In this document: positions 1 through 64,000 of the stretch, in pieces
Position numbering within the stretch: position 1 is the stretch's first letter
How the letters are laid out: each line of letters starts with the position of its first letter
Assembly: GCF_000027125.1 (NCBI RefSeq)
Contig: NC_017626.1
Strand: one strand, 5' to 3'
Length of the DNA stretch: 64,000 nucleotides
Origin: Escherichia coli 042
GTDB lineage: Bacteria > Pseudomonadota > Gammaproteobacteria > Enterobacterales > Enterobacteriaceae
Program-made: the position numbers and the translations under genes
The notes under the pieces: model-generated
Told to the model about the DNA's origin: nothing
Databases searched by the model: none
The model's input: only the letters and a program-made list of their open reading frames with translations

Positions 1-12253: not shown

Positions 12254-12670
12254 ATGTGGTATCAAAAGACGCTCACGCTTAGCGCCAAATCTCGTGGGTT
12301 TCATCTGGTAACGGATGAAATTCTGAATCAGCTGGCTGATATGCCGCGCGTTAACATCGGTTTACTGCATCTGTTGCTGCAACATACCTCCGCCTCTCTG
12401 ACACTTAATGAGAACTGCGATCCCACCGTACGCCACGACATGGAGCGTTTTTTCCTCCGCACCGTTCCCGACAACGGAAATTATGAGCATGACTATGAGG
12501 GAGCAGACGATATGCCTTCTCATATCAAATCCTCAATGCTGGGAACATCGCTTGTATTGCCGGTGCATAAAGGGCGTATTCAGACCGGCACCTGGCAAGG
12601 CATCTGGCTGGGGGAACATCGCATCCACGGCGGATCGCGTCGCATTATCGCGACACTACAAGGGGAGTAA
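12254..12670 (+). CDS. yjbQ: UPF0047 family protein YjbQ (138 aa)
   Basis: Translation [50 protein letters not shown]... Confidence 0.9.
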
Positions 12671-12673
12671 AAA

Positions 12674-13030
12674 ATGACCATTTCGGAGTTGCTACAATAT
12701 TGCATGGCAAAACCAGGCGCAGAACAGAGCGTGCATAACGACTGGAAAGCGACGCAGATCAAAGTGGAAGATGTACTGTTTGCGATGGTGAAAGAAGTAG
12801 AAAATCGCCCGGCGGTTTCGCTGAAAACCAGCCCGGAGCTGGCGGAGCTGCTACGTCAGCAGCACAGCGATGTGCGTCCAAGCCGCCATCTGAATAAAGC
12901 GCACTGGAGCACCGTGTATCTCGACGGTTCGCTGCCGGATTCGCAAATCTATTATCTGGTGGATGCGTCTTATCAGCAGGCGGTGAATTTGCTGCCGGAA
13001 GAAAAACGTAAATTGCTGGTGCAACTCTGA
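12674..13030 (+). CDS. yjbR: YjbR family protein (118 aa)
   Basis: Translation MTISELLQYCMAKPGAEQSVHNDWKATQIKVEDVLFAMV...; 4-bp gap after yjbQ suggests an operon. Confidence 0.9.
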   Translation: MTISELLQYCMAKPGAEQSVHNDWKATQIKVEDVLFAMVKEVENRPAVSLKTSPELAELLRQQHSDVRPSRHLNKAHWSTVYLDGSLPDSQIYYLVDASYQQAVNLLPEEKRKLLVQL

Positions 13031-13036
13031 AAGAAG

Positions 13037-13059
13037 AAGGCCGCTCGGAAAGCGGCCTT
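13037..13059. terminator. Bidirectional terminator hairpin between convergent yjbR and uvrA
   Basis: aaggccgct-cggaa-agcggcctt palindrome. Confidence 0.5.
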
Positions 13060-13064
13060 AACGA

Positions 13065-15887
13065 TTACAGCATCGGCTTGAGGAAGCGCGCCGTATGCGA
13101 AGCTTCGCACTCCGCGACGGTTTCTGGCGTACCGGAGACGAGGATCTCGCCGCCACCACTGCCGCCTTCCGGTCCCAGGTCGACAATCCAGTCAGCGGTT
13201 TTGATCACGTCGAGATTGTGTTCAATCACCACAATGGTATTGCCCTGATCGCGCAGTTTATGCAGTACGTCGAGCAGTTGCTGAATATCGGCGAAGTGCA
13301 GACCGGTGGTCGGCTCGTCGAGAATATACAGTGTCTGCCCGGTGCCGCGTTTTGACAGCTCACGCGCCAGCTTCACGCGCTGGGCTTCACCACCAGAAAG
13401 GGTGGTTGCGGACTGCCCGAGGCGAATGTACGTCAGGCCAACGTCCATCAACGTTTGCAGCTTACGCGCCAGTGCAGGTACGGCATCAAAGAACTCACGC
13501 GCCTCTTCGATGGTCATATCCAGCACTTCGTGGATGGTTTTGCCTTTGTACTTAATCTCCAGCGTTTCACGGTTATAGCGTTTGCCTTTGCACTGGTCGC
13601 ACGGCACGTAGATATCCGGCAGGAAGTGCATCTCCACTTTGATCACGCCGTCGCCCTGACAGGCTTCGCAGCGCCCGCCACGGACGTTAAAGCTGAAACG
13701 TCCCGGCGTATAGCCGCGCGCACGGGATTCCGGTACGCCCGCAAACAGTTCGCGCACAGGCGTAAACACGCCGGTATAGGTCGCTGGGTTAGAACGCGGA
13801 GTACGACCAATTGGGCTTTGGTCGATATCGATCACTTTATCGAAATGCTCCAGCCCCTGAATATCGCGATACGGTGCCGGTTCGGCGATGGTCGCCCCAT
13901 TCAACTGGCGTTGGGCAATCGGGAACAGTGTGTCGTTAATCAGTGTCGATTTACCGGAACCTGAAACCCCTGTGATGCAGGTAAACAGACCGACTGGCAG
14001 CGTCAGCGTCACGTCTTTCAGGTTATTACCGCGTGCGCCTGTCAGCTTCAGCACTTTTTCCGGATTCGCCGGAACGCGTTTCTTCGGCACTTCAATCTTG
14101 CGTTTACCGCTCATGTACTGCCCGGTCAACGACTCAGGCACTGCCATAATCGCTTCCAGTGGACCTTCTGCGACCACTTCACCGCCGTGTACACCTGCGC
14201 CCGGGCCAATGTCGATCACATGGTCAGCGGCGCGAATCGCGTCTTCGTCGTGCTCCACCACAATCACGGTATTACCGAGATCGCGCAGATGGATAAGCGT
14301 ACCCAACAGGCGCTCGTTATCGCGCTGGTGCAGGCCGATAGACGGCTCGTCCAGCACGTACATAACGCCAACCAGGCCCGCACCAATCTGGCTCGCCAGA
14401 CGGATACGCTGGGCTTCACCGCCAGAAAGTGTCTCTGCCGAGCGGGAAAGTGTCAGGTAATTCAGGCCTACGTTAACGAGGAATTTCAGGCGATCGCCAA
14501 TCTCTTTAAGAATTTTTTCCGCAATCTTAGCTCGCTGACCTGCGAGTTTGAGATTGTTGAAGAATTCCATCGCATGACCGATGCTCATGTCGGAGATAGC
14601 AGGCAGCGGCGTATTCTCGACATACACATGGCGCGCTTCTCGACGCAGACGCGTCCCTTCGCAGCTGGCGCACGGGCGATTGCTGATAAACTTGGCTAAT
14701 TCTTCGCGTACCGCACTGGATTCCGTCTCTTTATAACGGCGCTCCATATTGTGCAGCACGCCTTCGAACGGATGACGACGAATGGAGGTATCGCCACGAT
14801 CGTTCATGTATTTGAATTCAATGTTTTCTTTGCCAGAACCGTACAACACCACTTTATGCACGTTCGCGCTCAGGCTGCCCCACGGCGCTTCGACGTCGAA
14901 CTTATAGTGATCTGCCAGCGATTTCAGCATCTGGAAGTAATAGAAGTTGCGGCGATCCCAGCCTCGGATCGCACCGCCAGCCAGCGACAGTTCCGGATTC
15001 TGGATCACGCGGTCAGGATCGAAATATTGCTGCACGCCAAGGCCGTCACAGGTCGGGCAGGCCCCTGCCGGGTTGTTAAACGAAAACAGTCGCGGCTCCA
15101 GTTCACGCATACTGTAGCCGCAAATTGGGCAGGCGAAATTAGCGGAGAACAGCAACTCTTCCGCTTTCGGGTCGTCCATATCCGCAACTACCGCGGTACC
15201 ACCGGAAAGCTCCAGCGCGGTTTCAAACGACTCTGCCAGACGTTGGGTGAGATCGTCACGCACCTTGAAGCGATCAACCACCACTTCAATGGTATGTTTC
15301 TTTTGCAGTTCCAGTTTCGGCGGATCGGAAAGATCGCAGACTTCGCCATCAATACGAGCACGGATGTAACCCTGGCTTGCCAGATTTTCCAGCGTTTTGG
15401 TGTGTTCGCCTTTGCGCTCTTTAATGATTGGCGCGAGCAGCATCAGGCGTTTACCTTCCGGCTGCGACAGCACGTTATCCACCATCTGGCTGACGGTTTG
15501 CGCCGCCAGCGGTACATCGTGGTCCGGGCAGCGCGGCTCACCGACGCGGGCGAACAACAAACGCAAATAGTCGTGGATTTCGGTGATTGTCCCCACCGTA
15601 GAACGCGGGTTATGAGACGTCGATTTCTGCTCAATCGAGATGGCAGGAGAAAGCCCCTCAATATGATCGACGTCCGGCTTTTCCATCAGTGACAGAAACT
15701 GCCGCGCGTAGGCGGAAAGGGATTCAACGTAACGGCGCTGCCCTTCGGCATATAAGGTGTCGAAAGCGAGCGAGGATTTGCCAGAACCCGAAAGCCCGGT
15801 CACGACAATGAGCTTGTCGCGGGGGATAACGAGGTTGATGTTTTTGAGATTATGGGTGCGGGCGCCCCGAACTTCGATCTTATCCAT
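13065..15887 (-). CDS. uvrA: Excinuclease ABC subunit A, UvrA (940 aa)
   Basis: Translation [58 protein letters not shown]...; two ABC ATPase modules and zinc fingers. Confidence 0.97.
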
Positions 15888-15972
15888 TCACCTTTCCCGG
15901 ATTAAACGCTTTTTTGCCCGGTGGCATGGTGCTACCGGCGATCACAAACGGTTAATTATGACACAAATTGAC

Positions 15973-15988
15973 CTGAATGAATATACAG
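15973..15988. promoter_or_regulatory. LexA (SOS) box in the divergent uvrA-ssb control region
   Basis: CTGAATGAATATACAG matches CTG-N10-CAG in the uvrA/ssb intergenic region. Confidence 0.7.
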
Positions 15989-16141
15989 TATTGGAATGCA
16001 TTACCCGGAGTGTTGTGTAACAATGTCTGGCCAGGTTTGTTTCCCGGAACCGAGGTCACAACATAGTAAAAGCGCTATTGGTAATGGTACAATCGCGCGT
16101 TTACACTTATTCAGAACGATTTTTTTTCAGGAGACACGAAC

Positions 16142-16678
16142 ATGGCCAGCAGAGGCGTAAACAAGGTTATTCTCGTTGGTAATCTGGGTCAGGACCCGGA
16201 AGTACGCTACATGCCAAATGGTGGCGCAGTTGCCAACATTACGCTGGCTACTTCCGAATCCTGGCGTGACAAAGCGACCGGCGAGATGAAAGAGCAGACT
16301 GAATGGCACCGCGTTGTGCTGTTCGGCAAACTGGCAGAAGTAGCCAGCGAATATCTGCGTAAAGGTTCTCAGGTTTATATCGAAGGTCAGCTGCGTACCC
16401 GTAAATGGACCGATCAATCCGGTCAGGATCGCTACACCACTGAAGTGGTGGTGAACGTTGGCGGCACCATGCAGATGCTGGGTGGTCGTCAGGGTGGCGG
16501 CGCTCCGGCAGGTGGTAATATCGGTGGCGGTCAGCCACAGGGCGGTTGGGGTCAGCCTCAGCAGCCGCAGGGTGGCAATCAGTTCAGCGGCGGCGCGCAG
16601 TCTCGCCCGCAGCAGTCCGCTCCGGCAGCACCGTCTAACGAGCCGCCGATGGATTTTGATGACGATATTCCGTTCTGA
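16142..16678 (+). CDS. ssb: Single-stranded DNA-binding protein SSB (178 aa)
   Basis: Translation [67 protein letters not shown]..., Gly/Gln-rich linker and acidic tail DFDDDIPF. Confidence 0.97.
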
Positions 16679-16741
16679 TTTGTCATTAAAACAATAGGTT
16701 ATATTGTTTTAAGGTGGATGATTAAAGCATCTGCCAGCCGT

Positions 16742-16772
16742 AAAAAAGAAGCCTCCGTTTTGGAGGCTTCTA
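16742..16772. terminator. Bidirectional terminator between convergent ssb and yjcB
   Basis: A-run, hairpin gaagcctcc-gttt-tggaggcttc. Confidence 0.65.
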
Positions 16773-16776
16773 CATA

Positions 16777-17058
16777 TCAAGTCAAAATCATTGGCCATTG
16801 TGGCGGTGTCTGATTCATCTCTTCTATCATCACCGACTCGATGTTGTGCCAGATGGCGGTGATATCCGCCATTGTGATGCCAAGCAACCCCATTGCGAAC
16901 CAGCAGGCAGAAACCACGCCCAGACCGCTGCTGATCACTGCAAGCCCGACATAATCAGACCGACGAAAACGGATGTTGAGTGTGCTGGCCAGAAACATCA
17001 TTACGGCACTAAGAAGTTGCCAGCGAAGAAGAACCACGCCAGTGGTGAGGGTAGCCAT
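16777..17058 (-). CDS. yjcB: Small inner-membrane protein YjcB (93 aa)
   Basis: Translation MATLTTGVVLLRWQLLSAVMMFLASTLNIRFRRSDYVGLAVISSGLGVV...; ATG (cat) at 17056..17058. Confidence 0.75.
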   Translation of the reverse strand: MATLTTGVVLLRWQLLSAVMMFLASTLNIRFRRSDYVGLAVISSGLGVVSACWFAMGLLGITMADITAIWHNIESVMIEEMNQTPPQWPMILT

Positions 17059-17487
17059 CAAACAATTCCTCTGAAAAGAGCCGATGCCTCGGACAGCGCG
17101 GCGTTGTTCACGGGAGGCGTGATACAATCTGGCTATCGCGGGGCTTGCAGAACACAAAAAAGAAACACTCTGTTTGTTTCATTAATTTTGTGAACTATAT
17201 CACAATTGATTGTTTGTTAGCCAGATTAGGCCGTGACTTTTATTGCCGTACAGATTATGTGTTTTTTCAGTGGCATTAAGGGGATATCTTCCCACCGCCT
17301 CTGCATTCCTGTAGGAAATTAGTTTTGAATATCAATGAATTATTTTTATTCAGGTGACGATTAAAAAGGTATCAATTTCAAATCAGGCAAAAGTGCTATT
17401 TATACCGTAAGATTTATCTAAAGACGTCGGTGCCCAGGGTTTTCACCTTGCAATGGCCGGGTATAAACAGGCAGGAAATTGATAGCA

Positions 17488-19071
17488 ATGAGTCATCGTG
17501 CACGACACCAATTACTGGCGTTGCCGGGCATTATCTTTTTAGTTCTCTTTCCCATCATTCTGTCGCTATGGATTGCCTTCCTTTGGGCAAAATCAGAAGT
17601 GAATAGCCAGCTCCAAACTTTTGCTCAGCTGGCGCTGGATAAATCCGAGCTGGTCATTCGCCAGGCAGATTTAGTGAGCGATGCAGCAGAACGCTATCAG
17701 GGGCAAGTTTGCACTCCAGCCCATCAAAAGCGAATGTTGAATATTATTCGTGGCTATCTTTATATTAATGAATTGATCTATGCCCGTGATAACCATTTTT
17801 TATGCTCATCGCTGATAGCGCCTGTAAACGGCTATACGATTGCACCGGCCGATTATAAGCGTGAACCTAACGTTTCTATCTATTATTACCGCGATACGCC
17901 TTTTTTCTCTGGCTATAAAATGACCTATATGCAGCGGAGAAATTATGTGGCGGTTATCAACCCTCTCTTCTGGAGTGAAGTGATGTCCGATGATCCGACA
18001 TTGCAATGGGGTGTGTATGATACGGTGACAAAAACCTTTTTCTCGTTAAGCAACGAGGCCTCGGCAGCAACGTTTTCTCCGCTGATTCATTTGAATGATT
18101 TAACCGTACAAAGAAATGGCTATTTATATGCGACAGTTTATTCGACAAAACGCCCAATTGCAGCCATTGTTGCGACTTCATATCAACGTCTTATAGCGCA
18201 TTTTTATAATCATCTTATTTTTGCATTACCCGCCGGTATTTTGGGGAGTCTTGTTCTGTTATTACTCTGGCTACGTATTCGACAAAACTATTTGTCTCCC
18301 AAACGCAAATTGCAACGCGCCCTCGAAAAACATCAACTTTGCCTTTATTACCAGCCAATAATCGATATCAAAACAGAAAAATGTATCGGAGCTGAAGCAT
18401 TGTTACGTTGGCCTGGTGAGCAGGGGCAAGTAATGAATCCGGCAGAGTTTATTCCGCTGGCAGAAAAGGAGGGGATGATCGAACAGATAACTGATTATGT
18501 TATTGATAATGTCTTCCGCGATCTGGGCGTGTACCTGGCAACACATGTCGATCGCTATGTTTCTATTAACCTGTCGGCCTCCGATTTTCATACGTCACGG
18601 TTGATAGCGCGAACCAATCAGAAAACAGAGCAATACGCGGTGCGTCCACAGCAAATTAAATTTGAAGTGACTGAACATGCATTTCTTGATGTCGACAAAA
18701 TGACACCAATTATTCTGGCTTTCCGCCAGGCTGGTTACGAAGTGGCAATTGATGATTTTGGTATTGGCTACTCTAACTTGCATAACCTTAAATCATTGAA
18801 TGTCGATATTTTGAAAATCGATAAATCGTTTGTTGAGACGCTGACCACCCATAAAACCAGTCATTTGATTGCGGAACACATCATCGAGCTGGCGCACAGT
18901 CTGGGGTTAAAAACGATCGCTGAAGGCGTCGAAACTGAGGAGCAGGTTAACTGGCTGCGCAAACGCGGCGTGCGCTATTGCCAGGGATGGTTCTTTGCGA
19001 AGGCGATGCCGCCGCAGGTGTTTATGCAATGGATGGAGCAATTACCCGCGCGGGGGTTAACGCGCGGGTAA
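17488..19071 (+). CDS. pdeC: c-di-GMP phosphodiesterase PdeC (CSS sensor domain plus EAL domain)
   Basis: N-terminal TM segments, periplasmic domain, C-terminal EAL domain ([24 protein letters not shown]); start taken at ATG 17488, alternatively TTG 17479. Confidence 0.85.
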
Positions 19072-19076
19072 TAAAA

Positions 19077-19400
19077 CTACAGGCGGTGGCGATAATCGCT
19101 GGGAGTGCGATCAAACTGCCGACGGAAAACGCGGGAGAAGGTCTGCTGCGAGACATAACCCAGGTCCATTGCGATATCAAAAATCGGACGCTCGGTGGTG
19201 CGTAACTCAACGGCGGCCAGTAACAGGCGGCGTTGGCGAATGTAATCACCAAGTGTCTGATGCGTCACCGTGCGGAACATCCGCTGTAAGTACCACTTTG
19301 AATAGCCTGATTTTTTTGCGACGACATCAATGTTAAGCGGCTGGTCAATATGCTCGTCAATCCATGCGATAAGATCCTGAATAATTTTCTGATGGGACAT
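19077..19400 (-). CDS. soxS: AraC-family superoxide-response activator SoxS (107 aa)
   Basis: Translation MSHQKIIQDLIAWIDEHIDQPLNIDVVAKKSGYSKWYLQRMFRTV... Confidence 0.95.
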   Translation of the reverse strand: MSHQKIIQDLIAWIDEHIDQPLNIDVVAKKSGYSKWYLQRMFRTVTHQTLGDYIRQRRLLLAAVELRTTERPIFDIAMDLGYVSQQTFSRVFRRQFDRTPSDYRHRL

Positions 19401-19456
19401 AAATCTGCCTCTTTTCAGTGTTCAGTTCGTTAATTCATCTGTTGGGGAGTATAATT

Positions 19457-19474
19457 CCTCAAGTTAACTTGAGG
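19457..19474. promoter_or_regulatory. SoxR operator within the soxS promoter
   Basis: Perfect palindrome CCTCAAGTTAACTTGAGG in the soxS-soxR divergent region. Confidence 0.7.
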
Positions 19475-19485
19475 TAAAGCGATTT

Positions 19486-19950
19486 ATGGAAAAGAAATTA
19501 CCCCGCATTAAAGCGCTGCTAACCCCCGGCGAAGTGGCAAAACGCAGCGGTGTGGCGGTATCGGCGCTGCATTTCTATGAAAGCAAAGGGTTGATTACCA
19601 GTGTCCGTAATAGCGGCAATCAGCGCCGATATAAACGTGATGTGTTGCGATATGTCGCAATCATCAAAATTGCTCAGCGTATTGGCATTCCGCTGGCGAC
19701 CATTCGTGAAGCATTTGGCGTGTTGCCCGAAGGGCATACATTAAGTGCGAAAGAGTGGAAACAGCTTTCGTCCCAATGGCGAGAAGAGTTGGATCGGCGC
19801 ATTCATACCTTAGTGGCGCTGCGTGACGAACTGGACGGATGTATTGGTTGTGGCTGCCTTTCGCGCAGTGATTGCCCATTGCGTAACCCGGGCGACCGTT
19901 TAGGAGAAGAAGGCACAGGCGCACGCTTGCTGGAAGATGAACAAAACTAA
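19486..19950 (+). CDS. soxR: MerR-family redox-sensing regulator SoxR, [2Fe-2S] (154 aa)
   Basis: Translation [49 protein letters not shown]...; C-terminal [14 protein letters not shown] cluster. Confidence 0.95.
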
Positions 19951-20083
19951 AGCGCCACAAGGGCGCTTTAGTTTGTTTTCCGGTCTTTGTCTTTCTCTCT
20001 ATCCCGCTGGTACACAGGAGGGTTTCCCCCGACGTCAACACACCTCATTCGAGCACGTGGTGGAGGTTCCGGTTGGTGTTGAT
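19944..20083 (-). ncRNA. ryjA: Putative small RNA RyjA; position inferred from K-12 synteny, not from a diagnostic sequence
   Basis: The soxR-ghxP spacer (546 bp) matches K-12, where ryjA abuts the soxR 3' end on the opposite strand; strand and ends are from memory. Confidence 0.3.
19949..19980. terminator. Rho-independent terminator at the soxR 3' end, probably bidirectional
   Basis: Hairpin aaagcgcc-acaa-gggcgcttt followed by a T-rich run. Confidence 0.65.
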
Positions 20084-20495
20084 GCTTTAATTGTATGTCA
20101 CCGGCGTTTCTTCGCCAGTGTAAAAGTACACTTTTTAGCCGCAATATTTTTGTCATCTCAGACGATTTTTTATCGCAATCCTGAACGGTATGCGGCTCGA
20201 TAACGCTGCAATCTTGCGCATCGACGATAACGTTTGCGCATCAATTGCCTGGTTTTTCATCGTCAAGACAATAAAAGAGAAAAAAGCAGCAAACTTCGGT
20301 TGAAAAAGCCGCTATGATCGCCGGATAATCGTTTGCTTTTTTTACCACCCGTTTTGTATGCGCGGAGCTAAACGTTTGCTTTTTTGCGACGCACCAATTT
20401 GTCGCAAACCTGGAGCAGGAAGATAACGTTTCGCTGGCAGGGGATTGTCCGCCACGCATCTTGACGAAAATTAAACTCTCAGGGGATGTTTTCTT

Positions 20496-21845
20496 ATGTC
20501 TACGCCATCAGCGCGTACCGGCGGTTCACTCGACGCCTGGTTTAAAATTTCACAACGTGGAAGCACTGTCCGTCAGGAAGTGGTTGCCGGGTTAACAACG
20601 TTTCTGGCGATGGTCTACTCGGTTATCGTCGTTCCAGGCATGTTGGGTAAAGCGGGCTTCCCGCCTGCGGCAGTTTTCGTTGCGACCTGTCTGGTTGCCG
20701 GACTCGGTTCTATCGTGATGGGTCTGTGGGCTAATCTGCCGTTGGCGATTGGTTGCGCCATCTCCCTGACGGCGTTTACCGCATTCAGTCTGGTGCTGGG
20801 GCAACATATTAGCGTACCTGTCGCGCTGGGTGCCGTGTTCCTGATGGGTGTGCTGTTTACGATAATTTCTGCCACGGGTATTCGTAGCTGGATTTTGCGC
20901 AACTTGCCGCACGGTGTGGCGCACGGCACGGGGATCGGTATCGGTCTGTTCCTGCTGCTGATTGCTGCGAATGGTGTCGGTCTGGTGATTAAAAACCCGC
21001 TTGATGGTCTGCCCGTTGCGCTGGGTGATTTCGCGACCTTCCCGGTGATTATGTCACTGGTAGGTCTGGCGGTGATCATCGGCCTGGAAAAACTGAAAGT
21101 CCCTGGTGGCATTCTGCTGACCATTATCGGTATCTCAATTGTCGGTTTGATCTTCGATCCTAACGTCCATTTCTCCGGCGTTTTCGCCATGCCTTCATTG
21201 AGCGATGAAAACGGCAATTCACTGATTGGCAGCCTGGACATTATGGGCGCGCTGAATCCTGTAGTCCTGCCAAGCGTTCTGGCGCTGGTGATGACGGCAG
21301 TATTTGATGCCACCGGAACTATCCGCGCCGTCGCCGGTCAGGCGAACCTGCTGGATAAAGACGGGCAGATCATCGACGGCGGTAAAGCACTGACCACTGA
21401 CTCCATGAGCAGCGTTTTCTCTGGCCTGGTGGGTGCAGCTCCGGCAGCGGTATACATCGAGTCTGCGGCGGGTACGGCGGCGGGCGGTAAAACCGGGTTG
21501 ACGGCTATCACCGTTGGCGTGCTGTTCCTGCTGATTCTGTTCCTCTCTCCGCTCTCTTACCTCGTTCCGGGGTATGCAACGGCTCCGGCGCTGATGTACG
21601 TTGGCCTGCTGATGCTGAGTAACGTGGCGAAAATCGACTTTGCTGATTTTGTTGATGCGATGGCGGGTCTGGTTACGGCGGTATTCATCGTGCTGACCTG
21701 TAACATCGTAACAGGCATCATGATCGGCTTCGCGACTCTGGTGATTGGTCGTCTGGTTTCCGGCGAATGGCGCAAGTTGAACATCGGTACGGTCGTTATC
21801 GCCGTGGCGCTGGTGACCTTCTATGCGGGTGGCTGGGCTATCTAA
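20496..21845 (+). CDS. ghxP: Guanine/hypoxanthine permease GhxP (NCS2 family, 449 aa)
   Basis: Translation [50 protein letters not shown]...; polytopic membrane protein. Confidence 0.9.
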
Positions 21846-21863
21846 TCTTTCATATGATTCTGA

Positions 21864-21897
21864 AAACGGGTGGCAATGGCTGCCCGTTTTTATTTTC
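21864..21897 (+). terminator. Rho-independent terminator after ghxP
   Basis: Hairpin acgggtggc..gctgcccgt followed by a T-run. Confidence 0.55.
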
Positions 21898-21995
21898 TCC
21901 GTACATTGTGTGAGCTTTTGCGATATTCTGAAAAAATGAGAATTCAGGCATAACGTCTTTCTCAGATCATAAAAAACATCGCAAACAGGGAACGC

Positions 21996-23645
21996 ATGGA
22001 AATCTTCTTCACCATACTGATAATGACCCTCGTGGTCTCGCTGTCCGGGGTGGTCACTCGTGTCATGCCCTTTCAGATCCCGCTTCCGCTTATGCAAATC
22101 GCCATCGGTGCGCTACTGGCGTGGCCGACGTTTGGTTTGCATGTGGAGTTTGATCCTGAACTCTTTTTAGTCTTGTTTATCCCGCCGTTGCTGTTCGCTG
22201 ATGGCTGGAAAACGCCGACCCGTGAATTTCTCGAACATGGTCGAGAGATTTTCGGCCTCGCTCTGGCGCTGGTGGTGGTCACCGTGGTCGGCATTGGCTT
22301 CCTTATTTACTGGGTGGTGCCGGGCATTCCGCTGATCCCCGCCTTTGCGCTGGCGGCGGTGCTTTCTCCGACCGATGCTGTGGCGCTCTCGGGGATTGTT
22401 GGCGAAGGGCGCATCCCGAAAAAAATCATGGGCATTTTGCAGGGCGAAGCGTTGATGAATGACGCCTCCGGCCTGGTGTCGTTGAAGTTTGCCGTAGCAG
22501 TGGCGATGGGGACGATGATCTTCACCGTCGGCGGTGCGACGGTCGAATTTATGAAAGTAGCCATTGGCGGTATTCTCGCCGGTTTTGTAGTGAGCTGGCT
22601 GTATGGTCGCTCGCTGCGATTCCTCAGCCGCTGGGGCGGTGATGAACCTGCGACGCAGATTGTTCTACTGTTCTTGCTGCCATTCGCTTCTTATCTGATT
22701 GCCGAACATATTGGCGTTTCCGGCATCCTCGCTGCGGTTGCCGCCGGGATGACCATCACCCGCTCCGGTGTGATGCGCCGTGCGCCGCTGGCAATGCGCC
22801 TGCGCGCAAACAGTACCTGGGCGATGCTGGAATTTGTCTTTAACGGCATGGTATTCCTGCTGTTAGGTCTGCAGCTGCCGGGTATTCTGGAGACGTCGCT
22901 GATGGCGGCAGAAATCGACCCTAACGTCGAAATCTGGATGCTGTTTACCGATATCATTCTGATTTATGCGGCGCTGATGCTGGTCCGTTTCGGCTGGCTG
23001 TGGACGATGAAAAAGTTCAGCAACCGCTTCCTGAAAAAGAAGCCGATGGAGTTTGGTTCGTGGACCACACGAGAAATCCTGATCGCGTCTTTCGCCGGGG
23101 TGCGTGGGGCGATCACTCTGGCTGGTGTGCTCTCTATCCCGCTGCTCTTGCCGGATGGTAACGTCTTCCCGGCGCGCTATGAGCTGGTATTCCTGGCGGC
23201 TGGTGTCATTCTCTTCTCGCTGTTTGTCGGCGTGGTGATGTTGCCTATTCTGCTACAACACATTGAAGTCGCGGACCATTCGCAACAATTGAAAGAGGAA
23301 CGTATTGCGCGAGCGGCAACGGCAGAAGTGGCTATTGTGGCGATCCAGAAAATGGAGGAGCGTCTGGCGGCGGATACCGAAGAGAATATCGATAACCAGT
23401 TGCTTACGGAGGTCAGTTCTCGCGTCATTGGTAACCTGCGTCGTCGCGCCGATGGACGTAACGACGTTGAAAGTTCCGTGCAGGAAGAGAACCTTGAGCG
23501 TCGCTTCCGTCTGGCGGCATTGCGTTCTGAACGTGCTGAACTGTACCACCTGCGCGCCACGCGGGAGATCAGCAATGAAACGCTGCAAAAATTACTGCAC
23601 GATCTCGATTTGCTTGAAGCATTGCTGATTGAGGAAAATCAGTAA
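21996..23645 (+). CDS. yjcE: Putative Na+/H+ exchanger YjcE (CPA1 family, 549 aa)
   Basis: Translation MEIFFTILIMTLVVSLSGVVTRVMPFQIPLPLMQIAIGALLAWP...; multi-TM with a C-terminal hydrophilic tail. Confidence 0.9.
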   Translation: MEIFFTILIMTLVVSLSGVVTRVMPFQIPLPLMQIAIGALLAWPTFGLHVEFDPELFLVLFIPPLLFADGWKTPTREFLEHGREIFGLALALVVVTVVGIGFLIYWVVPGIPLIPAFALAAVLSPTDAVALSGIVGEGRIPKKIMGILQGEALMNDASGLVSLKFAVAVAMGTMIFTVGGATVEFMKVAIGGILAGFVVSWLYGRSLRFLSRWGGDEPATQIVLLFLLPFASYLIAEHIGVSGILAAVAAGMTITRSGVMRRAPLAMRLRANSTWAMLEFVFNGMVFLLLGLQLPGILETSLMAAEIDPNVEIWMLFTDIILIYAALMLVRFGWLWTMKKFSNRFLKKKPMEFGSWTTREILIASFAGVRGAITLAGVLSIPLLLPDGNVFPARYELVFLAAGVILFSLFVGVVMLPILLQHIEVADHSQQLKEERIARAATAEVAIVAIQKMEERLAADTEENIDNQLLTEVSSRVIGNLRRRADGRNDVESSVQEENLERRFRLAALRSERAELYHLRATREISNETLQKLLHDLDLLEALLIEENQ

Positions 23646-23681
23646 GCCGAAAGCGACGTAACCAGGCCCGGGGTAATTTGA

Positions 23682-23706
23682 AAAAGGTGCAATCTTTTGC
23701 ACCTTT
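23682..23706. terminator. Terminator hairpin between convergent yjcE and yjcF
   Basis: aaaggtgcaa-tctt-ttgcaccttt perfect hairpin. Confidence 0.55.
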
Positions 23707-39169: not shown

Positions 39170-41317
39170 TTACGCCAGTGCCGCTTCGCGCAGGCGAGTT
39201 TTCAACTTGTTGTACTCGTCAATCACGTACTGCTCGGCGGCGCGCTGATCGGCGATCGACTCGACGCGCACGGCGCAGTATTTGTATTCCGGCGTTTTCG
39301 TAATCGGGCTTAAGTTTTCGGTAACCAGCTCGTTACAGGCACCAATCCACCACTGGTAGGTCATATAAATCGCCCCTTTGTTCGGACGATCGCTGACCTG
39401 CGCACGGGTGATAATTTTGCCTTTACGCGAGTGCACCCAAACCAATGCCTCATCTTCAATACCCAGACGTTTGGCGTCTTCGGTATTGATTTGTGCGTAG
39501 CCAGGTTCATCAGCCAGCGCCGCCAGTGCCGCACAGTTACCGGTCATCGAACGGCAAGAGTAGTGACCAACTTCACGCACCGTTGACAGTACCATCGGAT
39601 ACTCGTCGGTGAGTTTGTCGATTGGCGCTACCCAGTCGCAGGTGAAGAACTGCGCCAGACCGTTCGGGGTATCAAACTTCTCTTTAAACAGATAAGAAGT
39701 CCCCTGATCGGCATCTGAAGTATCGCGGCAAGGCCACTGAATGAAGCCCAGTTCGCCCATTTTCTCGTAAGTCGCACCGTAGAAATCCGGGCACAGATGA
39801 CGCAACTCATCCCAGATCTCCTGGGTGTTGTTGTAGTGCATCGGATAACCCATACGAGTGGCAATTTCACTGATGATTTGCCAGTCCGTTTTCAGATCCC
39901 ATTTCGGTTCAACTGCTTTGAAGAAACGCTGGAAGCCACGGTCAGCCGCAGTAAACACGCCTTCATGCTCGCCCCACGACGTTGACGGTAAAATAACATC
40001 CGCCGCCGACGCGGTTTTGGTCATAAAGATGTCCTGAACGATAACCAGTTCCAGATCTTCAAAGGCTTTACGTACTGCCGACAGCTCCGCGTCAGTTTGC
40101 AGCGGATCTTCGCCCATAATGTACGCGGCACGCACTTCGCCATGCGCTGCGCGGTGCGGCAGCTCGCTGATGCGATAGCCGGTATGCGCTGGCAGGCTTT
40201 CCACGCCCCAGGCTTTGGCGAATTTCTCGCGGTTAGCCGGATCTTTCACGTACTGGTATCCCGGATACGTATCCGGCAGCGCGCCCATATCGCAGGCACC
40301 CTGCACGTTGTTCTGACCACGAACCGGGTTTACACCCGCATGCGGCTTACCGAGGTTACCGGTCAGCATCGCGAGGCTGGTCAGAGAACGCACGGTTTCC
40401 ACGCCCTGGTAGAACTGGGTTACACCCATGCCCCACAGGATGGCGGCGCTTTTCGCCTGGGCATACATCCGTGCCGCCTGACGAATCTCACTGGCGCTGA
40501 CGCCGGTGATATCTTCAACCGACTCCGGCGTGTAGCCTTCAACGATTTTACGATACTCTTCAAAGCCTTCTGTACGGGAAGCGACGAATGCTTTGTCGTA
40601 CAGATTTTCTTCAATAATGACATGGCCCATCGCATTCAACAGCGCGATGTTCGAGCCGTTTTTCAGTGCAATGTGGATGTCCGCAATGCGCGCGGTTTCA
40701 ATTTTGCGCGGATCGCAGACGATAATTTTCGCCCCGTTACGTTTAGCGTTAATTACGTGATTCGCCACGATTGGGTGGGAATCCGCCGGGTTGTACCCGA
40801 AAACGAACACTAAATCGGTATTATCAATTTCGTTAATAGCATTGCTCATTGCGCCATTACCGACCGATTGGTGCAGACCTGCAACCGATGGGCCGTGTCA
40901 GACACGAGCGCAGCAGTCAACGTTATTGGTACCAATAACGGCGCGCGCAAATTTTTGCATTACATAGTTGGTTTCGTTACCCGTACCACGCGAGGAGCCG
41001 GTCGTCTGGATGGCATCCGGACCGTACTTCTCTTTGATGGCGCTCAGGCGCTCGGCAACGTAATTCAGTGCCTCATCCCAGGAAACAGGTTCGAGTTTGC
41101 CGCCACGCTGGCGACGGATCATGGGGGTTTTCAGGCGCGGGGTCAGGATCTGGGTATCGTTAATGAAATCCCAGCCATAATAACCCTTCAGACACAGGGT
41201 ACCCTGGTTGGTTTTCCCCTGCGCTGCCTCCGCCCGGACGATTTTGCCGTTATCGACGACCAGGTTGATTTTGCAACCTGATGCGCAATAGGGGCAAACC
41301 GTGACGACTTTTTTCAT
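39170..41317 (-). CDS. fdhF: Formate dehydrogenase H (selenoprotein, 715 aa); in-frame UGA at codon 140 is read as selenocysteine
   Basis: Track ORFs 40898..41317 and 39170..40849 are one 716-codon frame joined through TGA at 40898..40900; N-terminal CPYCASGC Fe-S motif; SECIS hairpin directly 3' of the UGA. Confidence 0.95.
40858..40897 (-). promoter_or_regulatory. SECIS stem-loop directing selenocysteine insertion at the fdhF UGA
   Basis: mRNA sequence CACGGCCCAUCGGUUGCAGGUCUGCACCAAUCGGUCG immediately after the UGA matches the known fdhF SECIS. Confidence 0.85.
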
Positions 41318-41366
41318 CGGTCTCGCTCCAGTTAATCAAATCACGCATACGCGCTCTCGACTACAG

Positions 41367-41384
41367 TATGCATCTTTTATGCCA
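41367..41384 (-). promoter_or_regulatory. Sigma-54 (-24/-12) promoter of fdhF
   Basis: Minus-strand TGGCATAAAAGATGCA fits TGGCAC-N5-TTGCA; TGTCGTCA/TGACGA-type repeats further upstream could be FhlA sites. Confidence 0.5.
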
Positions 41385-41514
41385 CATTTTATTTGGGGTC
41401 ATTCCCTGATATTACGGGCACTATTTATTCAAAACTCTGACGAAAAACAGGCTGTCGTCAGTTTTGACGTGACGAAACGAAATACCGCGTGACAGCCATC
41501 ACGCGGCAGACATT

Positions 41515-42981
41515 TTATTTTTTCTCGACGACGGGACTTGCCTGATACCCGCCGCCCAGCGATTTCATCAACTGAATGCTTTGGATCACCCGGCGGCTGT
41601 CCAGCATCAGTAATGACATCTCCTCGGCAAGCACTGGCAACCGGGCTTCGGTGGCCTGTAAGCGGCTGGTTAAGCCGCGTTGATAGGCGGCCTCGGCAGC
41701 GCGCTGGGTGAAGCGCGTGGCTTCCACGCGTTCAGCCTGCATCTCTCGCTCGTCGTTGAGCGTTTGCAGACGCGTGCCGTTGACGGCAACGTCGCGCACC
41801 GCATTCAGCACTGACTGGTTGTAACGTTCAATCATCATGTTGCTGGCGGCGCGAGTGCCTTCGAGATTGGCATTCAACCGTCCACCGTCAAACAGCGGCA
41901 ATTTCAGACCCGGGATAAAGTTGAACTGGCGACTGGTTTTTTTGAATAAGGTATCCAGGTGGATAGAATCCAGGCCGAAAAACGCTTTGATATCAAAGCT
42001 CGGATAGAACAGCGCCCGCGCGGAATCCACCTGATCTAATGACGCCTGAACATACCAGCGCATAGCTTGCAGATCCGGGCGTCTGGCGAGCAACTCATAA
42101 GAGAGTGTCGCCGGAATACCGGTCTGGACTCGTGGTAATGCCACCGGTTTGATCTCCGGCATATCGCTGGCTCCCGCGCCAATCAATGCGCGCAGAGATT
42201 CTCTCGTTTCGGTGATTTGCCCTTTGACGGCAGCAATTTGTTTATCGACCGCCAGAATCTGTGCCCGCGCGCCGTGGAAAGGCACTTGCGCTTCCAGACC
42301 GTGCGCCACTTTACTCTGGTGCGCTTTTACCGCGTAATCAATCACATCGCGAGTTTGTTCTAACAGATCGAGCATCTGATAGCTGGCCTGCATACTGTAA
42401 TAAAGCTGCGCTACGCCCGTGGTCAGCGATAGCTCTACTGCTGCGGTTTCTGCCAGCGCGGCATTATGCGCGCCAATGGCAGCGGCAACCGCTGAGCGAT
42501 GCACACCCCACAAATCGAGATCCAGTCCGGCAAACAAACCTACTGTGGCTTCCGTATAGTACGGCCCGTCCATACCCAGTGCTGGCGCATCCATCGCATA
42601 AGGGCTTAAAAAGCCGTTCGCCGAGACACGTTGGCGGTTGAGCATCCCTAACGCTGCGACCTGTAATTGTGAACCGGCATCTAACAAATCGGCCTGCGAC
42701 TGCGCTTTTTCTTCCCGCAGTTTCGCTTCGGCGAGGGTGTGTGAACCACTTAGCGTCCGTTGGATCAGCGCATCCAGCTGCGGGTCATTGAGTTGTTTCC
42801 ACCACTGCGCCTGCGGCCAGCCGGAGCTGGCAAGATGAATATCATCGGCCAGTTTGATTTGTTCCGGTTTGAGCTGTTGATGAGGTGCAGAATCCTTACG
42901 TACCAGGGCACAGCCGGAAATCAGCGTCGTGCTGCCGAGAATGCTGCACAACAGCAGACGTGAAAGTTGACGATTGATCAT
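41515..42981 (-). CDS. mdtP: Outer-membrane factor MdtP of the MdtNOP efflux system (488 aa)
   Basis: Lipoprotein signal (LISGC), OMF family. Confidence 0.9.
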   Translation of the reverse strand: MINRQLSRLLLCSILGSTTLISGCALVRKDSAPHQQLKPEQIKLADDIHLASSGWPQAQWWKQLNDPQLDALIQRTLSGSHTLAEAKLREEKAQSQADLLDAGSQLQVAALGMLNRQRVSANGFLSPYAMDAPALGMDGPYYTEATVGLFAGLDLDLWGVHRSAVAAAIGAHNAALAETAAVELSLTTGVAQLYYSMQASYQMLDLLEQTRDVIDYAVKAHQSKVAHGLEAQVPFHGARAQILAVDKQIAAVKGQITETRESLRALIGAGASDMPEIKPVALPRVQTGIPATLSYELLARRPDLQAMRWYVQASLDQVDSARALFYPSFDIKAFFGLDSIHLDTLFKKTSRQFNFIPGLKLPLFDGGRLNANLEGTRAASNMMIERYNQSVLNAVRDVAVNGTRLQTLNDEREMQAERVEATRFTQRAAEAAYQRGLTSRLQATEARLPVLAEEMSLLMLDSRRVIQSIQLMKSLGGGYQASPVVEKK

Positions 42982-45029
42982 TGCGTGGCTCCTTGTACCT
43001 GTTCCTTGGCGGGCGTTAATGCCGGGGCTGTCCAGTCTGGCAAGCGGGCGAAAAGCTGGCAGACGTGTTGTTCCTGTTTTAATAAGGTGGGCAGGATGGC
43101 CTGCGAGGCGGGTGTCTCTTCAAGCGTTATTTGAGGAGAACGGCTGAGTGCGGTTGCCAGACCGGCAGCGTATTTCTCAAGTGCGTCGGCAAACTGACCT
43201 GCTCTGTCCGGCTGTAGTGCGTTATCCAGCGCCTGCGCCGAGTTCCAGGTTGCATCCCAGGCGTGAAGAATATCGCGGCCCTGACGAATAACCGTTTGCG
43301 AACGTTCAATCAGTAGAGCGCGTTCTTCGCTGTCCAGTTGACGCTCCAGCGCCACGCGTTGGAACATCTCTTCACAGGCATTAAACGCCGCATGCAGACC
43401 TATACGAATTTGCAGATAAGTGCGCAGAGCCGTGACTTCCTGCTGGCGTGGGATCCGCATTACTTTACTCAACATACCCAGCGCGCCAGCCAGTTTTTGC
43501 GGCAGTGTGCGCGCTTCACTTTCAGGCCAGACAAAGGTGTAAATCACCGCGGACACCACGGTACCAATGATGATACCCAGGGCGCGATCGCGAATTTCCA
43601 CCAGGTCGTACACTGGGCCAAAAACGTTTTCGAGCGTGGCGAGCGCGAAGGTGACCACCATCTGTGTGCCGATATAAGAAGAGCGTTCAGAGCTGGTGGC
43701 AATCCATGCGCCCAACAGGAAAATCGGTGCCAGCACAAACAGCAATTCGACAATATTGTCCAGCCAGGGCATGACCAGTAACGTGAATAACAGCGCCAGA
43801 ATTGCACCGAAGAAGGCACCGCCAAAACGCAGCGCCATTTTCTGATACGACGAACCAACATTCGGGTTAGCGACGATCACGCAGGTCAGCATACAGGTGT
43901 GAATGCCTTCCCAGTCCACGCCGCTGTAGAAGGTGTAACAGATCAAACAGGCGAGCAGCGTTTTTACCGCGTAGCGCATATAGTCTGGATTGGTAAAAGC
44001 GTCGGCGACCATTGATGGCGGTTTGGTGGCGGGCGTTGGCGGCGTATTCGGGTCCATCTGACCCAGTTGTAACAACGTCTGGCAGATATTCTCCAGGTTA
44101 CATTCCCGTGCCGCCATCGCTTCACTTTCAGTGATCCGCCAGTCGCTTTGCCAGCACTGACCTTCGGCAATGGCATGCTGCAGTTTGTTGATTTCTGAGG
44201 CTAATTTTTGCCGAAATTCAATAATTGCCTGAGAATCAGCAAAAGAGGTGGGATCGTAGCGATTCAGCGTCGAGTAAATGTAGGTTACCGTAGCCACACA
44301 GCTTTGCCACCATGCGCTCTGAGTTCGCCAGTTGGCATCGTCCGCGAGGCAAAAGACATTGAGTTTTTGCAGCGCCAGCGCCTCTCTTTCAATCCGCGTT
44401 TCGGGTAGCGGTGTGAGGCTGTCCGTCAGGTGGCTAATGGCATCATCAAGCCGATCATTAAGCGCCTGATGCATCTGCGTGATAGCGCGGCTGGGAAACC
44501 ACAGCACGCCGATTAACGTCATCAATAACGTCGGATAGAGGCCAACAACGATACACCACAGGGTTAAGCGCACGACCACTTCCGGATAGTCGAGCATGGC
44601 GGGGAAGGTTTGCCCGTAAATAGCGACAATGGCGACGGCGAAAAAGACCAGCCCCAACCGATGGGTGCGCATCAAAAACATACAGCCCATCAGGATCGGC
44701 CCGGCGATGATCAATCGGATCAACGGTTCGCCGTATGACCATTTGTAGATCAAAAACAGGCTGCCGATCTCCAGCATCGTGGCGACCACAAACAAGATCG
44801 CGACAAATTTGGTGTAAAACGCGTTCGACTGAATACCGTAAAACAGTACTGCCAGTGATAACGCCACAAAAGGGATCTCAAAAGTCATTGAGATCAGAAT
44901 CACCAGCAGGCAGCCTACCCAGAGTTGCATAGTCTGCGGCACGCGGCCTGGTCGCCGCTCGCTTAACTCTTCATGAAAGAACGCCAGCAGCCTGACCACC
45001 GGTAATGGCAGGGAGTTGAGCGCGCTCAT
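42978..45029 (-). CDS. mdtO: Inner-membrane efflux protein MdtO (aromatic acid exporter-like, 683 aa)
   Basis: Translation MSALNSLPLPVVRLLAFFHEELSERRPGRVPQTMQLWVGCLLVILISMTF...; overlaps mdtP start. Confidence 0.9.
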   Translation of the reverse strand: MSALNSLPLPVVRLLAFFHEELSERRPGRVPQTMQLWVGCLLVILISMTFEIPFVALSLAVLFYGIQSNAFYTKFVAILFVVATMLEIGSLFLIYKWSYGEPLIRLIIAGPILMGCMFLMRTHRLGLVFFAVAIVAIYGQTFPAMLDYPEVVVRLTLWCIVVGLYPTLLMTLIGVLWFPSRAITQMHQALNDRLDDAISHLTDSLTPLPETRIEREALALQKLNVFCLADDANWRTQSAWWQSCVATVTYIYSTLNRYDPTSFADSQAIIEFRQKLASEINKLQHAIAEGQCWQSDWRITESEAMAARECNLENICQTLLQLGQMDPNTPPTPATKPPSMVADAFTNPDYMRYAVKTLLACLICYTFYSGVDWEGIHTCMLTCVIVANPNVGSSYQKMALRFGGAFFGAILALLFTLLVMPWLDNIVELLFVLAPIFLLGAWIATSSERSSYIGTQMVVTFALATLENVFGPVYDLVEIRDRALGIIIGTVVSAVIYTFVWPESEARTLPQKLAGALGMLSKVMRIPRQQEVTALRTYLQIRIGLHAAFNACEEMFQRVALERQLDSEERALLIERSQTVIRQGRDILHAWDATWNSAQALDNALQPDRAGQFADALEKYAAGLATALSRSPQITLEETPASQAILPTLLKQEQHVCQLFARLPDWTAPALTPAKEQVQGATQ

Positions 45030-46060
45030 TATTGTGGCTCAAGATTAGCGACTGCCGAAGCGCCGATGCGGAACATTTCCGGGTCAGGTTTATCAACCAT
45101 GATTTTGACCGGAAAACGCTGGGCAACGCGGACCCAGTTAATAGAACGAGACACTTTCGGCAGGCCGCCCAGCACCAGGCCGCCGTCATCCGGTAGCACG
45201 CCGTAGCCAATCGAATCCACTTTACCCTCGAAGGTTTTGCCGCTGTCGCTCATCAGGCGAATCGTTGCGGGTGTACCTGAGCGAATATTTTTCAGATCGG
45301 TTTCGCGGAAGTTGGCGATCACGTACCAGTGACGAGTGTCGATTAGGGTAAAAATTGGGCGCATGGCAGAAGCAAATTGCCCGACGGAGGTTTTGAGGGA
45401 AATGACCCGGCCATCAAACGGCGCGCGAACGGTCGCCATTTCCAGATGCAGTTTGGTCAACGCAATATCCGCTTCCACTGCCGCACGCTGGGCAACTAAT
45501 GCATCCACGCCGCTGACGGCGCTGGCGGCTGACTGCGCCTGCAACAATACGGCATTAAGATCGGCTTCTGCGGCGCGCTGCGCGGTTCTCGCGCGGTCAA
45601 CATCTTCCGCTGAGACGAAACCTTCTTTCAGTAATGGCTCGGTGCGGCGTAATGTATCACTGGCCTGTTTCGCGGCGGCACGGGCTTTTTCTACCGTGGC
45701 ATTAACCGAGTCGGCACCAAACTGTTGTGCGTCAACGCTACGCTGGGTGAGCATAATTTGCTTATCCAGCGCCGCGAGGGAGGCTTCGGCTTTCGCCAGA
45801 TTGGCTTCGTACGGGCGCGGGTCGATGCGGAACAGCAAATCGCCCTGTTTCACCGCCTGGTTGTCGGTGACCGCCAGTTCTACAATGCGACCGCTGACTT
45901 CCGGCACCACATCAATGGTATCTGCTGACGCGTAAGCGTCATTAGTTGATGGCGCACTGTCTACGCGCCAGATAACGAAAACAAGGGCAACCAGCGCCAA
46001 CGCAACCACTAACAGAGCAGGGAATTTACTGCGAGGAGCTTTTTTCGGCGTACTTTCCAT
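45029..46060 (-). CDS. mdtN: Membrane-fusion protein MdtN (HlyD family, 343 aa)
   Basis: Translation MESTPKKAPRSKFPALLVVALALVALVFVIWRVDSAPS...; coiled-coil periplasmic adaptor. Confidence 0.9.
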   Translation of the reverse strand: MESTPKKAPRSKFPALLVVALALVALVFVIWRVDSAPSTNDAYASADTIDVVPEVSGRIVELAVTDNQAVKQGDLLFRIDPRPYEANLAKAEASLAALDKQIMLTQRSVDAQQFGADSVNATVEKARAAAKQASDTLRRTEPLLKEGFVSAEDVDRARTAQRAAEADLNAVLLQAQSAASAVSGVDALVAQRAAVEADIALTKLHLEMATVRAPFDGRVISLKTSVGQFASAMRPIFTLIDTRHWYVIANFRETDLKNIRSGTPATIRLMSDSGKTFEGKVDSIGYGVLPDDGGLVLGGLPKVSRSINWVRVAQRFPVKIMVDKPDPEMFRIGASAVANLEPQ

Positions 46061-46078
46061 GAGCGCGTCTCAAATAGA

Positions 46079-46354
46079 TTAGAAAAATGCCAGCCAGAAC
46101 AGCATGGCGTAGAGAGCAAAAAGGGCGGTATAAATAATTCCGACAAATGCCAGATTGATATTTGCCCGCTGAATAATTCGCCTCGTGATGAGCGTCAAAA
46201 TAAGGCTGGCAATGGCGCAGAAAAACCAGCTGGGATAATAAGCGCCGATCACCGGGATTGCCGGAGATAATGAGCATCCCGAAACCATGAAGACGGGAAT
46301 TATCCAGACTGTTTTTTTGAGTTGCATCGCCATGCGAGAGAGAACTGTTGGCAT
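46079..46354 (-). CDS. ytcA: Small lipoprotein YtcA (91 aa), first gene of the ytcA-mdtNOP operon
   Basis: Translation MPTVLSRMAMQLKKTVWIIPVFMVSGCSLSPAIPVIGAYYPSWFFCAIASL...; ATG (cat) at 46352..46354. Confidence 0.7.
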   Translation of the reverse strand: MPTVLSRMAMQLKKTVWIIPVFMVSGCSLSPAIPVIGAYYPSWFFCAIASLILTLITRRIIQRANINLAFVGIIYTALFALYAMLFWLAFF

Positions 46355-46524
46355 ATTAAATACATCCTGTCTGCTGCGAACAATATCTGTAGTGAATATC
46401 AATATCCATTGAAGGCGTCAGTATGGCTATTTTCTCGATGAATAAAAATAGCTTTATTCAGCCACCGCATTCATAACTTATATATTTTATGTATTAATTT
46501 GTTGTATGTATTTTTAAAATAAAT

Positions 46525-46556
46525 GCTTTTGGGGGCTTAAGCGCCCCCAAAAGTGA
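46525..46556 (-). terminator. Rho-independent terminator after yjcS
   Basis: Minus-strand hairpin ttttgggggcgc-ttaa-gcccccaaaa followed by a T-rich run. Confidence 0.55.
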
Positions 46557-46562
46557 GTGGCA

Positions 46563-48548
46563 TTAATTTGGGGTTACGATATTCACCCACAAATCGAAAT
46601 TATCCAGACAGGCAATAATTTCTTCCAGTTTCGCGCCATTGCCAATAATTTTGGCTTTCTTCGCTTTTACCAGATCCGCCATTTTGGCTTGTGCGGTCAG
46701 CACGGCGTGAAGATCTTCACGGCTGATGTAGAAAGAGGCGTTGGCTTCAGGTTGCAGCGTTTTACGGTAGTTAAGCACGCTATCGTTCAGCGTCAGGTTG
46801 AGGTTATCGCCGTTGCTCATATTGAAGTTCAGGCTGATATTCTTACCTGCGGCTTTCGCGCTATCGAGGCGAACGGCCATAAAGTCGAATAGCATTTCGA
46901 CCGACATTCCGCGAAGGGTGTCCGGGAAACCGGTGGAGCTGTGGCTGAACTTATGTACCCCTTCGCGCAGCTCTTTCGCGCCGGTCAGGTAGAAACCGCG
47001 CCAGGTGGCGGACTCGGCCTGATAGCCCAGCTGTTCAAAGTTATTCGCTTGCAGATTCTTCGCGACCTGGTCACCAGGGTTGGCGGCAATCACCTGTTTC
47101 AGCAGTTCTGCCGACCAGCGGTAATCACCTTGCTTGTTCGCTTCTTGCGCCAGGTTGATGACACGGGCAGAACCGCCCAGCGCCTGCACGTAACGTTTAC
47201 CCATCTCCACCTGACCATACGGATGCAGGTTAGCCGGGTTACCGTCGTAATAGCCAAGATAGAAGTTATACACCGCGCGGGCGTTGTGGCTGACAGAACC
47301 GTAATAGCCGCGGCTGGCCCAGTTATTGGCAAGCGCAGGCGGCAGCTTAATCATGTCGCCGATTTCATTCATGGTGTAGCCCTGGTTTGCCAGGTGCAGG
47401 GTCTGGTCGTGAATGTACTTGATGGTATCGCGATATTTACCAATATAATCATTGATATGCTTATTGCCCCAGACCGGCCAGGTGTGCGGCATAAACAGTA
47501 CTTCCGCGTCATTACCCCACATATCCAGCGTTTCGTTCAGATACTCGGTCCACTTGCTGGTGTCGCGGGTTTTCGCGCCGCGCAGAGTGTAGAAGTTGTG
47601 CAGGGTATGCGTGGCGTTCTCGGCGGTACACAGGGCTTTCAGAGCCGGAATATAGAAGTGCATTTCGGCTGGCGCTTCGCTACCCGGAGTCATCAGGAAG
47701 TCAAATTCCAGGCCGTCGATAATCATCTTCTCGCCAGTTCTGACGATAGTTTTAGTCGGTGCAATAATGCTCGGGTCGCCCGTTGCCAGCGTCACGCCCA
47801 GGCCGTTGCCCACGTTGCCTTGCGCGTTGTGCGGCAGTAACAGACCGTAAGAGTAGAGCGCACGGCGGCTCATGATGTTACCCGCCAGCACGTTTTCGCT
47901 GATGGCTTCGTCCATAAAGCCTGCCGGAGCGATCACCTGCACTTTGCCGGATTTAACATCCGCTTCAGAGATAATGCCTTTCACACCGCCATAATGGTCG
48001 GCGTGGCTGTGGGTGTAAATCACAGCAACAATCGGTTTTTGCGGACGATGCTGGAAGTAAAGGTCAAGTGCGGCTTTTGCGGCAGGCGGCGTCACCAGCG
48101 GGTCGATAACAATAATGCCTTTTTCGCCTTCTACAAATGTAACGTTAGAGATATCTTGGCCGCGCACCTGATACATTTTATCGGTGACTTTGAACAGGCC
48201 AGAAATACCGTTGATTTGCGACTGACGCCACAGGCTGGGGTTTACGGTTTCCGGCGCAGCGGCATTAATATCAAATTTGTAATCGTCTGCGCGGTAGTAA
48301 ACTTTACCGTTCGCATCACGCAGAATACCTTCATCCAGCAGCGGGGCGATAAATCCACGCTGGGCATCGTCAAAATCTTGACGATCGCTAAACGGTAATG
48401 ATTTGGCGTAATTCTGATTAATCTGTTGGGTATATTGAGTGGCGGCTTTCGCTTCCTCTTTCGCGTTAGCGGTATTTACCATCATGCCGCTGGCGGCAGT
48501 TAACGCAATAACAATCCTGCTCAAACGGAATAACCGAGAGTTATTCAT
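46563..48548 (-). CDS. yjcS: Alkyl/aryl sulfatase YjcS (metallo-beta-lactamase fold, 661 aa)
   Basis: Translation [29 protein letters not shown]... with the [10 protein letters not shown] motif; ATG (cat) at 48546..48548. Confidence 0.9.
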
Positions 48549-48800
48549 ATAAATCTCCATTTATCATTTATGTCGTAAATATGTAGTCCATGCAAAATAC
48601 GTCATTTGAAGCTGGCGTTATCATAATTGGGAATTTGCGACTTTAATAAGTGGAAGTGTGAGCGGAGCGAGCCATTTTATTAGGCATTTGTGCTGAAGAG
48701 GGAAAAGTACGCGAATTTATTATCTCTGTAAATAATATGAGGTATTTTATATATTTATTATATATATTGTACTTCGGCAAATACTGAGCACAATTAATCA

Positions 48801-49118
48801 ATGCAACCGGTGTTTCTTTTTAAAAAACGTACCGGAGCAATGGGCGGTCATGTCGCTGGCACCGCAGGATTCTGTGTTGCTGTGCCAACCTTTTATTCAT
48901 GGTCAATGAGTGAGGGGATTGATAAAGAAACCAGGTCGTCAGAGCGCACTGATTATCCGCATTACGCCAGTGACGTTGCACTGGCTTTTGGTTCACGAGT
49001 GGTTGGCCTCGAACTGGCAAAAATGATTGTGGATGCGTGGCTGGGCGCGCAGTACGAATGCGGTCGTCATCAACAACGCGTGGAGGCGATTACGGCAATA
49101 GAGCAGCGGAAAAATTGA
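48801..49118 (+). pseudogene. rpiB: Remnant of ribose-5-phosphate isomerase B: C-terminal RpiB-like blocks fused to unrelated 5' sequence; catalytic core missing
   Basis: Translation contains SSERTDYPHYAS and AFGSRVVGLELAKMIVDAWLGAQYE.GRHQQRVEAITAIEQR as recalled for RpiB, but lacks the Cys-containing central region and the native N-terminus; sits where alsK-alsB, rpiR and rpiB lie in K-12. Confidence 0.6.
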
Positions 49119-49186
49119 GATTCATCCACTACTTGCATGGATGAGTAATGACTAATATGGATAGAGTTTCTTTTTGAGGTTGGCTA

Positions 49187-49516
49187 ATGAAACGCTTTCC
49201 GCTATTTCTTTTATTCACCCTGCTCACGCTGTCCACCGTTCCGGCCCAGGCCGATATTATCGACGACACCATTGGCAATATTCAGCAGGCGATTAACGAT
49301 GCTTATAACCCTGACCGTGGGCGAGACTATGAAGATTCGCGCGACGACAGCTGGCAGCGTGAAGTGAACGACGATCGGCGCAGACAATATGACGATCGCC
49401 GCCGCCAGTTTGAAGATCGCCGCAGGCAGCTGGACGATCGCCAGCGCCAGCTTGATCAGGAGCGTCGGCAACTGGAGGATGAAGAGCGGAGAATGGAAGA
49501 TGAGTATGGGCGGTGA
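49187..49516 (+). CDS. yjdP: Secreted small protein YjdP (109 aa) with a periodic Arg/Asp/Gln-rich repeat
   Basis: Translation MKRFPLFLLFTLLTLSTVPAQA... then DDRRRQ(Y/F/L) heptad-like repeats. Confidence 0.8.
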   Translation: MKRFPLFLLFTLLTLSTVPAQADIIDDTIGNIQQAINDAYNPDRGRDYEDSRDDSWQREVNDDRRRQYDDRRRQFEDRRRQLDDRQRQLDQERRQLEDEERRMEDEYGR

Positions 49517-49550
49517 TGTTGAGTCTAGAGCAGGCATCGCCCCTCACCCA

Positions 49551-50321
49551 TCACTCCACCCCAATCTCCACCCCAATCTCCATCCCATCAAACCCCGCCT
49601 CAAACCCCGACGGCAGTGCGTTTTCCATCAGCCACGCATCAAACTGGTGGCTGATATGGGTCAGAATCACCCGTGGCGAGCGGATAACCTGATTCAGCGC
49701 AAGCACGGTATTTAAATCACAGTGATTACGCGGTGCATCCTCGCGCGGCGGGTGGCTGCAATCAATCACCATTACCTGTGGCTGATTATTGCGTAAAAAT
49801 TTCAGCGTTTTTTCCGGCAGGCCTGCGGTGTCAGACAGCCACGCCACCCGGCTATGTGCCGTTTCCAGTAAATAGCCGAAAGTGAGTTTCGAATGATTGA
49901 GCGGCAGCGGCGTGACCTGTAATCCCTGCAAATCAAACACTACAAACGGTTCCACCGTGTGGCTGAAATCAAGCAGGCCCGGATGTTTAAACAGATCGTC
50001 GCAGCCCTGTTCATCCGGCGGGCCGTAGACCGGGATCGAATCGCCCACGCCCCAGCGCAGCGGAAACAGCCCCTGCACGTGATCCATATGGTAGTGCGTC
50101 AGCAAAAACTGCTGGAACGATCCGGGCGACCAGCGATCGGCGAGATCGTGCAGCCCGGCGTCGATCAGGGTGATCGCGTCGTTAAACTTCACGACGCCGC
50201 TGCATGGCTGGCGGCGATACTGTGGTGAGCGCCGCGCTCTGACGCAGGCCGCGCACTCGCAGCCCCATGCCGGAACGCCCTGTGCGCCGCCGGTGCCGGT
50301 GAGCGTGAGGGTCAGACTCAT
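49551..50321 (-). CDS. phnP: Phosphoribosyl 1,2-cyclic phosphate phosphodiesterase PhnP (256 aa here)
   Basis: Metallo-beta-lactamase motif THYHMDH; C-terminus carries a 12-bp tandem duplication (EIGVEIGVE). Confidence 0.9.
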
Positions 50322-50322
50322 G

Positions 50323-50757
50323 TTACAGCGCCTTGGTGAAGCGGAAGTGACTCTGCTCGTAGCCTTCTCGCAGATAGAAACGGTGCGCGTCGTGGCGCTT
50401 CACGTTGGTCGAAAGCTCAGTCATTTCGGCCCCGGCCTGGCGGGCTTCTTCTTCTGCCCACGCCAGCAACTTGCTACCGACGTTCAGGCCGCGCGCCTGC
50501 GGCATCACCACCAACTCCTGAATTTCGCCGATCCAGTTGACATGATGCAGATGAAACTGCAAATGCAGGCCGATCATGCCGACAACTTCGCCATCCAGTA
50601 GCGCCAGATGGTAGCGCATGTTTGGGTCGCGCAGGTTGGCGTTAAAGCCCACGCGAAACGCGTGGTGGTCAAACTCCGCCTGTTTTAGCTCACAAATCAG
50701 CGCGTAAACTGCGTCGGTGTCGTACTGCGTAGCCGGGCGAAGCTCACAAGCAGGCAT
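50323..50757 (-). CDS. phnO: Aminoalkylphosphonate N-acetyltransferase PhnO (144 aa)
   Basis: GNAT-fold translation [34 protein letters not shown]... Confidence 0.9.
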
Positions 50758-51301
50758 GGTGTTTCTCCTTCTGATGAATCAGCGTCAGCAGCTTGTCGAC
50801 CGACTGGCGCAGGCTGCCGTCATTATTGAGCGTAAGACAATCCTGAGGAGTATAGCGGGCAGCGCGTGCCAGTCGGGCGTTAATTTCACTGGCATTTTCA
50901 CGACCACGGTTTTCGAGGCGCTGGCGCAGGATCTCCGGCGAAACCTGTAAACAAACGGGCAGCAGCGCCGATTGATAGCGCGCCCGCGCCTGCGGCAGAT
51001 GGGCGCGTGAGCCGTTGACCATCACGTCAAATCCAGCGTGCAGCCAGAGGTCAATCTCGACGCCGATGCCATAATACAGGCCGTTGGCGTGCCAGCTTAA
51101 GGCCAGAAGGTTCTGCCCCGCGCGGGTAAAAAACTCCTGCTCGCTCAGGGCGATATGGTTTTCACTTCCGGCGCTGGCGGCGCGCGTGATGTAGCGATGC
51201 GCTACCAGTAGCTGAGTTTGTTCCCGCTGGCGAAGTTCCGTCAACAGACTGTCTTTTCCGGAGCCAGAGGCCCCCATTAACCAAATCAGTTTTCCCGTCA
51301 T
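50744..51301 (-). CDS. phnN: Ribose 1,5-bisphosphate phosphokinase PhnN (185 aa)
   Basis: P-loop [12 protein letters not shown]; overlaps phnO. Confidence 0.9.
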
Positions 51302-52437
51302 CAGAACACCCTTTTACCCTGACGCCAGACGTGGTCGATATGAATGTGGTTGCCCTTGCGATGCGCCAGCACCAGGTCGGCGCGTTTGCCCTCGCCAATC
51401 ACCCCGCGATCCTGAAGATTAAGCGCCTGCGCCGGATTTTTAGTCACCAGCTTCACCGCCTGCGGCAGCGTAAAGCGGTTGCTCTCGTCATCGGCGACGC
51501 GAAATGCCGCATCGAGCAGGCTGGCGGGGTAGTAGTCGGAAGAGAGGATATCCAGCAGGCCAAGCTGCGCCAGTTCACTGGCCGCCACGTTGCCGGAGTG
51601 CGAACCGCCGCGCACGATATTCGGCGCGCCCATCAGCACGTTCATGCCATGCTTGCGCGAGGCTTCTGCCGCTTCGAACGTGGTGGGAAATTCGGCGATC
51701 ACGCTGCCAAGCTGGTGGGATTCGGCAACGTGCGCGTGCGTGGCGTCATCGTGGCTGGCGAGGGCAATGTGTCGCGCGCGGCACATTGCGGCGATGGTTT
51801 CGCGATTTGGCTGCGACCAGCGTGCGGCGAGCGCCAATTGCTCTTCTTCGTACTGCTGCATCTGCGCATCGGTGAGGGAATATTTGCCCTGATAATATTC
51901 GCGATACTTCTCGCGATTGGCGAACTGGCGCTGGCCTGGCGAGTGGTCCATCAGCGATACCAGCGTCACCGGTTCGCGCTGCACCAGTTTTTCAAACAGC
52001 GGCAACGTGGTGTGGTGCGGCAGTTCGCAGCGCAGGTGCAGGCGGTGCTCGGCGCGGTTGACGCCGCGTTTCTGCGTCTCTTCGATGGCGTTGATCATCT
52101 TCTCCAGATTCTCCAGCCGATCGCCGCCGTCGCGCACATCACCAATCGCCACGGCGTCCAGTACGGTGGTGATGCCGCTTGCCACCATCAGCGCGTCGTG
52201 GCTGCTCATCGCCGAATGGGCGGGCCAGTCGACTTTCGGGCGCGGGGTGAAGAATTTATCGAGGTTGTCGGTATGCAGCTCAATCAGGCCGGGTAGTAGC
52301 CAGCCACCTTCGCCGTCCATCGCTTCCGGCTGGCGGCTCTGGCTTTCGGCAAAGGCGCGAATTTCGCCATCCTGTACTTCCAGTGAACCGTGCACCACTT
52401 CGTTTTCCAGCACCAGTTTGACGTTATTGATAATCAT
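51301..52437 (-). CDS. phnM: RPnTP diphosphatase PhnM (amidohydrolase family, 378 aa)
   Basis: Translation [33 protein letters not shown]... Confidence 0.9.
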
Positions 52438-53114
52438 GAAGAGGCTCCCATCGGGTGCAGGCGGTCGGCGACGTCATTGCGTACGGCTTCGTCATGGAAG
52501 ATACCGACGATGGCTGCGCCACGGGCTTTAGCTTCGAGAATCAGTTCCACCACCGCGGCGCTGTTTTTGGCGTCCAGCGAGGCGGTAGGTTCGTCGAGCA
52601 GCAGAATGGGGTAGTCGACGATAAAGCCACGGGCGATGTTGACGCGCTGCTGTTCGCCGCCGGAGAAGGTCGATGGTGCAAGGTGCCACAGGCGTTCAGG
52701 CACGTTCAGGCGCGTCAGTAATCGGGCGGCTTTAGCGGCGCAGGCTTCACGCGGTACGCCGGTATCGAGCAGAGGCTGCATCACCACTTCCAGTGCCGAA
52801 ATACGCGGGATGACGCGCAGAAACTGGCTCACCCAGCCGATGGTGGTTTTGCGGATCTCCACCACTTTGCGGGCTGGCGCGGTGACCAGGTCTACCCATT
52901 CCTCACCGTGTTTGATCTGGATTTGCCCTTCGTCGGGCAGATAGTTGGCGTACAGCGAGCGCAGCAGGGTTGATTTTCCGCTGCCGGAGTGGCCGTGAAG
53001 CACCACGCATTCGCCTGCGTTGACGGTGAGCGAGGCACGTTGTAAGACGGGCAGGCGCACGCCGTTTTGCTGGTGCAGGATGAAGGTTTTACTGACGTTT
53101 TGTACGTTAATCAT
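52434..53114 (-). CDS. phnL: C-P lyase ABC-type ATPase PhnL (226 aa)
   Basis: Walker [13 protein letters not shown] (cat) at 53112..53114. Confidence 0.9.
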
Positions 53115-53147
53115 TTTTCGCCTCGTGGTTCGCATATTGGGGATCGG

Positions 53148-53220
53148 CGCGCGCATTGCCCCTCACCCTAGCCCTCTCCCCTCTGGGGAGAGGGCCGGGG
53201 TGAGGGGACCAGCGCGCACG
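53148..53220. repeat. GC-rich nested palindromic intergenic element between phnK and phnL (boxC-like)
   Basis: gcgcgc..cccctcaccc..ccctctcccc-tct-ggggagaggg..gggtgagggg..gcgcgc: perfect 10-bp inner stem nested in an outer stem. Confidence 0.7.
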
Positions 53221-53230
53221 GTGTTGCAAC

Positions 53231-53989
53231 TCAATTCTGCAAAACCGATGACACCAGCAGCTGGGTATACGGATGATGCGGGTCGTCGAGCACGCGGTCG
53301 GTTAACCCACTCTCCACTACTTGCCCCTGCTTCATCACCAGCAAACGGTCCGCCAGCAGGCGGGCGACGCCAAGATCGTGGGTAACAATCACTACCGCCA
53401 GGTTCAGCTCCACCACCAGGCCGCGCAGCAGGTCGAGCAGGCGCGCCTGCACCGACACATCCAGCCCGCCGGTTGGTTCGTCCATAAACACCAGCTTCGG
53501 ATGCGTCACCAGGTTGCGGGCAATCTGCAAACGCTGCTGCATGCCGCCGGAAAAGGTGGTTGGCAGGTCGTCGATCCGGTTAGCGGGAATCTCGACCTCT
53601 TCCAGCCACTTCTGCGCGGTGGCGCGAATATCGCCGTAATGACGCGCCCCGGTCGCCATCAGCCGCTCGCCGATATTGCCGCCTGCCGACACCTGGCGGC
53701 GCAGGCCGTCGAGCGGATGCTGATGCACCACGCCCCATTCGGTGCGCAGCAGGCGACGGCGATCGGCCTCGCTCATGCCATAGAGGGAACGGTTTTCATA
53801 GTGAATCTCCCCTTGCTGCGGCGTCAGACGCGCGGAAATTGATTTCAGCAGCGTGGTCTTCCCGGAGCCGGACTCCCCGACGATGCCCAGCACTTCCCCC
53901 GGCCATAAATCAAAAGAGACATCGCTAAAGCCTTTGCCCGGCGCGTAAAGGTGGGTCAGGTTATTGACCGAAAGTAAAGGTTGATTCAT
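53231..53989 (-). CDS. phnK: C-P lyase ABC-type ATPase PhnK (252 aa)
   Basis: Walker A GESGSGKTT; ATG (cat) at 53987..53989. Confidence 0.9.
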   Translation of the reverse strand: MNQPLLSVNNLTHLYAPGKGFSDVSFDLWPGEVLGIVGESGSGKTTLLKSISARLTPQQGEIHYENRSLYGMSEADRRRLLRTEWGVVHQHPLDGLRRQVSAGGNIGERLMATGARHYGDIRATAQKWLEEVEIPANRIDDLPTTFSGGMQQRLQIARNLVTHPKLVFMDEPTGGLDVSVQARLLDLLRGLVVELNLAVVIVTHDLGVARLLADRLLVMKQGQVVESGLTDRVLDDPHHPYTQLLVSSVLQN

Positions 53990-54831
53990 TGGTTTTTTGC
54001 CTCGCTCTGTTGGCGGCAATAATCGGTATCGGAGCAGACAAACATGCGGTTTCCGGCGTCATCCAGCACCACTTCGTCGAGATAGCTGTGGGTCGATCCG
54101 CAGATGGCGCATGGCTCATCCCACTGCTGAACGGTGAACGGGTGATCGTCGAAATCGAGGCTTTCCACGCGGGTAAACGGCGGCACCGCATAGATGCGCT
54201 TCTCGCGTCCTGCGCCGAACAGCTGCAGGGCGGGCATCATGTTCATTTTCGGATTATCGAATTTTGGGATCGGCGATGGGTCCATGACGTAGCGCCCGTT
54301 CACCTTCACCGGATAGGCATAAGTGGTGGCGATATGACCGAAGCGGGCGATATCTTCATACAGTTTCACCTGCATCACGCCGTACTCCTCCAGCGCGTGC
54401 ATAGTGCGGGTTTCCGTTTCGCGCGGCTCGATAAAGCGCAGCGGTTCCGGGATCGGTACCTGGAAAATAATGATCTGATCTTCGGTCAGCGACGTTTCGG
54501 GGATGCGGTGGCGGGTCTGGATAAGCGTCGCATCGTCCGTACGTTCAGTGGTGTTTACCCCGGTCACGCGCTTAAAGAAGTTGCGAATTGATACGGCGTT
54601 GGTGGTGTCATCCGCACCCTGGTCAATCACCTTCAACACGTCGCTTTCGCCAATCACGCTGGCGGTAAGCTGGATACCACCAGTTCCCCAGCCGTACGGC
54701 ATCGGCATCTCGCGCCCGCCAAACGGCACCTGATAACCGGGGATCGCCACCGCTTTTAAGATGGCGCGGCGGATCATGCGTTTGGTCTGCTCGTCGAGGT
54801 AGGCAAAGTTGTAGCCGCTCAGATTAGCCAT
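53986..54831 (-). CDS. phnJ: C-P lyase catalytic subunit PhnJ (radical SAM-like, 281 aa)
   Basis: Translation MANLSGYNFAYLDEQTKRMIRRAILKAVAIPGYQVPF...; C-terminal Cys cluster CAICGS..C..C. Confidence 0.9.
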   Translation of the reverse strand: MANLSGYNFAYLDEQTKRMIRRAILKAVAIPGYQVPFGGREMPMPYGWGTGGIQLTASVIGESDVLKVIDQGADDTTNAVSIRNFFKRVTGVNTTERTDDATLIQTRHRIPETSLTEDQIIIFQVPIPEPLRFIEPRETETRTMHALEEYGVMQVKLYEDIARFGHIATTYAYPVKVNGRYVMDPSPIPKFDNPKMNMMPALQLFGAGREKRIYAVPPFTRVESLDFDDHPFTVQQWDEPCAICGSTHSYLDEVVLDDAGNRMFVCSDTDYCRQQSEAKNQ

Positions 54832-55888
54832 GGTTCTGCTCCTGTTGCAGACGTTTGAGTAGCTCCAGTTCGGCCTGGAAATCGACGTAGTGCGGGAGTT
54901 TAAGGTGCGAGACAAAGCCTGCGGCTTCGACGTTGTCGGCATGCGCCAGCACGAACTCTTCATCCTGCGCCGGGCCTGTCGCGTGCTCGCCGTACTCCGG
55001 GGCTTGTAGAGCGCGGTCAACCAGCGCCATCGCCATCGCTTTGCGCTCGCTCATGCCGAACACCAGCCCGTAGCCGCGCGTGAAGTGCGGCGGCTCATCC
55101 GGCGGGTCGATAAAACCGTTGACCATTTCACATTCGGTCATCAGCAGTTCGCCGACGTTCACCGCAAATCCCAGCTCTTCCGGCACAATCGACACGTCGA
55201 TATAGCCGCTGCGGATTTCGCCTGCGAACGGATGATTGCGTCCGTAACCACGCTGGGTGGAGTAGGCCAGCGCCAGCAAATAGCCTTCGTCGCCGCGCAT
55301 TAATTGTTGCAGGCGGGAGGAGCGTGAGCAGGGGTAAACCGGCGGCGTGCGGGTGATGTCATCCGGCTGTGCGCCGCTATCCTCCTCAAACTTCGCCAGC
55401 CCCTGACGCGCCAGCAGGCTGAAAACGTGCGGCGACGGCTGTTGTGCGCTGTCGGCGGTGGTCAGCGTCGGCGCTTCGCCGTTTGCCAGCAGGGTGAAAT
55501 CGAGCAGGCGATGGGTGTAGTCGTAGGTTGGGCCAAGCAGCTGGCCGCCGGGAATATCTTTATAAACCGCTGAAATACGCCGTTCGAGACGCATCTCCGT
55601 GGTGTCGAGCGGCTCGCTTACCGCGAGCTTAGCCAGCGTGGTGCGGTAAGCGCGTAGCAGGAAAATCGCTTCGACGTTATCGCCGCTGGCCTGTTTCAGC
55701 GCCAGCGCCGCCAGTTCGCGGTCGGCAATGCCGCCTTCGGTCATCACGCGATCTACTGCAAGATTAAGCTGCTGTTCAATCTGGGCGACGCTCAGTTCAG
55801 GCAAATCGGTATTGCCCCGGCGTCGGCTCTCTTGCAGGGCGTGGGCGGCGTCGATCGCCTTCTCGCCCCCTTTCACGGCAACGTACAT
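54824..55888 (-). CDS. phnI: C-P lyase core subunit PhnI (354 aa)
   Basis: Translation [41 protein letters not shown]... Confidence 0.9.
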   Translation of the reverse strand: MYVAVKGGEKAIDAAHALQESRRRGNTDLPELSVAQIEQQLNLAVDRVMTEGGIADRELAALALKQASGDNVEAIFLLRAYRTTLAKLAVSEPLDTTEMRLERRISAVYKDIPGGQLLGPTYDYTHRLLDFTLLANGEAPTLTTADSAQQPSPHVFSLLARQGLAKFEEDSGAQPDDITRTPPVYPCSRSSRLQQLMRGDEGYLLALAYSTQRGYGRNHPFAGEIRSGYIDVSIVPEELGFAVNVGELLMTECEMVNGFIDPPDEPPHFTRGYGLVFGMSERKAMAMALVDRALQAPEYGEHATGPAQDEEFVLAHADNVEAAGFVSHLKLPHYVDFQAELELLKRLQQEQNHG

Positions 55889-56472
55889 CAGCACACCTCC
55901 ACATGAGTGGTTCGCGGGATAGCCAGCAGCCGCTCGCCGCAGGTCAGGATCAGGTCGATGCCGAGCGGGAACGGGTGCGGGCGCTCGGTAAGTTCGTGCA
56001 GAATGCACTCCGGCAGCTGCGGGGCGATCATTCGTTCTTCGGCAATACCCGCGCCAGTAAGGCGCAGCATGCGCCCGCCGCTCAGGCTGACGACCTGTAA
56101 AATCAGCGTCGCGCCCGCTTCTGGCGCAACAGCGGTGCCGCTGGAAAGGGCGTTAAGCTGTTCGCTGGAAATCGCCTCATCCGTTACCGCGAAGGTCGCC
56201 TGTTCCGGCTGGCTGACCAGCGGCGCGTTGGTATGAAAACGCAGGCTCTGGCTGACGATATCGTTACTTAATGGCGCAGAAAGCCACACCGGCGTGTCGT
56301 TATCGGCCAGCGTCAGCAGCACGCTGGTGGTGGCGATATTCAGTGGCTGCCAGCCGCGCTTGAGCTGATGCAGGGCGACAATCACGCCCGGCTCGCTCAT
56401 GGCCTTTAACAGGCGACGAAAACTGTGCTGGGCATCCTGCACGGGAAGCATAAAAGCGGTTTCCAGGGTCAT
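55888..56472 (-). CDS. phnH: C-P lyase core subunit PhnH (194 aa)
   Basis: Translation [34 protein letters not shown]... Confidence 0.9.
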
Positions 56473-56921
56473 GCGTTATCTCCGCGAACCATCGTAAAGA
56501 AGTCGACCCGGCTGGCGTTCACTTCGGCCTGGCGTGCGGCAATGCGTGCCATACGGTCAGCGTCCAGCGGGGCAATAAGGGTTTCTGATAAGTTTTGAAA
56601 ATGGCGGGTTTGCTGCATCAGCGCGTCAATCAGCGCGCAGCGTTCGGCGTGCTGTTTGTCGCGCCCCAGCACCCAGCTGTAGCCGAGCGTGCCGTCAGTC
56701 AGGCGTACGGTGGCGCGGGTGAGCGTGGCGTCGCCAGCAAAAAAGCGTTCGCCGGTGCCACCCATCCGCGCCTGAATCTGCACCAGGCCGGTTTCAGCGG
56801 CGCGGATTACTTCATAGTCGGCAGTGATGTTCAGCGCCTTCAGGCGGGCTGCCAGTTCAGCCGGTTGGCTGTGTGCCAGTACGGACATCCAGTGCTGGCG
56901 GGTCGCGGTATCTGCGTGCAT
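56469..56921 (-). CDS. phnG: C-P lyase core subunit PhnG (150 aa)
   Basis: Translation [32 protein letters not shown]... Confidence 0.9.
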
Positions 56922-57647
56922 TCAGTGCTCCATAGTGAATTCAATCATGTCGGCGCGCGTCAGGCTGACGGAGTACTCCGCCGGGCTGCTTTCACCGTCA
57001 CGGTGGTTAAGGGTGCGCACGCACAGCAGCGGCGACATATTCGGGATTTCAAGACGCTGGCACTCTTTGGCCTGGGCGCGGCGGGCGCTGATCCGCGTCT
57101 GGCTGCGGCGCAGCGCAATCCCCGTTTGCTCGCGCAGAAAATCGTGCAGCGAGCCGCTGTCGAAGCGTTGCAGCGTCGGCCAGAGGGTGAGGTCCGCAAA
57201 GTAGTGGTCGATTAAACAGAGCGCGACGCCGTTGACCCGGCGCAGGGTGCGCAGGTGGATAACGTTCTCGCCCTCGGTTATCCCCAGCGCGTCAGCGACG
57301 TGACCGGAGGCCGGGCGCAGCACCGACAGCAGTTTTTCGCTGGTGGGATGGCTGCCCTGATCCAGCAGGTTCTGGCTAAAACGCGCCTGGGCGTTGAGCG
57401 GGTAATCGAACGGGCGCATCAGTACCAGCACGCCGACGCCCTGACGGCGCTGTACCCAGCCTTTTTCCACCAGTTGGTCGATGGCGCGGCGCAGGGTGTG
57501 GCGGTTCACCTCAAAGCGCGCCGCCAGTTGCTGCTCGGCGGGAAGATAGTCGCCGCAGCGGTAGTGTTGACGAAGCTCCTGCTCAAGTTTTGCGGCTATC
57601 TCCTGATAGCGTGTTGGGTAGCTGGTCGGATGTGTAGACAAGTGCAT
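56922..57647 (-). CDS. phnF: GntR-family repressor PhnF (241 aa)
   Basis: N-terminal winged HTH, UTRA-like C-terminus; ATG (cat) at 57645..57647. Confidence 0.88.
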   Translation of the reverse strand: MHLSTHPTSYPTRYQEIAAKLEQELRQHYRCGDYLPAEQQLAARFEVNRHTLRRAIDQLVEKGWVQRRQGVGVLVLMRPFDYPLNAQARFSQNLLDQGSHPTSEKLLSVLRPASGHVADALGITEGENVIHLRTLRRVNGVALCLIDHYFADLTLWPTLQRFDSGSLHDFLREQTGIALRRSQTRISARRAQAKECQRLEIPNMSPLLCVRTLNHRDGESSPAEYSVSLTRADMIEFTMEH

Positions 57648-57667
57648 AGATATCAATGCCTCGCTTA

Positions 57668-58447
57668 TCAGATAAAGTGCTTACGCAACCGTTGAGAGAG
57701 GAAATCCAGCAGGCTGACCGTGACGATAATCAGCACCATCAGGGCGCAGGTTTGCTGGAACTGGAAACCGCGAATCGCTTCCCACAGCGTGACGCCGATC
57801 CCGCCCGCGCCGACCATGCCAACAACGGTGGCCGAACGGACGTTGGATTCGAAGCGATAGAGGGAGTAGGAGATCAGCAGCGGCATCACCTGCGGCAGCA
57901 CGCCGTAGAGGATCTCTTCGAGCTTGTTGGCACCGGTGGCGCGAATACCTTCCACCGGGCCGGGTTCAATTGCTTCTACCGCTTCGGAAAGCAGTTTGGA
58001 GAGCACGCCGGTGGTGTGGATAAACAGCGCCAGCACGCCAGCGAACGGGCCAAGGCCGACGGCGACCACGAACAGCATGGCGAAGACCATTTCGTTAATG
58101 GCGCGGCAGGCGTCCATCAGGCGGCGTACGGGCTGGTAAACCCACCACGGCACCAGGTTTTCGGCGCTCATCAGACCGAAGGGGATGGAGAGAACCACCG
58201 CCAGCGCGGTGCCCCAGACGGCGATTTGCAGCGTGACGGCCATTTCGGTGAGGTAATCCTGCCACTGGCTGAAATCGGGCGGGAAGAAGTCGGCGGCGAA
58301 GGTTGCCATGTTGCCGCCGTCTTTAATCAGCGTGAGCGGGGCCATTTCCGCGCCCTGCCACGAGACGACCAGCACGGCGAGAACAATGGCCCAGCTCAGA
58401 AGCGAGAACCAGCTGCGCTTGGGTGGGGCGATGGTGATGGTTTGCAT
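57668..58447 (-). CDS. phnE: Phosphonate ABC transporter permease PhnE, intact (259 aa)
   Basis: Single uninterrupted ORF with multiple TM segments; this gene is frameshifted in K-12. Confidence 0.9.
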
Positions 58448-58464
58448 GTTTGGCTCCGTTTAAT

Positions 58465-58562
58465 GTTTTCTCCCTCTCCCTGTGGGAGAGGGCCGGGGTG
58501 AGGGCATCAGCGTGCGCATTTTCCCCTCATCCTAACCCTCTCCCTCAAGGGAGAGGGGACCG
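58465..58562. repeat. GC-rich double-hairpin palindromic element between phnD and phnE (boxC-like)
   Basis: ccctctccc-tgt-gggagaggg..ccggggtgaggg ... tcccctcatcc..ccctctccc-tcaa-gggagagggg; same motif family as the element at 53148..53220. Confidence 0.7.
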
Positions 58563-58572
58563 ATCGAGCACA

Positions 58573-59589
58573 TTACTGCACCGCTTTACTCACCGAACTC
58601 ATCGCGCTTAACGCGTTGTTCAGGCGGTCCAGGTCATCCAGTTGCGCCTGAATGGCGCTGGTTTTTGCCAGCTTGTCCTGCTCATTCAGCCCTTTATTAC
58701 CTTTTACGCCCTGCATCTCTTTAAACAGTGCGAGTTGGCGAATCGGCACCAGTTGCAGGTCGCTGGAGGCGCGGAACGGGGCCCATCCCAGGCGCTCCAG
58801 CACCGCTTTCTCTTCCGGCGTTTTGCCGTAGTTCATAAAGAAGTCGTAGATCTTGTCTTTGGTGGTTTCGGACAGATTTTTGCGCCAGACGATCGGATCG
58901 CCTGGGATCAGCGGCGATTTCCAGATCACCTTCAGTTCTTTGAGCTTCTCCGGTGCGGAGGTTTTCAGCTTGTCGAGGTTTTCGGTGTTGTTGGTCGCCA
59001 CATCCACCTGTTTGTTGGCGACGGCCAGCGCGTTGGTTTCATGCCCGGCGTTGACGGTGCGCTTGAAGTCGCTGGCGGAGATATTGTTTTTGGCGAAGAC
59101 GTAGTAGCCGGGGACGAGGAAGCCAGAGGTGGAGTTAGGATCGCCATTGCCGAAGGTGAGATCTTTACGCTTCGCCAGCAGATCATTCAGGTTGTTGATC
59201 GGACTGTCTTTGTTGACGATCAACACGCTCCAGTAACCCGGCGATCCATCCGCCGCGACCGTCTGGGCGAAGACCTGACCGTTGGCGCGATCCACCGCTT
59301 CCATCGCCGACAGATTGCCGTACCAGGCGATATCCACTTTATTGAAGCGCATCCCCTGGATAATGCCCGCGTAGTCCGGGGCAAAGAAGGCGTTGACCTT
59401 TACGCCCAGCTTCTTCTCCATATCCTGTAAGAACGGAGTCCATTGCGGTTTCAGGTTTTGCTGTGATTCCGTTGAAATAATGCCGAAATTCAGCGCCTTT
59501 TCCTGCTCTTCGGCGTGCGCCGGGCTTAACAGGGTGCTGAGGCTGAACATGCTGGTGAAGGCCAGCGAGGCAATTATCTTAGCATTCAT
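58573..59589 (-). CDS. phnD: Periplasmic phosphonate-binding protein PhnD (338 aa)
   Basis: Signal peptide MNAKIIASLAFTSMFSLSTLLSPAHA, substrate-binding fold. Confidence 0.92.
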   Translation of the reverse strand: MNAKIIASLAFTSMFSLSTLLSPAHAEEQEKALNFGIISTESQQNLKPQWTPFLQDMEKKLGVKVNAFFAPDYAGIIQGMRFNKVDIAWYGNLSAMEAVDRANGQVFAQTVAADGSPGYWSVLIVNKDSPINNLNDLLAKRKDLTFGNGDPNSTSGFLVPGYYVFAKNNISASDFKRTVNAGHETNALAVANKQVDVATNNTENLDKLKTSAPEKLKELKVIWKSPLIPGDPIVWRKNLSETTKDKIYDFFMNYGKTPEEKAVLERLGWAPFRASSDLQLVPIRQLALFKEMQGVKGNKGLNEQDKLAKTSAIQAQLDDLDRLNNALSAMSSVSKAVQ

Positions 59590-59613
59590 TCGTTTTCCTC
59601 AATGATGGGGATG

Positions 59614-64000: not shown

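What the first reader, a model, noticed from the sequence alone, without database searches (positions are those of the whole stretch)
19071..19077. pdeC and soxS converge with stop codons 5 bp apart
Seen in sequence: the pdeC stop ends at 19071 and the soxS stop begins at 19077, with no room for a terminator between them. The 3' ends of the two transcripts must overlap, which allows antisense interference between a c-di-GMP phosphodiesterase and the superoxide-response activator.
Basis: inference. Interest (0 to 1): 0.2.

Follow-up and report, generated by a model that had tools for sequence, protein, structure and literature searches.

The report
soxS terminator hairpin inside pdeC's end
The two E. 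coli genes pdeC and soxS do end 5 bases apart. This is an ordinary, already catalogued tail-to-tail arrangement, in which the hairpin that most likely ends the soxS message sits inside the last codons of pdeC.

Summary
Observation confirmed. The pdeC stop is TAA at 19069-19071 (+), the soxS stop is TAG at 19077-19079 (-), and 5 bp lie between them.

This spacing is a rare strain variant. K-12 and most E. coli have CAA-TAA at the pdeC end and a 2-bp gap.

The abutment is family-wide. In 66 of 67 enterobacterial species with pdeC next to soxS, the stops are at most 15 bp apart. In 26 of them the coding sequences overlap, by 16 nt in the Klebsiella group.

"No room for a terminator" is true of the gap only. 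A GC-rich hairpin (19041-19072) starts 4 nt after the soxS stop, inside pdeC's last codons.
- It shows compensatory changes across Escherichia, Salmonella and Citrobacter.
- Its G·U pairs work only in the soxS-sense RNA.
- It persists where pdeC has been deleted.
- It has no canonical U-tract.

It is therefore most likely the soxS 3'-end element, and soxS mRNA must run about 40 nt or more into pdeC.

Transcript overlap at this pair is already published: pdeC-soxS is in the ExcludonFinder 2025 table. About 75% of convergent E. coli operons overlap in the same way.

Antisense regulation is untested. Klebsiella data show that yjcC is co-induced with soxS and depends on SoxRS, which is the opposite of exclusion.

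Low interest; already known in kind.

The parts
17488..19071 (+). pdeC (yjcC) coding sequence: 527 codons plus TAA. This is one codon shorter than K-12 PdeC, because CAA (Gln528) is TAA here.
19072..19076 (.). 5-bp gap 'taaaa' between the two stop codons. Base 19072 is already the last base of the hairpin stem.
19077..19400 (-). soxS coding sequence, 107 aa, stop TAG at 19079-19077.
19041..19072 (-). GC-rich hairpin. Arms 19041-19052 and 19061-19072 (12 bp, perfect), loop 19053-19060. It starts 4 nt after the soxS stop in the soxS-sense RNA and covers pdeC's last 9 sense codons, its stop and one further base. Proposed soxS 3'-end hairpin (weak terminator and/or 3' stabiliser).
   Evidence: dG -23 to -26 kcal/mol, z -4.4 and -6.7; covariation. 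G·U asymmetry favouring the soxS sense; retained after pdeC deletion.
19028..19040 (-). Tail after the hairpin in the soxS sense (UGCUCCAUCCAUU), where a hairpin-dependent soxS 3' end would be expected. It is not a canonical U-tract.
   Evidence: inference
18881..19040 (-). C-rich, G-poor untranslated stretch of any soxS read-through RNA (antisense to pdeC). C/G is 1.5-1.7, which is rut-like, so it is a candidate for Rho-dependent back-up termination.
   Evidence: inference
19073..19400 (+). Path of pdeC read-through, antisense to soxS. There is no U-tract after the hairpin, and the RNA is G-rich (C/G 0.59-1.0), so it would be a poor Rho substrate.
   Evidence: inference

Best explanation
pdeC and soxS form a compact tail-to-tail gene pair. 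The element that forms the soxS 3' end is a GC-rich hairpin lodged inside the last codons of pdeC.

Seen directly in the sequence:
- The stops are 5 bp apart, and 2 bp apart in most E. coli.
- The hairpin begins 4 nt after the soxS stop.

Shown by comparison:
- The hairpin is conserved as a structure in the Escherichia-Salmonella-Citrobacter clade.
- It is optimised on the soxS-sense RNA.
- It is kept when pdeC is lost.
- It shapes the otherwise poorly conserved PdeC tail at the nucleotide level.

Inferred:
- RNA polymerase transcribing soxS pauses or terminates weakly at this hairpin, since there is no strong U-tract.
- Read-through RNA is untranslated and C-rich, so Rho probably stops it, and exonucleases trim it back to the hairpin.
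- Mature soxS mRNA therefore ends about 40-50 nt inside pdeC.
- pdeC transcription has no terminator of its own. Its stop codon lies in the 3' arm of the hairpin, and no U-tract follows. It probably runs on antisense to soxS, or is halted by collision with converging polymerases, as at overlapping bidirectional terminators.

The resulting 3' overlap is a structural consequence of gene packing, typical of convergent E. coli operons. Any antisense cross-talk is at most a secondary, unproven effect.
For: - Geometry.
- Hairpin stability against shuffles: z = -4.4 (+ strand) and -6.7 (- strand).
- Covariation across 23 sequences: 83.5% of cells paired against 30-48% in slid controls. Six pairs change on both sides, for example G-C to A-U within Escherichia (L003). 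The covariation score is 0.299 against at most 0.136 in slid controls.
- Strand asymmetry: 52 G·U cells are valid only in the soxS-sense RNA, against 12 A·C cells valid only in the pdeC sense; in the core the counts are 38 and 3. Mean dG is -19.7 against -14.3 kcal/mol, and 20 of 23 sequences are more stable in the soxS sense.
- PdeC tail: 1 of 12 codons is amino-acid invariant against 52 of 87 upstream. Third-position entropy is nevertheless lower, 0.72 against 0.94.
- Lineages without pdeC keep the hairpin. Escherichia sp. L002 keeps it with 95.8% identity over the aligned 142 nt, next to a deletion equal to window ~17299-19008. S. arizonae L005 and Intestinirhabdus L006 keep it with more U-rich tails, GUUUGUUGU and AGCCUUUUCA.
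- The soxS read-through RNA is C-rich, with C/G 1.7.
- Transcript overlap at pdeC-soxS is listed from at least 50% of 58 MG1655 RNA-seq sets.
- Overlap is general for convergent operons.
- A hairpin-plus-collision model exists for convergent pairs.
Against: - No mapped 3' end for soxS or pdeC was found. The Term-seq supplement text that is held (Adams 2021) lists no 3' end at the junction, but soxS was not induced in those conditions and the stored file may be cut.
- The tail after the hairpin fails the U-tract criterion in E. coli, so intrinsic termination may be inefficient or absent.
- The hairpin is not conserved at this position in the Enterobacter and Klebsiella clades, which have equally tight or overlapping gene ends.
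- The covariation sequences are phylogenetically related. The structure was also derived from one of them, which inflates the percentage of paired cells.
Confidence: 0.7

Rival explanations
1. Regulatory excludon. The overlapping 3' ends let induced soxS transcription repress pdeC, or the reverse. The means would be polymerase collision, RNase III cleavage of the RNA duplex, or production of non-stop pdeC mRNA. This would couple the superoxide response to c-di-GMP signalling.
For: - The overlap is unavoidable and is listed as a convergent excludon in MG1655.
- The tail-to-tail abutment is conserved in 66 of 67 genomes.
- Both genes are redox-related: PdeC activity is redox-controlled (PMC5897775), and Klebsiella YjcC affects oxidative-stress survival.
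- The pdeC stop codon lies inside the overlap, so truncation there would give non-stop mRNA (inference).
Against: - No expression data show reciprocal behaviour.
- In Klebsiella, yjcC mRNA and a yjcC promoter fusion rise with paraquat, and yjcC expression falls in soxRS mutants. That is co-induction, not exclusion.
- If the hairpin ends soxS RNA, only about 40 nt overlap. Both RNAs also fold this stretch on themselves, which disfavours duplex formation.
- 75% of convergent operons overlap without known function.
- Lineages that lost pdeC keep the hairpin, so the hairpin serves soxS and not a pairwise switch.
Confidence: 0.12
2. Overlapping bidirectional terminator. The same hairpin ends both transcripts. 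Each polymerase pauses at the stem-loop, and head-on plus trailing collisions release it, as in the Ju/Wang model. This would give two sharp 3' ends flanking the hairpin.
For: - The pair is convergent, with a stem-loop at the junction and no canonical U-tract on either strand.
- In this strain the hairpin is equally stable on both strands: -22.6 kcal/mol in the pdeC sense and -21.1 in the soxS sense.
- The model is described for hundreds of E. coli genes.
Against: - Across the clade the hairpin is optimised for the soxS-sense RNA only. In K-12 the pdeC-sense stem has an A·C mismatch.
- The pdeC stop codon lies in the 3' arm, so a terminating ribosome would melt the hairpin.
- Collision-driven termination needs both genes to be transcribed actively. 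pdeC is described as sigma-S dependent (PMC3720812 citing Sommerfeldt 2009; PMC5897775). Low pdeC expression is from my own knowledge.
- The pair was not checked in the SEnd-seq list, because that paper is not held.
Confidence: 0.15
3. No functional element. The hairpin is a by-product of PdeC tail codons, and the tight spacing is neutral genome compaction.
For: - Tight or overlapping ends occur with quite different sequences in other genera.
- No hairpin is conserved at this position in Enterobacter or Klebsiella.
Against: - Compensatory double changes and strand-specific G·U usage.
- Amino acids in the tail vary while stem nucleotides are kept.
- The hairpin is retained after pdeC deletion.
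Confidence: 0.03

Closest known systems
Convergent excludons catalogued by ExcludonFinder (NAR 2025, PMC12288877); pdeC-soxS is itself an entry
   Same: Neighbouring convergent genes whose RNA-seq-defined transcripts overlap. The pair is listed among the 165 convergent excludons of E. coli MG1655.
   Different: The listing rests on coverage overlap only. No reciprocal expression or RNase III dependence has been shown for this pair. With a 2-5 bp gap, almost any 3' UTR scores as overlap.
Overlapping bidirectional terminators at convergent gene pairs (Ju et al. 2019; Wang et al., bioRxiv 10.1101/2022.10.23.513370), e.g. ynaJ-uspE
   Same: A stem-loop lies in the region shared by two convergent transcription units. 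There is no canonical intrinsic-terminator tail. The transcripts overlap by roughly the length of the hairpin.
   Different: Here the hairpin lies wholly within one gene's coding sequence rather than in an intergenic region. Comparative data indicate selection on one strand only (soxS sense). No 3' ends are mapped.
Canonical intrinsic (Rho-independent) terminators
   Same: A GC-rich 8-12 bp stem a few nt after a stop codon. The Salmonella arizonae orthologue has a proper U-rich tail.
   Different: In E. coli the tail is UGCUCCAU (or UAAUUGCU after the 8-bp core), which is below the usual U-tract criterion. The element is also inside a convergent ORF.
soxR / SraL (RyjA) tail-to-tail overlap in the same locus
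   Same: A second convergent pair 870 bp away. The sRNA gene sraL (19943-20083, -) overlaps the last 8 nt of soxR (ends 19950), and its terminator region also gives a weak, sub-threshold Rfam match on the opposite strand (23.7 bits, E = 0.028).
   Different: One partner is a non-coding RNA with a canonical terminator, and it is annotated and known.
Classical convergent overlapping transcription units (ilvA-ilvY; cited in Conway 2014, PMC4161252)
   Same: Convergent transcripts that terminate within each other's 3' regions.
   Different: Different genes. Those cases were mapped experimentally.

Membership tests
Convergent excludon | Adjacent genes on opposite strands, tail to tail | tested here: met
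Convergent excludon | Transcripts of the two genes overlap | tested here: met
   Published RNA-seq listing for MG1655. The geometry also forces about 40 nt of overlap if soxS RNA includes the hairpin. No RNA data exist for this strain.
Convergent excludon | Mutually exclusive or antagonistic expression caused by the overlap (transcriptional interference or RNase III) | not testable with these tools
   No data for E. coli were found. Klebsiella shows co-induction and SoxRS dependence of yjcC, which argues against it.
Overlapping bidirectional terminator (Ju/Wang) | Stem-loop encoded in the region shared by the convergent units | tested here: met
Overlapping bidirectional terminator (Ju/Wang) | Does not resemble a canonical intrinsic terminator | tested here: met
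   The terminator scan finds nothing at the junction on either strand. Tail U counts are 2-3 of 8.
Overlapping bidirectional terminator (Ju/Wang) | Hairpin forms and acts on both transcripts | tested here: inconclusive
   It is stable on both strands in this strain. Across 23 relatives it is favoured in the soxS sense: 52 against 12 strand-specific pairs, and dG -19.7 against -14.3.
Overlapping bidirectional terminator (Ju/Wang) | Sharp 3' ends of both transcripts flanking the stem-loop; Rho-independent | not testable with these tools
   The SEnd-seq paper is not held. The Term-seq supplement has no entry at the junction.
Canonical intrinsic terminator of soxS | GC-rich hairpin shortly after the stop codon | tested here: met
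   12-bp stem with an 8 G-C core, 4 nt after the soxS stop
Canonical intrinsic terminator of soxS | U-tract (at least 5 U in 8) immediately 3' of the stem | tested here: not met
   the window has 2 of 8 after the full stem and 4 of 8 after the GC core. The criterion is met in S. arizonae L005 (6 of 8).

The most novel reading that the evidence does not exclude
The conserved abutment or overlap of the pdeC and soxS 3' ends is a true regulatory device. Strong soxS induction sends polymerases and antisense RNA across the last ~40 nt of pdeC, including its stop codon. This truncates or destabilises pdeC mRNA, giving non-stop messages or RNase III cleavage. c-di-GMP degradation by PdeC would then be transiently reduced during superoxide stress, independently of SoxS protein acting at promoters.
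Probability: 0.1. Interest if true: 0.45.

Novelty: already known. Interest (0 to 1): 0.12.

Why it matters
It matters little beyond annotation. The gene order and spacing are in every E. coli annotation, and the transcript overlap is already tabulated.

The modest added value is threefold:
- The soxS 3'-end hairpin can be placed inside the pdeC coding sequence.
- Selection acts on it in the soxS-sense RNA.
- That selection, rather than protein function, explains the nucleotide conservation of the PdeC tail.

There is also a practical point. C-terminal tagging, deletion or recoding of pdeC removes or alters the soxS 3' end and could change soxS expression. Non-strand-specific assays of pdeC can also pick up soxS read-through.

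Tried and rejected
- The consensus terminator and promoter scan of 18500-19700 found nothing at the junction. It also missed the known soxS and soxR promoters, so it is insensitive.
- The Rfam scan of 16500-21000 found no family at the junction, only sraL at the soxR end.
- The Term-seq supplement of Adams 2021 has no 3' end at K-12 42769xx-42772xx, only 4277382(-) at the soxS start.
- Supplements of Dar & Sorek 2018, Conway 2014 and ExcludonFinder are not held. The SMRT-Cappable-seq supplements have no soxS or yjcC entry.
- Ju et al. 2019, Wu & Weiss 1991, Amabile-Cuevas & Demple 1991 and Lybecker 2014 are not held.
- Literature searches for a soxS terminator or antisense RNA found nothing specific.
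- A conserved hairpin at the same position was looked for in the Enterobacter and Klebsiella clades. Only heterogeneous, long-loop local folds 18-70 nt downstream turned up, and they were not pursued.
- REP element identity for the hairpin was rejected by eye. REP-like sequences do follow soxS in Pseudocitrobacter (L034, L043).
- Loci from the search for related loci were not visible to run_python. This was worked around through alignment files.

Full report
**Observation**

The window carries the E. coli ssb-yjcB-pdeC-soxS-soxR-ghxP region. The pdeC ORF ends with TAA at 19069-19071 on the + strand. The soxS ORF occupies 19077-19400 on the - strand, and its TAG stop reads 'cta' at 19077-19079. 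Five bases ('taaaa', 19072-19076) separate the stops.

5,419 of 5,426 complete E. coli genomes hold most of the 801-bp query around the junction (at least 80% of it), and the listed RefSeq records annotate it pdeC | soxS | soxR. PGAP annotates the same 5-bp gap in strains GF43 and EC6868.

**The exact spacing is a minor strain variant**

K-12 MG1655 has pdeC 4275471-4277057 and soxS 4277060-4277383, a gap of 2 bp. The alignment shows K-12 ...GGG CAA TAA AA TTA... against the window's ...GGG TAA TAA AA CTA.... In this strain Gln528 has therefore become a stop, and PdeC is one residue shorter.

The window's 60-mer across the junction is exact in only 2 of 5,426 genomes. The K-12 version is exact in 1,942. 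Strains 7/2 and EC42405 also have the 2-bp gap.

**Is the gap more than chance?**

Locally it is the tightest convergent junction. The nine convergent pairs in the window-equivalent region of strain GF43 have gaps of 5, 34, 34, 41, 78, 97, 153, 165 and 501 bp.

The abutment is also conserved. I fetched 80 soxS loci from one genome per species and located both stops in each. Of 67 sequences (including the window and K-12) with pdeC downstream, 66 have the stops at most 15 bp apart.
- +2 bp in 19 (Escherichia, Citrobacter).
- +4 to +7 bp in 15: the window (+5) plus Enterobacter, Raoultella/Enterobacter sp. and Kosakonia-type species.
- A 4-nt overlap in 9.
- A 16-nt coding overlap in 15 (Klebsiella, Raoultella, Trabulsiella, Yokenella, Pluralibacter). 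There soxS ends ...QISA* and pdeC ends ...QAEI* on the same DNA.
- A 13-nt overlap in Salmonella diarizonae.
- Only one Enterobacter sp. has 56 bp.

**What sits at the junction**

The gap is empty, but a perfect 12-bp inverted repeat spans the end of pdeC: ATTACCCGCGCG (19041-19052) and CGCGCGGGTAAT (19061-19072), with an 8-nt loop. It folds at about -23 to -26 kcal/mol. It is far more stable than dinucleotide shuffles, with z = -4.4 on the + strand and -6.7 on the - strand.

In the soxS-sense RNA the hairpin starts 4 nt after the stop codon. In the pdeC-sense RNA the stop codon lies in its 3' arm. Neither strand has a canonical U-tract after it, and the consensus scan reports no terminator at the junction. 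No Rfam family matches there.

**Which transcript uses the hairpin?**

In 23 sequences from Escherichia, Salmonella, Citrobacter and Intestinirhabdus, the region after the soxS stop aligns without gaps. For the 14-pair helix:
- 83.5% of cells form standard pairs, against 30-48% when partners are slid by 1-3 columns.
- Six pairs show changes on both sides, for example U-A to C-G, G-C to A-U within Escherichia, and U-A to G-C.
- The covariation score is 0.299, against at most 0.136 in the slid controls.

Strand-specific pairs are decisive. G·U pairs, which work only in the soxS-sense RNA, fill 52 cells. A·C cells, which would be G·U only in the pdeC sense, number 12. In the core the counts are 38 and 3. 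Mean folding energy is -19.7 kcal/mol in the soxS sense and -14.3 in the pdeC sense, and 20 of 23 sequences favour the soxS sense.

The PdeC tail it encodes is poorly conserved as protein: 1 of 12 codons is invariant, against 52 of 87 upstream. Its third-codon positions are nevertheless less variable, with entropy 0.72 against 0.94.

Lineages that lost pdeC keep the hairpin.
- Escherichia sp. MOD1-EC7003 (L002) has a deletion equivalent to window ~17299-19008 and retains the last ~63 nt of pdeC.
- Salmonella arizonae (L005) keeps the hairpin with a U-rich tail, GUUUGUUGU.
- Intestinirhabdus (L006) keeps it followed by AGCCUUUUCA.

The hairpin is therefore best read as the soxS 3'-end element, housed inside pdeC.

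**Likely mechanism** (inferred unless a call is cited)

1. soxS transcription reaches the hairpin about 45 nt after its stop. Without a good U-tract, termination there is probably partial.
2. The read-through RNA is untranslated and C-rich (C/G 1.5-1.7 over 160 nt). This suits Rho loading, after which exonucleases would trim back to the hairpin.
3. Either way the soxS mRNA covers about 40 nt or more of pdeC coding sequence.
4. pdeC has no terminator of its own. A terminating ribosome would melt the hairpin, no U-tract follows, and the downstream RNA is G-rich (C/G 0.59-1.0).
5. pdeC transcription therefore probably runs antisense into soxS, or stops by collision with converging polymerases, as in the Ju/Wang model of overlapping bidirectional terminators.

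No mapped 3' ends could be retrieved. The Term-seq supplement text that is held lists nothing at the junction, but soxS was not induced in those experiments.

**Comparison with what is known**

- The pair pdeC-soxS is explicitly listed among the 165 convergent excludons of MG1655, each found in at least half of 58 RNA-seq data sets (PMC12288877). The paper does not discuss the pair.
- Conway et al. found that 276 of 370 convergent E. coli operons give complementary 3' ends, overlapping by 286 nt on average (PMC4161252). Overlap is therefore the rule.
- The regulatory reading is untested, and the available data point the other way. In Klebsiella pneumoniae, yjcC mRNA and a yjcC promoter fusion are paraquat-inducible, and yjcC expression falls in soxRS mutants (PMC3720812).
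- A MarA ChIP-seq site reported between yjcB and yjcC in ETEC (PMC5684230) is present exactly at window 17232-17246. This offers a protein-level route for SoxS-family control of pdeC.

**Verdict**

The inference that transcripts overlap is right, but it is already published and is generic. The phrase 'no room for a terminator' overlooks a conserved hairpin inside pdeC that serves soxS. Antisense interference remains speculative, at about 10%.

Novelty: already known in kind and as an instance. The only small addition is the strand-resolved comparative evidence that places the soxS 3' hairpin within the pdeC reading frame.

Noticed in passing
window 19943-20083 (-), soxR 19486-19950 (+): The Hfq-binding sRNA gene sraL/ryjA (Rfam RF01408, 153 bits) converges on soxR and overlaps its last 8 nt. 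Its terminator region (19939-19974) also gives a weak, sub-threshold match on the + strand (23.7 bits against a gathering score of 39; E = 0.028). Both soxR and soxS therefore end in tail-to-tail overlaps.
   Followed up: partly
window 17232-17246 (-): Exact copy of the marbox GCAATAAAAGTCACG, reported as a MarA ChIP-seq site between yjcB and yjcC in ETEC H10407 (PMC5684230). It lies about 240 nt upstream of the pdeC start. This is a possible direct route for MarA/SoxS/Rob control of pdeC or yjcB.
   Followed up: partly
window 19069: This strain has T where K-12 has C (CAA Gln528 to TAA). The change shortens PdeC by one residue. In the pdeC-sense RNA it turns an A·C mismatch into A-U, giving a perfect 12-bp stem on both strands. 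The window's exact junction 60-mer, which also carries two other differences from K-12, is found in only 2 of 5,426 complete E. coli genomes; how many genomes carry the TAA itself was not counted.
   Followed up: yes
L058 (K. pneumoniae) and 14 other loci, about 3305-3325: In the Klebsiella, Raoultella, Trabulsiella, Yokenella and Pluralibacter group, the soxS and pdeC coding sequences overlap by 16 nt on opposite strands. soxS ends ...QISA* and pdeC ends ...QAEI* (HAEI* in K. pneumoniae). Both C-terminal peptides are conserved, so this is a small dual-coding segment.
   Followed up: partly
window 19399 (-) (K-12 4277382): Adams et al. 2021 Term-seq lists a strong RNA 3' end on the soxS strand at the second base of the soxS start codon. 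This implies a short RNA derived from the soxS 5' UTR, or premature termination or processing at the start of the ORF.
   Followed up: no
L002 (Escherichia sp. MOD1-EC7003); equivalent to window ~17299-19008: Nearly the whole pdeC gene and part of its upstream region are deleted. The last ~63 nt with the hairpin, and the marbox-containing yjcB side, are kept. pdeC is also absent next to soxS in S. arizonae, Intestinirhabdus, Kluyvera, Pseudocitrobacter and some Kosakonia.
   Followed up: partly
L034, L043 (Pseudocitrobacter), just downstream of soxS: Where pdeC is absent, soxS is followed by a REP-like palindrome, GCCGGATG...CATCCGGCCTAC, instead of the Escherichia-type hairpin.
   Followed up: no

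Follow-up and report, generated by a model that had tools for sequence, protein, structure and literature searches.

The ryjA (sraL) small RNA gene convergent with soxR in Escherichia coli 042

The ryjA locus and its shared terminator

The window (the whole 64,000-nt stretch of the E. coli 042 chromosome analysed here) carries, according to its list of open reading frames, soxS on the minus strand (19077..19400), soxR on the plus strand (19486..19950; also from annotation) and ghxP on the plus strand (20496..21845). On the minus strand between soxR and ghxP lies a 141-nt small RNA (sRNA) gene with its 5′ end at 20083 and its 3′ end at 19943, placed by Rfam and by identity with K-12; it is transcribed from 20083 toward its convergent neighbour soxR, where it ends, the last 8 nt of soxR overlapping its 3′ end. 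When the whole window was searched against Rfam 15, 19943..20083 (−) matched the sraL model RF01408 with 153.3 bits (E = 1.1e-34; curated gathering score 39 bits) over model positions 1–142 of 142, without truncation. All 141 of its 141 nucleotides are identical to the annotated ncRNA ryjA of K-12 MG1655 (b4459), which the curated record places, as ‘small RNA RyjA’, at 4277926..4278066 (−). Judged by its sequence, the stretch 19943..20083 (−) is an exact copy of the known E. coli small regulatory RNA gene ryjA/sraL, an ordinary chromosomal gene of this species, the discovery of which in E. coli in 2001 is credited to Argaman et al. and Wassarman et al., as cited in PMC3753932. No arguments against this identity were found.

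An earlier note on this DNA had placed a probable RyjA sRNA at 19944–20083 on the grounds of synteny, and had proposed alignment with K-12 ryjA as a check. The full-length Rfam match and the alignment bear the proposal out, with the same synteny and the same 8-nt overlap, an agreement well past what chance would give. The K-12-like length that it had ascribed to the soxR–ghxP spacer was also correct, the soxR stop codon and the ghxP start being 545 nt apart in both genomes. Its extent was right at the 5′ end (20083) and one base short at the 3′ end (19943), which is trivial. The note had further described an RNA of about 140 nt on the opposite strand, starting at the soxR 3′ end; strand and length hold, but the RNA starts at 20083 and ends, rather than starts, at soxR.

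In comparison with K-12 RyjA/SraL (b4459; RF01408), the 141 nt, the strand relation, the neighbours (soxS, soxR, ryjA, ghxP, in the same order), the 8-nt overlap and the terminator are all the same, and the promoter sequence is the same apart from SNPs in the flank. Nothing differs inside the gene, and the differences lie in the flanks: the 117 nt upstream contain four SNPs, and a further three lie downstream, within soxR. The SoxR proteins share 152 of 154 residues, that of the window differing at I40V and G74R.

PGAP-annotated E. coli genomes, including the closest relative of the window, list no gene at the ryjA position. Because the curated K-12 record does annotate ryjA, this reflects annotation practice and is an annotation gap, not the absence of the gene. 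Since the position is left empty there, labelling 19943..20083 (−) as ryjA is a useful annotation fix; otherwise the assignment matters little.

The 3′ end of ryjA and the end of soxR meet in a perfect hairpin (19944..19974, both strands), which serves as the intrinsic terminator of RyjA and is terminator-like at the soxR end on the plus strand. Its arms (19944–19956 and 19962–19974) form 13 fully complementary base pairs around a 5-nt loop, and the soxR stop codon TAA (19948–19950) sits within the left arm. The perfect hairpin that the earlier note had reported at 19949..19969 is the inner, GC-rich 8-bp core of this structure (AAAGCGCC-ACAAG-GGCGCTTT); perfect it is, but the full stem is longer. 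On the plus strand, the segment 19925–19995 folds with −30.4 kcal/mol (z = −5.2), and none of 200 shuffled sequences was equally stable. On the minus strand, a terminator scan found the 13-bp stem followed by a T-run, in agreement with a Rho-independent terminator of RyjA with six GC pairs in the stem and TTTT/TGTTCATCTT after it; among 90 distinct homologs this stem is either unchanged or altered by compensated changes. The hairpin escaped the plus-strand scan for a soxR terminator, because the 8 nt past the stem (GTTTTCCG) contain four T and the tool requires five. That the terminator is common to soxR and SraL, as the earlier note had also held, is stated by Viegas 2007 (PMC2190706). One DNA palindrome ends both soxR (+) and ryjA (−), and the locus illustrates neatly how a protein gene and a convergent sRNA can have a palindromic terminator in common.

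Promoter, conservation and fold

Upstream of ryjA, a sigma-S-type extended −10 region can be read at 20087..20095 on the minus strand, 6 nt from the 5′ end of the gene, with TACAAT at −12..−7 (20090–20095) followed by TAA at −6..−4 (20087–20089). This is the sole conserved block upstream of sraL across genera (consensus CTACACTTAAAG). At the level of sequence, the mapped 5′ end thus has the TAYACT-like −10 with downstream TAA that marks the sigma-S type, in agreement with the RpoS-type element of Silva et al. (PMC3753932), in which TAA likewise follows the −10. A scan for sigma-70 consensus promoters returned none for ryjA. The tool depends on a good −35, which sigma-S promoters frequently do without, so that the null result does not count against a promoter here; it fits a weak −35. 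In Salmonella, RpoS binds the SraL promoter in vivo, RpoS dependence was established by ChIP and a lacZ fusion, and an rpoS mutant has about 500-fold less SraL (PMC3753932). For E. coli K-12, PMC12266141 reports induction of RyjA in stationary phase and lists it as under RpoS control.

The 1.2-kb soxR–ryjA region was present in 5420 of 5426 complete E. coli genomes. The 141-nt ryjA was at least 99% identical in 5400 of these 5420, as against only 749 genomes in which the whole 1.2-kb region was at least 99% identical, and the sRNA is therefore more constrained than its flanks. Three matches to the region in complete E. coli assemblies were on plasmid-labelled records, and some genomes had two copies. 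In the urinary isolate E. coli strain 405 (NZ_CM132948.1; positions 3001–3700 of the extracted locus), an IS200C element (tnpA) lies inside ryjA, between ghxP and soxR, inserted at about RNA nt 112 (about 19972 in the window), at the 5′ foot of the terminator hairpin. It is a natural disruption of ryjA and an example of IS200 inserting beside a hairpin.

For homologs outside E. coli, species-representative genomes were scanned once with the conserved 17-mer GTCGGGGGAAACCCTCC, which returned 120 loci from a species set that is, by this choice, somewhat biased. A sraL homolog was recognised by nhmmer in 101 of the 120 loci, in about 30 genera of Enterobacteriaceae (Escherichia, Citrobacter, Enterobacter, Klebsiella, Kosakonia, Cedecea, Buttiauxella, Leclercia, Lelliottia, Atlantibacter, Franconibacter, Shimwellia, Mangrovibacter and others). 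About 19 matches to the 17-mer in unrelated genomes (Desulfovibrio, cyanobacteria, archaea) gave no sraL by nhmmer and were ignored as chance. The 13 most divergent loci all scored above the Rfam gathering score over the full model (76–149 bits), and homolog lengths ranged from 131 to 165 nt. The longest is that of Cedecea neteri (positions 410–574 of its locus; 117.6 bits against Rfam), which reaches 165 nt because of a GT-rich insertion of about 24 nt in the variable loop of the 5′ domain (region of RNA nt 23–36).

soxR adjoins the homolog in 100 of the 101 loci, always in convergent orientation, and its stop codon falls 0–120 nt outside sraL in most genera. Citrobacter sedlakii NBRC 105722 (positions 698–2532 of its locus) has a full-length sraL (149 bits) but no adjacent soxR: at its 3′ end sraL overlaps the end of a gene for a LysR-family regulator, and its upstream neighbour, as in Salmonella, is a GST gene. 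The sRNA gene is thus kept even where soxR, its customary neighbour, is not next to it.

The Rfam consensus structure was projected onto an alignment of 91 sequences and the pairs were counted. Standard pairs occupied 94.6% of cells, compared with 39–52% when the partners were slid by one to three columns, and the observed covariation score was reached by none of 500 shuffles. Compensatory double changes occur in nine pairs, of which four belong to the 5′ long-range helix, three to the hairpin of nt 65–82 and two to the terminator. Helix 5 and the start of helix 6 fall in the 17-mer used for fishing, are invariant by construction and are uninformative, and helix 3 (nt 31–34 with 37–40), paired in only 76.6% of cells, is doubtful. 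The sraL fold, with a 5′ domain with its long-range helix, central hairpins and an A-rich linker, is supported by covariation.

The 5′ domain (20035..20082, minus strand, as are all segments that follow) is closed in the Rfam structure by a 7-bp long-range helix (RNA nt 2–8 with 43–49); 96% of the cells of this helix are paired, and in four of its seven pairs both partners have changed in a compensatory manner between genera. It contains the conserved block CCGGAACCUCC (RNA nt 12–22; 20062..20072), a candidate seed present in 81 of the 91 species; apart from a 2-bp Rfam helix (14–15 with 21–22) the block is mostly unpaired, with a mean predicted unpaired probability of 0.56. Local duplex prediction places the segment complementary to the tig leader, CACGUGCUCG, at RNA nt 25–34 (20050..20059). 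In the Rfam structure, the central domain (19989..20033) consists of two adjacent hairpins, at nt 55–64 and 65–82, enclosed by a 3-bp helix (51–53 with 93–95); the second has three pairs with double changes, and the first lies inside the fishing 17-mer and is uninformative. The A-rich (ARN)x linker (RNA nt 84–117; 19967..20000), delimited from a published motif and the alignment, includes the 16-mer GAAAGACAAAGACCGG, which is intact in 75 of the 91 species and has an unpaired probability of 0.81. An (ARN)x motif for the distal face of Hfq has been reported at RyjA nt 84–117 (PMC5575007), and the linker is probably a binding site for this face, as predicted from its sequence. The putative Hfq-binding modules, namely the 3′ hairpin with its U-tail and the A-rich nt 84–117, are both present and conserved.

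Proposed function and competing readings

The explanation that we favour is that the locus is the E. coli ryjA gene and that its RNA has the RpoS-induced, Hfq-associated, trans-pairing function that we infer from published work on the family; we hold this explanation as a whole with a probability of roughly 0.93. In this scheme, RNA polymerase with RpoS would transcribe RyjA at entry into stationary phase or under osmotic stress, and Hfq would stabilise the RNA, probably via the 3′ U-tail and the (ARN)x linker. Turnover would involve poly(A) polymerase, PNPase and the degradosome, and RyjA would act in trans through short, imperfect base pairing. In Salmonella, SraL decays faster without Hfq. 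E. coli RyjA is polyadenylated and is strongly stabilised in a pcnB mutant, its decay being dependent on polyadenylation (PMC5389530). Against the proposed mechanism counts an overexpression screen in E. coli, which recorded no biofilm or motility phenotype for RyjA (PMC4606813).

A different route of action, in cis on soxR and either beside or instead of action in trans, is the least improbable of the competing readings, and we consider it very unlikely. By this route the two transcripts, complementary across the terminator, would form a substrate for RNase III or interfere with each other at the level of transcription, linking the RpoS and SoxR responses. The geometry of the locus suits such a link, with 8 nt of soxR coding sequence overlapped, the entire 31-nt hairpin common to both genes, and the convergent arrangement kept wherever soxR adjoins sraL (100 of 100 loci); it has been suggested that RNase III may cut in the SraL terminator that overlaps that of soxR (Viegas 2007, PMC2190706). 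Yet if both RNAs end at the hairpin, each complementary copy is already folded on itself. In addition, the position of the soxR stop codon outside the sRNA in most genera and the retention of sraL without soxR in C. sedlakii both speak against a cis role, and no experiment in the literature searched found an effect on soxR.

The reading that there is no independent RNA gene at all, and that the stretch comprises only the soxR 3′ UTR and terminator together with upstream regulatory DNA of ghxP, conserved for those roles, could draw on the position of the hairpin at the soxR stop codon, on its strong fold on the plus strand and on the empty PGAP annotation. Against it stand the full-length match to a curated sRNA model, the compensatory changes in helices well apart from the terminator, the conserved and correctly placed −10 element of the minus strand, the full-length sraL kept by C. 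sedlakii without soxR, and the detection of the transcript in both E. coli and Salmonella (PMC3753932, PMC5389530). It has next to no probability left and is effectively refuted already. The proposal that RyjA is a small mRNA or a dual-function RNA, encoding a 26-aa peptide (MRCVDVGGNPPVYQRDREKDKDRKTN) from RNA nt 36–116, is just as improbable: the window copy does hold an AUG-initiated 26-codon reading frame, but no Shine–Dalgarno sequence can be read upstream of it, only 30 of 91 homologs have a start codon that aligns with its own, only 26 of 91 combine a start codon with at least 20 open codons, and indels among homologs of 131–165 nt break the frame, and the small-protein reading was rejected as not conserved.

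For the favoured reading, that of a trans-acting ryjA, the characterised ortholog is SraL of Salmonella enterica serovar Typhimurium, which belongs to the same family and shares with RyjA the position convergent with soxR, the RpoS-type promoter features and the terminator. The upstream neighbours differ, being the GST gene STM4267 in Salmonella (PMC3753932) and ghxP in E. coli. In Salmonella, the 5′ part of SraL pairs with the tig leader over 7 + 3 bp just upstream of the ribosome-binding site, and repression of tig by SraL has been proven with compensatory chromosomal mutations (PMC3753932). By pairing with the rho leader, SraL also averts premature termination by Rho (Silva 2019, cited in PMC6582626, PMC12360218 and bioRxiv 2024.02.02.578684). 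All validation of tig and rho as targets comes from Salmonella, not from E. coli. Following this precedent, RyjA would lower trigger factor synthesis by pairing just upstream of the tig ribosome-binding site, and would mask the rut site in the rho leader, so that Rho would spare its own mRNA from premature termination. A further likeness is to SdsR (RyeB), which is also RpoS-dependent, accumulates in stationary phase, is conserved among enterobacteria, pairs in trans and is associated with Hfq (PMC3753932), but differs in sequence, locus and targets (ompD and others); the analogy is one of regulation only.

The RNA of the window was compared with the K-12 tig and rho leaders in local windows of 16 × 16 nt, with shuffled sRNAs as controls. 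The top local duplex with tig joined SraL 25–34 (CACGUGCUCG) to tig −29..−19 at −16.4 kcal/mol, a stability equalled by 19 of 40 shuffles. Its geometry, with 7 bp and 3 bp separated by a 1-nt bulge and placed some 12 nt ahead of the Shine–Dalgarno sequence, matches the published Salmonella site, and the 7 + 3-bp pairing is thus reproducible with E. coli sequences. The energy is indistinguishable from that of shuffles and would speak for consistency only, in that the predicted site exists in E. coli. Since it does exist, the same repression of tig by RyjA as in Salmonella is likely in E. coli, by analogy. The rho duplex (13 bp, SraL 35–47 with rho −243..−231) was not significant, 16 of 40 shuffles being as stable. 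Full-length duplex prediction against the two leaders gave unrealistic whole-molecule duplexes, no better than shuffles, and was discarded.

Uneven conservation of the pairing segments

The tig seed region (nt 23–36) is the least conserved part of sraL, with a mean identity to the window base of 0.51 in the 91-sequence alignment. The tig-pairing 10-mer (nt 25–34) is intact in 9 of 91 species, and CCGGAACCUCC (nt 12–22) in 81. Given the poor conservation of this segment, repression of tig may be limited to the Escherichia/Salmonella/Citrobacter group; the alignment suggests that the family-wide function would use other elements. Over about 30 genera, CCGGAACCUCC and the GUCGGGGGAAACCCUCC hairpin of the central domain hardly vary, but for the hairpin this is built in, because the 17-mer there was the search pattern for the species set. 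It is conceivable, at rather long odds, that the ancestral function of SraL uses these two elements on another target or protein partner and that tig is a lineage-specific addition; one or other of them may already be the known rho-pairing site. For studies of the core function of this sRNA, the weak conservation of its validated tig seed in comparison with other parts of the RNA gives a modest lead.

Other Rfam matches in the window lie away from ryjA. About seven were to naRNA4 (REP/BIME-type repeats), with five in tandem at 27321–27664, two at 38199–38382 and one at 61043–61120. A SECIS_2 selenocysteine insertion element (Rfam, 87.1 bits) was found at 40851–40905 (−); it implies a selenoprotein gene on the minus strand, probably that of formate dehydrogenase H (fdhF).

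What the first reader, a model, noticed from the sequence alone, without database searches (positions are those of the whole stretch)
20220..20440. Four direct copies of an AACGTTTGC-type motif in the ghxP upstream region
Seen in sequence: ataACGTTTGCgca (about 20226), ataatCGTTTGCtttt (about 20324), ctaAACGTTTGCtttt (about 20368) and gatAACGTTTCGC (about 20422), all within 280 bp upstream of the guanine/hypoxanthine permease gene. The motif matches the right half of the PurR operator (ACGCAAACGTTTGCGT), so these are probably multiple PurR or related purine-regulator sites. Four spaced copies is unusual for a PurR target and suggests cooperative or graded repression.
Basis: partly seen in the sequence, partly recalled or inferred. 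Interest (0 to 1): 0.3.

Follow-up and report, generated by a model that had tools for sequence, protein, structure and literature searches.

The report
Three PurR operators plus folded ghxP leader
The four repeated motifs upstream of the E. coli guanine/hypoxanthine permease gene are three conserved binding sites for the purine repressor PurR plus one sequence that instead pairs with one of those sites in a conserved, previously undescribed fold of the mRNA leader.

Summary
All four copies lie in the soxR/sraL-ghxP spacer, 60-272 bp upstream of the ghxP ATG at 20496.

PurR control of ghxP is already known from ChIP-chip, adenine repression and the PurR-1 iModulon. Copy 1 is exactly the published ChIP-chip motif, and copies 3 and 4 have been predicted computationally.

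What is new here:
- **Three real PurR boxes.** Copies 1 (20224-20239), 2 (20323-20338) and 3 (20366-20381) are PurR boxes in about 78-80 of 80 Enterobacteriaceae.
- **Copy 2** overlaps the -10 hexamer and predicted start of an invariant TTGAAA-N18-GATAAT promoter. I did not find it reported.
- **Copy 1** sits exactly 99 bp upstream of copy 2 in 78 of 79 loci, across DNA with 10-10.5 bp AA/TT phasing.
- **Copy 3** lies about +31 to +46, where it could act as a roadblock.
- **Copy 4** (20420-20435) is not a conserved PurR box (median -3.3 bits). Because AAACGTTT is palindromic, it is the 3' strand of an RNA helix that pairs with the transcript of copy 3.
- **A folded leader.** That helix belongs to a roughly 105-nt four-helix leader fold (20356-20461) with strong covariation and no Rfam match.

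The cooperative-repression idea is plausible but untested. The function of the leader is unknown. Overall: known regulon membership, a new architecture, moderate interest.

The parts
20214..20221 (+). TTGCGCAT block, repeated 20 bp downstream at 20234-20241 inside and just past copy 1. In most genera it reads GATTGCGC, which equals a PurR right half-site without a left half. Function unexplained.
   Evidence: Per-column information is as high as inside the PurR box across 77 distinct sequences; the ungapped alignment is.
20224..20239 (+). Copy 1: upstream PurR operator ACGATAACGTTTGCGC, about -112 to -97 from the predicted start.
   Evidence: 18.6 bits, p 3.4e-7. Identical to the motif listed for the PurR ChIP-chip peak 'ryjA/yjcD' (PMC3159470). 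Present exactly 99 bp upstream of copy 2 in 78 of 79 loci.
20300..20305 (+). -35 hexamer TTGAAA of the predicted ghxP promoter.
   Evidence: The only promoter-like hit in the spacer, matching 10 of 12 positions. GTTGAAAA is invariant across genera while the 18-bp spacer varies.
20324..20329 (+). -10 hexamer GATAAT of the predicted ghxP promoter. The start site is predicted near 20335-20337 and is not experimentally confirmed here.
   Evidence: Covariation shows that RNA from 20356 onward is made from the + strand.
20323..20338 (+). Copy 2: promoter-overlapping PurR operator GGATAATCGTTTGCTT (-13 to +3). It is weak because its left half doubles as the -10 hexamer.
   Evidence: 10.2 bits, p 3.6e-5, rising to 13.4 bits in the 28 of 74 distinct sequences that begin with A. 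The 13-mer GATAATCGTTTGC is invariant in 78 of 80 Enterobacteriaceae and is also kept in Erwinia.
20366..20381 (+). Copy 3: downstream PurR operator AGCTAAACGTTTGCTT (about +31 to +46). Its transcript also forms the 5' strand of RNA helix P2.
   Evidence: 19.2 bits, p 2e-7, the best hit in the window. Conserved in all 80 loci, with variation only at PWM-tolerated positions. Listed as a predicted site at -130 in PMC4576408. P2 pairing is shown.
20420..20435 (+). Copy 4: AAGATAACGTTTCGCT. Not a conserved PurR box. Bases 20426-20435 form the 3' strand of RNA helix P2 and pair with 20366-20375.
   Evidence: 7.2 bits, minus strand only. The orthologous 16-mers have a median of -3.3 bits. P2 is 89.8% paired; pair 20368:20433 covaries (C-G 26, U-A 25, U-G 12).
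20356..20461 (+). Structured ghxP leader RNA domain with four helices: P1 20356-20361 with 20456-20461; P2 20366-20375 with 20426-20435; P3 hairpin 20385-20390 with 20401-20406; P4 hairpin 20440-20443 with 20452-20455.
   Evidence: 91.7% of cells are paired, against 27-50% when partners are slid. 16 of 26 pairs have compensatory changes, and 0 of 500 shuffles reach the observed values. Single-sequence MFE folds recover most of these helices in five of six genera, though P4 often pairs in a shifted register and Salmonella shows P1/P2 only. The covariance model gives one hit in the window at 142.5 bits. There is no Rfam match.
20480..20486 (+). Invariant Shine-Dalgarno region CAGGGGA, outside the folded domain and preceded by an A-rich linker.
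   Evidence: Invariant columns in alignment A2.
20496..21845 (+). ghxP coding sequence (guanine/hypoxanthine permease, 449 aa), the regulated gene.
   Evidence: ORF list; annotation of matching E. coli records.

Best explanation
The four copies are not equivalent.

**Three PurR operators.** Copies 1, 2 and 3 are operators for the hypoxanthine/guanine-loaded purine repressor PurR, acting on a single sigma-70 promoter (TTGAAA-N18-GATAAT, start near 20336).
- Copy 2 covers the -10 hexamer and the start site, so bound PurR would exclude RNA polymerase. It is intrinsically weak because half of it must also serve as the -10 element.
- Copy 3, a strong box about 30-45 bp downstream, would act as a roadblock. 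PurR is reported to do this at purB and purR.
- Copy 1, a strong box held exactly 99 bp upstream of copy 2 across phased A/T tracts, would act as an auxiliary operator. It could raise local PurR occupancy or act through a phase-dependent bend or loop.

**One RNA partner.** Copy 4 is not a PurR site. The operator core AAACGTTT is its own reverse complement, so copy 4 is the downstream strand of RNA helix P2 and pairs with the transcribed copy 3. P2 belongs to a conserved four-helix leader fold (20356-20461) upstream of an unstructured, A-rich ribosome-binding region.

**Shown:**
- the site scores
- deep conservation of the three boxes
- the invariant spacing
- the invariant promoter hexamers
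- the RNA covariation

**From the literature:** PurR occupancy of this spacer and PurR- or adenine-dependent repression of ghxP.

**Inferred:** the start site, which individual boxes are occupied, any cooperativity, and what the leader fold does. My guess is post-transcriptional tuning of stability or translation.
For: - **Scores.** A PurR matrix from 27 independent ChIP-chip sites ranks copies 3 and 1 first and second in 64 kb and places copy 2 at p 3.6e-5.
- **Published sites.** Copy 1 equals the published ChIP-chip motif, and the 630-bp peak spans the whole spacer. ghxP is repressed by adenine through PurR and belongs to the PurR-1 iModulon.
- **Conservation.** In 80 Enterobacteriaceae loci the three boxes are present in 78-80. 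Mean information is 1.86-1.89 bits per position inside the boxes and 0.8-1.0 in the flanks. Substitutions fall where the matrix tolerates them, such as position 10 T/A and position 7 A/T.
- **Spacing.** The copy 1 to copy 2 distance is 99 bp in 78 of 79 loci, whereas copy 2 to copy 3 ranges over 42-205 bp.
- **Phased tracts.** AA/TT periodicity peaks at 10-10.5 bp between copies 1 and 2.
- **Promoter.** TTGAAA-N18-GATAAT is the only promoter-like site in the spacer, and its hexamers are invariant while the spacer between them varies.
- **Wider families.** Erwinia keeps copies 2 and 3. Locus L086 keeps copies 1 and 2 at 99 bp.
- **Copy 4.** Orthologous 16-mers score a median of -3.3 bits.
- **Leader fold.** 91.7% of cells are paired, 16 of 26 pairs are compensatory, and 0 of 500 shuffles reach this. 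G-U pairs make sense only on the + strand. MFE folds in five of six genera recover most of the helices, and Salmonella recovers P1/P2. Insertions in other genera fall only in loops or outside the domain, and those held-out sequences score 76-123 bits with the model.
Against: - No experimental start site was found. Five attempts to find start-site data (four searchable supplement sets, one paper not held) came back empty, so positions relative to +1 are predictions.
- The ChIP-chip peak cannot resolve which boxes are occupied.
- Copy 2 scores below every published ChIP-chip site in E. coli (10.2 bits against a minimum of 12.1). Its invariance could owe something to promoter or initial-transcript constraints.
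- PurR is not known to oligomerise beyond dimers (my knowledge). The 99-bp constraint therefore lacks a demonstrated mechanism, and 99 bp is not an integral number of 10.5-bp turns.
- Conservation of copy 3 is confounded, because it is both operator and RNA helix strand.
- P2 has only two covarying pairs. It competes with a local hairpin (20362-20366 with 20375-20379) that RNAalifold preferred.
- In E. coli itself P2 and P4 each carry a mismatch. MFE z-scores are modest, from +0.1 to -3.4.
- The covariation counts are not corrected for phylogeny.
Confidence: 0.68

Rival explanations
1. Single-operator model. Only copy 1, the site reported from ChIP-chip, is a functional PurR operator. The other copies are chance half-site matches in an AT-rich spacer.
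For: Cho et al. list one motif for this peak. The exact 8-mer is not enriched in the window. Copy 1 has the most symmetric match to the palindrome, 13 of 16.
Against: Copy 3 outscores copy 1 with a matrix that excludes ghxP. Copies 2 and 3 are as conserved as copy 1 across 80 species, while their flanks drift. Erwinia retains copies 2 and 3 but lacks copy 1. Copy 1 lies about 100 bp upstream of the only conserved promoter, a poor position for a sole repressing operator.
Confidence: 0.06
2. All four copies are PurR sites that together give cooperative or graded repression.
For: All four contain the CGTTT core. Copy 4 was predicted as an additional PurR site by an independent matrix (PMC4576408). 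In Escherichia and some Citrobacter it reaches 7-9.5 bits.
Against: The copy 4 right half is CGC rather than GCG. Orthologous 16-mers have a median of -3.3 bits and none of 71 reaches 10 bits. What is conserved in copy 4 is exactly the part complementary to copy 3, and one pair in the flank of that core (20368:20433) covaries with it.
Confidence: 0.1
3. Two-operator model. PurR acts only through the strong boxes, copies 1 and 3. Copy 2 is conserved purely as the -10 hexamer, discriminator and initial transcribed sequence of the promoter.
For: Copy 2 scores below all 28 published sites in E. coli. Six of its 16 bases are the -10 hexamer.
Against: The seven bases after the -10 hexamer, CGTTTGC, are invariant in 78 of 80 Enterobacteriaceae and in Erwinia. 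They are identical to the right half-site shared by copies 1 and 3, whereas the promoter spacer is free to vary. The left half, (A/G)GATAATC, resembles the published glyA and tsx operator left halves, AGGTAATC and ACGTAATC.
Confidence: 0.2
4. RNA-only model for the downstream copies. Copies 3 and 4 are conserved because of the leader RNA fold, and the resemblance of copy 3 to a PurR box is incidental.
For: Copies 3 and 4 pair in P2, and the MFE folds suggest the right half of copy 3 may also pair with the conserved GCAGC segment, though that extension was not tested for covariation.
Against: Copy 3 matches the PurR matrix at 19 bits, as well as bona fide operators, including positions not needed for pairing. 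Variation at helix positions is restricted to PurR-tolerated bases. A helix alone would allow free compensatory change of the core, yet the AAACGTTTGC core is invariant or nearly so (only its third and sixth bases show PurR-tolerated variants).
Confidence: 0.07

Closest known systems
E. coli PurR operators (LacI/GalR-family purine repressor; 16-bp box ACGCAAACGTTTGCGT), including the multi-operator purR gene and the purB roadblock
   Same: Same consensus, same central CpG and same corepressor logic. ghxP is a documented PurR target. Operators downstream of the start that block elongation are reported for purB and purR (PMC3159470).
   Different: Here there are three boxes around one promoter: one upstream at an invariant 99 bp, one fused to the -10 hexamer, and one in the leader. 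I found no published description of this architecture or of copy 2. Published tables give one site (copy 1) or two (copies 3 and 4).
lac O1/O2/O3 and gal OE/OI auxiliary-operator systems (LacI, GalR)
   Same: A repressor of the same family, with a primary operator at the promoter and auxiliary operators about 100 bp away. Spacing is phase-constrained and the intervening DNA is bendable.
   Different: LacI loops as a tetramer, and GalR loops with the help of HU. PurR lacks a known tetramerisation or looping mode (my knowledge). Looping at ghxP is inference only.
Bacillus subtilis pbuG and xpt-pbuX control: PurR repressor plus guanine riboswitch
   Same: A hypoxanthine/guanine permease gene with a protein repressor at the DNA level and a structured leader at the RNA level (comparison from my knowledge).
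   Different: B. subtilis PurR is an unrelated protein. The ghxP leader has no match to the purine riboswitch or to any other Rfam family. No ligand, terminator or Shine-Dalgarno-sequestering helix has been identified.
sraL/RyjA small RNA (Rfam RF01408), the neighbouring feature
   Same: It shares the same intergenic spacer in Escherichia, and the ChIP-chip peak is labelled 'ryjA/yjcD'.
   Different: It lies on the opposite strand at 19943-20083. The PurR boxes and leader are conserved in genera where a GST-family gene, not soxR/sraL, lies upstream. They therefore belong to ghxP.

Membership tests
PurR operator (E. coli purine repressor box) | A 16-bp imperfect palindrome with a central CpG that matches the PurR matrix at the level of known sites | tested here: met
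   Copies 1 and 3 score 18.6 and 19.2 bits, within the 12-25 bit range of the 28 published sites. Copy 2 scores 10.2 bits in E. coli and 13.4 in many genera, at the weak edge of that range.
PurR operator (E. coli purine repressor box) | The same criterion applied to copy 4 | tested here: not met
   7.2 bits, on the minus strand only. Orthologues have a median of -3.3 bits and none of 71 reaches 10 bits.
PurR operator (E. coli purine repressor box) | Conservation of the box, with substitutions confined to positions the repressor tolerates | tested here: met
   Information is 1.86-1.89 bits inside the boxes and 0.8-1.0 in the flanks. Variants occur at positions 3-5, 7, 10 and 15 only.
PurR operator (E. 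coli purine repressor box) | In vivo occupancy by PurR and PurR- or purine-dependent repression of the gene | not testable with these tools
   Literature only. The ChIP-chip peak 4,275,855-4,276,485 in the coordinates of that paper (an earlier K-12 sequence version) covers all four copies and is seen only with adenine. PurR-dependent repression is reported. Individual sites are not resolved.
PurR operator (E. coli purine repressor box) | Position overlapping or downstream of the promoter | tested here: inconclusive
   Copy 2 overlaps the -10 hexamer of the only conserved promoter-like site, and copy 3 lies downstream of it. No experimental start site could be retrieved.
Auxiliary-operator or looping repression (lac, gal type) | Two or more operators at a fixed, phase-constrained distance with bendable intervening DNA | tested here: met
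   99 bp in 78 of 79 loci with no indels, although the intervening sequence diverges. AA/TT periodicity peaks at 10-10.5 bp.
Auxiliary-operator or looping repression (lac, gal type) | A repressor able to bridge two operators, by tetramerisation or an architectural cofactor | not testable with these tools
   PurR is described as a dimer (my knowledge). No evidence either way was obtained here.
Riboswitch or cis-regulatory leader RNA | Conserved secondary structure supported by compensatory changes | tested here: met
   Four helices; 16 of 26 pairs have double changes; 91.7% paired against 27-50% when slid; 0 of 500 shuffles reach this. Insertions fall only in loops.
Riboswitch or cis-regulatory leader RNA | Membership of a described RNA family | tested here: not met
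   cmscan of 19850-20600 against Rfam 15 at E<=5 finds only sraL (and marginal chance matches) within 19923-20113, upstream of the leader.
Riboswitch or cis-regulatory leader RNA | An expression platform: an intrinsic terminator or a helix that sequesters the Shine-Dalgarno sequence | tested here: inconclusive
   No terminator-like site on the + strand. The Shine-Dalgarno region lies outside the fold. The P3 loop CCCCU is complementary to the Shine-Dalgarno AGGGG in most genera but not in E. coli.
Riboswitch or cis-regulatory leader RNA | Specific ligand binding | not testable with these tools
   Needs in-line probing or similar.

The most novel reading that the evidence does not exclude
The ghxP leader (20356-20461) could be a new class of enterobacterial cis-regulatory RNA. 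It might be a purine-related riboswitch or a protein- or sRNA-binding switch. One of its helices is built from the transcribed PurR operator, so a single sequence would be read twice: as DNA by PurR and as RNA by the leader fold. The mutually exclusive local hairpin (20362-20366 with 20375-20379, followed by a conserved U-run) and the long-range helix P2 would be the two states of the switch.
Probability: 0.12. Interest if true: 0.8.

Novelty: new variant of a known kind. Interest (0 to 1): 0.45.

Why it matters
PurR control of ghxP is textbook-level, so the finding as written adds little. The architecture is more informative in three ways.

- **A test case for PurR cooperation.** A weak operator fused to the -10 hexamer is flanked by two strong operators, one of them locked at 99 bp across phased DNA in about 80 species. 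This is a natural system for asking whether a dimeric LacI-family repressor can use auxiliary operators the way LacI and GalR do.
- **RNA-level control of purine salvage.** The conserved four-helix leader is absent from Rfam and from the papers I could search. It suggests an RNA layer of control in enteric purine salvage, where no such element is known.
- **A caution for motif scans.** One 'PurR site' predicted by matrix scans, copy 4, is better explained as RNA. Palindromic operator cores can masquerade as extra sites when they are really helix partners.

Tried and rejected
- **Experimental start site.** I looked for start-site data in five papers: PMC3415461, PMC4782308 and PMC2760140 held supplements with no match, PMC4161252 had no supplement files held, and PMC4288677 is not held. 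I also checked the Cho 2011 supplement. Nothing was retrievable, so the start site stays predicted.
- **NtrC or sigma-54 reading.** I considered this for the inverted repeat at 20384-20407 and for TGGCAG at 20435. The repeat arms covary freely, which marks it as an RNA hairpin (P3). The GG-N10-GC spacing of a sigma-54 promoter is not met (read from the sequence).
- **Leader peptide.** A short ORF starts at ATG 20358, but the ATG is replaced by AAG, CTG or TTG in many genera and indels break the frame.
- **Intrinsic terminator or attenuator.** None found on the + strand.
- **Second promoter next to copy 1 or copy 3.** No conserved hexamer pair.
- **Same elements at the paralogue ghxQ.** ghxQ starts 35 bp after guaD, has no leader of its own, and the covariance model finds nothing there.
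- **Copy 1 serving sraL.** Rejected, because copy 1 is conserved where sraL is absent.
- **Near-copy of copy 2 at 60387-60402.** It sits on the phnC start codon and is probably chance.
- **Literature on a yjcD/ghxP riboswitch, UTR, sRNA or Hfq link.** Nothing relevant. One hit (PMC5100583) lists a gene written 'yjcD' next to fabI at about 1.35 Mb, far from the ghxP locus, so it is irrelevant here.
- **UTP-sensitive reiterative transcription at the T-run after copy 2.** The T-run is not conserved outside Escherichia and Citrobacter.

Full report
**Locus**

The window is an Escherichia coli chromosome segment. The tested stretch 19400-21900 matches 5,420 E. coli genomes at 95-99.5% identity, and the spacer is 99% identical to K-12.

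By K-12 annotation and the ORF list, the local features are:
- soxR at 19486-19950 (+)
- the small RNA sraL/ryjA at 19943-20083 (-), Rfam RF01408 at 153 bits
- ghxP at 20496-21845 (+)

The finding lies in the 546-bp soxR-ghxP spacer.

**Observation**

All four copies exist on the + strand. As 16-mers centred on the CpG they are:

| Copy | Coordinates | Sequence |
|---|---|---|
| c1 | 20224-20239 | ACGATAACGTTTGCGC |
| c2 | 20323-20338 | GGATAATCGTTTGCTT |
| c3 | 20366-20381 | AGCTAAACGTTTGCTT |
| c4 | 20420-20435 | AAGATAACGTTTCGCT |

The bare 8-mer ACGTTTGC is not over-represented in the window: 3 found against 3.2 expected. The cluster is unusual, though. Three of the 17 CGTTTGC sites fall within 150 bp, with P about 0.012.

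I built a PurR weight matrix from the 27 other sites in Table 1 of Cho et al. 2011 (PMC3159470), leaving the ghxP site out. Results:
- c3 (19.2 bits, p 2e-7) and c1 (18.6 bits, p 3.4e-7) are the two best hits in all 64 kb.
- The next best hit anywhere is 12.4 bits.
- c2 scores 10.2 bits (p 3.6e-5).
- c4 scores 7.2 bits, and only on the minus strand (p 1.3e-4).

**What was already known**

ghxP (yjcD) is an established PurR target.
- A ChIP-chip peak labelled 'ryjA/yjcD', seen only with adenine, spans the whole spacer. Its listed motif is exactly c1.
- PurR-dependent repression by adenine is cited in PMC3809563.
- ghxP is in the PurR-1 iModulon, and the motif found upstream is again c1 (PMC6892915; PMC8376909).
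- A 2015 computational paper lists c3 (-130), and reports c4 (-76) as a 'novel' additional site (PMC4576408).

I found no report of c2, of the overall architecture, or of a leader RNA.

**Comparative evidence for the DNA sites**

I collected 80 orthologous loci from Enterobacteriaceae, all with GhxP at 90% identity or more.
- c1, c2 and c3 are present as PurR boxes in 78-80 of them.
- Mean information is 1.86-1.89 bits per position inside the boxes and 0.8-1.0 in the flanks.
- The few substitutions fall where the matrix tolerates them. Examples are position 10 T/A in Salmonella c1 and position 7 A/T in c3.
- Ungapped alignment anchored on c2 shows an invariant GTTGAAAA and an invariant GATAATCGTTTGC, separated by a freely varying spacer. 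This is the TTGAAA-N18-GATAAT promoter, the only promoter-like site the scan finds in the spacer.

With a start predicted near 20336, the copies sit at these positions:

| Copy | Position relative to predicted start |
|---|---|
| c1 | -112 to -97 |
| c2 | -13 to +3 |
| c3 | +31 to +46 |
| c4 | +85 to +100 |

The best PurR hit upstream of c2 lies exactly 99 bp away in 78 of 79 loci. By contrast, c2 to c3 varies from 42 to 205 bp and c3 to ATG from 114 to 190 bp.

The 83 bp between c1 and c2 diverge in sequence but keep a strong 10-10.5 bp AA/TT periodicity. Its power is about five times the shuffled mean; because the sequences are related, the z-score is inflated.

Outside the family:
- Erwinia keeps c2 and c3 but lacks c1.
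- One divergent enterobacterial genome (L086) keeps c1 and c2 at 99 bp but lacks c3.
- c2 is therefore the most widely retained element.

**Copy 4 and the leader RNA**

The orthologous c4 16-mers score a median of -3.3 bits, and none of 71 reaches 10 bits. Their ACGTTT core is nevertheless conserved.

AAACGTTT is its own reverse complement, so c3 and c4 form an inverted repeat as well as a direct one. Where c3 reads GCTAAACG, c4 reads CGTTTAGC (Citrobacter). Where c3 reads GTTAAACGT, c4 reads ACGTTTAAC (Kosakonia, Klebsiella and others).

On a sequence-only MAFFT alignment of 71 leaders I tested a four-helix model:

| Helix | 5' strand | 3' strand |
|---|---|---|
| P1 | 20356-20361 | 20456-20461 |
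| P2 | 20366-20375 | 20426-20435 |
| P3 | 20385-20390 | 20401-20406 |
| P4 | 20440-20443 | 20452-20455 |

Results:
- 91.7% of cells form standard pairs, against 27-50% when partners are slid by 1-3 columns.
- 16 of 26 pairs show changes on both sides.
- 149 cells show double changes, against 31 +/- 11 in shuffles. None of 500 shuffles reaches the observed value.
- Compensation is seen in P1 (5 of 6 pairs), P3 (6 of 6) and P4 (3 of 4).
- P2 has two covarying pairs. One is clean: C-G 26, U-A 25, U-G 12.
- The frequent G-U pairs make sense only for the + strand transcript.

P1 variants include GUAUGCG/CGCAUAC, GUCUGCG/CGCAGAC, GUAAGCG/CGCUUAC and UUACGCG/CGCGUAG.

Further support:
- Single-sequence MFE folds recover P1-P3 and a P4-region hairpin (often in a shifted register) in E. 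coli, Klebsiella, Enterobacter and Kosakonia, and P1 and P2 in Salmonella. The Kluyvera fold recovers P1, P3 and P4 but not P2.
- Large insertions in Buttiauxella and others fall between c2 and P1, in the internal loop between P3 and the P2 3' strand (where at least some can form their own hairpins, by eye), or after P1. They never fall inside a helix.
- A covariance model built from the 71 sequences finds one hit in the 64-kb window at 142.5 bits. It scores held-out insertion-bearing leaders at 76-123 bits, Erwinia at 46-53 bits and L086 at 42.9 bits. It finds nothing at the ghxQ locus.
- Rfam 15 has no match to the leader, even at E<=5.

Caveats:
- RNAalifold preferred a local, invariant hairpin (20362-20366 with 20375-20379) over P2. 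The two are mutually exclusive.
- E. coli itself has one mismatch in P2 and one in P4.
- MFE z-scores are modest.
- The counts are not corrected for phylogeny.

**Mechanism proposed**

PurR loaded with hypoxanthine or guanine would act at three boxes on one promoter.
- At c2 it would exclude RNA polymerase.
- At c3 it would block elongation, as Cho et al. describe for purB and purR.
- At c1 it would act as an auxiliary operator through a phase-dependent effect.

The left half of c2 must double as the -10 hexamer, which explains its low score. It also explains why strong flanking operators might be needed.

From my own knowledge, PurR is a dimer with no known looping mode, and 99 bp is about 9.4 turns at 10.5 bp per turn.

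The leader fold adds a post-transcriptional layer of unknown function. The Shine-Dalgarno region (CAGGGGA, 20480-20486) and an A-rich linker lie outside it.

In most genera the P3 loop carries CCCCU, complementary to the Shine-Dalgarno sequence. In this window and in K-12 it does not, so an anti-Shine-Dalgarno role is weakly supported.

**Verdict**

Regulon membership was already known.
- The new content is the promoter-fused operator c2, the invariant 99-bp geometry, and the reassignment of c4 to a conserved, undescribed leader RNA fold that reuses the transcribed operator c3.
- This is a new variant of a known kind, of moderate interest.

Noticed in passing
window 19943-20083 (-): The sraL/RyjA small RNA (Rfam RF01408, 153 bits) overlaps the 3' end of soxR. 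Its terminator hairpin at 19944-19974 is the only terminator-like site in the spacer.
   Followed up: yes
window 20214-20221 and 20234-20241: A direct repeat of TTGCGCAT, 20 bp apart, brackets copy 1 and is as conserved as the PurR box itself. In most genera the upstream unit reads GATTGCGC, a PurR right half-site with no left half. No explanation was found.
   Followed up: partly
window 20240-20322: AA/TT dinucleotides between copies 1 and 2 recur every 10-10.5 bp across 77 distinct sequences, even though the sequence itself is poorly conserved. This suggests intrinsically curved DNA upstream of the ghxP promoter.
   Followed up: partly
window 20391-20400 (P3 loop) and 20480-20486 (Shine-Dalgarno): In most genera the P3 hairpin loop contains CCCCU, complementary to the invariant Shine-Dalgarno AGGGG. 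In this window (GCACCAAT) and in K-12 (GCAGCAAAT) the C-run is interrupted. The Shine-Dalgarno region CAGGGGAUGU also resembles a CsrA-type GGA site (comparison from my knowledge).
   Followed up: partly
window 60387-60402 (+): GGATAATCGTTTGCAT is 15 of 16 identical to copy 2 and scores 10.7 bits with the PurR matrix. It lies on the start codon of phnC (minus strand, ATGCAAACGATTATCC) and is most likely chance.
   Followed up: partly
L066, L068, L056, L064 and L067 (Buttiauxella); L078 (record titled Chryseobacterium): Leaders carry 10-60 nt insertions in the internal loop between P3 and the P2 3' strand. Several form their own hairpins, for example CUACUCG...CGAGUAG in L056. This is the usual behaviour of variable regions in structured RNAs.
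   Followed up: partly
L017-L030 and others, just upstream of copy 1; L083-L085 positions 442-1230: In many genera a GST-family gene on the same strand ends only about 20-60 bp upstream of copy 1, and I saw no obvious terminator by eye. Copy 1 could therefore also block read-through transcription into ghxP. In Erwinia the gene order is soxR-like, GST, ghxP, yjcE.
   Followed up: no
L002 (record titled 'Bacillota bacterium' MAG) and L078 (record titled 'Chryseobacterium sp. 18061'): These contigs carry enterobacterial ghxP loci, with 100% and 93% protein identity to the query. They are probably contamination or mis-binning in the public assemblies.
   Followed up: no
L081 (Pluralibacter gergoviae), L069 and L072 (Mangrovibacter), L086: The architecture has lineage-specific losses. 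L081 lacks copy 1. Mangrovibacter lacks a recognisable copy 2 core. L086 lacks copy 3 and the canonical leader. L075-L077 have an improved copy 3 (AGGTAAACGTTTGCTT, 22.5 bits) and an altered P2.
   Followed up: partly
window 6905-6920 and 38020-38035: These are the next-best PurR matrix hits in the window (12.4 and 12.1 bits). Their context was not examined, and hits at this level are expected by chance in 64 kb.
   Followed up: no

What the first reader, a model, noticed from the sequence alone, without database searches (positions are those of the whole stretch)
40858..40900. fdhF selenocysteine recoding: in-frame UGA with adjacent SECIS hairpin
The six-frame track splits fdhF at 40898..40900, but the two ORFs are one frame, and the 37 nt 3' of the UGA match the known fdhF SECIS. 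This is established biology and is included so the split is not mistaken for a pseudogene.
Basis: established knowledge. Interest (0 to 1): 0.15.

Follow-up and report, generated by a model that had tools for sequence, protein, structure and literature searches.

The report
E. coli fdhF selenocysteine UGA and SECIS
This is the textbook E. coli formate dehydrogenase H gene, whose single in-frame UGA is read as selenocysteine with the help of an RNA hairpin just downstream; it is real, intact and already well known.

Summary
Confirmed and ordinary. The window is E. coli chromosome. fdhF lies on the minus strand (41317..39170) as one 716-codon frame whose only internal stop is TGA at 40900..40898, codon 140. 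The protein matches solved FDH-H (1AA6) over all 715 residues, and the non-standard residue (X) in that chain falls at position 140. The RNA 3' of the UGA matches Rfam SECIS_2 over all 55 model positions (87.1 bits, cutoff 70). It also contains the published minimal fdhF SECIS exactly. The upper hairpin is at nt 15-31, 11 nt from the UGA, with U17 and a GGUC loop holding G23 and U24.

I compared 51 TGA-form and 60 Cys-form homologues from other species. Only the TGA forms freeze their synonymous sites here, keep GGUC (51/51 versus 3/60) and form the complete upper stem (23/30 versus 0/60 distinct sequences). selAB, selC and selD are each present in at least 5424 of 5426 complete E. coli genomes.

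Nothing here is new.

The parts
39170..41317 (-). fdhF coding sequence: formate dehydrogenase H, 715 residues plus stop, in one continuous frame
   Evidence: Translation shows stops only at codons 140 and 716. RefSeq annotates one CDS. TIGR01591 scores 1094 bits. PDB 1AA6 aligns 1-715 with two substitutions, I214 for M and S687 for P.
40898..40900 (-). In-frame UGA, codon 140, read as selenocysteine
   Evidence: It aligns to X140 of 1AA6. PMC10945757 states that Sec140 is encoded by a UGA adjacent to the SECIS. Homologues carry TGA (53 pattern hits) or TGC/TGT (67 pattern hits) at this codon.
40851..40905 (-). Full SECIS element as modelled by Rfam SECIS_2 (55 nt), including an outer helix that pairs 5 nt 5' of the UGA with nt 46-50
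   Evidence: 87.1 bits against a gathering score of 70, model positions 1-55. The outer helix is 98.7% paired in Sec forms but also 85% paired in Cys paralogues.
40887..40897 (-). nt 4-14 (CACGGCCCAUC): the 11-nt spacer, which is also the 5' arm of the lower stem
   Evidence: Coordinates. The 11-nt spacing is stated in PMC8659212. Lower-stem pairs A3:U42, C4:G41, C6:G40, G7:C39, G8.U38, C9:G37, C10:G36, A12:U34 and U13:A33 are all standard pairs.
40870..40886 (-). nt 15-31 (GGUUGCAGGUCUGCACC): the 17-nt upper stem-loop, the SelB-binding minimal SECIS
   Evidence: Exact match to the published minimal sequence (PMC10945757). Pairs G15:C31, G16:C30, U18:A29, G19:C28, C20:G27 and A21:U26. All six pairs form in 23 of 30 distinct Sec forms and in 0 of 60 Cys forms.
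40884..40884 (-). U17, the bulged uridine contacted by SelB
   Evidence: Position. PMC8659212 names U17 as a SelB contact. The U17-bulged register fits the comparative data better than the U18-bulged register of the Rfam annotation: 14 versus 8 doubly changed cells.
40876..40879 (-). Apical loop GGUC (nt 22-25), holding G23 and U24
   Evidence: GGUC is present in 51 of 51 Sec forms and 3 of 60 Cys forms. PMC8659212 names G23 and U24 as conserved loop bases.
40859..40869 (-). nt 32-42 (AAUCGGUCGGU): the 3' arm of the lower stem

Best explanation
This is the canonical bacterial selenocysteine recoding site of E. coli fdhF.

During translation of fdhF mRNA, the UGA at codon 140 is decoded by Sec-tRNA(Sec), the selC product. 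That tRNA is charged with serine, and SelA converts the serine to selenocysteine using selenophosphate made by SelD. The tRNA is delivered by the specialised elongation factor SelB rather than by EF-Tu. The C-terminal domain of SelB binds the apical part of the mRNA hairpin immediately 3' of the UGA. That part is nt 15-31, with the bulged U17 and loop bases G23 and U24.

The hairpin sits 11 nt from the UGA. When the UGA is in the A site, the lower stem is unwound inside the ribosome while the upper hairpin remains at the mRNA entrance. This tethers SelB.GTP.Sec-tRNA(Sec) where it can outcompete release factor 2. The product is full-length FDH-H with Sec140 as a ligand of the molybdenum centre.

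Shown here: the sequence, the frame, the identity with the characterised element, RNA-level selection specific to UGA-bearing homologues, and the presence of the sel genes in the species. Taken from published work: SelB binding, the ribosomal geometry and the competition with RF2.
For: Gene and frame:
- Single frame with one internal TGA, at codon 140.
- 100% DNA identity to E. coli fdhF; the gene is present in 5419 of 5426 complete genomes, and RefSeq annotates one CDS.
- FDH-H structure 1AA6 aligns over its full length with X at residue 140. TIGR01591 scores 1094 bits.

The element:
- Rfam SECIS_2 scores 87.1 bits against a cutoff of 70.
- Exact match to the published minimal SECIS (PMC10945757).
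- Every published determinant is in place: nt 15-31 hairpin, 11-nt spacing, U17, G23 and U24 (PMC8659212).
- The apical loop starts 18 nt after the UGA, inside the 16-37 nt range quoted for bacteria (PMC10778597).

Comparative test, on 51 Sec-form and 60 Cys-form homologues:
- Codon entropy at Ala+6, Gly+7 and Leu+8 is 0.00 bits in Sec forms and 1.71, 1.92 and 2.05 bits in Cys forms.
- Mean entropy of 4- to 6-fold codons at +4..+15 is 0.35 bits against 1.40 in the flanks of the same Sec genes (Mann-Whitney p = 8e-6). In Cys forms the figures are 1.77 and 1.52 (p = 0.98).
- GGUC loop is present in 51/51 Sec forms and 3/60 Cys forms. The upper stem is fully formed in 23/30 and 0/60 distinct sequences.
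- Covariation: 91.6% of cells pair, against 22-47% for slid controls. Pair 15:31 is GC in 24, UA in 6 and UG in 1. Pair 18:29 is UA in 24 and AU in 6.
- The Rfam model gives 79-85 bits to Sec forms and 31-41 bits or nothing to Cys paralogues from the same genomes.

Machinery and conservation:
- selC is in 5424, selAB in 5425 and selD in 5425 of 5426 E. coli genomes.
- SelB has solved structures on the ribosome (5LZB/C/D) and as a C-terminal fragment (2PJP).
- The 55-mer is identical in 5411 of 5420 E. coli records.
Against: Nothing found argues against it. The limits are these.
- The thermodynamic signal alone is not significant (z = -1.28), and Sec and Cys forms have the same 43-nt folding energy.
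- The compensatory changes come almost entirely from one clade, Pasteurellaceae, so they probably represent about one event per pair.
- The Sec-form set is narrower taxonomically than the Cys-form set. The flanking codons of the same Sec genes serve as an internal control for this.
- The sel genes were checked across the species, not in the unknown genome the window came from. There is no tRNA gene in the window itself.
- No experiment was done here.
Confidence: 0.98

Rival explanations
1. fdhF is a pseudogene here: the TGA is a nonsense mutation, and the two ORFs are remnants of a broken gene.
For: Only the bare fact that an ORF lister splits the gene at the TGA.
Against: The TGA and its 55-nt context are identical in 5411 of 5420 E. 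coli records. The TGA is retained in 51 distinct homologues across Enterobacterales, Pasteurellaceae and a Coriobacteriales genome. There are no other stops or frameshifts in 716 codons. The solved structure has the non-standard residue at exactly this position. RefSeq annotates one CDS. Downstream codons are under protein-level conservation.
Confidence: 0.005
2. The stem-loop is an accidental consequence of the conserved peptide HGPSVAGLHQSVGNGA and has no RNA-level function.
For: The 43-nt folding energy is not unusual (z = -1.28) and equals that of Cys paralogues. The outer helix is 85% paired in Cys paralogues too. Cys paralogues still collect 31-41 bits from the Rfam model.
Against: Cys paralogues encoding the same HGPSVAGL peptide never form the complete upper stem (0 of 48) and use many codons where Sec forms use exactly one. 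Synonymous-site entropy falls only within codons +4..+15, and only in Sec forms. Compensatory pair changes occur that cost amino-acid changes (His to Leu and Gln to Lys in Pasteurellaceae). Published mutagenesis identifies U17 and G23 as essential (PMC8659212).
Confidence: 0.01
3. The UGA is read through mainly by a near-cognate standard tRNA (for example tRNA-Trp), or is suppressed independently of SelB, and Sec insertion is not the main route.
For: [quoted passage not shown] From memory only, it reports low-level SECIS-dependent read-through without selenium.
Against: The species carries the complete Sec machinery. The crystal structure has Sec at residue 140 (PMC10945757). Measured Sec recoding efficiency in vivo is 30-40% when selenium is sufficient (PMC4513850, abstract). 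The exact SelB-binding determinants are conserved only alongside a UGA.
Confidence: 0.01

Closest known systems
E. coli fdhF SECIS (Rfam RF01988, SECIS_2): the prototype bacterial selenocysteine insertion sequence
   Same: Identical in sequence to the characterised element. It contains the published 20-nt minimal SECIS, with nt 15-31 forming the hairpin, an 11-nt spacer, U17, G23 and U24, all 55 model positions matched, and the same gene and codon (140).
   Different: Nothing functional. At the outermost model pair this allele has U.G, where 18 of the 31 distinct homologue sequences have C:G; 12 of the 31, this window included, have U.G. The comparative data favour the published U17-bulged register over the U18-bulged register drawn in the Rfam consensus structure. 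The two registers are equivalent for the E. coli sequence.
SECIS elements of the other E. coli selenoproteins (fdnG, fdoG) and Rfam SECIS_3 (RF01989)
   Same: The same mechanism: an in-frame UGA followed by a SelB-binding hairpin inside the ORF of a molybdopterin formate dehydrogenase.
   Different: Different hairpin sequence. The window scores only 35.8 bits against SECIS_3 (cutoff 63). Neither fdnG nor fdoG is in this window: the only SECIS hit is the fdhF one.
Cys-containing FdhF paralogues of other Enterobacterales
   Same: The same protein family and a near-identical active-site peptide, CCARV-[C/U]-HGPSVAGL...GNGAMSN. They are often present in the same genome as a Sec form.
   Different: They have TGC or TGT instead of TGA, free synonymous variation, no conserved GGUC loop and no complete upper stem. 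They score 41 bits or less against SECIS_2. No such paralogue is present in this window.
Eukaryotic and archaeal SECIS elements
   Same: They also recode UGA to selenocysteine through an mRNA structure.
   Different: They lie in the 3' UTR far from the UGA, are larger, and in eukaryotes are bound by SBP2 rather than directly by the elongation factor (PMC10778597, PMC8659212).

Membership tests
Bacterial SECIS, fdhF type (Rfam RF01988) | Covariance-model score at or above the curated gathering score | tested here: met
   87.1 bits against 70, E = 1.4e-18, model positions 1-55 of 55. As a control, Cys paralogues score 31-41 bits or nothing.
Bacterial SECIS, fdhF type (Rfam RF01988) | In-frame UGA at the catalytic Sec/Cys position of a known selenoprotein family | tested here: met
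   Codon 140 aligns to X140 of 1AA6. Homologues have TGA or TGY at this codon.
Bacterial SECIS, fdhF type (Rfam RF01988) | 17-nt upper stem-loop at nt 15-31, 11 nt downstream of the UGA (PMC8659212) | tested here: met
   GGUUGCAGGUCUGCACC at 40886..40870, with 11 nt between it and the UGA and six standard pairs. Exact match to the published minimal SECIS.
Bacterial SECIS, fdhF type (Rfam RF01988) | Bulged U17, with G23 and U24 in the apical loop (the SelB contacts; PMC8659212) | tested here: met
   U at 40884, G at 40878 and U at 40877. The GGUC loop is present in 51 of 51 Sec forms. The U17-bulged register is supported by the 18:29 pair switching between UA and AU.
Bacterial SECIS, fdhF type (Rfam RF01988) | RNA-level selection beyond the coding constraint, linked to the presence of the UGA | tested here: met
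   Synonymous entropy is 0.35 bits inside the element against 1.40 outside in Sec forms (p = 8e-6), with no drop in Cys forms. The upper stem is complete in 23/30 Sec forms and 0/60 Cys forms.
Bacterial SECIS, fdhF type (Rfam RF01988) | [quoted passage not shown] | tested here: met
   Species level only: selC in 5424, selAB in 5425 and selD in 5425 of 5426 complete E. coli genomes. The window's own genome could not be queried, and none of these genes lies in the window (for selC).
Bacterial SECIS, fdhF type (Rfam RF01988) | Binds SelB and directs Sec insertion | not testable with these tools
   Inferred from sequence identity with the experimentally characterised element (PMC10945757, PMC7590224) and from solved SelB structures (5LZB/C/D and 2PJP).
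Formate dehydrogenase H (FdhF; NCBIfam TIGR01591) | Full-length match above the curated cutoff | tested here: met
   1094.4 bits against 666.25, residues 6-685 on profile positions 1-672.
Formate dehydrogenase H (FdhF; NCBIfam TIGR01591) | Near-identity to the solved E. coli enzyme, with active-site Sec140, His141 and Arg333 and the N-terminal Cys cluster | tested here: met
   1AA6 aligns 1-715 with two substitutions. U140, H141 and R333 are present, as are C8, C11, C15 and C42. The catalytic roles of these residues come from memory of the FDH-H structure literature.

The most novel reading that the evidence does not exclude
For this E. coli locus nothing novel remains. The only open thread is comparative.

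In the Morganella, Providencia, Proteus, Hafnia and Edwardsiella Sec forms, a C30-to-G change lets U17 pair with G30 and moves the bulge to G16. Three Pasteurellaceae sequences carry an A.C mismatch in the upper stem. A Coriobacteriales genome keeps only the GGUC loop on a different stem. If the bulged U really is dispensable or displaced in those lineages, SelB recognition would be more plastic than the E. coli rules (U17 essential) imply, perhaps with co-evolving SelB C-terminal domains.
Probability: 0.15. Interest if true: 0.25.

Novelty: already known. Interest (0 to 1): 0.05.

Why it matters
It matters for annotation only. The split in a six-frame view should be read as one selenoprotein gene, not as a pseudogene or two genes.

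The work does give one practical lesson. 'A foldable hairpin follows the UGA' is not a discriminating test in GC-rich coding sequence. The specific apical hairpin, a covariance-model score checked against Cys paralogues, and frozen synonymous sites are discriminating.

Tried and rejected
- Folding energy as evidence. The 43-nt MFE is -14.9 kcal/mol with z = -1.28, and Sec and Cys homologues have equal means. I rejected it as a criterion.
- The Rfam consensus register with U18 bulged. It fits the Pasteurellaceae sequences less well than the published U17-bulged register.
- Primary paper. The 1998 Nucleic Acids Research paper on the minimal SECIS (PMC147357) is not held, so the determinants are cited from the review PMC8659212, which summarises it.
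- sigma54 promoter. The consensus scan with 2 mismatches does not recover the motif upstream of fdhF, and the pattern is not enriched in the window (8 found against 14.8 expected). I make no promoter claim.
- tRNA scan of the window for selC found none. This is expected, because selC lies elsewhere on the chromosome.
- Pattern hits set aside. Several genome-contig hits were chance matches outside any intact frame (for example L021, L049, L057 and L102). Hits with a further in-frame stop in the 300-nt segment, and those too close to a locus end, were dropped before the comparative statistics.

Full report
**1. What is in the sequence**

The feature lies on the minus strand. Read 5' to 3', the mRNA-sense strand is ...GCT CGT GTC TGA CAC GGC CCA TCG GTT GCA GGT CTG CAC CAA TCG GTC GGT AAT GGC GCA ATG AGC..., with the TGA at window 40900..40898.

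The mechanical ORF list shows a 139-aa ORF (41317..40898) and a 559-aa ORF (40849..39170) on that strand. They share a frame. Translating 41317..39170 gives 716 codons with stops only at 140 and 716. The apparent 16-codon gap arises only because the ORF lister restarts at the first ATG after a stop.

**2. Identity of the gene**

- The 2.4-kb stretch is 100% identical to several E. coli chromosomes. It is present at 95% identity or more in 5419 of 5426 complete E. coli genomes, where it is annotated fdhF.
- RefSeq annotates a single 2148-nt CDS flanked by mdtP and yjcO, the same neighbours as in the window.
- With Cys substituted for the stop, the protein scores 1094 bits against NCBIfam TIGR01591 (cutoff 666).
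- It aligns end to end with PDB 1AA6/1FDO/2IV2/7Z0T, 'formate dehydrogenase H', 715 residues. Those chains have X at residue 140, exactly where the window has TGA. The only other differences are I214 for M and S687 for P.
- His141, Arg333 and the N-terminal cysteines C8, C11, C15 and C42 are all present.

**3. Identity of the RNA element**

- Rfam SECIS_2 (RF01988) matches 40905..40851 on the minus strand at 87.1 bits (gathering score 70, E = 1.4e-18). All 55 model positions match at posterior probability 1.00. It is the only SECIS hit in the whole window.
- A recent paper prints the minimal functional fdhF SECIS as ATCGGTTGCAGGTCTGCACC and states that Sec140 of FDH-H is encoded by a UGA adjacent to the SECIS (PMC10945757). 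That 20-mer occurs once in the window, at 40889..40870 on the minus strand, with no mismatch.
- A review lists the defining anatomy: about 40 nt; an upper 17-nt stem-loop at nt 15-31 that is 11 nt from the UGA; U17 bulged; G23 and U24 in the apical loop; U17 and G23 as SelB contacts (PMC8659212).
- Counting the U of the UGA as nt 1, the window has GGUUGCAGGUCUGCACC at nt 15-31 (40886..40870) and 11 nt between the UGA and that hairpin. U17 is at 40884, the GGUC loop is at nt 22-25 (40879..40876), and G23 and U24 are at 40878 and 40877. All six upper-stem pairs and nine lower-stem pairs are standard.
- The loop begins 18 nt after the UGA, inside the 16-37 nt range quoted for bacterial SECIS elements (PMC10778597).

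**4. Is it more than chance?**

By folding energy alone it is not. The 43-nt segment folds at -14.9 kcal/mol with z = -1.28, and 18 of 200 shuffles fold as well. I therefore looked for an independent test.

After removing chance hits and hits too close to a locus end, 51 distinct TGA forms (including the window) and 60 TGC/TGT forms with intact frames remained. About 25 genomes contribute one of each, for example L002/L003, L025/L026, L075/L076 and L090/L091. That controls for genomic background.

| Measure | Sec (TGA) forms | Cys (TGY) forms |
|---|---|---|
| Codon entropy at Ala+6, Gly+7, Leu+8 (bits) | 0.00, 0.00, 0.00 | 1.71, 1.92, 2.05 |
| Mean entropy of 4- to 6-fold codons, +4..+15 versus flanks | 0.35 versus 1.40 (Mann-Whitney p = 8e-6) | 1.77 versus 1.52 (p = 0.98) |
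| GGUC at nt 22-25 | 51 of 51 | 3 of 60 |
| All six upper-stem pairs formed (distinct sequences) | 23 of 30 | 0 of 60 |
| Mean 43-nt folding energy (kcal/mol) | -13.7 | -13.6 |
| Rfam SECIS_2 score, paralogues from the same genomes | 79-85 bits | 40.8, 31.5 or no hit |

- In the Sec forms, Ala+6, Gly+7 and Leu+8 each use a single codon (GCA, GGT, CTG).
- The equal folding energies show that 'foldable or not' cannot separate a SECIS from ordinary coding sequence here.
- A Haemophilus Sec form scores 54.2 bits against SECIS_2.
- Roughly half of the window's 87 bits is therefore specific to the RNA element rather than to the conserved peptide.

Covariation was counted on the 31 distinct 55-mers. 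The structure pairs 91.6% of cells, against 22-47% when the partners are slid. In the published U17-bulged register, pair 15:31 is GC in 24, UA in 6 and UG in 1, and pair 18:29 is UA in 24 and AU in 6. The U18-bulged register drawn in the Rfam consensus fits less well, with 8 instead of 14 doubly changed cells. The double changes are almost all in Pasteurellaceae, so they probably represent about one event per pair. They are notable because they required amino-acid changes (His to Leu, Gln to Lys).

It is 98.7% paired in Sec forms but also 85% paired in Cys forms, so it is mostly a by-product of the coding sequence.

**5. Conservation within the species, and the machinery**

The 55-mer is identical in 5411 of 5420 E. 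coli records, although 1291 records differ by 1-5% over the whole 2.4 kb.

- The selC sequence, recalled from memory, matched at 100% to features annotated tRNA-Sec and is present in 5424 of 5426 genomes.
- selA-selB, taken from the K-12 record, is present in 5425 of 5426 genomes.
- selD is present in 5425 of 5426 genomes.

None of these genes lies in the window, which has no tRNA gene. The genome the window came from cannot be queried directly.

**6. Mechanism**

The following is established knowledge, supported by the papers cited and by solved structures. Sec-tRNA(Sec) is made on the selC tRNA by SerRS and SelA, with selenophosphate from SelD. [quoted passage not shown] E. coli SelB has been solved on the ribosome (5LZB/5LZC/5LZD) and as a C-terminal fragment (2PJP). 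In 5LZD the SECIS sits near 16S rRNA helix h16 (PMC10945757). Recoding competes with RF2 termination and reaches 30-40% in vivo when selenium is sufficient (PMC4513850).

The link between the 11-nt spacing and unwinding of the lower stem inside the ribosome is inference from that literature, not something shown here.

**7. Rivals**

- Pseudogene: excluded by conservation of the TGA and by the intact frame.
- Hairpin as an accident of the coding sequence: excluded by the contrast with the Cys paralogues.
- Read-through by a standard tRNA as the main route: not supported.

**8. Verdict**

The finding is correct, and it is the textbook case. Novelty: already known. Interest: very low. It is useful only to prevent mis-annotation.

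Noticed in passing
L026, L056, L119, L075, L081, L108 (Sec-form fdhF of Morganella, Providencia, Proteus, Hafnia, Edwardsiella), nt 15-31 after the TGA: The upper hairpin is GGUUGCAGGUCUGCAGC (C30 changed to G). The predicted fold pairs U17 with G30 and bulges G16 instead of U17, although U17 is reported as essential in E. coli. Rfam SECIS_2 still scores 79-81 bits.
   Followed up: partly
L045, L079, L087 (Actinobacillus, Cricetibacter, Pasteurella) and L104 (Coriobacteriales MAG): Three Pasteurellaceae Sec forms have G19 changed to A, giving an A.C mismatch in the upper stem (MFE of the 17-mer is 0). The Coriobacteriales Sec form keeps TGA and GGUC at nt 22-25 on an unrelated stem, and its only hit is SECIS_3 at 29 bits.
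   Followed up: partly
About 25 genome pairs, e.g. L002/L003, L025/L026, L075/L076, L090/L091: Many Enterobacterales carry both a Sec-type fdhF and a Cys-type paralogue with a near-identical active-site peptide. The E. coli window holds the search pattern only once.
   Followed up: partly
window 41369-41384 (-) and 41430-41481 (-): Upstream of fdhF, TGGCATAAAAGATGCA has the GG-N10-GC spacing of sigma54 promoters, and repeated TTTCGTCA / TGACGA motifs lie further upstream. The strict consensus scan misses it (3 mismatches), and the pattern is not enriched in the window (8 found against 14.8 expected). From memory, fdhF is sigma54- and FhlA-dependent.
   Followed up: partly
window 41483-41508 (-): A GC-rich inverted repeat, CCGCGTGA...TCACGCGG, followed by a T-rich run lies just after the mdtP stop. 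It looks like an intrinsic terminator between mdtP and fdhF.
   Followed up: no
RefSeq records H1-H27 (E. coli genomes): Product names for the same fdhF gene are inconsistent: 'formate dehydrogenase subunit alpha', 'formate dehydrogenase H subunit alpha, selenocysteine-containing' and 'formate dehydrogenase N subunit alpha, selenocysteine-containing'. The last is a misnomer, because FdhF is FDH-H.
   Followed up: no
E. coli genome collection: fdhF matches lie on 4 records labelled as plasmids, and 7 of 5426 genomes have no match. One genome has two copies.
   Followed up: no
window 38091-38382 (+), 27321-27664 (+), 61043-61120 (-): Clusters of naRNA4 (REP/BIME-type repeat) matches. One cluster lies in the gltP-yjcO intergenic region just downstream of the fdhF neighbourhood.
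   Followed up: no
window 19943-20083 (-): A full-length match to the Hfq-binding sRNA sraL (RF01408) at 153 bits.
   Followed up: no
window 40868-41281 (+): A 137-aa TTG-started ORF lies antisense to the 5' part of fdhF and overlaps the SECIS region. There is no evidence that it is a gene, and it is most likely a by-product of the GC-rich coding strand.
   Followed up: no

What the first reader, a model, noticed from the sequence alone, without database searches (positions are those of the whole stretch)
48561..49186. Deletion scar replacing alsK-alsB, rpiR and most of rpiB; a chimeric rpiB remnant ORF remains
yjcS is followed after about 620 bp directly by yjdP, whereas K-12 has roughly 8 kb (als operon, rpiR, rpiB) between them. 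The remaining 105-codon ORF (48801..49118) keeps RpiB-like C-terminal blocks (SSERTDYPHYAS..., AFGSRVVGLELAKMIVDAWLGAQYE.GRHQQRVEAITAIEQR) fused in frame to unrelated AT-rich 5' sequence, with the catalytic central region missing. This strain therefore probably lacks D-allose catabolism and RpiB, and the left junction lies in 48561..48930.
Basis: partly seen in the sequence, partly recalled or inferred. Interest (0 to 1): 0.45.

Follow-up and report, generated by a model that had tools for sequence, protein, structure and literature searches.

The report
Common E. coli als–rpiB deletion scar
Between yjcS and yjdP this E. coli carries a widespread, already catalogued deletion allele that removed the D-allose operon and gutted rpiB; the leftover 105-codon reading frame is a dead remnant that databases name as an isomerase, so the finding is correct but ordinary.

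Summary
Compared with K-12, the yjcS–yjdP interval (7,270 bp) is 638 bp here. Two deletions account for this. One of about 6.55 kb removes alsK, alsE, alsC, alsA, alsB, alsR (rpiR) and about the first 80 nt of rpiB. The second is a separate in-frame 159-bp deletion inside rpiB (RpiB residues 54-106), flanked by a 6-bp direct repeat, CTGGCT. A 78-bp AT-rich segment found only in this allele supplies the ORF's ATG. The 105-aa ORF keeps RpiB residues 31-53 and 107-149 only. It lacks Cys66, Thr68 and His99 and scores below both NCBIfam RpiB cut-offs. Its variable sites fit neutral change (8 nonsynonymous, 4 synonymous), and frameshifted versions circulate. The same scar is in about 1,569 of 5,426 complete E. 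coli genomes, including E. coli W, which is published as allose-negative. About 3,407 genomes keep als-rpiB, and about 447 match neither; the one examined, O157:H7, carries a different sugar island at the site. E. whittamii and another divergent Escherichia lineage have als-rpiB, so the scar is derived. It is a known presence/absence polymorphism. The minor points of interest are that RefSeq names the remnant as an isomerase and that the DNA inside the scar is unusually divergent.

The parts
46563..48560 (-). yjcS (alkyl sulfatase), the intact left-flank gene. The K-12-equivalent start codon is at 48548.
   Evidence: tblastn gives 98.5% identity to K-12 YjcS over 661 aa. The DNA is 95% identical to K-12 up to 48772.
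48549..48772 (.). Conserved part of the yjcS-proximal intergenic region. It is shared with als+ genomes and with O157:H7.
   Evidence: Alignment to K-12, ST131 and GN03139 runs to 48772-48774, and to O157:H7 up to 48768.
48773..48850 (.). A 78-bp AT-rich segment found only in the scar allele. It holds the ORF's ATG (48801) and a T/A homopolymer tract (48813-48827) that is frameshift-prone in the population. Its origin is unknown.
   Evidence: It is absent from the als+ loci of K-12, ST131, GN03139 and the divergent lineage L020. In E. coli complete genomes it occurs only together with the scar, once per genome. It has no significant similarity to the end of the O157 island. Indels within the tract are seen in L015-L019.
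48851..48902 (.). Diverged remnant of the DNA immediately downstream of alsK, reaching the alsK stop codon. This is the left edge of the large deletion.
   Evidence: 79% identity to K-12 L001 4825-4876. The local alignment score is 49, against a shuffle mean of 16.1, sd 2.0 and maximum 26.
48903..48916 (.). Junction of the ~6.55-kb deletion (alsK to about rpiB nt 80). Assignment of a few bases to either side is ambiguous.
   Evidence: Ungapped comparison with K-12 rpiB shows 8 of 8 mismatches at 48903-48910 and then homology. The L020 alignment suggests that the last alsK codons may extend to about 48916.
48911..48986 (+). rpiB 5' fragment (rpiB nt 84-159, RpiB residues about 29-53). It is diverged from K-12.
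   Evidence: 87.5% identity to K-12 over 80 bp. There are 9 differences in 70 nt, affecting 8 codons of which 4 change the amino acid. It shares three states with the divergent L013 rpiB allele.
48981..48986 (+). CTGGCT, the single retained copy of the 6-bp direct repeat that flanks the internal 159-bp in-frame deletion (RpiB residues 54-106).
   Evidence: K-12 has CTGGCT at L001 11504 and at 11663, 159 nt apart, and the window has one copy.
48987..49118 (+). rpiB 3' fragment (RpiB residues 107-149 plus the stop codon). It is nearly identical to K-12.
   Evidence: The window has 3 differences in the 138 nt 48981-49118, which include the CTGGCT repeat copy, and the commonest scar allele has 0.
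48801..49118 (+). The 105-codon chimeric remnant ORF, best read as a pseudogene. Residues 1-39 are novel, 40-62 equal RpiB 31-53, and 63-105 equal RpiB 107-149.
   Evidence: NCBIfam scores are below the curated cut-offs. Pfam matches only model positions 102-138, plus a weak match at 26-50. RefSeq annotates it as 'RpiB/LacA/LacB family sugar-phosphate isomerase'.
49187..49516 (+). yjdP, the intact right-flank gene.
   Evidence: 98.2% identity to K-12 YjdP over 109 aa.

Best explanation
The interval is a fixed-form deletion allele ('scar') of the E. coli als-rpiB locus. An ancestor had yjcS-alsKECAB-alsR-rpiB-yjdP. A deletion of about 6.55 kb removed everything from the alsK stop codon to about nt 80 of rpiB. 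A second deletion of 159 bp, between two copies of CTGGCT and therefore microhomology- or slippage-type, removed RpiB residues 54-106. The allele also carries a 78-bp segment of unknown origin. By chance the pieces lie in frame behind an ATG in that segment, which gives a 105-codon ORF with no catalytic residues. This ORF is a pseudogene remnant. Cells with this allele lack the AlsBAC transporter, AlsK, AlsE, AlsR and RpiB. They are therefore expected to be unable to grow on D-allose and to rely on RpiA alone for ribose-5-phosphate isomerisation. Shown here: the anatomy, the absence of the genes from the window, the population frequency, the absence of a second rpiB copy in genomes that carry the scar, and the derived status of the scar. 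Inferred: the order and mechanism of the two deletions, non-expression and non-function of the ORF, and the phenotype of this particular strain.
For: Piecewise homology to K-12 defines both deletions and the repeat. No als genes are present in the window. The same structure, at 95-100% identity over the 218-bp core, is in 1,569 of 5,426 complete genomes (1,567). The deleted 6.5 kb is found in 3,407 other genomes. Genomes matching the 218-bp core have essentially one place each (4,982 places in 4,980 records), so scar genomes have no second rpiB. als-rpiB is intact in E. whittamii (L014) and in a further Escherichia lineage whose yjcS is only 83.5% identical (L013/L020), so als-rpiB is the ancestral state. 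The remnant scores 73.9 bits against the TIGR01120 cut-off of 138.65 and 58.7 against the TIGR00689 cut-off of 88.3. Pfam covers only the C-terminal 37 model positions. Cys66, the catalytic base, and His99 lie in the deleted residues 54-106 (alignment; residue roles from PMC4783025). Of 12 variable ORF sites in 7 alleles, 8 are nonsynonymous, and pairwise dN/dS is mostly about 0.5-1.9. Frameshifted versions are called as 70-aa and 92-aa proteins on at least 130 and at least 21 contigs. No sigma-70-like promoter was found in 48400-49300 (0 found, 2.1 expected by chance), and the native rpiB promoter region is deleted. E. coli W has the same scar and is reported allose-negative (PMC3032704).
Against: The 105-codon frame is intact in most genomes sampled: all 7 aligned alleles, plus E. 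coli W's annotated 318-nt CDS. It is also less variable (3.8% of sites) than the adjacent intergenic DNA (7.1%), so weak constraint cannot be strictly excluded from so few sites. The 78-bp segment is unexplained. Only 64 kb of this genome is visible, so absence of als or rpiB elsewhere in this particular strain rests on the population counts. The promoter scan is a crude consensus test.
Confidence: 0.9

Rival explanations
1. The 105-aa ORF is a functional new small protein, a domesticated RpiB fragment, kept by selection rather than a pseudogene.
For: The frame is intact in all 7 aligned alleles despite up to about 4% divergence. RefSeq annotates it as a CDS in every listed scar genome. ORF sites vary less than the upstream intergenic DNA.
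Against: The ratio of 8 nonsynonymous to 4 synonymous variable sites is close to the neutral expectation. Frameshifts in the T/A tract destroy the first 13-35 codons in lineages seen on at least 150 contigs. No promoter-like site was found, and by direct reading of the sequence there is no convincing Shine-Dalgarno sequence before 48801. The retained pieces are two non-contiguous parts of a Rossmann-like fold without its core. With only about 12 substitutions in 318 nt, an intact frame is expected by chance.
Confidence: 0.04
2. The short form is the ancestral empty site, and the als-rpiB block was inserted into it in the K-12-like lineages.
For: The interval is a variable spot that holds three alternative contents (als-rpiB, the scar, and the O157 sugar island).
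Against: The scar contains two non-contiguous pieces of rpiB and a piece of the alsK-downstream DNA, which an empty site could not have. als-rpiB is present in the same position in E. whittamii and in the L020 lineage.
Confidence: 0.01
3. The scar arose outside the main E. coli lineages, or is as old as the species, and has spread or persisted by homologous recombination through its flanks. On this reading it is an old trans-lineage polymorphism rather than a recent loss.
For: The pieces trapped between breakpoints are 16.4% divergent from K-12 (20 of 122 sites) against 3.9% in the flanks (Fisher p = 4.5e-7). The 5' rpiB piece shares three states with the divergent L013 allele, while the 3' piece is identical to K-12. 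One structural form occurs in strains conventionally assigned to different phylogroups (assignments from my own knowledge, not tested): O26, O111 and W; strain 042; and Shigella-named records.
Against: The sample is very small at 122 bp. Relaxed constraint inflates divergence in a pseudogene. No progenitor als+ locus carrying the 78-bp segment was found. This reading refines the main explanation rather than competing with it.
Confidence: 0.4
4. The interval is an assembly or collapse artefact of this one sequence.
For: None.
Against: An identical architecture is present in about 1,569 independent complete genomes.
Confidence: 0

Closest known systems
E. coli K-12 als regulon with rpiB (alsK-alsE-alsC-alsA-alsB-alsR / rpiB; b4084-b4090)
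   Same: It occupies the same chromosomal position between yjcS and yjdP. The window retains the DNA just downstream of alsK, rpiB nt 84-159 and rpiB nt 313-450.
   Different: All six als genes, the alsR-rpiB regulatory region, rpiB codons 1 to about 27 and rpiB codons 54-106 are missing, and a 78-bp segment is present that K-12 lacks.
The same locus in E. coli W (ATCC 9637), NC_017635.1 4571973-4572290, protein WP_001183287.1
   Same: The scar architecture and the 318-nt ORF are identical in form. W is published as lacking alsBACEK and as unable to catabolise allose (PMC3032704).
   Different: WP_001183287.1, the protein annotated in W, differs from the window protein at 6 residues (T30A, G39V, E43D, D58E, C87G, K104R). 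The window's exact protein is the one recorded as CBG37279.1 of E. coli 042.
O157:H7 allele of the same interval: a 9.2-kb island with a D-lyxose/D-mannose isomerase, ketose-bisphosphate aldolase, carbohydrate kinase, sugar ABC transporter and two-component system
   Same: It occupies the same yjcS-yjdP slot, and its left boundary lies within 4 bp of where the window diverges from K-12 (48768 against 48772).
   Different: It is a replacement by other genes and has no rpiB remnant. Homology to the window resumes only at 49200, inside yjdP, at 92.5% identity.
Full-length RpiB (PF02502; TIGR01120), solved and characterised for E. coli
   Same: The C-terminal 43 residues are 95-100% identical to K-12 RpiB, and residues 31-53 are recognisable.
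   Different: It lacks Asp9/His10, Cys66, Thr68, His99 and the whole central beta/alpha core, and it scores below the family cut-offs.

Membership tests
RpiB/LacA/LacB sugar-phosphate isomerase family (PF02502; TIGR00689; TIGR01120) | Whole-protein score at or above the curated NCBIfam cut-off | tested here: not met
   TIGR01120 scores 73.9 bits against a cut-off of 138.65. TIGR00689 scores 58.7 against 88.3. K-12 RpiB scores 255.7 and 211.1.
RpiB/LacA/LacB sugar-phosphate isomerase family (PF02502; TIGR00689; TIGR01120) | A contiguous domain of about 138-145 residues | tested here: not met
   Pfam matches model positions 102-138 (E = 3.8e-8) and, weakly, 26-50 (E = 1.9). Positions 1-25 and 51-101 are absent.
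RpiB/LacA/LacB sugar-phosphate isomerase family (PF02502; TIGR00689; TIGR01120) | Catalytic base Cys66, with Thr68 and His99 (E. coli numbering) | tested here: not met
   Residues 54-106 are deleted. The roles of Cys66 and His99 in EcRpiB are taken from PMC4783025. The role of E. coli Thr68 is from my own knowledge; the paper states it only for the T. cruzi equivalent, Thr71.
RpiB/LacA/LacB sugar-phosphate isomerase family (PF02502; TIGR00689; TIGR01120) | N-terminal substrate-binding Asp9-His10 | tested here: not met
   RpiB residues 1 to about 28 are replaced by unrelated sequence. The role of these residues is from my own knowledge of the EcRpiB structure papers.
Gene remnant / pseudogene left by deletion | Homology to a functional gene at the syntenic position, with essential parts missing | tested here: met
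Gene remnant / pseudogene left by deletion | Relaxed selection (dN/dS near 1) and disrupted variants in the population | tested here: met
   Variable sites are 8 nonsynonymous to 4 synonymous, and pairwise dN/dS is mostly about 0.5-1.9. Frameshift variants are seen in L015-L019. The sample is small, so the dN/dS part on its own is only consistent with relaxed selection, not decisive.
Gene remnant / pseudogene left by deletion | Loss of the native promoter and translation signals | tested here: inconclusive
   The alsR-rpiB intergenic region is deleted, and the consensus scan finds no promoter-like site. A consensus scan cannot exclude weak or read-through transcription.
D-allose utilisation (als) regulon | Presence of alsB, alsA, alsC, alsE, alsK and alsR | tested here: not met
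   No homologues are present in the window. Scar genomes and als-bearing genomes are essentially disjoint sets.
Microhomology- or slippage-mediated deletion (the internal 159 bp) | A short direct repeat at both ends in the intact sequence and one copy at the junction | tested here: met
   CTGGCT occurs at K-12 L001 11504 and 11663, and a single copy is at window 48981-48986.

The most novel reading that the evidence does not exclude
The yjcS-yjdP interval may hold an old multi-allelic polymorphism: als-rpiB, the scar, and the O157-type sugar island. On this reading the scar allele would be at least as old as E. coli itself, or would have been introgressed from a divergent Escherichia lineage. 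Recombination would have homogenised its flanks up to the breakpoints, while the short trapped pieces (48773-48980) kept the deep divergence. That would point to long-term maintenance of D-allose users and non-users, by niche-dependent or balancing selection.
Probability: 0.3. Interest if true: 0.35.

Novelty: already known. Interest (0 to 1): 0.15.

Why it matters
The finding matters mainly for bookkeeping. About 29% of complete E. coli genomes, and records named as Shigella, carry a 105-aa CDS that RefSeq names 'RpiB/LacA/LacB family sugar-phosphate isomerase' and some submitters name 'ribose-5-phosphate isomerase'. The protein lacks the catalytic residues. Automated metabolic reconstructions could therefore wrongly credit these strains with RpiB activity, and the CDS should be flagged as a pseudogene. 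The allele is also a simple genotypic marker for inability to use D-allose. D-allose is of some current interest as a rare sugar with reported effects on gut inflammation (mentioned in PMC13192267). The evolutionary side-issue, three deep haplotypes at one slot, is mildly interesting for population genomics but is not new in kind.

Tried and rejected
1. I asked whether the 78-bp scar-only segment comes from the left end of the O157:H7 island. By eye it looked similar, but the local alignment score of 18 is within the shuffle range of 16.4 +/- 2.1, so I rejected this.
2. I searched one genome per species (GTDB collection) for a progenitor rpiB allele, or for the scar in other species, using a 33-nt exact pattern from the 5' rpiB fragment. 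It gave 0 hits.
3. A degenerate codon pattern for GRHQQRVEAI gave only two loci, both als+ and rpiB+. They were useful as outgroups, but no scar was found outside E. coli/Shigella. Other Escherichia species may simply use different codons, so their state remains unknown.
4. I looked for the 78-bp segment in als+ loci (K-12, ST131, GN03139, L020). It is absent from all of them.
5. An Rfam scan of 48400-49700 at E <= 1 found nothing.
6. The promoter scan found none. It reported a terminator-like hairpin at 48966-48985 followed by TTTTGG. The stem is native rpiB sequence, and the T-run is native rpiB sequence brought next to it by the 159-bp deletion. I treat it as incidental.
7. My first blast against 'K-12' accidentally used locus L002, the closest scar genome, because one file held two records. 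I noticed this and repeated the run.
8. I first recorded the internal deletion as 150 bp. The repeat-to-repeat distance shows it is 159 bp.
9. I did not run structure prediction. A fragment without the core would give an uninformative model, and the sequence evidence is already decisive.

Full report
**What is in the sequence.** The window carries mdtN-ytcA-yjcS on the minus strand and then a short interval. After it come yjdP on the plus strand and phnP-phnO-phnN-phnM on the minus strand. K-12 MG1655 has 7,270 bp between the yjcS and yjdP start codons, holding alsK, alsE, alsC, alsA, alsB, alsR (rpiR) and rpiB. The window has 638 bp. tblastn with the K-12 proteins finds YjcS (98.5% identity) and YjdP (98.2%) intact. 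It finds no AlsK, AlsE, AlsC, AlsB or AlsR anywhere in the 64 kb, only generic ABC-ATPase similarity for AlsA, and a gapped match of RpiB residues 29-149 to 48912-49115.

**Anatomy of the scar.** Piecewise alignment to K-12 gives the following segments:
- 48000-48772 is yjcS plus the proximal intergenic DNA, at 95% identity.
- 48773-48850 is 78 bp with no K-12 counterpart.
- 48851-48902 matches the 52 bp that end at the alsK stop codon, at 79% identity. The local alignment score is 49, against 16 +/- 2 and a maximum of 26 for shuffles.
- 48903-48916 is the junction.
- 48911-48986 is rpiB nt 84-159, at about 87% identity.
- 48981-49549 is rpiB nt 313-450 and onward through yjdP, at 97.4% identity.

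There are therefore two deletions. The large one removes about 6.55 kb (K-12 locus coordinates 4877 to about 11433). The small one removes exactly 159 bp, or 53 codons, corresponding to RpiB residues 54-106. It lies between two copies of CTGGCT, of which one remains at 48981-48986. This is the signature of a microhomology or slippage deletion.

The 105-codon ORF at 48801-49118 starts at an ATG inside the 78-bp segment. Its residues 1-39 are novel, residues 40-62 correspond to RpiB 31-53, and residues 63-105 correspond to RpiB 107-149.

**The ORF is not an isomerase.**
- It scores 73.9 bits against TIGR01120 (cut-off 138.65) and 58.7 against TIGR00689 (cut-off 88.3). K-12 RpiB scores 255.7 and 211.1.
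- Pfam PF02502 matches only model positions 102-138, plus a weak match at 26-50.
- Cys66, the catalytic base of E. coli RpiB, and His99 (H99N lowers kcat 26-fold; PMC4783025) lie in the deleted block.
- The N-terminal Asp9-His10 region is also gone.
- The native promoter region between alsR and rpiB is deleted. A consensus scan finds no sigma-70-like site in 48400-49300, where 2.1 would be expected by chance. Rfam finds nothing.

**Population picture.**
- Among 5,426 complete E. coli genomes, 1,567-1,569 carry this same architecture. The 218-bp core (48773-48990) is fully covered at 95-100% identity, in one place per genome.
- The 6.5 kb that is deleted here is present in 3,407 genomes.
- About 447 genomes match neither. 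The one examined, an O157:H7 strain, has a different 9.2-kb sugar-utilisation island in the same slot. It encodes a D-lyxose/D-mannose isomerase, an aldolase, a kinase, an ABC transporter and a two-component system, and has no rpiB remnant.
- The three counts sum to about the total, and the core query finds 4,982 places in 4,980 records. Scar genomes therefore do not hold a second rpiB.
- One genome shows an independent IS1-associated loss of yjcS and als.
- RefSeq annotates the remnant as 'RpiB/LacA/LacB family sugar-phosphate isomerase'.
- The window's exact protein is on record as CBG37279.1 of E. coli 042, on 244 contigs. The commonest variant, WP_001183287.1, is on at least 1,000 contigs, some of them named Shigella sonnei or S. 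flexneri.
- No complete genome in the collection is closer than 98.6% to the window over 12 kb.

**Direction of change.** E. whittamii (L014) has the intact als-rpiB-yjdP arrangement as far as the fetched locus reaches, into alsK. A further Escherichia lineage whose yjcS is only 83.5% identical to the window's (L013/L020) has intact yjcS-als-rpiB-yjdP. The scar itself contains rpiB and alsK-downstream fragments. The scar is therefore derived, and the 'empty ancestral site' alternative is excluded.

**Is the ORF under selection?** In 7 scar alleles the ORF has 12 variable sites, of which 8 are nonsynonymous and 4 synonymous. There are no indels, and pairwise dN/dS is mostly about 0.5-1.9. This fits neutrality, although the sample is small. 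In addition, versions with +1 or -1 indels in the T/A tract at 48813-48827, and one at about 48891, exist in public assemblies. They are called as 92-aa and 70-aa proteins on at least 21 and at least 130 contigs. The first third of the frame is therefore dispensable. I conclude that the ORF is a pseudogene remnant with about 0.9 confidence, leaving about 0.04 for a functional small protein.

**Phenotype.** E. coli W carries the same scar (NC_017635.1 4571973-4572290). It is reported to be unable to catabolise allose, which the authors explain by the absence of alsBACEK (PMC3032704). For the window's strain the same phenotype is inferred, not shown. That RpiA suffices for growth and that rpiB is normally repressed by RpiR/AlsR is established K-12 knowledge (Sorensen and Hove-Jensen 1996, cited).

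**An oddity.** The DNA trapped between the breakpoints is much more divergent from K-12 than the flanks are: 20 of 122 sites (16.4%) against 52 of 1,343 (3.9%), Fisher p = 4.5e-7. The 5' rpiB piece differs from K-12 at 9 of 70 sites, while the 3' piece differs at 0-3 of 138 (p = 0.003). The 5' piece also shares three states with the divergent L013 rpiB allele. The 78-bp segment is absent from every als+ locus examined.

The simplest reading has two parts. The scar is old, or arose on a divergent haplotype. Homologous recombination with als+ strains has since refreshed its flanks right up to the breakpoints, while the short inner pieces cannot be exchanged. Relaxed constraint also contributes to the divergence. 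This is suggestive only, because the sample is 122 bp.

**Verdict.** The feature is a common, already sequenced and annotated presence/absence polymorphism whose phenotypic consequence is published for at least one carrier. It is of low interest, apart from the misleading database name and the modest evolutionary curiosity.

Noticed in passing
window 49517-49600 (yjdP-phnP intergenic region and the phnP 3' end): The window lacks about 112-118 bp of GC-rich, REP/Box-C-like palindromic repeat that K-12 and the closest genome (L002) have between yjdP and phnP. It also has a 12-bp tandem duplication (CCACCCCAATCT) in the phnP 3' end. PhnP therefore ends ...[11 protein letters not shown] (256 aa) instead of ...GMEIGVA (252 aa), and the intergenic gap shrinks from about 146-158 bp to 34 bp.
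   Followed up: partly
L003/L005 (E. coli O157:H7 strain 7409, NZ_CP038423.1 5073813-5082963): The yjcS-yjdP slot holds a third allele. It is a 9.2-kb island with a response regulator, carbohydrate kinase, ketose-1,6-bisphosphate aldolase, D-lyxose/D-mannose isomerase, sugar ABC transporter and hybrid sensor kinase. yjdP is only 92.5% identical there. About 447 of 5,426 genomes match neither als nor the scar and may carry this state, although only this one genome was examined.
   Followed up: partly
L004 (E. coli TBU0218_10-1CC, NZ_AP027716.1): This genome shows an independent loss at the same locus. An IS1 sits between a truncated ytcA and a 5'-truncated rpiB (411 nt), with yjcS and the whole als operon gone. 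yjdP and phnM are pseudogenes there.
   Followed up: no
L020-L023 (CP057162.1 and relatives; the divergent Escherichia lineage represented in GTDB by strain SCPM-O-B-8794): In this lineage yjdP is followed directly by yjdN, yjdM (phnA), a dynamin-family gene, yjcZ and proP. The whole phnC-phnP phosphonate operon is therefore absent, although als-rpiB is intact. The genome is only 4.37 Mb.
   Followed up: no
window 48813-48827 and about 48891; loci L015-L019: The homopolymer tract GTTTCTTTTTAAAAAAC inside the remnant ORF varies in length between isolates (+1 or -1). This produces different gene calls of 105, 92 and 70 aa for the same remnant in public databases.
   Followed up: yes
window 48966-48995: The 159-bp deletion places a native rpiB hairpin (GCCAGTGACGTTGCACTGGC) directly before a T-run (TTTTGGTT). 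This gives an intrinsic-terminator-like site inside the remnant ORF. It is probably incidental.
   Followed up: no
window 44000-56000: No complete E. coli genome in the 5,426-genome collection is closer than 98.6% over these 12 kb, and the next best are about 97.7-97.9%. The source strain therefore belongs to a lineage that is poorly represented there. Its remnant protein is identical to that recorded for E. coli 042.
   Followed up: partly

What the first reader, a model, noticed from the sequence alone, without database searches (positions are those of the whole stretch)
49187..49516. yjdP encodes a secreted protein with a periodic DDRRRQ-type charged repeat
Seen in sequence: after a typical signal peptide, the C-terminal half is almost entirely repeated D-D/E-R-R-R-Q-(Y/F/L) units (RRRQYDDRRRQFEDRRRQLDDRQRQLDQERRQLEDEERR), encoded by imperfect 21-bp tandem DNA repeats. 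This predicts a highly charged periplasmic helix or coiled-coil and a locus prone to repeat-number variation. It sits at the edge of the als/rpi deletion.
Basis: seen in the sequence. Interest (0 to 1): 0.2.

Follow-up and report, generated by a model that had tools for sequence, protein, structure and literature searches.

The report
YjdP: small exported charged-repeat protein
This is the already catalogued E. coli gene yjdP, which encodes a small exported protein whose tail is a long, highly charged helix built from seven-residue DDRRRQL repeats; its function is untested, but it looks like a cell-envelope stress gene.

Summary
Window 49187-49516 (+) is a 109-aa ORF with a Sec-type signal peptide. 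Its tail holds six to seven heptads (DDRRRQY/DDRRRQF/EDRRRQL...) encoded by imperfect 21-bp repeats, far beyond chance. It is not new. NCBIfam NF041443, "DDRRRQL repeat protein YjdP", matches at E=1e-43. Pfam PF28054 covers it, and 5404 of 5426 complete E. coli genomes carry it.

AlphaFold predicts one continuous helix, residues 55-108, with pLDDT above 90. That helix has about 35 i/i+3 or i/i+4 salt-bridge pairs and only one hydrophobic residue per heptad. It is therefore a salt-bridged rod with a leucine stripe, not a canonical coiled coil.

The predicted repeat-number instability is only weakly borne out. One-unit losses and a two-unit gain exist but are rare (about 18 of 5405 records). The common length polymorphism lies elsewhere. 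It is a perfect 9-bp Phe-Thr-Leu repeat (3-9 copies) inside the signal peptide of B2/ST131-type alleles, and it is degenerate in this window.

I also found a conserved RcsB-box-like site at fixed spacing upstream of yjdP in five genera. This fits the published ~10-fold induction under LolCDE inhibition. The als/rpiB deletion next to the gene is real and common.

The parts
49116..49129 (+). RcsB-box-like 14-mer TGAGATTCATCCAC. It overlaps the TGA stop of the rpiB remnant and is centred about -42.5 from the inferred transcription start.
   Evidence: It matches TN(G/A)GAN4TC(T/C)NA (PMC7913699) at 7 of 8 specified positions. It is present at -71 to -73 from the ATG in 9 loci from 5 genera. Conservation is 0.90, against 0.54-0.57 in the flanks. 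The pattern alone is not rare: 13 occur in the 64-kb window.
49153..49158 (+). Putative -10 hexamer TAATAT (TAnnnT)
   Evidence: A TAnnnT hexamer starts exactly 23 nt after the end of the box in all 9 loci, although the spacer sequence is not conserved. The generic sigma-70 scan did not call it. It is inferred, not mapped.
49176..49179 (+). Shine-Dalgarno GAGG, 7 nt before the ATG
   Evidence: Read directly from the sequence. GAGG or GGAG is kept in the other genera.
49187..49516 (+). yjdP coding sequence (109 codons plus stop)
   Evidence: ORF list. NF041443 at 147.5 bits against a cutoff of 90. Annotated as yjdP in 5404 of 5426 E. coli genomes. dN/dS is 0.06-0.25.
49187..49252 (+). Signal peptide, residues 1-22 (MKRFPLFLLFTLLTLSTVPAQA), with predicted SPase I cleavage after A22
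   Evidence: Hydropathy and the -3/-1 rule. A-x-A followed by D/N is conserved across homologues while the h-region diverges (signal-peptide dN/dS 0.38-0.68).
49214..49237 (+). Degenerate remnant of the 9-bp Phe-Thr-Leu repeat (TTCACCCTG CTCACGCTG TCCACC) within the h-region
   Evidence: The alignment with B2-type alleles shows 3-9 perfect TTCACGCTG copies at this site in those alleles. The window allele has no perfect copy.
49253..49306 (+). Conserved N-terminal amphipathic helix of the mature protein (D23-Y40, DIIDDTIGNIQQAINDAY), with an a/d-type spacing of I25, I29, I32, I36 and A39
   Evidence: This segment is invariant within Escherichia and Citrobacter and recognisable in all genera. 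AF2 predicts a helix but with low confidence, pLDDT 54-63.
49307..49369 (+). Acidic, Asp/Arg/Ser-rich linker (N41-N61). Its first part, residues 41-54, is modelled as coil; from residue 55 the AF2 model is already the long helix.
   Evidence: AF2 models residues 41-54 as coil with pLDDT about 51. Length and sequence vary between genera.
49370..49513 (+). Heptad array, residues 62-109: about 6.9 units of 21 bp, of DDRRRQ(Y/F/L) type, decaying toward the 3' end
   Evidence: TRF and the repeat finder, register table, permutation tests, AF2 helix 55-108 with pLDDT 91-97, and 35 opposite-charge i/i+3 or i/i+4 pairs against 20.3 +/- 3.4 in shuffles.
48773..49118 (+). als/rpiB deletion scar. It comprises 138 bp of filler (48773-48910) and then an rpiB remnant (48911-49118) that has an additional internal deletion of about 150 bp.
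   Evidence: blastn against K-12 W3110 shows that K-12 alsK through alsR plus the 5' end of rpiB (about 6.6 kb) are absent. RefSeq annotates the same 105-aa remnant in other strains. About 1574 genomes share this layout.

Best explanation
**What it is.** Window 49187-49516 is yjdP, a genuine and conserved protein-coding gene.

**Export and shape.**
- The product is made with a Sec-type signal peptide. That peptide is most likely removed by signal peptidase I after Ala22 (inferred).
- This would release an 87-residue, about 11-kDa, very hydrophilic soluble periplasmic protein. Its GRAVY is -2.3, 55% of residues are charged, and the net charge is about -8.
- The mature protein has three parts. 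The first is a short conserved amphipathic N-terminal helix, which is the likely contact surface for self-association or a partner. The second is a variable acidic linker.
- The third part is a C-terminal helix of about 54 residues (roughly 8 nm) built from six to seven DDRRRQL heptads.
- In this helix nearly every Asp/Glu has an Arg three or four residues away. The rod is therefore stabilised by intrahelical salt bridges, like a charged single alpha-helix.
- The single Tyr/Phe/Leu/Met per heptad forms one narrow hydrophobic seam. That seam could support weak, possibly antiparallel, pairing.

**Regulation.** Expression is most likely driven by the Rcs envelope-stress phosphorelay. A conserved RcsB-box-like palindrome abuts the -35 position of an otherwise weak promoter. 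This would make YjdP one of the small periplasmic proteins produced when the outer membrane or lipoprotein trafficking is damaged.

**Repeats.** The 21-bp DNA repeats are old and diverged. Selection holds their number at about six, and they vary only rarely.

**Shown and inferred.**
- Shown here: the ORF, the repeat, family membership, conservation and purifying selection, the predicted helix, the salt-bridge pattern, the rarity of unit-number variants and the conserved upstream motif.
- Inferred: cleavage and periplasmic location, RcsB dependence, oligomeric state and biochemical role.
For: **Identity**
- NF041443 'DDRRRQL repeat protein YjdP' at E=1.2e-43, 147.5 bits against a cutoff of 90.
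- Precomputed PF28054:YjdP on the homologues.
- RefSeq annotation in 5404 of 5426 complete E. coli genomes.

**A real gene**
- dN/dS is 0.06-0.07 against Citrobacter, where dS is saturated.
- In the repeat region dN/dS is 0.013 for K-12 against Citrobacter, where dS could still be estimated. For the window against Citrobacter the dS was saturated and gave no ratio. It is 0.09 for the window against EDL933.
- Homologues occur in Escherichia, Shigella, Citrobacter, a Klebsiella MAG, Buttiauxella, Cronobacter dublinensis and Entomohabitans. All have the same three-part layout.

**Export**
- The n/h/c regions and the AQA|D site are present.
- The cleavage motif is conserved while the h-region drifts.
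- There is no Cys for a lipobox and no twin-arginine motif (read from the sequence).
- The literature also lists a 'putative signal peptide' (PMC5105897).

**Helix**
- AF2 gives H55-108 with block pLDDT 91-97.
- There are 35 opposite-charge i/i+3 or i/i+4 pairs against 20.3 +/- 3.4 in shuffles (2 of 20,000 reach it).
- Only 4 like-charge pairs occur against 19 expected. The hydrophobic residues fall in one stripe.

**Pairing**
- A linker-fused two-copy AF2 model gives pTM 0.45, and the helices score pLDDT 78-91.

**Regulation**
- The box TGRGAWTYMTCCNC lies 23 nt upstream of TAnnnT in 9 loci from 5 genera, whatever the upstream gene.
- The RcsB box consensus comes from PMC7913699.
- RcsB homodimer sites usually lie just upstream of -35 (PMC5651002).
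- yjdP is induced 9.5-10.6-fold by a LolCDE inhibitor, alongside osmB, bdm, the wca genes, rcsA and ivy (PMC5105897).
Against: - No experiment on YjdP localisation, cleavage, structure or phenotype was found in the searchable literature.
- The signal peptide was judged by rule only, and a cut two residues earlier is equally allowed.
- The RcsB-like box misses the last consensus base (C instead of A). Such patterns are common by chance: 13 occur in 64 kb against 18 expected.
- The generic sigma-70 scan found no promoter here, and no transcription start was available.
- The genes induced by Lol inhibition also include sigma-S and Cpx targets, so the induction need not be Rcs-dependent.
- Asp is a weaker helix former than Glu. 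AF2 confidence on a low-complexity charged helix can be inflated.
- The linked-dimer model is biased toward a hairpin by its linker and had no control. Its helix pLDDT was lower than in the monomer model.
- One E. coli genome carries an IS1 insertion in yjdP, so the gene is dispensable at least in that strain.
Confidence: 0.6

Rival explanations
1. The C-terminal heptads form a canonical stable coiled-coil oligomer, a parallel dimer or trimer like Lpp or a leucine zipper. Oligomerisation would then be the main purpose of the repeat.
For: - Strict 7-residue periodicity with Tyr/Phe/Leu/Leu/Leu/Met at one fixed heptad position.
- With Leu placed at 'd', position 'e' is acidic and 'g' is basic. 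That is the leucine-zipper g-e' charge pattern (read from the sequence).
- Weak hits to coiled-coil families: FlbB, HlyD and RNase Y N-terminal region.
- The linked-dimer AF2 model packs the two helices together.
Against: - There is only one hydrophobic residue per heptad. The second core position (a or d) is Arg in most units.
- The density of intrahelical i/i+4 salt bridges is typical of single alpha-helices.
- AF2 gives the isolated helix higher confidence (91-97) than the paired one (78-91).
- The pairing seen was antiparallel and forced by the linker.
Confidence: 0.2
2. The 21-bp array is a contingency or VNTR locus. Its main significance would be frequent copy-number change between strains.
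For: - Variants do exist. 102-aa proteins show three different one-unit deletion junctions (P0040 type, P0025/P0063 type, P0028). A 123-aa E. albertii protein has two extra units. There are also small slips (P0022 lacks one Arg; P0023 lacks five residues).
- All unit changes are in frame.
Against: - The units are only 71-76% identical at the DNA level.
- The 309-bp allele is at least 95% matched in only about 18 of 5405 complete-genome records.
- In a spread sample of 60 records, none differed by a multiple of 21 bp. All length variants mapped to the signal peptide.
- The heptad number is conserved across genera.
- Changes in multiples of three bases cannot switch the gene on and off.
Confidence: 0.1
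3. The N-terminal hydrophobic segment is not cleaved and instead anchors the protein in the inner membrane as a signal anchor. The charged rod would then project into the periplasm.
For: - B2-type alleles expand the h-region from 15 to as many as about 36 residues through (Phe-Thr-Leu)n. That length is typical of membrane anchors rather than cleavable signals.
- AF2 models residues 4-40 as nearly continuous helix.
Against: - The window allele has a 15-residue h-region, followed by Pro and a conserved A-x-A motif. This is typical of cleaved signals.
- The cleavage motif is the most conserved feature of the N-terminus.
Confidence: 0.1

Closest known systems
NCBIfam NF041443 / Pfam PF28054: DDRRRQL repeat protein YjdP (E. 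coli K-12 b4487)
   Same: This is the same gene. It is 98% identical to K-12 YjdP, with the same length, signal peptide, N-terminal motif, heptads and position next to phnP.
   Different: It differs by two substitutions (G55S and S61N). The upstream als operon is deleted, and the REP-like elements between yjdP and phnP are absent. The family has a name but no tested function.
Charged single alpha-helix (CSAH / ER-K) domains, e.g. in myosin VI/X and caldesmon
   Same: A long helix with alternating acidic and basic blocks and a dense network of i to i+4 salt bridges. It has very few like-charge i/i+4 pairs and is predicted confidently as an isolated helix.
   Different: It uses Asp/Arg/Gln rather than Glu/Lys/Arg and keeps one hydrophobic residue per heptad. 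It is periplasmic and bacterial. Behaviour as a single helix is untested.
Small Rcs/Cpx/sigma-S-induced periplasmic proteins of E. coli (Spy, CpxP, OsmY, Ivy, MliC, YpeC, YmgD)
   Same: It is a small exported protein that is co-induced with these genes on LolCDE inhibition. A conserved RcsB-box-like site lies at the promoter.
   Different: It shows no sequence or Pfam relationship to any of them. It has no LTxxQ motifs of the CpxP/Spy type. Its dependence on RcsB has not been demonstrated.
Braun's lipoprotein Lpp (a periplasmic heptad-repeat rod)
   Same: A helical rod of about 55 residues with heptad periodicity in the periplasm, of similar predicted length (about 8 nm).
   Different: Lpp is lipidated, forms a trimer with a full a/d hydrophobic core, and is cross-linked to peptidoglycan through its C-terminal Lys. 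YjdP has no Cys and no C-terminal Lys, and has only one hydrophobic position per heptad.

Membership tests
YjdP family (NF041443 / PF28054) | Profile score above the curated cutoff over the full length | tested here: met
   147.5 bits against a cutoff of 90, E=1.2e-43, covering residues 1-103 and model positions 1-101 of 101. The local Pfam copy lacks PF28054 and gave only noise, but precomputed PF28054 hits are present on the homologues.
YjdP family (NF041443 / PF28054) | Signal peptide, the DIIDDxIGNIQQAINDAY motif and (D/E)(D/E)RRRQL heptads, at the chromosomal position next to the phn cluster | tested here: met
   Alignment of 18 homologues. The gene is convergent with phnP in the window, other E. 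coli strains, Citrobacter and Buttiauxella, and lies near the phnH remnant or yjdM in Cronobacter and Entomohabitans.
Sec-dependent, signal peptidase I-cleaved signal peptide | Basic n-region, hydrophobic h-region of about 10-15 residues, small residues at -3 and -1, no lipobox Cys and no twin-arginine motif | tested here: met
   MKR, then F4-V18 (Kyte-Doolittle peak 2.6), then P-A-Q-A followed by D. There is no Cys and no RR motif. A-x-A is conserved. The test was rule-based only, because no SignalP tool was available.
Sec-dependent, signal peptidase I-cleaved signal peptide | Experimentally demonstrated export and cleavage | not testable with these tools
   No report was found. PMC5105897 says only 'putative signal peptide'.
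Canonical coiled coil | Heptad periodicity | tested here: met
   The lag-7 identity is 26 against 7.7 expected, reached by 0 of 100,000 shuffles.
Canonical coiled coil | Hydrophobic residues at both the a and d positions | tested here: not met
   Only position 7 of each unit is hydrophobic (Tyr, Phe, Leu, Leu, Leu, Met). The partner core position is Arg, Gln or Glu.
Charged single alpha-helix (CSAH / ER-K) | A long helix with excess i/i+3 and i/i+4 opposite-charge pairs and a deficit of like-charge pairs | tested here: met
   35 opposite-charge pairs against 20.3 +/- 3.4 in shuffles. 4 like-charge pairs against 19.2 expected. AF2 helix 55-108 has pLDDT above 90.
Charged single alpha-helix (CSAH / ER-K) | No hydrophobic seam, and monomeric in solution | tested here: inconclusive
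   A one-residue-per-heptad seam is present. The linked-dimer AF2 model pairs the helices antiparallel at moderate confidence. The solution state cannot be tested here.
RcsB regulon (direct target of the RcsB homodimer) | An RcsB box TN(G/A)GAN4TC(T/C)NA at or just upstream of the -35 region | tested here: inconclusive
   7 of 8 specified positions match, and both essential cores (RGA and TCY) are intact. The site is conserved in 5 genera at a fixed 23 nt from TAnnnT. However, the last base mismatches, the pattern is common by chance, and the transcription start is inferred.
RcsB regulon (direct target of the RcsB homodimer) | rcsB-dependent induction and RcsB binding in vitro or in vivo | not testable with these tools
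   The only available data are the 9.5-10.6-fold induction by a LolCDE inhibitor together with Rcs genes.
Hypervariable VNTR / contingency locus | Near-perfect tandem units with frequent copy-number differences among close relatives | tested here: not met
   For the 21-bp array, the units are 71-76% identical and the variant allele is in about 18 of 5405 records. The criterion is met only by the separate 9-bp repeat in the signal peptide of B2-type alleles. That repeat is degenerate in the window.
CpxP/Spy (LTxxQ) periplasmic chaperones; hydrophilins | LTxxQ motifs or a Pfam match for CpxP/Spy; Gly above 6% with high hydrophilicity for hydrophilins | tested here: not met
   There is no Pfam or NCBIfam hit to these families. 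Gly is 3.4%, although GRAVY is -2.32.

The most novel reading that the evidence does not exclude
yjdP is a direct, evolutionarily conserved RcsB-activated gene that has not been recorded as such in the searchable literature. Its product would be a periplasmic salt-bridged alpha-helical rod of about 8 nm. The rod would self-pair or dock through its conserved N-terminal helix, acting as a structural or protective factor during outer-membrane or lipoprotein-trafficking stress. In B2/ST131 lineages, a 9-bp VNTR inside the signal peptide (3-9 Phe-Thr-Leu units) would additionally tune or disable its export.
Probability: 0.3. Interest if true: 0.35.

Novelty: already known. Interest (0 to 1): 0.17.

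Why it matters
**As stated, the finding is ordinary.** The gene and its repeat are already named in NCBIfam and Pfam and are present in almost every E. coli.

**Residual value.**
1. YjdP is one of the many small exported 'y-genes' with no tested function. The conserved RcsB-like box, together with the published induction, gives a concrete and cheap hypothesis to test.
2. A heptad helix of Asp/Arg/Gln is an unusual bacterial, periplasmic example of a charged single-helix-like design.
3. The 9-bp repeat that lengthens a signal-peptide core from 15 to about 36 residues in pandemic ST131-type strains is a natural experiment. It shows how much h-region length export can tolerate, and it is a possible typing marker.

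Tried and rejected
- **Local Pfam-A scan.** It returned only sub-threshold noise such as a phage tail tube initiator, DUF4140 and RNase Y N-terminal region. The local copy predates PF28054.
- **PDB sequence search of the mature protein.** No hits at E<=1.
- **Generic sigma-70 and terminator scan.** It found no promoter upstream of yjdP. The only terminator-like sites on the minus strand lie inside the repeat and are artefacts of CGCCGCC palindromes.
- **Literature.** 'yjdP' appears in 7 papers, 2 of which are about rice. None studies the protein. 'b4487' gave nothing relevant. A search for the 9-bp repeat string gave nothing.
- **Source names.** Labels such as 'RNase H-like nuclease', 'Skp family chaperone' and 'membrane protein involved in colicin uptake' were rejected. 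They are composition-driven mis-annotations.
- **Overlapping antisense and alternative-frame ORFs.** These include 49211..49537 (-) and 49389..49715 (+). They were rejected because only the yjdP frame matches a conserved family, and nucleotide differences between species are mostly synonymous in that frame.
- **Other regulator sites.** Pho, Cpx and sigma-E sites were looked for by eye in the upstream region and not seen. The RcsAB box matches less well (8 of 14 positions) than the RcsB homodimer box.
- **CsiR.** One data set shows 0.28-fold expression of yjdP, with a genic ChIP peak, on CsiR over-expression (PMC5217608). This was not pursued.
Full report
**1. The observation**

The ORF lies at window 49187..49516 (+). 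It is 109 codons long and starts with ATG, with a GAGG ribosome-binding site 7 nt upstream.

From D62 the sequence reads in strict heptads: DDRRRQY, DDRRRQF, EDRRRQL, DDRQRQL, DQERRQL, EDEERRM, EDEYGR. Tandem Repeats Finder reports a 21-bp period at 49370-49442, with 3.5 copies and 78% matches. The repeat finder shows 21-nt spacing.

The periodicity is far beyond chance.
- The protein has 26 lag-7 identities against 7.7 in shuffles (0 of 100,000 shuffles reach it).
- The DNA has 79 of 123 lag-21 identities against 42.9 in codon shuffles (0 of 20,000).

The first four units share 15-16 of 21 nt, and the later ones only 10-11 of 21. The array is therefore old and decayed at the DNA level.

**2. 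What it is**

NCBIfam model NF041443, named "DDRRRQL repeat protein YjdP", matches at E=1.2e-43 (147.5 bits against a cutoff of 90) over the whole protein. Homologues carry a precomputed Pfam PF28054 (YjdP) assignment. The local Pfam copy is older and gave only noise.

The gene is annotated as yjdP in 5404 of 5426 complete E. coli genomes. The window protein differs from K-12 YjdP by two residues. The repeat is therefore already described and curated.

The family is narrow. Only 52 of 1.84 billion representative proteins match, and many of those are fragments. Named members come from Escherichia, Shigella, Citrobacter, a Klebsiella MAG, Buttiauxella, Cronobacter dublinensis and Entomohabitans.

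All members share one layout:
- a signal peptide ending A-x-A followed by D/N;
- a conserved DIIDDxIGNIQQAINDAY helix;
- a variable acidic linker;
- about six (D/E)(D/E)R(R/Q)RQL heptads.

Purifying selection is strong. dN/dS is 0.06-0.07 against Citrobacter, where synonymous sites are saturated. In the repeat region it is 0.013 for K-12 against Citrobacter, the comparison where dS could still be estimated, and 0.09 for the window against EDL933. This is a real protein rather than a by-product of repetitive DNA.

**3. Signal peptide**

No signal-peptide predictor was available, so I applied the standard rules.
- The n-region is MKR.
- The h-region runs from F4 to V18, with a hydropathy peak of 2.6.
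- P19 is followed by A20-Q21-A22 and then D23.
- There is no Cys, so it is not a lipoprotein, and there is no twin-arginine motif.

Across genera the h-region diverges (dN/dS 0.38-0.68) while the A-x-A motif is kept. That is the usual signature of a cleaved signal. A cut two residues earlier (VPA|QA) is also formally allowed.

The mature protein would be 87 residues and about 11 kDa. It has 55% charged residues, GRAVY -2.32 and a net charge of about -8. Export itself is inferred, because no experiment was found.

**4. Helix or coiled coil**

AlphaFold2 with an 18-sequence alignment predicts one continuous helix from residue 55 to 108, with pLDDT 91-97. Residues 41-54 are modelled as a low-confidence coil, and the N-terminal helix also has low confidence.

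In the long helix there are 35 opposite-charge pairs at i/i+3 or i/i+4, against 20.3 +/- 3.4 in shuffles. There are only 4 like-charge pairs against 19 expected. This is the pattern of charged single alpha-helices.

Only one position per heptad is hydrophobic (Tyr68, Phe75, Leu82, Leu89, Leu96, Met103), which forms a single stripe. The other core position would be Arg. The defining a/d core of a canonical coiled coil is therefore not met, although the heptad period is.

I treat this as weak evidence that antiparallel pairing is possible. The linker favours a hairpin and there was no control.

**5. Repeat-number variation**

- In a spread sample of 60 records, 46 genes were exactly 330 bp. Every longer gene (339, 348, 357 and 366 bp) differed in the signal peptide, not in the 21-bp array.
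- Proteins that are one heptad shorter (102 aa) do exist, with three different junctions (P0040 type, P0025/P0063, P0028). One E. albertii protein has two extra heptads (123 aa).
- The commonest short allele is matched at 95% or better in only about 18 records.
- Across genera the heptad number stays near six.

The array can change by whole units, but it does so rarely and appears to be constrained.

**6. A different repeat is the variable one**

B2-type alleles, including ST131 strain EC958, carry perfect tandem copies of TTCACGCTG (Phe-Thr-Leu) inside the signal-peptide core. I saw 3, 4, 5, 6, 7 and 9 copies, giving genes of 339-393 bp and h-regions of up to about 36 residues.

About 397 records are at least 99% identical to the five-copy allele. 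The window and K-12 have a degenerate version, TTCACCCTG CTCACGCTG TCCACC (49214-49237), and a stable length. I found no mention of this repeat in the searchable literature.

**7. Surroundings**

yjdP is convergent with phnP, the last gene of the phosphonate operon, which lies at 49551-50321 on the minus strand.

Upstream, the window lacks alsK through alsR and the 5' end of rpiB, about 6.6 kb in K-12. In their place are 138 bp of filler and then an rpiB remnant with a further internal deletion of about 150 bp. About 1574 complete genomes share this layout, and RefSeq annotates the same remnant.

The interval between yjcS and yjdP is a known variable spot. In O157:H7 it holds the OI-167 island with the hybrid kinase LmvK (PMC10128022). 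There the junction falls within the first ~27 nt of yjdP, which changes the N-terminus to MKRHSTLF.

A hybrid kinase also sits directly upstream of yjdP in Citrobacter europaeus and Entomohabitans.

**8. Regulation: a new lead**

The upstream genes differ between taxa, yet a 14-mer is conserved at -71 to -73 from the ATG in nine loci from five genera. Its consensus is TGRGAWTYMTCCNC, and it occupies window 49116-49129. A TAnnnT hexamer begins exactly 23 nt after it in every case (window 49153-49158).

Conservation of the box is 0.90 and of the hexamer 0.81. The spacer and flanks score only 0.54-0.57.

The box matches the RcsB homodimer box TN(G/A)GAN4TC(T/C)NA (PMC7913699) at 7 of 8 specified positions, including both essential cores. 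If the hexamer is the -10 element, the box is centred near -42.5. It would then abut the -35 region, where RcsB homodimer sites usually lie (PMC5651002).

This agrees with the only expression data found. yjdP rises 9.5- and 10.6-fold after LolCDE inhibition, together with osmB, bdm, the wca genes, rcsA, ivy and spy (PMC5105897).

Several caveats apply.
- The pattern alone is common: 13 occur in the window against 18 expected.
- The generic promoter scan found nothing here.
- No transcription start or rcsB-mutant data were available.

**9. Most likely mechanism**

YjdP is most likely an Rcs-induced, Sec-exported, soluble periplasmic protein. Its conserved amphipathic N-terminal helix is the probable contact surface. 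Its C-terminal 8-nm rod is held straight by Asp/Glu-Arg salt bridges and may pair weakly through its leucine seam.

The biochemical role is not established. It could be a spacer, a binder of charged envelope polymers, or a protective polyampholyte.

One genome has an IS1 insertion in the gene, so it is not essential.

**10. Verdict**

The feature itself is already known and named, so interest is low.

The conserved RcsB-like promoter architecture and the signal-peptide VNTR are modest additions that I did not find described in the searchable literature.

Noticed in passing
window 49214-49237 (degenerate here); L001:1501-1857, L004, L005, L006, L015, L016: B2/ST131-type yjdP alleles carry a perfect 9-bp tandem repeat TTCACGCTG (Phe-Thr-Leu) inside the signal-peptide h-region, with 3-9 copies (genes of 339-393 bp). 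About 397 complete-genome records match the 5-copy allele at 99% or better. I found no mention of this repeat in the searchable literature.
   Followed up: partly
window 49116-49158: A conserved RcsB-box-like palindrome sits exactly 23 nt upstream of a TAnnnT hexamer. This arrangement is kept in 5 genera even though the upstream gene differs (rpiB, a hybrid kinase, or none). The TGA within the box serves as the stop codon of rpiB in the window and K-12, and of the hybrid kinase in EDL933.
   Followed up: partly
window 49554-49587 (3' end of phnP, minus strand): A 12-bp tandem repeat CTCCACCCCAAT (2.8 copies, 95% matches) gives this strain a 256-aa PhnP ending ...[11 protein letters not shown]. 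In the six other E. coli loci compared, PhnP is 252 aa and ends ...GMEIGVA, ...GMEIGVE or ...GMEIEVE.
   Followed up: partly
window 49517-49550 compared with L002:1831-1976, L003 and L014: The yjdP-phnP spacer is 27, 34, 76, 146 or 158 bp in different strains. The difference depends on the presence or absence of G-rich REP-like elements (GGGGAGAGGGTTAGGGTGAGGGG), which one paper lists as a G-quadruplex-hairpin locus (PMC5100583). The window has the short 34-bp form with no obvious terminator.
   Followed up: partly
window 48773-49118: The als operon deletion leaves a 105-aa chimeric ORF (48801-49118) built from rpiB fragments. RefSeq annotates it as 'RpiB/LacA/LacB family sugar-phosphate isomerase'. 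It lacks the N-terminal half and about 50 internal residues, so it is almost certainly non-functional.
   Followed up: partly
L003:1-1416, L012:2667-4931, L011:3085-4917: A hybrid sensor kinase/response regulator (LmvK of O157 island OI-167) lies immediately upstream of yjdP, on the same strand, in EHEC, Citrobacter europaeus and Entomohabitans. This may be the older arrangement. In EHEC the island junction lies inside the first ~27 nt of yjdP.
   Followed up: no
L017:1574-2679 (E. coli FLI21): yjdP is interrupted by an IS1X2 element in one complete genome, so the gene is dispensable in that strain.
   Followed up: no
window 2999-3037: Three overlapping matches to the RcsB-box core pattern (TGAGAACTATCT, TCAGATAGTTCT, TGAGATAACTCT) cluster within 40 bp. 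Their context was not examined.
   Followed up: no

Follow-up and report, generated by a model that had tools for sequence, protein, structure and literature searches.

In-frame 12-bp tandem duplication at the 3' end of phnP, an allele of one Escherichia coli lineage

The phnP gene in the 64-kb stretch of Escherichia coli DNA analyzed here (64,000 nucleotides, referred to as the window) contains a 12-bp sequence twice in tandem just before its stop codon. Where does the second copy come from, is it peculiar to this strain, and does it have any function? The answer we prefer, with a probability of roughly 0.85, is replication slippage between imperfect repeats followed by descent in one lineage, meaning that the array is a mutational footprint and no functional element.

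The phnP locus and its repeat array

The gene is identified by NCBIfam profile TIGR03307, which its product matches at 428.2 bits, above the equivalog cutoff of 272.25, and by alignment of residues 1 to 251 to PDB entry 3G1P, "Protein phnP" (E = 7e-176). PhnP acts in the C-P lyase pathway as the phosphoribosyl 1,2-cyclic phosphate phosphodiesterase, an enzyme of the metallo-beta-lactamase fold, and its metal-binding HxHxDH motif (H76-Y-H78-M-D80-H81) is invariant across the homologue alignment. The gene is the last of the phnCDEFGHIJKLMNOP operon: the end of phnO (NF007530, 315 bits) lies 1 nt upstream, the ORFs from there back to phnC, phnN and phnM among them, are present, and related genomes are annotated alike. 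K-12 has the same gene at the same position (phnO-phnP, convergent with yjdP), and its PhnP (252 aa; PDB 3G1P/3P2U) is 98% identical to that of the window, with only A27V, P95S, M186I, A194E, and V242A differing over 251 aligned residues. The window protein has four more C-terminal residues (EIGV) and ends in Glu, where K-12 has Ala. The original prediction of a 256-codon ORF, four codons longer than in K-12, is correct. The features at and around the array are as follows.

49187..49516, + strand: yjdP, encoding a DDRRRQL repeat protein of 109 aa (NF041443, 147 bits), convergent with phnP and unaffected by the duplication
49517..49550: 34-nt spacer separating yjdP from phnP, which converge on it, with a haplotype also found in L015
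49551..50321, - strand: phnP coding sequence, 256 codons plus stop (ORF list, TIGR03307, 3G1P alignment)
49551-49553: phnP stop codon, read as TCA (reverse complement), which the array directly adjoins
49554..49565, - strand: repeat copy 1, CTCCACCCCAAT on the + strand, coding for the final I-G-V-E
49566..49577, - strand: repeat copy 2, CTCCACCCCAAT, the same as copy 1
49578..49589, - strand: imperfect third unit, CTCCATCCCATC, coding for D-G-M-E and kept in all alleles
49590..49613, - strand: second native imperfect 12-bp pair, AAACCCCGCCTC / AAACCCCGACGG, coding for S-GFEA-GFD

On inspection of the + strand, CTCCACCCCAAT is present as two perfect tandem copies spanning 49554 to 49577. Tandem Repeats Finder reports the array with a period of 12, 2.8 copies, 95% matches, and a score of 61, and chance alone would give only ~0.004 perfect 12+12 tandems in 64 kb (4^-12 x 64,000). 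Relatives have one copy where the window has two identical head-to-tail copies, and the 12-bp gap in alignments with L001, L016, and other 252-aa alleles equals one unit. Sequence, repeat finder, and allele alignment together confirm the predicted 12-bp tandem duplication with its one added EIGV unit as real. The array itself was correctly located, although its end had been placed at 49583, 6 bases into the imperfect third unit, a harmless overrun. The 12 bases that are extra compared to 252-aa alleles lie within copies 1 and 2 jointly, since the duplicated 12-mer can be read in more than one register (CCACCCCAATCT is one example); the aligned gap against L016 falls at 49571-49582.

The usual E. 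coli PhnP allele has 252 aa and ends in ...FDGMEIGVA. All seven representative complete-genome loci, K-12 among them, encode a 252-aa protein; five, including K-12, end in ...MEIGVA, and L004 ends in ...MEIEVA. The canonical tail reads TCA CGCCACCCCAAT CTCCATCCCATC on the + strand; with L004, which has one C-to-T change within the unit, it takes the form TCA CGCCACC(C/T)CAAT CTCCATCCCATC. In addition to the 12-bp unit, the window has T at position 49555 compared to the canonical G (+ strand), so that the last codon is GAG in place of GCG and the last residue Glu in place of Ala. The difference between the window and the usual allele is therefore one extra unit plus one last-codon base change. 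Terminal Glu is common standing variation, as the O25b:H4 and SK1144 alleles end in ...MEIEVE.

The sequence next to phnP is variable as well, with yjdP-phnP spacers of 27, 34, 42, 76, 146, and 158 nt among E. coli genomes, those compared including L002 (spacer at 1578-1723) and L003 to L006. The K-12 spacer contains an extra repeat element of ~112 nt with GGGGAGAGGG/CCCCTCTCCCC inverted repeats that the window lacks, and L003 shows a further 12-bp difference inside this K-12-type element. The same repeat family as this K-12 insert downstream of phnP is found in the window at 53154-53212 and 58480-58547, in intergenic positions of the phn operon, as G/C-tract inverted repeats of the type CCCCTCACCC...GGGGAGAGGG...GGGTGAGGGG that are flagged by G4Hunter. 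By far the highest-scoring tandem repeats of the window are REP/BIME-like arrays at 27309-27680 and 38124-38385 (92 bp x 4.1 and 113 bp x 2.3 copies). Within yjdP, a 21-bp tandem array of 3.5 copies at 49370-49442 encodes DDRRRQx units. The yjdP product of O25b:H4 and SK1144 (L017/L018, 314-670) has 118 aa compared to 109, with an LFT unit (9 bp) expanded in the signal peptide, where FTLFTLFTLFTLFT corresponds to FTLLTLST in the window. Beyond yjdP, a truncated rpiB-like ORF (48801-49118; 105 aa compared to 149 aa) directly adjoins yjcS, and the als operon and 5' rpiB, located between yjcS and yjdP in K-12, are absent from the window; L001, L003, L011, and L014 are alike in this respect.

Distribution of the 256-aa allele and of other tail lengths

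The original prediction regarded the duplication as specific to one strain. The same 256-aa protein, however, is found on ~94 contigs (exact protein look-up; 175 blocks of the collection), the very kind of finding that had been named in advance as refuting this view. Its carriers are independent isolate assemblies, many of them NCBI pathogen-detection isolates, and one metagenome, and they include GenBank CBG37281.1. Four of them that we aligned, three NCBI isolate assemblies (L007, L009, and L010) and an ENA metagenome scaffold (L008), have the identical DNA tail and are 99.76 to 99.98% identical to the window over about 6.6 to 6.8 kb. The 256-aa PhnP is thus a lineage allele, common to one E. 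coli lineage and not private, and it is already catalogued in public databases. As for the polymorphism itself, we found no literature on phnP/yjdP tandem repeats, in-frame changes, or slipped-strand mispairing.

These carriers also bear on whether the short repeat was merely collapsed or expanded in the source assembly. Short tandem repeats are occasionally misassembled, but an array of 24 to 36 bp is far below any read length, the exact protein recurs on 94 contigs, GenBank CBG37281.1 among them, and the tail is identical at the DNA level in independently assembled isolates and in the metagenome scaffold. The chance of an assembly or sequencing artefact is negligible, and the presence of the same allele in independent assemblies rules it out as an explanation.

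Among complete genomes, a 261-nt query across the site has a match in 5,404 of 5,426 E. coli genomes, none of them at >=99% identity. A 170-nt query that is anchored in a unique part of phnP matches 5,391 complete E. coli genomes, and with hits ranked by coverage times identity none of them has the EIGV duplication. Three complete genomes do cover this whole query, but with other 12-bp duplications a few codons upstream of the EIGV site: L011 has the tail ...GFEV-GFDV-GFDG..., and L012 and L013 are duplicated in the GFEA/GFDG pair region. How common, then, are length changes at this gene end? A variant survey in which 40 members were read from each of four 90%-identity clusters adds further cases. 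Together with the complete genomes and the window allele, at least 7 independent 12-bp gains or losses fall within the last ~14 codons and yield alleles of 248 and 256 aa, and no change of PhnP length outside these codons was found among the full-length proteins read. The other E. coli alleles are as follows.

P0053: the K-12 allele with GFEV added
P0055: the K-12 allele minus GFEV
P0042: GFEA lost
P0034/P0035: GFEA gained
P0018: VGFD gained, in another register
P0039/L015: MEIG lost, giving 248 aa with the end ...FDGVE before the stop

All of these (P0034, P0035, P0018, P0053, P0055, P0042, and P0039, of 248 or 256 aa) resemble the window allele in that the change is 12 bp, in frame, and located between neighboring imperfect 12-bp repeats. 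Most of them affect the GFEA/GFDG pair, where other lineages show the duplications GFEA-GFEA, GFEV-GFEV, and GFEV-GFDV as well as losses of GFEA or GFEV; only P0039, by loss, and the window, by gain, change MEIG/V(E). The indel alleles are each rare, on 2 to 94 contigs, compared to 281 to over 1000 contigs for 252-aa alleles.

Origin of the duplicated unit

Slippage is expected to act where direct-repeat microhomology flanks a unit beforehand, and this is what the relatives of the window allele contain. The ancestral units, C(G/T)CCACCCCAAT and CTCCATCCCATC, are alike at 8 to 9 of 12 bases at a 12-bp spacing, and the neighboring AAACCCCGCCTC / AAACCCCGACGG pair is alike at 9 of 12 positions, its window copy being unaltered. 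The third unit, CTCCATCCCATC, predates the duplication and is the source of microhomology (CTCCA, then CCCA) for slippage. The 3' end of phnP natively holds two adjacent imperfect 12-bp direct-repeat pairs (GFEA-GFDG and MEIG-VA), and we propose the following course. On a haplotype with GAG (Glu) and not GCG (Ala) as the last codon, the terminal units would share CTCCA-CCCA at 12-bp spacing, and slippage in replication, or unequal exchange, between these units would add one 12-bp unit. The frame would be kept, PhnP would acquire four residues (EIGV) at its extreme C terminus, past the last beta-strand of its metallo-beta-lactamase fold, and the allele would then spread by descent in one E. coli lineage, probably with no effect on enzyme function. 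Slippage appears to be the natural and best reading of the mechanism.

Can a single slipped-strand indel, as originally proposed, explain the whole tail? It accounts for the gain of the unit but misses the base change at 49555. If the canonical tail is simply duplicated with CCACCCCAATCT as the unit, the result is ...EIGVEIGVA, and therefore two events are needed: one slippage alone does not yield the observed tail, and the change at 49555 is required as well. The base change probably came first and slippage second. L015, of 248 aa, shares the GAG last codon and the intergenic haplotype with the window in spite of a phnP region of only 96.3% identity, and it carries a 12-bp loss on the Glu-terminal haplotype. 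This haplotype has thus given both a contraction (L015) and an expansion (the window), which fits a base change preceding slippage. We can only infer this order, because intermediates with the window protein body (...EIGVE at 252 aa and ...EIGVEIGVA at 256 aa) have no exact match in the collection; neither has a three-copy form of 260 aa with this body.

The window protein body with a canonical tail was seen once, in P0017/L016 (Logan SRR27009710). This nearest relative without the duplication is set apart from the window, over 6.77 kb, only by the 12-bp gap and 4 base changes. The changes at 49513, 49525, and 49555, three of the four, are no more than 45 bp away from the indel, and such clustering suggests that the tail may have been imported by homologous recombination, as a gene-conversion patch of ~50 to 100 bp or more, from another E. 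coli allele. The donor would already have had the GAG last codon, the intergenic haplotype, and perhaps the duplication, so that slippage would still be the ultimate origin, only elsewhere. The exact intergenic haplotype and terminal GAG found in L015, in spite of its divergence around phnP, point the same way. On the other hand, the search met no donor that has the EIGV duplication in a different background, none of the 5,391 matching complete genomes carries it, and all carriers read are >=99.76% identical around phnP. L016, moreover, is a single 20-kb Logan contig that may itself be a recombinant or a mixed assembly. Weighing these points, we consider import possible yet unlikely, and slippage within the lineage, followed by descent, remains our preferred account.

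The recurrence of 12-bp indels makes the last ~14 codons of phnP a small recurrent indel hotspot, and indels would recur there because the native sequence holds two adjacent imperfect 12-bp pairs. Positions 49536-49610 are also the longest stretch in the 64-kb window with |G4Hunter| of ~1.36 to 1.92, G-rich on the phnP coding strand; that this G-tract richness might add to local instability is speculation. Whether the last ~75 nt of phnP and the spacer amount to a true mutational hotspot, through non-B DNA (G-quadruplex or slipped hairpin) or 12-nt periodic microhomology, we regard as rather doubtful.

Consequence for PhnP and meaning of the allele

The array had been placed in a disordered tail. 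This description is too simple: an AlphaFold2 model of PhnP (mean pLDDT, 81.6) has beta-strands at 240-242 and 248-252 in the tail, with pLDDT of 94 for residues 241-250, and most Enterobacteriaceae orthologues hold the 252-aa length. In Citrobacter, Klebsiella, Enterobacter, Kluyvera, Raoultella, and other genera, orthologues are nearly all of exactly 252 aa and share the tail G(F/I)EAG(Y/F)DGMEI(V/M)LD, in which D245 is invariant. The canonical tail is thus predicted to form an ordered terminal beta-strand, with the four added residues beyond it modeled at low confidence (mean pLDDT of 58 for residues 251-256). Several distant homologues, one from Serratia marcescens, have natural C-terminal extensions of 3 to 20 residues. 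For PhnP, the duplication is probably neutral, as originally suggested; strict neutrality of length changes would not be guaranteed, because 252 aa is strongly conserved across Enterobacteriaceae.

Does the array serve as a switch? Recurring indels at one place could mean selection and not mutation bias, and the region is the longest G-tract-rich stretch of the window. These two observations would suit a phase-variable element acting on PhnP or on the 3' end of convergent yjdP, or a C-terminal extension selected for activity or oligomerization. Against these readings, a unit length divisible by 3 makes on/off frameshifting impossible, and all variants, of 248, 252, or 256 aa, keep the frame; copy number is only 2 to 3; and the array looks stable in the carrier lineage, without a one-copy (Glu-terminal) or three-copy variant of the same protein body. 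Every indel allele is rare, far below the counts of 252-aa alleles, and the added residues lie outside the TIGR03307 profile, which aligns by positions 1-248 of 249 to PhnP residues 3-248 and ends its match there. A promoter and terminator scan of 49100-49900 found no pattern at the repeat and an Rfam scan of 48500-50500 (E<=1) no match, so nothing here points to a role as RNA or in regulation. A functional role of this kind is very improbable. A contingency locus is rejected, since copy-number change by 12 bp leaves the frame intact; nor is the mutability of such a locus seen, the window protein body occurring as the two-copy allele (94 contigs) and one canonical-tail contig.

A known case in the same operon offers a comparison. 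The K-12 phnE allele is frameshifted by an 8-bp repeat, which makes the phn operon cryptic and is reversible by slippage. It likewise involves a short tandem unit gained and lost by slipped-strand events, but the 8-bp unit shifts the frame and turns the operon off or on, whereas the 12-bp unit of phnP is in frame and switches nothing. In the window, phnE (57668-58447) is an uninterrupted ORF of 259 aa, in contrast to the frameshifted K-12 allele, and the phn operon is otherwise intact as well; it therefore looks functional in this strain.

Overall, the phnP duplication is an ordinary allele, and a 256-aa PhnP should be taken as a legitimate inherited form, neither an annotation nor an assembly error. 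PhnP length (248, 252, or 256 aa) is homoplastic and hence a poor naive lineage marker. A G-tract-rich stretch of 50 bp in which 12-bp indels recur may offer a small natural example of imperfect-repeat slippage, and if the region were a true hotspot, tail length as a marker would be convergent and homoplastic, and the locus would be a small natural model of structure-driven slippage in E. coli.

Follow-up and report, generated by a model that had tools for sequence, protein, structure and literature searches.

The phn operon of Escherichia coli 042 carries a GC-rich nested palindrome in the gap between phnK and phnL, where the neighbouring genes of the operon overlap. The question raised by this locus is what such a palindrome does there, and where it came from. 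A first-pass annotation of the 64,000-nt stretch of contig NC_017626.1 that was analysed (hereafter, the window) had described a very stable stem-loop on the polycistronic mRNA, which could act as an RNase barrier or an attenuator, and had likened the sequence to BoxC-type repeats rather than to REP.

The palindrome and its predicted fold

The phn operon occupies the minus strand of the window. Annotation and sequence place the phnK stop codon (TGA) at 53231-53233. The phnL start codon (ATG, 53114-53112) is preceded by a Shine-Dalgarno sequence, GAGG, at 53124-53121, with a 6-nt spacer between the two, and this stretch (53112-53124, minus strand) is conserved in all alleles. The gap from the phnK stop to the phnL ATG is therefore 116 nt, while the junctions on either side are overlaps of 4 nt each (phnJ/phnK at 53986-53989, phnL/phnM at 52434-52437). 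In these respects the setting is as had been described, and the assignment of the palindrome to an intercistronic site on a polycistronic phn mRNA is supported. The element is wholly intergenic, no part of it reaching the stop codon of phnK (53231-53233) or the start codon of phnL (53112-53114).

The whole element, as delimited from the sequence, an inverted-repeat search, and RNA and DNA folds, extends over positions 53147-53219, within 1 nt of the limits given in the first-pass annotation, and the inner stem, the outer stem and the GC flanks reported there were all found. It is built in three tiers. The outermost consists of two GC tails, which read gcgcgcgc (53147-53154) and gcgcgcac (53212-53219) on the plus strand and pair with each other on the mRNA through 8 pairs, one of which is G-U. 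Within them lies an outer stem, with cccctcaccc (53159-53168) as its 5' arm and gggtgagggg (53198-53207) as its 3' arm. The innermost tier is the hairpin ccctctcccc-tct-ggggagaggg (53172-53194, plus strand), whose arms are at 53172-53181 and 53185-53194 and whose tct loop is at 53182-53184. The inverted-repeat search returned arms of 33 nt each (53149-53181 and 53185-53217), 82% complementary and spaced by 3 nt. The stems are invariant across alleles and so provide no covariation signal.

Folding was computed with Watson-Crick pairing only. The whole gap, folded as mRNA (minus strand), gave -69.4 kcal/mol, compared with -44.2 +/- 3.7 kcal/mol for 200 dinucleotide shuffles (z = -6.8), none of which folded as well. 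The plus-strand RNA of the gap gave -73.7 kcal/mol (z = -6.8), and the gap as single-stranded DNA gave -35.3 kcal/mol (z = -7.0). The very stable stem-loop that had been proposed is thus matched by a strong predicted Watson-Crick fold; the triplex and G-quadruplex structures reported in vitro are those of family oligonucleotides (PMC4666352, PMC5100583). In shuffles of the window, the chance expectation was 0.00 for the inner hairpin pattern and likewise 0.00 for the family consensus introduced below. A chance palindrome is ruled out by these expectations and by the z-scores of the folds. On the mRNA, the predicted hairpin begins with the right GC tail, 11 nt beyond the phnK stop codon, and 32 nt separate its end from the phnL AUG. 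The stretch from the phnL Shine-Dalgarno sequence to the AUG is predicted to be mostly unpaired (mean P(unpaired) 0.85), as it is in every allele.

Like intrinsic terminators and stabiliser hairpins (e.g. the malE-malF REP), the element is a GC-rich stem-loop 3' of a stop codon within an operon, but it differs in having no U-tract: the sequence 3' of the stem is CGAUCCCCAAUAUG. A terminator scan of positions 52800-53500 found no terminator-like site on either strand. An Rfam scan of positions 52000-54500 at permissive thresholds returned only miRNA-precursor hairpin models, all of them sub-threshold (22-30 bits versus gathering thresholds of 55-100).

An in-frame minus-strand ATG inside the palindrome (53154-53156) lengthens the phnL open reading frame to 240 aa (52434-53156). 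Since this ATG has no Shine-Dalgarno sequence and is part of the stem, automatic gene calling might wrongly place the start codon here, and the ATG at 53156 should not be annotated as the start of phnL.

Family membership and other copies

The repeat named BoxC in the 1990s was later called the PIT element, the name used by Hoyne and Maher, and later still TMECO (Holder et al. 2015, PMC4666352); it was also re-described as the HPG1/HPG2 G-quadruplex motifs (Kaplan et al. 2016, PMC5100583). The TMECO consensus is CCCTCNCCC-N3-6-GGGNGAGGG-N3-GGGNGAGGG, and its types are told apart by the second loop, which is TTA in type A and CCG in type B. E. coli K-12 has 23 copies, which are always intergenic. 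Five inverted A+B pairs have been described, as has a "palindrome effect", in which partial deletion of an inverted pair leaves a stable hairpin (PMC4666352).

At phnK-phnL, exact matches to this consensus were found on both strands. The plus strand carries a type B unit at 53172-53206, with CCG as the second loop and the gggtgagggg arm of the outer stem as its third block. The unit on the minus strand (53160-53194) has the inner hairpin in common with the first, and its second loop, CTA, is one substitution away from the TTA of type A; the IAI39 orthologue reads TTA. Because both strands match the consensus, the nested palindrome (53147-53219) is a fusion of two BoxC units in inverted orientation, with one central hairpin common to both. 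Its GCGCGC flanks are the usual tails of BoxC units, the left one belonging to the minus-strand unit and the right one to the plus-strand unit, and an identical tail stands after the BoxC at K-12 yjdP-phnP. Positions 53172-53207 are identical to TMECO #261 of E. coli IAI39, and both TMECO #260 and #261 of that strain fall in its phnK-phnL gap (4726243-4726208 and 4726283-4726318; Supplementary Table S8, PMC4666352).

Judged by its sequence, the phnK-phnL palindrome is a copy of the already known BoxC (PIT/TMECO) repeat family of E. coli, so that the BoxC-type reading of the first-pass annotation stands. It shares with the family the consensus on both strands, the CCG loop of type B, the GCGCGC tail and the intergenic position. 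It also shares the inverted A+B pair, which is present at the orthologous IAI39 locus, and the partial deletion of the pair to a hairpin, which corresponds to the palindrome effect. The difference is one of allele only: one hairpin stands for two inverted units in a fully symmetric four-block palindrome, and the loop on the type A side is CTA, not TTA. Earlier publications already cover the BoxC family, the inverted pairs, the way these collapse to hairpins, and the phnK-phnL locus itself. The motif also recurs, as had been foreseen, both at a second site in the window and elsewhere, with 23,853 BLAST places in 4,423 E. coli genomes (a median of 6 per genome).

The REP consensus was not found at the phnK-phnL junction of the window, and alignment revealed no homology to the BIME spacers that K-12 and SCU-109 have between the conserved flanks. 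There is nevertheless a likeness to REP/BIME, in that K-12 and the other non-BoxC strains checked have a BIME in the same stop-codon-to-RBS spacer, and in both cases an intercistronic hairpin of comparable stability lies near the upstream stop codon. By analogy, REP/BIME would be the best model for possible effects of the hairpin on mRNA decay and translation at this junction. BoxC is, however, unrelated to REP in sequence and lacks its consensus, and the homopurine/homopyrimidine BoxC arms make triplex and G4 structures possible, unlike REP/BIME. BoxC is a low-copy family, with tens of copies per genome, whereas REP elements number hundreds per genome. We know of no cognate RAYT-type transposase for BoxC.

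A second BoxC site in the window lies in the 125-nt phnD-phnE gap (58448-58572), where an inverted pair at 58472-58557 is made up of a type B unit on the plus strand (58472-58504) and a type-A-like unit on the minus strand (ca. 58523-58557). At the identical position K-12 has a BIME, and IAI39 has a single-hairpin remnant. The pair allele was present in 359 of 5426 complete E. coli genomes and was not strictly linked to the phnK-phnL allele. Just downstream of phnP, a single remnant block on the minus strand, GGGTGAGGG (CCCCTCACCC), was found at 49541-49549 (within 49534-49554); the remnant in IAI39 is the same, and K-12 has a full BoxC at this site (TMECO #22, yjdP-phnP). All ten 9-nt GGGNGAGGG blocks of the 64-kb window (49541-58557) fall at these three intergenic phn sites, with about 1.1 blocks expected by chance. 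Given a family of roughly 20-30 copies per genome, this is a marked local clustering of BoxC blocks at phn.

Outside the operon, K-12, IAI39 and KK19-02 have the alsRBACEK operon and the 5' part of rpiB between yjcS and yjdP. Both are missing from the window, where about 208 nt of unmatched sequence stands at the junction (ca. 48773-48980).

Beyond E. coli, the exact 47-nt four-block palindrome CCCTCACCC-N3-CCCTCTCCCC-N3-GGGGAGAGGG-N3-GGGTGAGGG was present in at least 120 environmental contigs (L106-L225; e.g. positions 6426-6472 of L147). Most of these contigs have a GC content of 0.43-0.50 and AT-rich sequence around the palindrome; many are multi-copy, and in many the palindrome has a common larger MITE-like flank. 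A RibBA encoded on one of them shares about 91% identity with proteins from MAGs of Desulfobacterota/Deltaproteobacteria. The phn allele itself was not among the matches listed in the metagenome search for the 47-nt palindrome. The environmental contigs indicate that the blocks are conserved well outside the Enterobacteria.

Alleles of the junction and origin of the gap

A BoxC allele was found at phnK-phnL in 543-544 of the 5426 complete E. coli genomes (about 10%). Every such hit among the matches listed was multi-hairpin, matching in two pieces, and none of the matches listed in complete E. coli genomes was the single-piece match of the 51-nt allele described below. In K-12, SCU-109, KK19-02 and all contigs sampled that had other phn alleles, a REP pair (BIME) was found at the same place instead. 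The BIME and BoxC alleles have conserved flanks, with the stop codon on one side and the phnL Shine-Dalgarno sequence on the other. Hairpins of -61 to -156 kcal/mol are predicted for the two kinds of allele, the phnL Shine-Dalgarno sequence being free in both; the predicted fold of the BIME allele (-60.7 kcal/mol) is nearly as strong as that of the BoxC allele.

In the spacers compared, all read in mRNA sense, the phnK-phnL gap measured 51 nt with no hairpin unit (L091, L226), 116 nt with one (the window), 176-178 nt with two (TCM3e1, IAI39), 242 nt with three (CFSAN018748) and 298 nt with four (L005, QNRL01000011.1). An assembly artefact is ruled out for the window allele, since contigs with the exact PhnJ protein of the window have the identical 116-nt spacer in three independent sources, namely the complete chromosome LR134246.1, a metagenome scaffold from ENA, and GCA_052079445.1, to which 19 similar places can be added. 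Assembly GCA_034324505.1 has the same haplotype, with flanks 99.9% identical and a spacer of 51 nt, the whole palindrome being gone between GGTCCCC and GATCCCC.

Two of these records call for separate comment. In LR134246.1 (L229, positions 3018-3446), phnL is called as two short fragments, of 70 aa and 89 aa, and the alignment with the window is broken by two gaps, for which frameshifts or indel errors in long reads could account. The four-hairpin BoxC array (positions 7757-8057 of L005, in its 298-nt gap) comes from a record labelled Pseudocitrobacter faecalis DSM 27453, in which the phnD-phnE gap is 251 nt. The phn operon DNA of this record is 92-94% identical to the window, as close as that of some E. 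coli, and either the operon was transferred or the label of the record deserves checking.

Relative to the IAI39 allele, that of the window lacks 62 nt (the spacer and the second hairpin) and has a TTA to CTA substitution in the loop, the two being otherwise equal. The 62 nt are missing at a 10-nt direct repeat, GGGGAGAGGG, which is the ggggagaggg arm of the inner hairpin. In the two-hairpin allele, the spacer is akin to that of the BoxC at K-12 yjdP-phnP and is therefore a family sequence; it follows that the two-hairpin form is not a duplication of the one-hairpin form. Deletion from two hairpins to one would be the parsimonious direction, an argument from parsimony and not from a rooted phylogeny.

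In a survey of species representatives, the phnK-phnL gap had a median of 24 nt and was 35 nt or less in 54 of 80 species among the matches listed. These matches contained no named Escherichia species, E. albertii, E. fergusonii and E. marmotae included, beyond the record labelled Pseudocitrobacter faecalis. In the insert-free relatives Citrobacter sp. FP75, Leclercia and an Enterobacter MAG, the gap is only 7-9 nt and reads stop-GAGGC.AAC-ATG. Where long gaps occur elsewhere, they usually hold the genus's own REP-type palindrome, as in Enterobacter, Pluralibacter, Citrobacter werkmanii, Kluyvera, Cedecea and Pseudomonas/Stutzerimonas. These genus-specific REP/BIME hairpins comprise one to three units with predicted energies of -20 to -99 kcal/mol (gaps read in L007, L009, L010, L011, L014, L017, L031, L051, L052, L057, L060 and L077), and sister taxa have gaps of 7-20 nt. 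Since the spacer is short in insert-free relatives and occupied by repeats where it is long, the 116-nt gap arose when a repeat was inserted into what had been a short coupling spacer. On this comparison of junctions, it is not a pre-existing regulatory spacer but one made by the inserted repeat.

Non-overlapping junctions of the operon differ in this respect. In Enterobacterales, gaps longer than 45 nt were found in 16 of 16 cases at phnD-phnE and 12 of 32 at phnK-phnL, versus 1 of 15 at phnC-phnD and 2 of 10 at phnE-phnF, the last two being likewise non-overlapping; the counts are phylogenetically non-independent. The phn operon of the window (49551-60402) is itself a mosaic, with gene-by-gene identities of 93-99.7% to K-12, IAI39 and KK19-02 and a best donor that shifts along the operon. 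The 30-46 kb stretch of the window is 99.5% identical to some E. coli genomes.

Possible effects on DNA and mRNA

The explanation that we hold to be highly probable is that the element is a BoxC copy, derived from a two-hairpin pair and tolerated as structured repeat DNA. BoxC would have entered the operon at one of its few non-overlapping junctions, in the short stretch that separates the phnK stop codon from the ribosome-binding site of phnL. The two-hairpin inverted pair carried by about 10% of E. coli genomes would be the source, and one 62-nt unit (spacer and hairpin) would have been lost between the GGGGAGAGGG direct repeats, with recombination or replication slippage as the likeliest route. 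The result may best be read as structured, recombination-prone repeat DNA, presumably tolerated because it is no terminator and leaves the phnL Shine-Dalgarno sequence and AUG unpaired. On the phn mRNA it would form a hairpin of roughly -60 to -70 kcal/mol, starting 11 nt past the phnK stop. As by-products, translation of phnK and phnL should be uncoupled, and 3'-to-5' exonucleases could be slowed, as they are by REP hairpins. One observation counts against a mere passenger: nearly all complete E. coli genomes have a strong palindrome, whether BIME or BoxC, at the junction, a pattern that could equally come from selection for a hairpin.

One rival places the main effect in the DNA. As proposed for TMECO, the purine and pyrimidine blocks would form an intrastrand triplex, a G-quadruplex or a cruciform, stall replication and so make the site a rearrangement hotspot. 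We regard this as a serious possibility that falls short of being probable. A three-block triplex motif is present on both strands, and the 3' half, GGGGAGAGGGCCGGGGTGAGGGG, reads as a canonical motif of four G-runs. Family oligonucleotides form triplex and G4 in vitro, and TMECO loci are unusually variable between strains (PMC4666352, PMC5100583). The variation in unit number at phnK-phnL, with deletions ending in short direct repeats, fits such a hotspot, as does the same kind of series at the phnD-phnE site and downstream of phnP; deletions between 7-10-nt direct repeats within tandem or inverted repeats, however, need no exotic structure. In vivo DMS footprinting gave no support to a stable triplex (PMC4666352), with which the full Watson-Crick hairpin or cruciform of the four-block form would, moreover, be expected to compete.

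A role of the hairpin as an RNase barrier or attenuator, as suggested in the first-pass annotation, is physically plausible from the modelled fold. It is rather unlikely, in our estimate, that an intercistronic RNA hairpin was selected here, which as a 3'-exonuclease barrier or partial attenuator would keep the phnC-K message or the PhnGHIJK protein above phnL-P, the identity of the repeat being irrelevant. The near-universal presence of some palindrome at phnK-phnL in E. coli speaks for it, as do the stability of BoxC and BIME alleles alike with the Shine-Dalgarno sequence free, and the unrelated palindrome families that occupy the same junction in Enterobacter and the other genera named above. 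Long gaps at phnD-phnE and phnK-phnL rather than at phnC-phnD and phnE-phnF point the same way, but the non-independence of these counts weakens the argument. The short gaps of most species listed, and the hairpin-free 7-9 nt of close relatives, tell against selection, as do a natural isolate of the same haplotype that has no palindrome (GCA_034324505.1) and a unit number that varies from 0 to 4.

Among published data, those in favour include RNA-seq coverage of K-12, which falls along the phn operon, with phnCDE and phnGHIJK sub-transcripts (PMC3734233), but these data concern the BIME allele and are not mapped to the repeat. According to the account of Liang et al. 2015 given in PMC12306157, REPs stabilise upstream mRNA and depress translation when they lie within 15 nt of the stop codon; the stem here, at 11 nt, is inside that limit of less than 16 nt. 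As summarised in PMC4666352, experiments on the BoxC family point the other way, having detected neither promoter nor terminator activity and no influence on RNA polymerase. That the hairpin itself is useful, so that BoxC, BIME and genus-specific REPs were fixed independently at both phnK-phnL and phnD-phnE, we consider a tentative and unlikely extension of this idea.

The BoxC cluster could also be taken for a non-autonomous, MITE-like mobile element that inserts into stop-codon-to-RBS spacers or REP/BIME-occupied sites, which would explain the alternation of BoxC and BIME at identical positions; we think this very improbable. Like a MITE, the BoxC composite is small, non-coding and multi-copy, with terminal inverted repeats, a conserved internal spacer and presence/absence polymorphism. 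The composite of unit, conserved spacer and inverted unit is present at more than one locus, the spacers being related, BoxC and BIME alternate at two junctions of one operon in combinations that are not strictly linked, all ten 9-nt blocks of the window lie in the phn locus, and the 47-nt palindrome is embedded in a larger common repeat in many environmental contigs. Unlike a MITE, BoxC has no recognisable target-site duplication, known partner transposase or evidence of recent transposition. Inverted terminal units are present, but BoxC and BIME alleles differ over the entire spacer, so that any duplication escapes recognition, and Escherichia offered no true empty site. The alternation could also stem from independent insertions and subsequent homologous recombination within a mosaic operon. 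To our knowledge, no transposase acts on the BoxC family. It has been reported to be unassociated with mobile elements (PMC4666352).

Finally, an intrinsic (Rho-independent) terminator ending the phnC-K transcript, which a GC-rich hairpin directly downstream of a stop codon might suggest, is rejected as contradicted by the sequence (no T-run after the stem on the minus strand and no terminator-like site in 52800-53500), the downstream genes phnL and phnM being required for C-P lyase activity (PMC3734233) and the BoxC family showing no terminator activity in the experiments summarised in PMC4666352.

In annotation, the proper label for the element is BoxC/TMECO repeat and not new regulatory RNA. 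If the hairpin did prove useful, it would uncouple translation and shield the upstream message, setting how much binding protein is made relative to permease and how much PhnGHIJK core relative to PhnL-P; the unit of selection would then be the hairpin and not the repeat, and repeat families would be interchangeable raw material. The phn junction, found with 0, 1, 2, 3 or 4 BoxC hairpins or with a BIME on similar backgrounds, is a compact natural experiment, and its allelic series offers ready-made alleles for asking whether BoxC affects the mRNA or only destabilises the DNA.

What the first reader, a model, noticed from the sequence alone, without database searches (positions are those of the whole stretch)
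58465..58562. Second, double-hairpin copy of the same GC-rich palindrome family between phnE and phnD
Seen in sequence: two hairpin modules (ccctctccc-tgt-gggagaggg and ccctctccc-tcaa-gggagagggg) with gggtgaggg / cccctcatcc flanks, in the 125-bp phnD-phnE gap. The motif is shared with the phnK-phnL element, so the phn operon has acquired two copies of one small palindromic repeat at internal intergenic positions. Their position after the binding-protein gene phnD is consistent with a role in transcript stabilisation or partial termination.
Basis: partly seen in the sequence, partly recalled or inferred. Interest (0 to 1): 0.35.

Follow-up and report, generated by a model that had tools for sequence, protein, structure and literature searches.

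The report
BoxC palindromic repeat pair after phnD
The GC-rich double hairpin between phnD and phnE is a copy of BoxC, a known dispersed palindromic repeat of E. coli; it sits where nearly every related bacterium keeps some strong stem-loop after phnD, so it is an ordinary repeat in a possibly useful position.

Summary
Window 58465-58572 holds two inverted three-block modules (CCCTCTCCC / GGGAGAGGG / GGGTGAGGG). The same motif lies between phnK and phnL.

It is not a new family. It is a BoxC element, also called PIT or TMECO. The left module is 34/34 identical to catalogued K-12 copies. The 108-nt unit is 94.5% identical to the K-12 hrpB-mrcB pair, and it has the standard type A plus type B inverted arrangement.

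The site is polymorphic among 5426 complete E. coli genomes:
- about 71% carry a REP pair (K-12 and B included);
- 6.4% carry this BoxC dimer;
- about 21% carry a single-hairpin BoxC allele, most likely a collapsed dimer (the published "palindrome effect").

BoxC occupancy of the two phn sites is not linked.

In 80 other species, 78 have a strong hairpin after phnD: BoxC-type 35, REP-type 27, other 16. All other phn junctions are tight, except phnK-phnL, which is empty in half the species.

On the mRNA strand the dimer folds into one long hairpin (-65.6 kcal/mol) with no U-tract. I infer a barrier to 3' exonucleases that stabilises phnCD mRNA. This is untested. Published reporter assays found no terminator activity for this family.

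Verdict: known element, low novelty.

The parts
58465..58572 (.). Complete BoxC dimer unit (about 108 nt): GTTTTCT, type B module, 17-nt spacer, inverted type A module, ACCGATCGAGCACA. It fills the phnD-phnE gap except for the phnE ribosome-binding region.
   Evidence: Window 58465-58572 aligns at 94.5% identity as one block with the K-12 hrpB-mrcB pair at 164540-164646 (alignment A3).
58472..58505 (+). Type B three-block module: CCCTCTCCC-TGT-GGGAGAGGG-CCGG-GGTGAGGGC.
   Evidence: 34/34 identical to TMECO no. 1 and no. 4 of K-12 in Table 1 of PMC4666352. Sequence; motif matches.
58506..58522 (.). Spacer between the two modules (ATCAGCGTGCGCATTTT). It is part of the repeat consensus, not locus-specific.
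   Evidence: Near-identical spacer in the K-12 hrpB-mrcB copy and in the Enterobacter, Kluyvera and Pseudocitrobacter phnD-phnE copies.
58523..58558 (-). Type A three-block module on the minus strand: CCCCTCTCCC-TTGA-GGGAGAGGG-TTA-GGATGAGGGG. The third block has one mismatch (GGA for GGG).
   Evidence: It resembles TMECO no. 2 of K-12, CCCTCTCCCTTGAGGGAGAGGGTTAGGGTGAGGGT.
58573..58575 (-). phnD stop codon (TAA on the minus strand). In the fold the long stem opens 13 nt downstream on the mRNA.
58445..58457 (-). phnE Shine-Dalgarno (GGAG, 58454-58457) and ATG (58445-58447). They lie outside the repeat and outside its main stem. In the fold the GGAG takes part only in a weak 6-bp outer helix.
   Evidence: The ACGGAGC...ATG motif is conserved across the species loci.
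53159..53207 (.). Second BoxC element, in the phnK-phnL gap: CCCCTCACCC-TAG-CCCTCTCCCC-TCT-GGGGAGAGGG-CCGG-GGTGAGGGG. It is symmetrical and reads as a three-block motif on both strands. It corresponds to a head-to-head dimer that has lost 62 bp.
   Evidence: Alignment A2 with strains AR_0013 and EC21Z-048, which keep the full dimer. RNA fold -69.4 kcal/mol, z -7.1.
49540..49549 (.). CCCCTCACCC next to the phnP stop codon. It is the only trace here of the BoxC-containing stretch that K-12 carries between yjdP and phnP (TMECO no. 22).
   Evidence: Tables 1 and S2 of PMC4666352.

Best explanation
What it is (shown): an inverted type B plus type A dimer of the BoxC repeat family, also called PIT element or TMECO. 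BoxC is a known dispersed, GC-rich, intergenic palindromic repeat of E. coli and other Enterobacteriaceae. Its modules have three blocks: CCCTCTCCC, GGGAGAGGG and GGGTGAGGG. The phnK-phnL element is a second member, in a form that matches a collapsed dimer.

How it most likely works here (inferred): it is transcribed inside the phnC-P polycistronic mRNA and folds, starting 13 nt after the phnD stop codon, into one long GC-rich hairpin of about 40 bp. The phnE ribosome-binding site lies outside that stem. The hairpin fills a slot that almost every phnCDE operon examined keeps occupied by some strong stem-loop. That stem-loop most likely blocks 3'-to-5' exonucleases, so that the phnC-phnD segment (ATPase and periplasmic binding protein) outlives the distal message. 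This is the role classically described for REP elements after binding-protein genes.

The sequence family filling the slot is interchangeable (BoxC, REP or a unique hairpin) and turns over quickly through insertion, flipping and slipped deletion between its own repeats.
For: Identity:
- The left module is 34/34 identical to K-12 TMECO no. 1 and no. 4. The A+B inverted pairing matches the five K-12 pairs.
- The 108-nt unit is 94.5% identical to the K-12 hrpB-mrcB copy.
- The motif does not arise by chance: 3 matches against 0 in 100 shuffles.

Structure:
- The mRNA strand folds at -65.6 kcal/mol, z -6.55.
- No promoter-like or terminator-like site was called in the gap, and no T-run follows the stems.

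Slot conservation across species loci:
- The phnD-phnE gap folds at -15 kcal/mol or better in 74 of 76 measured loci, with a median length of 104 nt.
- phnC-D, phnE-F, F-G, G-H, H-I, I-J, J-K and L-M are tight and mostly unstructured.
- With the manually resolved loci added, 78 of 80 carry a hairpin: BoxC-type 35, REP-type 27, other 16, none 2. The two Vibrio loci are among the carriers.

E. coli alleles:
- All six alleles inspected keep a stem-loop of -23 kcal/mol or better.
- REP pair 3874 genomes, BoxC dimer 348, single BoxC hairpin about 1154, of 5426.

Orientation: all four dimer arrangements (A+B-, B+A-, A-B+, B-A+) occur at this site across species. That fits a role that needs only a stem.

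Literature:
[quoted passage not shown] 1988, as cited in PMC3184786).
- K-12 RNA-seq under phosphate starvation shows varying/decreasing coverage along the phn operon (PMC3734233).
- The malE-malF REP paradigm (Newbury et al. 1987) is from my own knowledge.
Against: - There is no transcript, half-life or protein measurement for any allele here.
- Holder et al. report that PIT elements showed no promoter or terminator activity and no effect on RNA polymerase in the earlier Maher-lab study. They themselves found no link between TMECO position and gene function or regulatory distance.
- A mutational account could explain persistence without selection. Deletions between the element's own repeats necessarily leave a hairpin behind, and non-overlapping gene junctions are the only places in the operon where insertions are tolerated.
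- The family's other phn site (phnK-phnL) has a gap of 30 nt or less in 35 of 71 species, so BoxC presence alone does not imply function.
- Two species (L076, L077) have a 22-23-nt phnD-phnE gap with no hairpin.
Confidence: 0.5

Rival explanations
1. Selfish or neutral repeat with no role in phn expression. BoxC elements, like REP, land in the few non-overlapping gene junctions of the operon and then decay by slipped deletion. The near-universal hairpin after phnD would then reflect permissiveness, recurrent re-insertion and the fact that deletions between repeat arms always leave a palindrome.
For: - Turnover is high: at least six alleles in E. coli and four dimer arrangements across species.
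- The collapsed forms match the 'palindrome effect' described by Holder et al..
- phnK-phnL has a gap of 30 nt or less in 35 of 71 species.
- Published work found no promoter or terminator activity and no functional association for the family.
- K-12 carries a BoxC after phnP that this window lacks.
Against: - Only 2 of 80 species have an unstructured phnD-phnE gap, whereas the equally permissive phnK-phnL junction has a gap of 30 nt or less in half of them.
- Taxa without BoxC or REP at this site (Atlantibacter, Enterobacillus, Vibrio) still have a unique strong hairpin there. A non-functional palindrome should have decayed by point mutation over those distances.
Confidence: 0.3
2. DNA-level element. 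The G-rich strand of each module can fold into an intrastrand purine-motif triplex, or the dimer into a cruciform. Either could stall replication or repair and make the locus a hotspot of rearrangement. On this view its significance is genome instability, not phn expression. This is compatible with either of the other readings.
For: - The blocks fit the triplex rule directly. GGGTGAGGG read antiparallel to GGGAGAGGG gives G.G, A.A and T.A triads at 9 of 9 positions in the left module and 8 of 9 in the right (sequence).
- Holder et al. showed a stable triplex for the isolated strand in vitro and more variability around TMECO loci than around controls.
- Here the deletions relative to the full dimers are of exactly the kind they describe: 65 bp in ETEC1701 at phnD-phnE and 62 bp in this window at phnK-phnL.
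- Single-stranded DNA folds at about -28 kcal/mol, z -4.2.
Against: - Holder et al. found no triplex signal for the double-stranded form and no protection in in vivo DMS footprinting.
- Instability describes what happens to the element, not why a hairpin is retained after phnD in 78 of 80 species.
Confidence: 0.15
3. Translational brake. A stable stem close behind the phnD stop codon stalls the terminating ribosome, triggers trans-translation and lowers PhnD output. This was reported for REP elements within about 15 nt of a stop codon (Liang, Rudd and Deutscher 2015; from my own knowledge, the paper could not be opened here).
For: - The stem begins 13 nt after TAA in this allele and only 3 nt after it in the K-12/B REP allele.
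- Both distances are within the reported range.
Against: - The direction of the effect (less binding protein) is the opposite of what ABC-transporter stoichiometry usually requires.
- The distance varies widely among alleles and species.
- Nothing here measures translation.
Confidence: 0.05

Closest known systems
BoxC / PIT (potential intrastrand triplex) / TMECO repeats of E. coli. BoxC is listed as about 56 bp and 32 copies in PMC2267715. Holder et al. 2015 (PMC4666352) list 23 TMECO motifs in K-12.
   Same: - Same three-block sequence; the left module is identical to K-12 copies.
- Same type A (TTA) and type B (CCG) linkers, and the same A+B inverted pairing.
- Same intergenic location and same strain-to-strain polymorphism, including collapse to a single hairpin.
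   Different: - Nothing in kind.
- This copy sits inside an operon, directly after a binding-protein gene. K-12 has a REP pair at that position.
- K-12 does have an operon-internal copy of its own, TMECO no. 19 between pstA and pstB.
REP / BIME elements (repetitive extragenic palindromes)
   Same: - They occupy the very same two phn gaps in K-12, B and about 71% of E. coli genomes.
- They also form an inverted pair that folds into one long hairpin, -50.5 kcal/mol.
- They have a documented ability to affect the stability of upstream mRNA.
   Different: - Unrelated sequence: GCCGGATAAGG/GTAGG-type rather than CCCTCTCCC/GGGAGAGGG.
- No third purine block.
- The REP stem starts 3 nt after the phnD stop codon, against 13 nt for BoxC.
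Intrinsic (Rho-independent) terminators
   Same: A GC-rich stem-loop at the end of a gene.
   Different: - No U-tract after the stem on the mRNA strand. The stems are followed by UUAGGA and by AGAAAACAUU.
- No terminator-like site was called in the gap.
- Earlier work reported no terminator activity for PIT elements.
MITEs and REPINs (non-autonomous mobile inverted-repeat elements)
   Same: A discrete unit of about 108 nt with inverted halves, found nearly identical at unrelated loci (hrpB-mrcB and phnD-phnE) and in either orientation at one site.
   Different: - No target-site duplication is visible at either locus.
- No cognate transposase is known.
- Holder et al. found no association with mobile elements.

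Membership tests
BoxC / PIT / TMECO | Three consecutive blocks: pyrimidine block CCCTC(T/G)CCC(C), short loop, purine block (G)GGGAGAGGG, 3-4-nt linker, purine block GGGTGAGGG(G). | tested here: met
   Both modules at 58472-58505 (+) and 58523-58558 (-), and the phnK-phnL element on both strands. The right module has one mismatch in block 3.
BoxC / PIT / TMECO | Sequence identity to catalogued genomic copies. | tested here: met
   The left module is 34/34 identical to TMECO no. 1 and no. 4. The 108-nt unit is 94.5% identical to the K-12 copy at 164540-164646.
BoxC / PIT / TMECO | Linker types A (TTA) and B (CCG). Inverted pairs always combine one A with one B. | tested here: met
   The window pair is B (CCGG) plus A (TTA), as in all five K-12 pairs.
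BoxC / PIT / TMECO | Strictly intergenic, dispersed and multi-copy in the genome. | tested here: met
   The element is intergenic. There are two sites in the window. The 151-nt query finds a median of 2 and up to 5 places per E. coli genome.
BoxC / PIT / TMECO | The G-rich strand forms an intrastrand purine-motif triplex in vitro. | not testable with these tools
   Only the base-triad compatibility could be read from the sequence: 9 of 9 in the left module and 8 of 9 in the right. CD and NMR data exist for the family (PMC4666352).
REP / BIME | Imperfect palindrome of about 35-40 nt of the GCC(G/T)GATG...CATCCGGC / GTAGGCCGGATAAGG type. | tested here: not met
   The window gap holds no such sequence. 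The K-12, B and Ecol_656 alleles of the same gap do.
Intrinsic terminator | GC-rich stem-loop followed at once by a U-run on the transcribed strand. | tested here: not met
   No terminator-like site lies between 58448 and 58572 on either strand. The sequence after the stems lacks a T-run.
MITE | Terminal inverted repeats plus a target-site duplication. | tested here: inconclusive
   The inverted halves are present. No direct duplication flanks the unit at phnD-phnE or at hrpB-mrcB. No empty site is available in E. coli for comparison, because REP occupies it.
Any Rfam RNA family | A covariance-model match. | tested here: not met
   No hit at 58448-58572 even at E up to 1. The phnK-phnL hairpin gives only chance, sub-threshold microRNA-model hits. 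No gathering-score hit at either site.

The most novel reading that the evidence does not exclude
The stem-loop position behind phnD is a selected functional slot, and unrelated 'junk' palindromic repeat families (BoxC, REP, lineage-specific hairpins) are recruited to fill it interchangeably and are repeatedly swapped. If so, BoxC/TMECO elements, so far reported to have no role in gene expression, would act at the RNA level as segmental mRNA stabilisers or attenuators, as REP does. The three E. coli allele classes (REP pair, BoxC dimer, single hairpin) would set different PhnCD to PhnE-P ratios.
Probability: 0.35. Interest if true: 0.45.

Novelty: already known. Interest (0 to 1): 0.2.

Why it matters
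As an element it adds nothing new. BoxC/PIT/TMECO repeats, their A+B inverted pairs, their strain polymorphism and their collapse to single hairpins are all published.

What is mildly useful is the comparative picture. The phnD-phnE junction keeps a strong hairpin in 78 of 80 species, while the sequence family that provides it changes. E. coli itself segregates three allele classes at this site. That gives a ready natural allelic series for testing whether BoxC has any RNA-level function, which the literature has so far denied. It would also show whether REP and BoxC are functionally equivalent in setting expression along an ABC-transporter operon.

Tried and rejected
- **Rfam.** A search of 50000-64000 at E up to 1, and of the whole window at gathering scores, found nothing at the phnD-phnE element. 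The phnK-phnL hairpin gave only spurious sub-threshold microRNA-model hits.
- **Promoter and terminator scan.** Nothing was called in the gap. I rejected the intrinsic-terminator reading.
- **REP membership.** Rejected for the window allele, although K-12 has REP at the same place.
- **Linked acquisition of the two phn copies.** Rejected. Ecol_316 has the dimer at phnD-phnE and REP at phnK-phnL.
- **Papers.** Makino et al. 1991 (PMC207835) and Liang et al. 2015 (PMC4427526) are not held. What I say about them rests on memory and is marked so. Literature searches for phn-specific transcript mapping at this junction gave only a K-12 RNA-seq remark on varying/decreasing coverage along the operon.
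- **ORF-based gap measurement.** My first attempt mis-set many phnE starts. I replaced it with tblastn anchoring of protein ends.

Full report
**Setting.** The window is E. coli chromosome. Its nrf region is 100% identical to several complete genomes. The phnCDEFGHIJKLMNOP operon lies on the minus strand: phnD at 58573-59589, an intact phnE at 57668-58447, phnK ending at 53231. By homology phnL starts at 53114, not at the longer ORF start of 53156.

The 125-bp phnD-phnE gap contains two modules:
- CCCTCTCCC-TGT-GGGAGAGGG-CCGG-GGTGAGGGC at 58472-58505;
- after 17 nt, its inverted partner CCCCTCATCC-TAA-CCCTCTCCC-TCAA-GGGAGAGGGG at 58523-58558.

The repeat finder recovers both perfect hairpins and the 27-nt inverted repeat that joins the modules. 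The hairpin pattern occurs three times in the window, twice here and once between phnK and phnL, and never in 100 shuffles.

**2. What it is.** It is a BoxC element, also published as PIT (potential intrastrand triplex) element and as TMECO.
- BoxC is listed among the known E. coli stem-loop repeat families, at 56 bp and 32 copies (PMC2267715).
- Holder et al. 2015 (PMC4666352) tabulate 23 K-12 motifs. The left module here is letter-for-letter their no. 1 and no. 4 (type B, linker CCG). The right module is their type A (linker TTA) with one mismatch.
- They report that K-12 has five inverted pairs and that each combines one A with one B. This pair does the same.
- A 151-nt query shows that window 58465-58572 is 94.5% identical, as a single block, to the K-12 pair between hrpB and mrcB. 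The alignment shows shared ends, GTTTTCT at one side and ACCGATCGAGCACA at the other. The repeated unit is therefore a discrete dimer of about 108 nt.
- The phnK-phnL element (core 53159-53207) reads as a three-block motif on both strands. Compared with strains AR_0013 and EC21Z-048, which keep a head-to-head dimer there, it is 62 bp shorter, with the two hairpins merged into one.
- No Rfam family matches either element.

**3. Polymorphism within E. coli.** The phnD-phnE gap comes in at least six forms:
- the 125-bp BoxC dimer;
- three different single-hairpin BoxC forms of 60, 64 and 67 bp, one of them in the opposite orientation;
- the 104-105-bp REP pair of K-12 and B;
- an 89-bp REP pair with an internal deletion.

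Counts among 5426 complete genomes are REP pair 3874, BoxC dimer 348 and single BoxC hairpins about 1154 (consistent).

The 60-bp form differs from the dimer by exactly 65 bp, the distance between the two GGGAGAGGG repeats. This is the 'palindrome effect' that Holder et al. describe for inverted TMECO pairs.

At phnK-phnL, 543 genomes carry BoxC. K-12 and Ecol_316 carry a REP pair there, and I did not classify the remaining genomes at that gap. None of the 5426 has the window's merged form as one uninterrupted match.

Ecol_316 combines the BoxC dimer at phnD-phnE with REP at phnK-phnL, so the two sites are not inherited as a unit.

K-12 also has a BoxC (TMECO no. 22) just beyond phnP. In this window only CCCCTCACCC at 49540-49549 remains there.

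**4. Comparison across species.** A PhnD-based scan of one genome per species returned 80 loci, mostly Enterobacteriaceae plus two Vibrio. I anchored gene ends by tblastn and measured every junction from phnC to phnM.
- phnD-phnE has a median gap of 104 nt and folds at -15 kcal/mol or better in 74 of 76 loci.
- phnC-D, E-F, F-G, G-H, H-I, I-J, J-K and L-M are short or overlapping and essentially unstructured.
- phnK-phnL is bimodal: 35 of 71 loci have a gap of 30 nt or less and 34 have a structured insert.

With the manually resolved loci added, the phnD-phnE gap holds:
- a BoxC-type element in 35 species (Enterobacter, Kluyvera, Leclercia, Lelliottia, Pseudocitrobacter and others);
- a REP-type element in 27 (Citrobacter, Salmonella arizonae, Cedecea and others);
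- another strong hairpin in 16 (Atlantibacter, Enterobacillus, Buttiauxella, both Vibrio);
- nothing in 2.

All four dimer arrangements (A+B-, B+A-, A-B+, B-A+) occur at this one site.

**5. How it probably works.** On the mRNA (minus) strand the gap folds into one long hairpin at -65.6 kcal/mol, z -6.55. In that fold the stem opens 13 nt after the phnD TAA and closes 22 nt before the phnE ATG, and the GGAG lies outside the main stem.

The single-hairpin allele gives -24 kcal/mol and the K-12 REP allele -50.5 kcal/mol. No U-run follows the stems and no terminator-like site was called.

The strong stem is conserved while its sequence, family and orientation are not. That points to a requirement for structure alone. 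The best-known role of that kind is protection of the upstream message from 3' exonucleases, as described for REP/BIME elements (Stern et al. 1988, as cited in PMC3184786; the malE-malF case is from my own knowledge).

K-12 RNA-seq under phosphate starvation reports varying/decreasing coverage along the phn operon, without further analysis (PMC3734233). This step is inference; no tool here measures RNA.

**6. Arguments against a function.**
[quoted passage not shown] They themselves found no functional pattern in TMECO locations.
- A purely mutational account is possible. These repeats insert where gene junctions do not overlap, and they decay by deletions that always leave a palindrome.
- I weigh that account below the functional one, for two reasons. 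The equally permissive phnK-phnL junction has a gap of 30 nt or less in half the species. Lineages without BoxC or REP at phnD-phnE still have their own hairpin there.
- The DNA-level reading (triplex or cruciform driving instability) is compatible with the rearrangements seen, but it does not explain retention.
- A translational brake through a stop-proximal stem is possible in principle, more so for the REP allele (3 nt after the stop codon) than for this one (13 nt).

**7. Verdict.**
- The family is long known, and its polymorphism and collapse behaviour are published.
- 'Partial termination' is not supported.
- 'Transcript stabilisation' is plausible for the phnD-phnE site only, and it remains untested.
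- Novelty is 'already known' and interest is low.
- The one point worth keeping is the near-universal, family-independent hairpin after phnD, together with the natural allelic series in E. coli that would let it be tested.

Noticed in passing
window 53115-53230 (core 53159-53207): The phnK-phnL BoxC element is a merged, symmetrical form that is 62 bp shorter than the head-to-head dimer in strains AR_0013 and EC21Z-048. None of 5426 complete E. coli genomes matched it as one uninterrupted piece. K-12 and Ecol_316 have a REP pair there instead.
   Followed up: yes
window 49517-49553; L001 1199-1345: K-12 carries about 110 bp more between yjdP and phnP, including BoxC TMECO no. 22 and a partial module. 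The window keeps only CCCCTCACCC next to the phnP stop codon.
   Followed up: partly
window 49551-60402 compared with L005, L006 and L001: The phn genes of Pseudocitrobacter faecalis and P. vendiensis are mostly 92-99% identical in nucleotides to this window (one partial phnN match at 86%), about as close as K-12 is at 93-97%. The flanking yjdN is only about 75% identical. This suggests transfer of the phn operon between genera and unusually deep phn haplotypes within E. coli.
   Followed up: partly
window 61043-61120, 27321-27664, 38199-38382: There are naRNA4 (CssrE, REP325-type) matches above the Rfam gathering score: one copy between yjdN and yjdM, where K-12 has about 420 bp more in the alignment (probably extra copies of the unit), an array of four, and a pair.
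   Followed up: no
window 57668-58447: phnE is intact (259 aa). In K-12 it is the annotated pseudogene phnE1, and the K-12 alignment is 8 bases longer.
   Followed up: no
window 53114-53156: The mechanical ORF list starts phnL at 53156. Homology places the real start (MINVQN...) at 53114, so the phnK-phnL gap is 116 nt, not 74.
   Followed up: yes
K-12 pstA-pstB gap (Table S2 of PMC4666352): K-12 TMECO no. 19 lies inside pstSCAB-phoU, another phosphate-transport ABC operon (Pho-regulated, from my own knowledge). Operon-internal BoxC copies are therefore not unique to phn.
   Followed up: no
Genome-contig scan: The PhnD scan of one genome per species returned no Escherichia or Shigella genome, although their PhnD should match the search peptides. 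The ancestral state within the genus could therefore not be inferred.
   Followed up: no
window 19943-20083 and 40851-40905: There are ordinary Rfam matches: sraL sRNA and a bacterial SECIS element.
   Followed up: no
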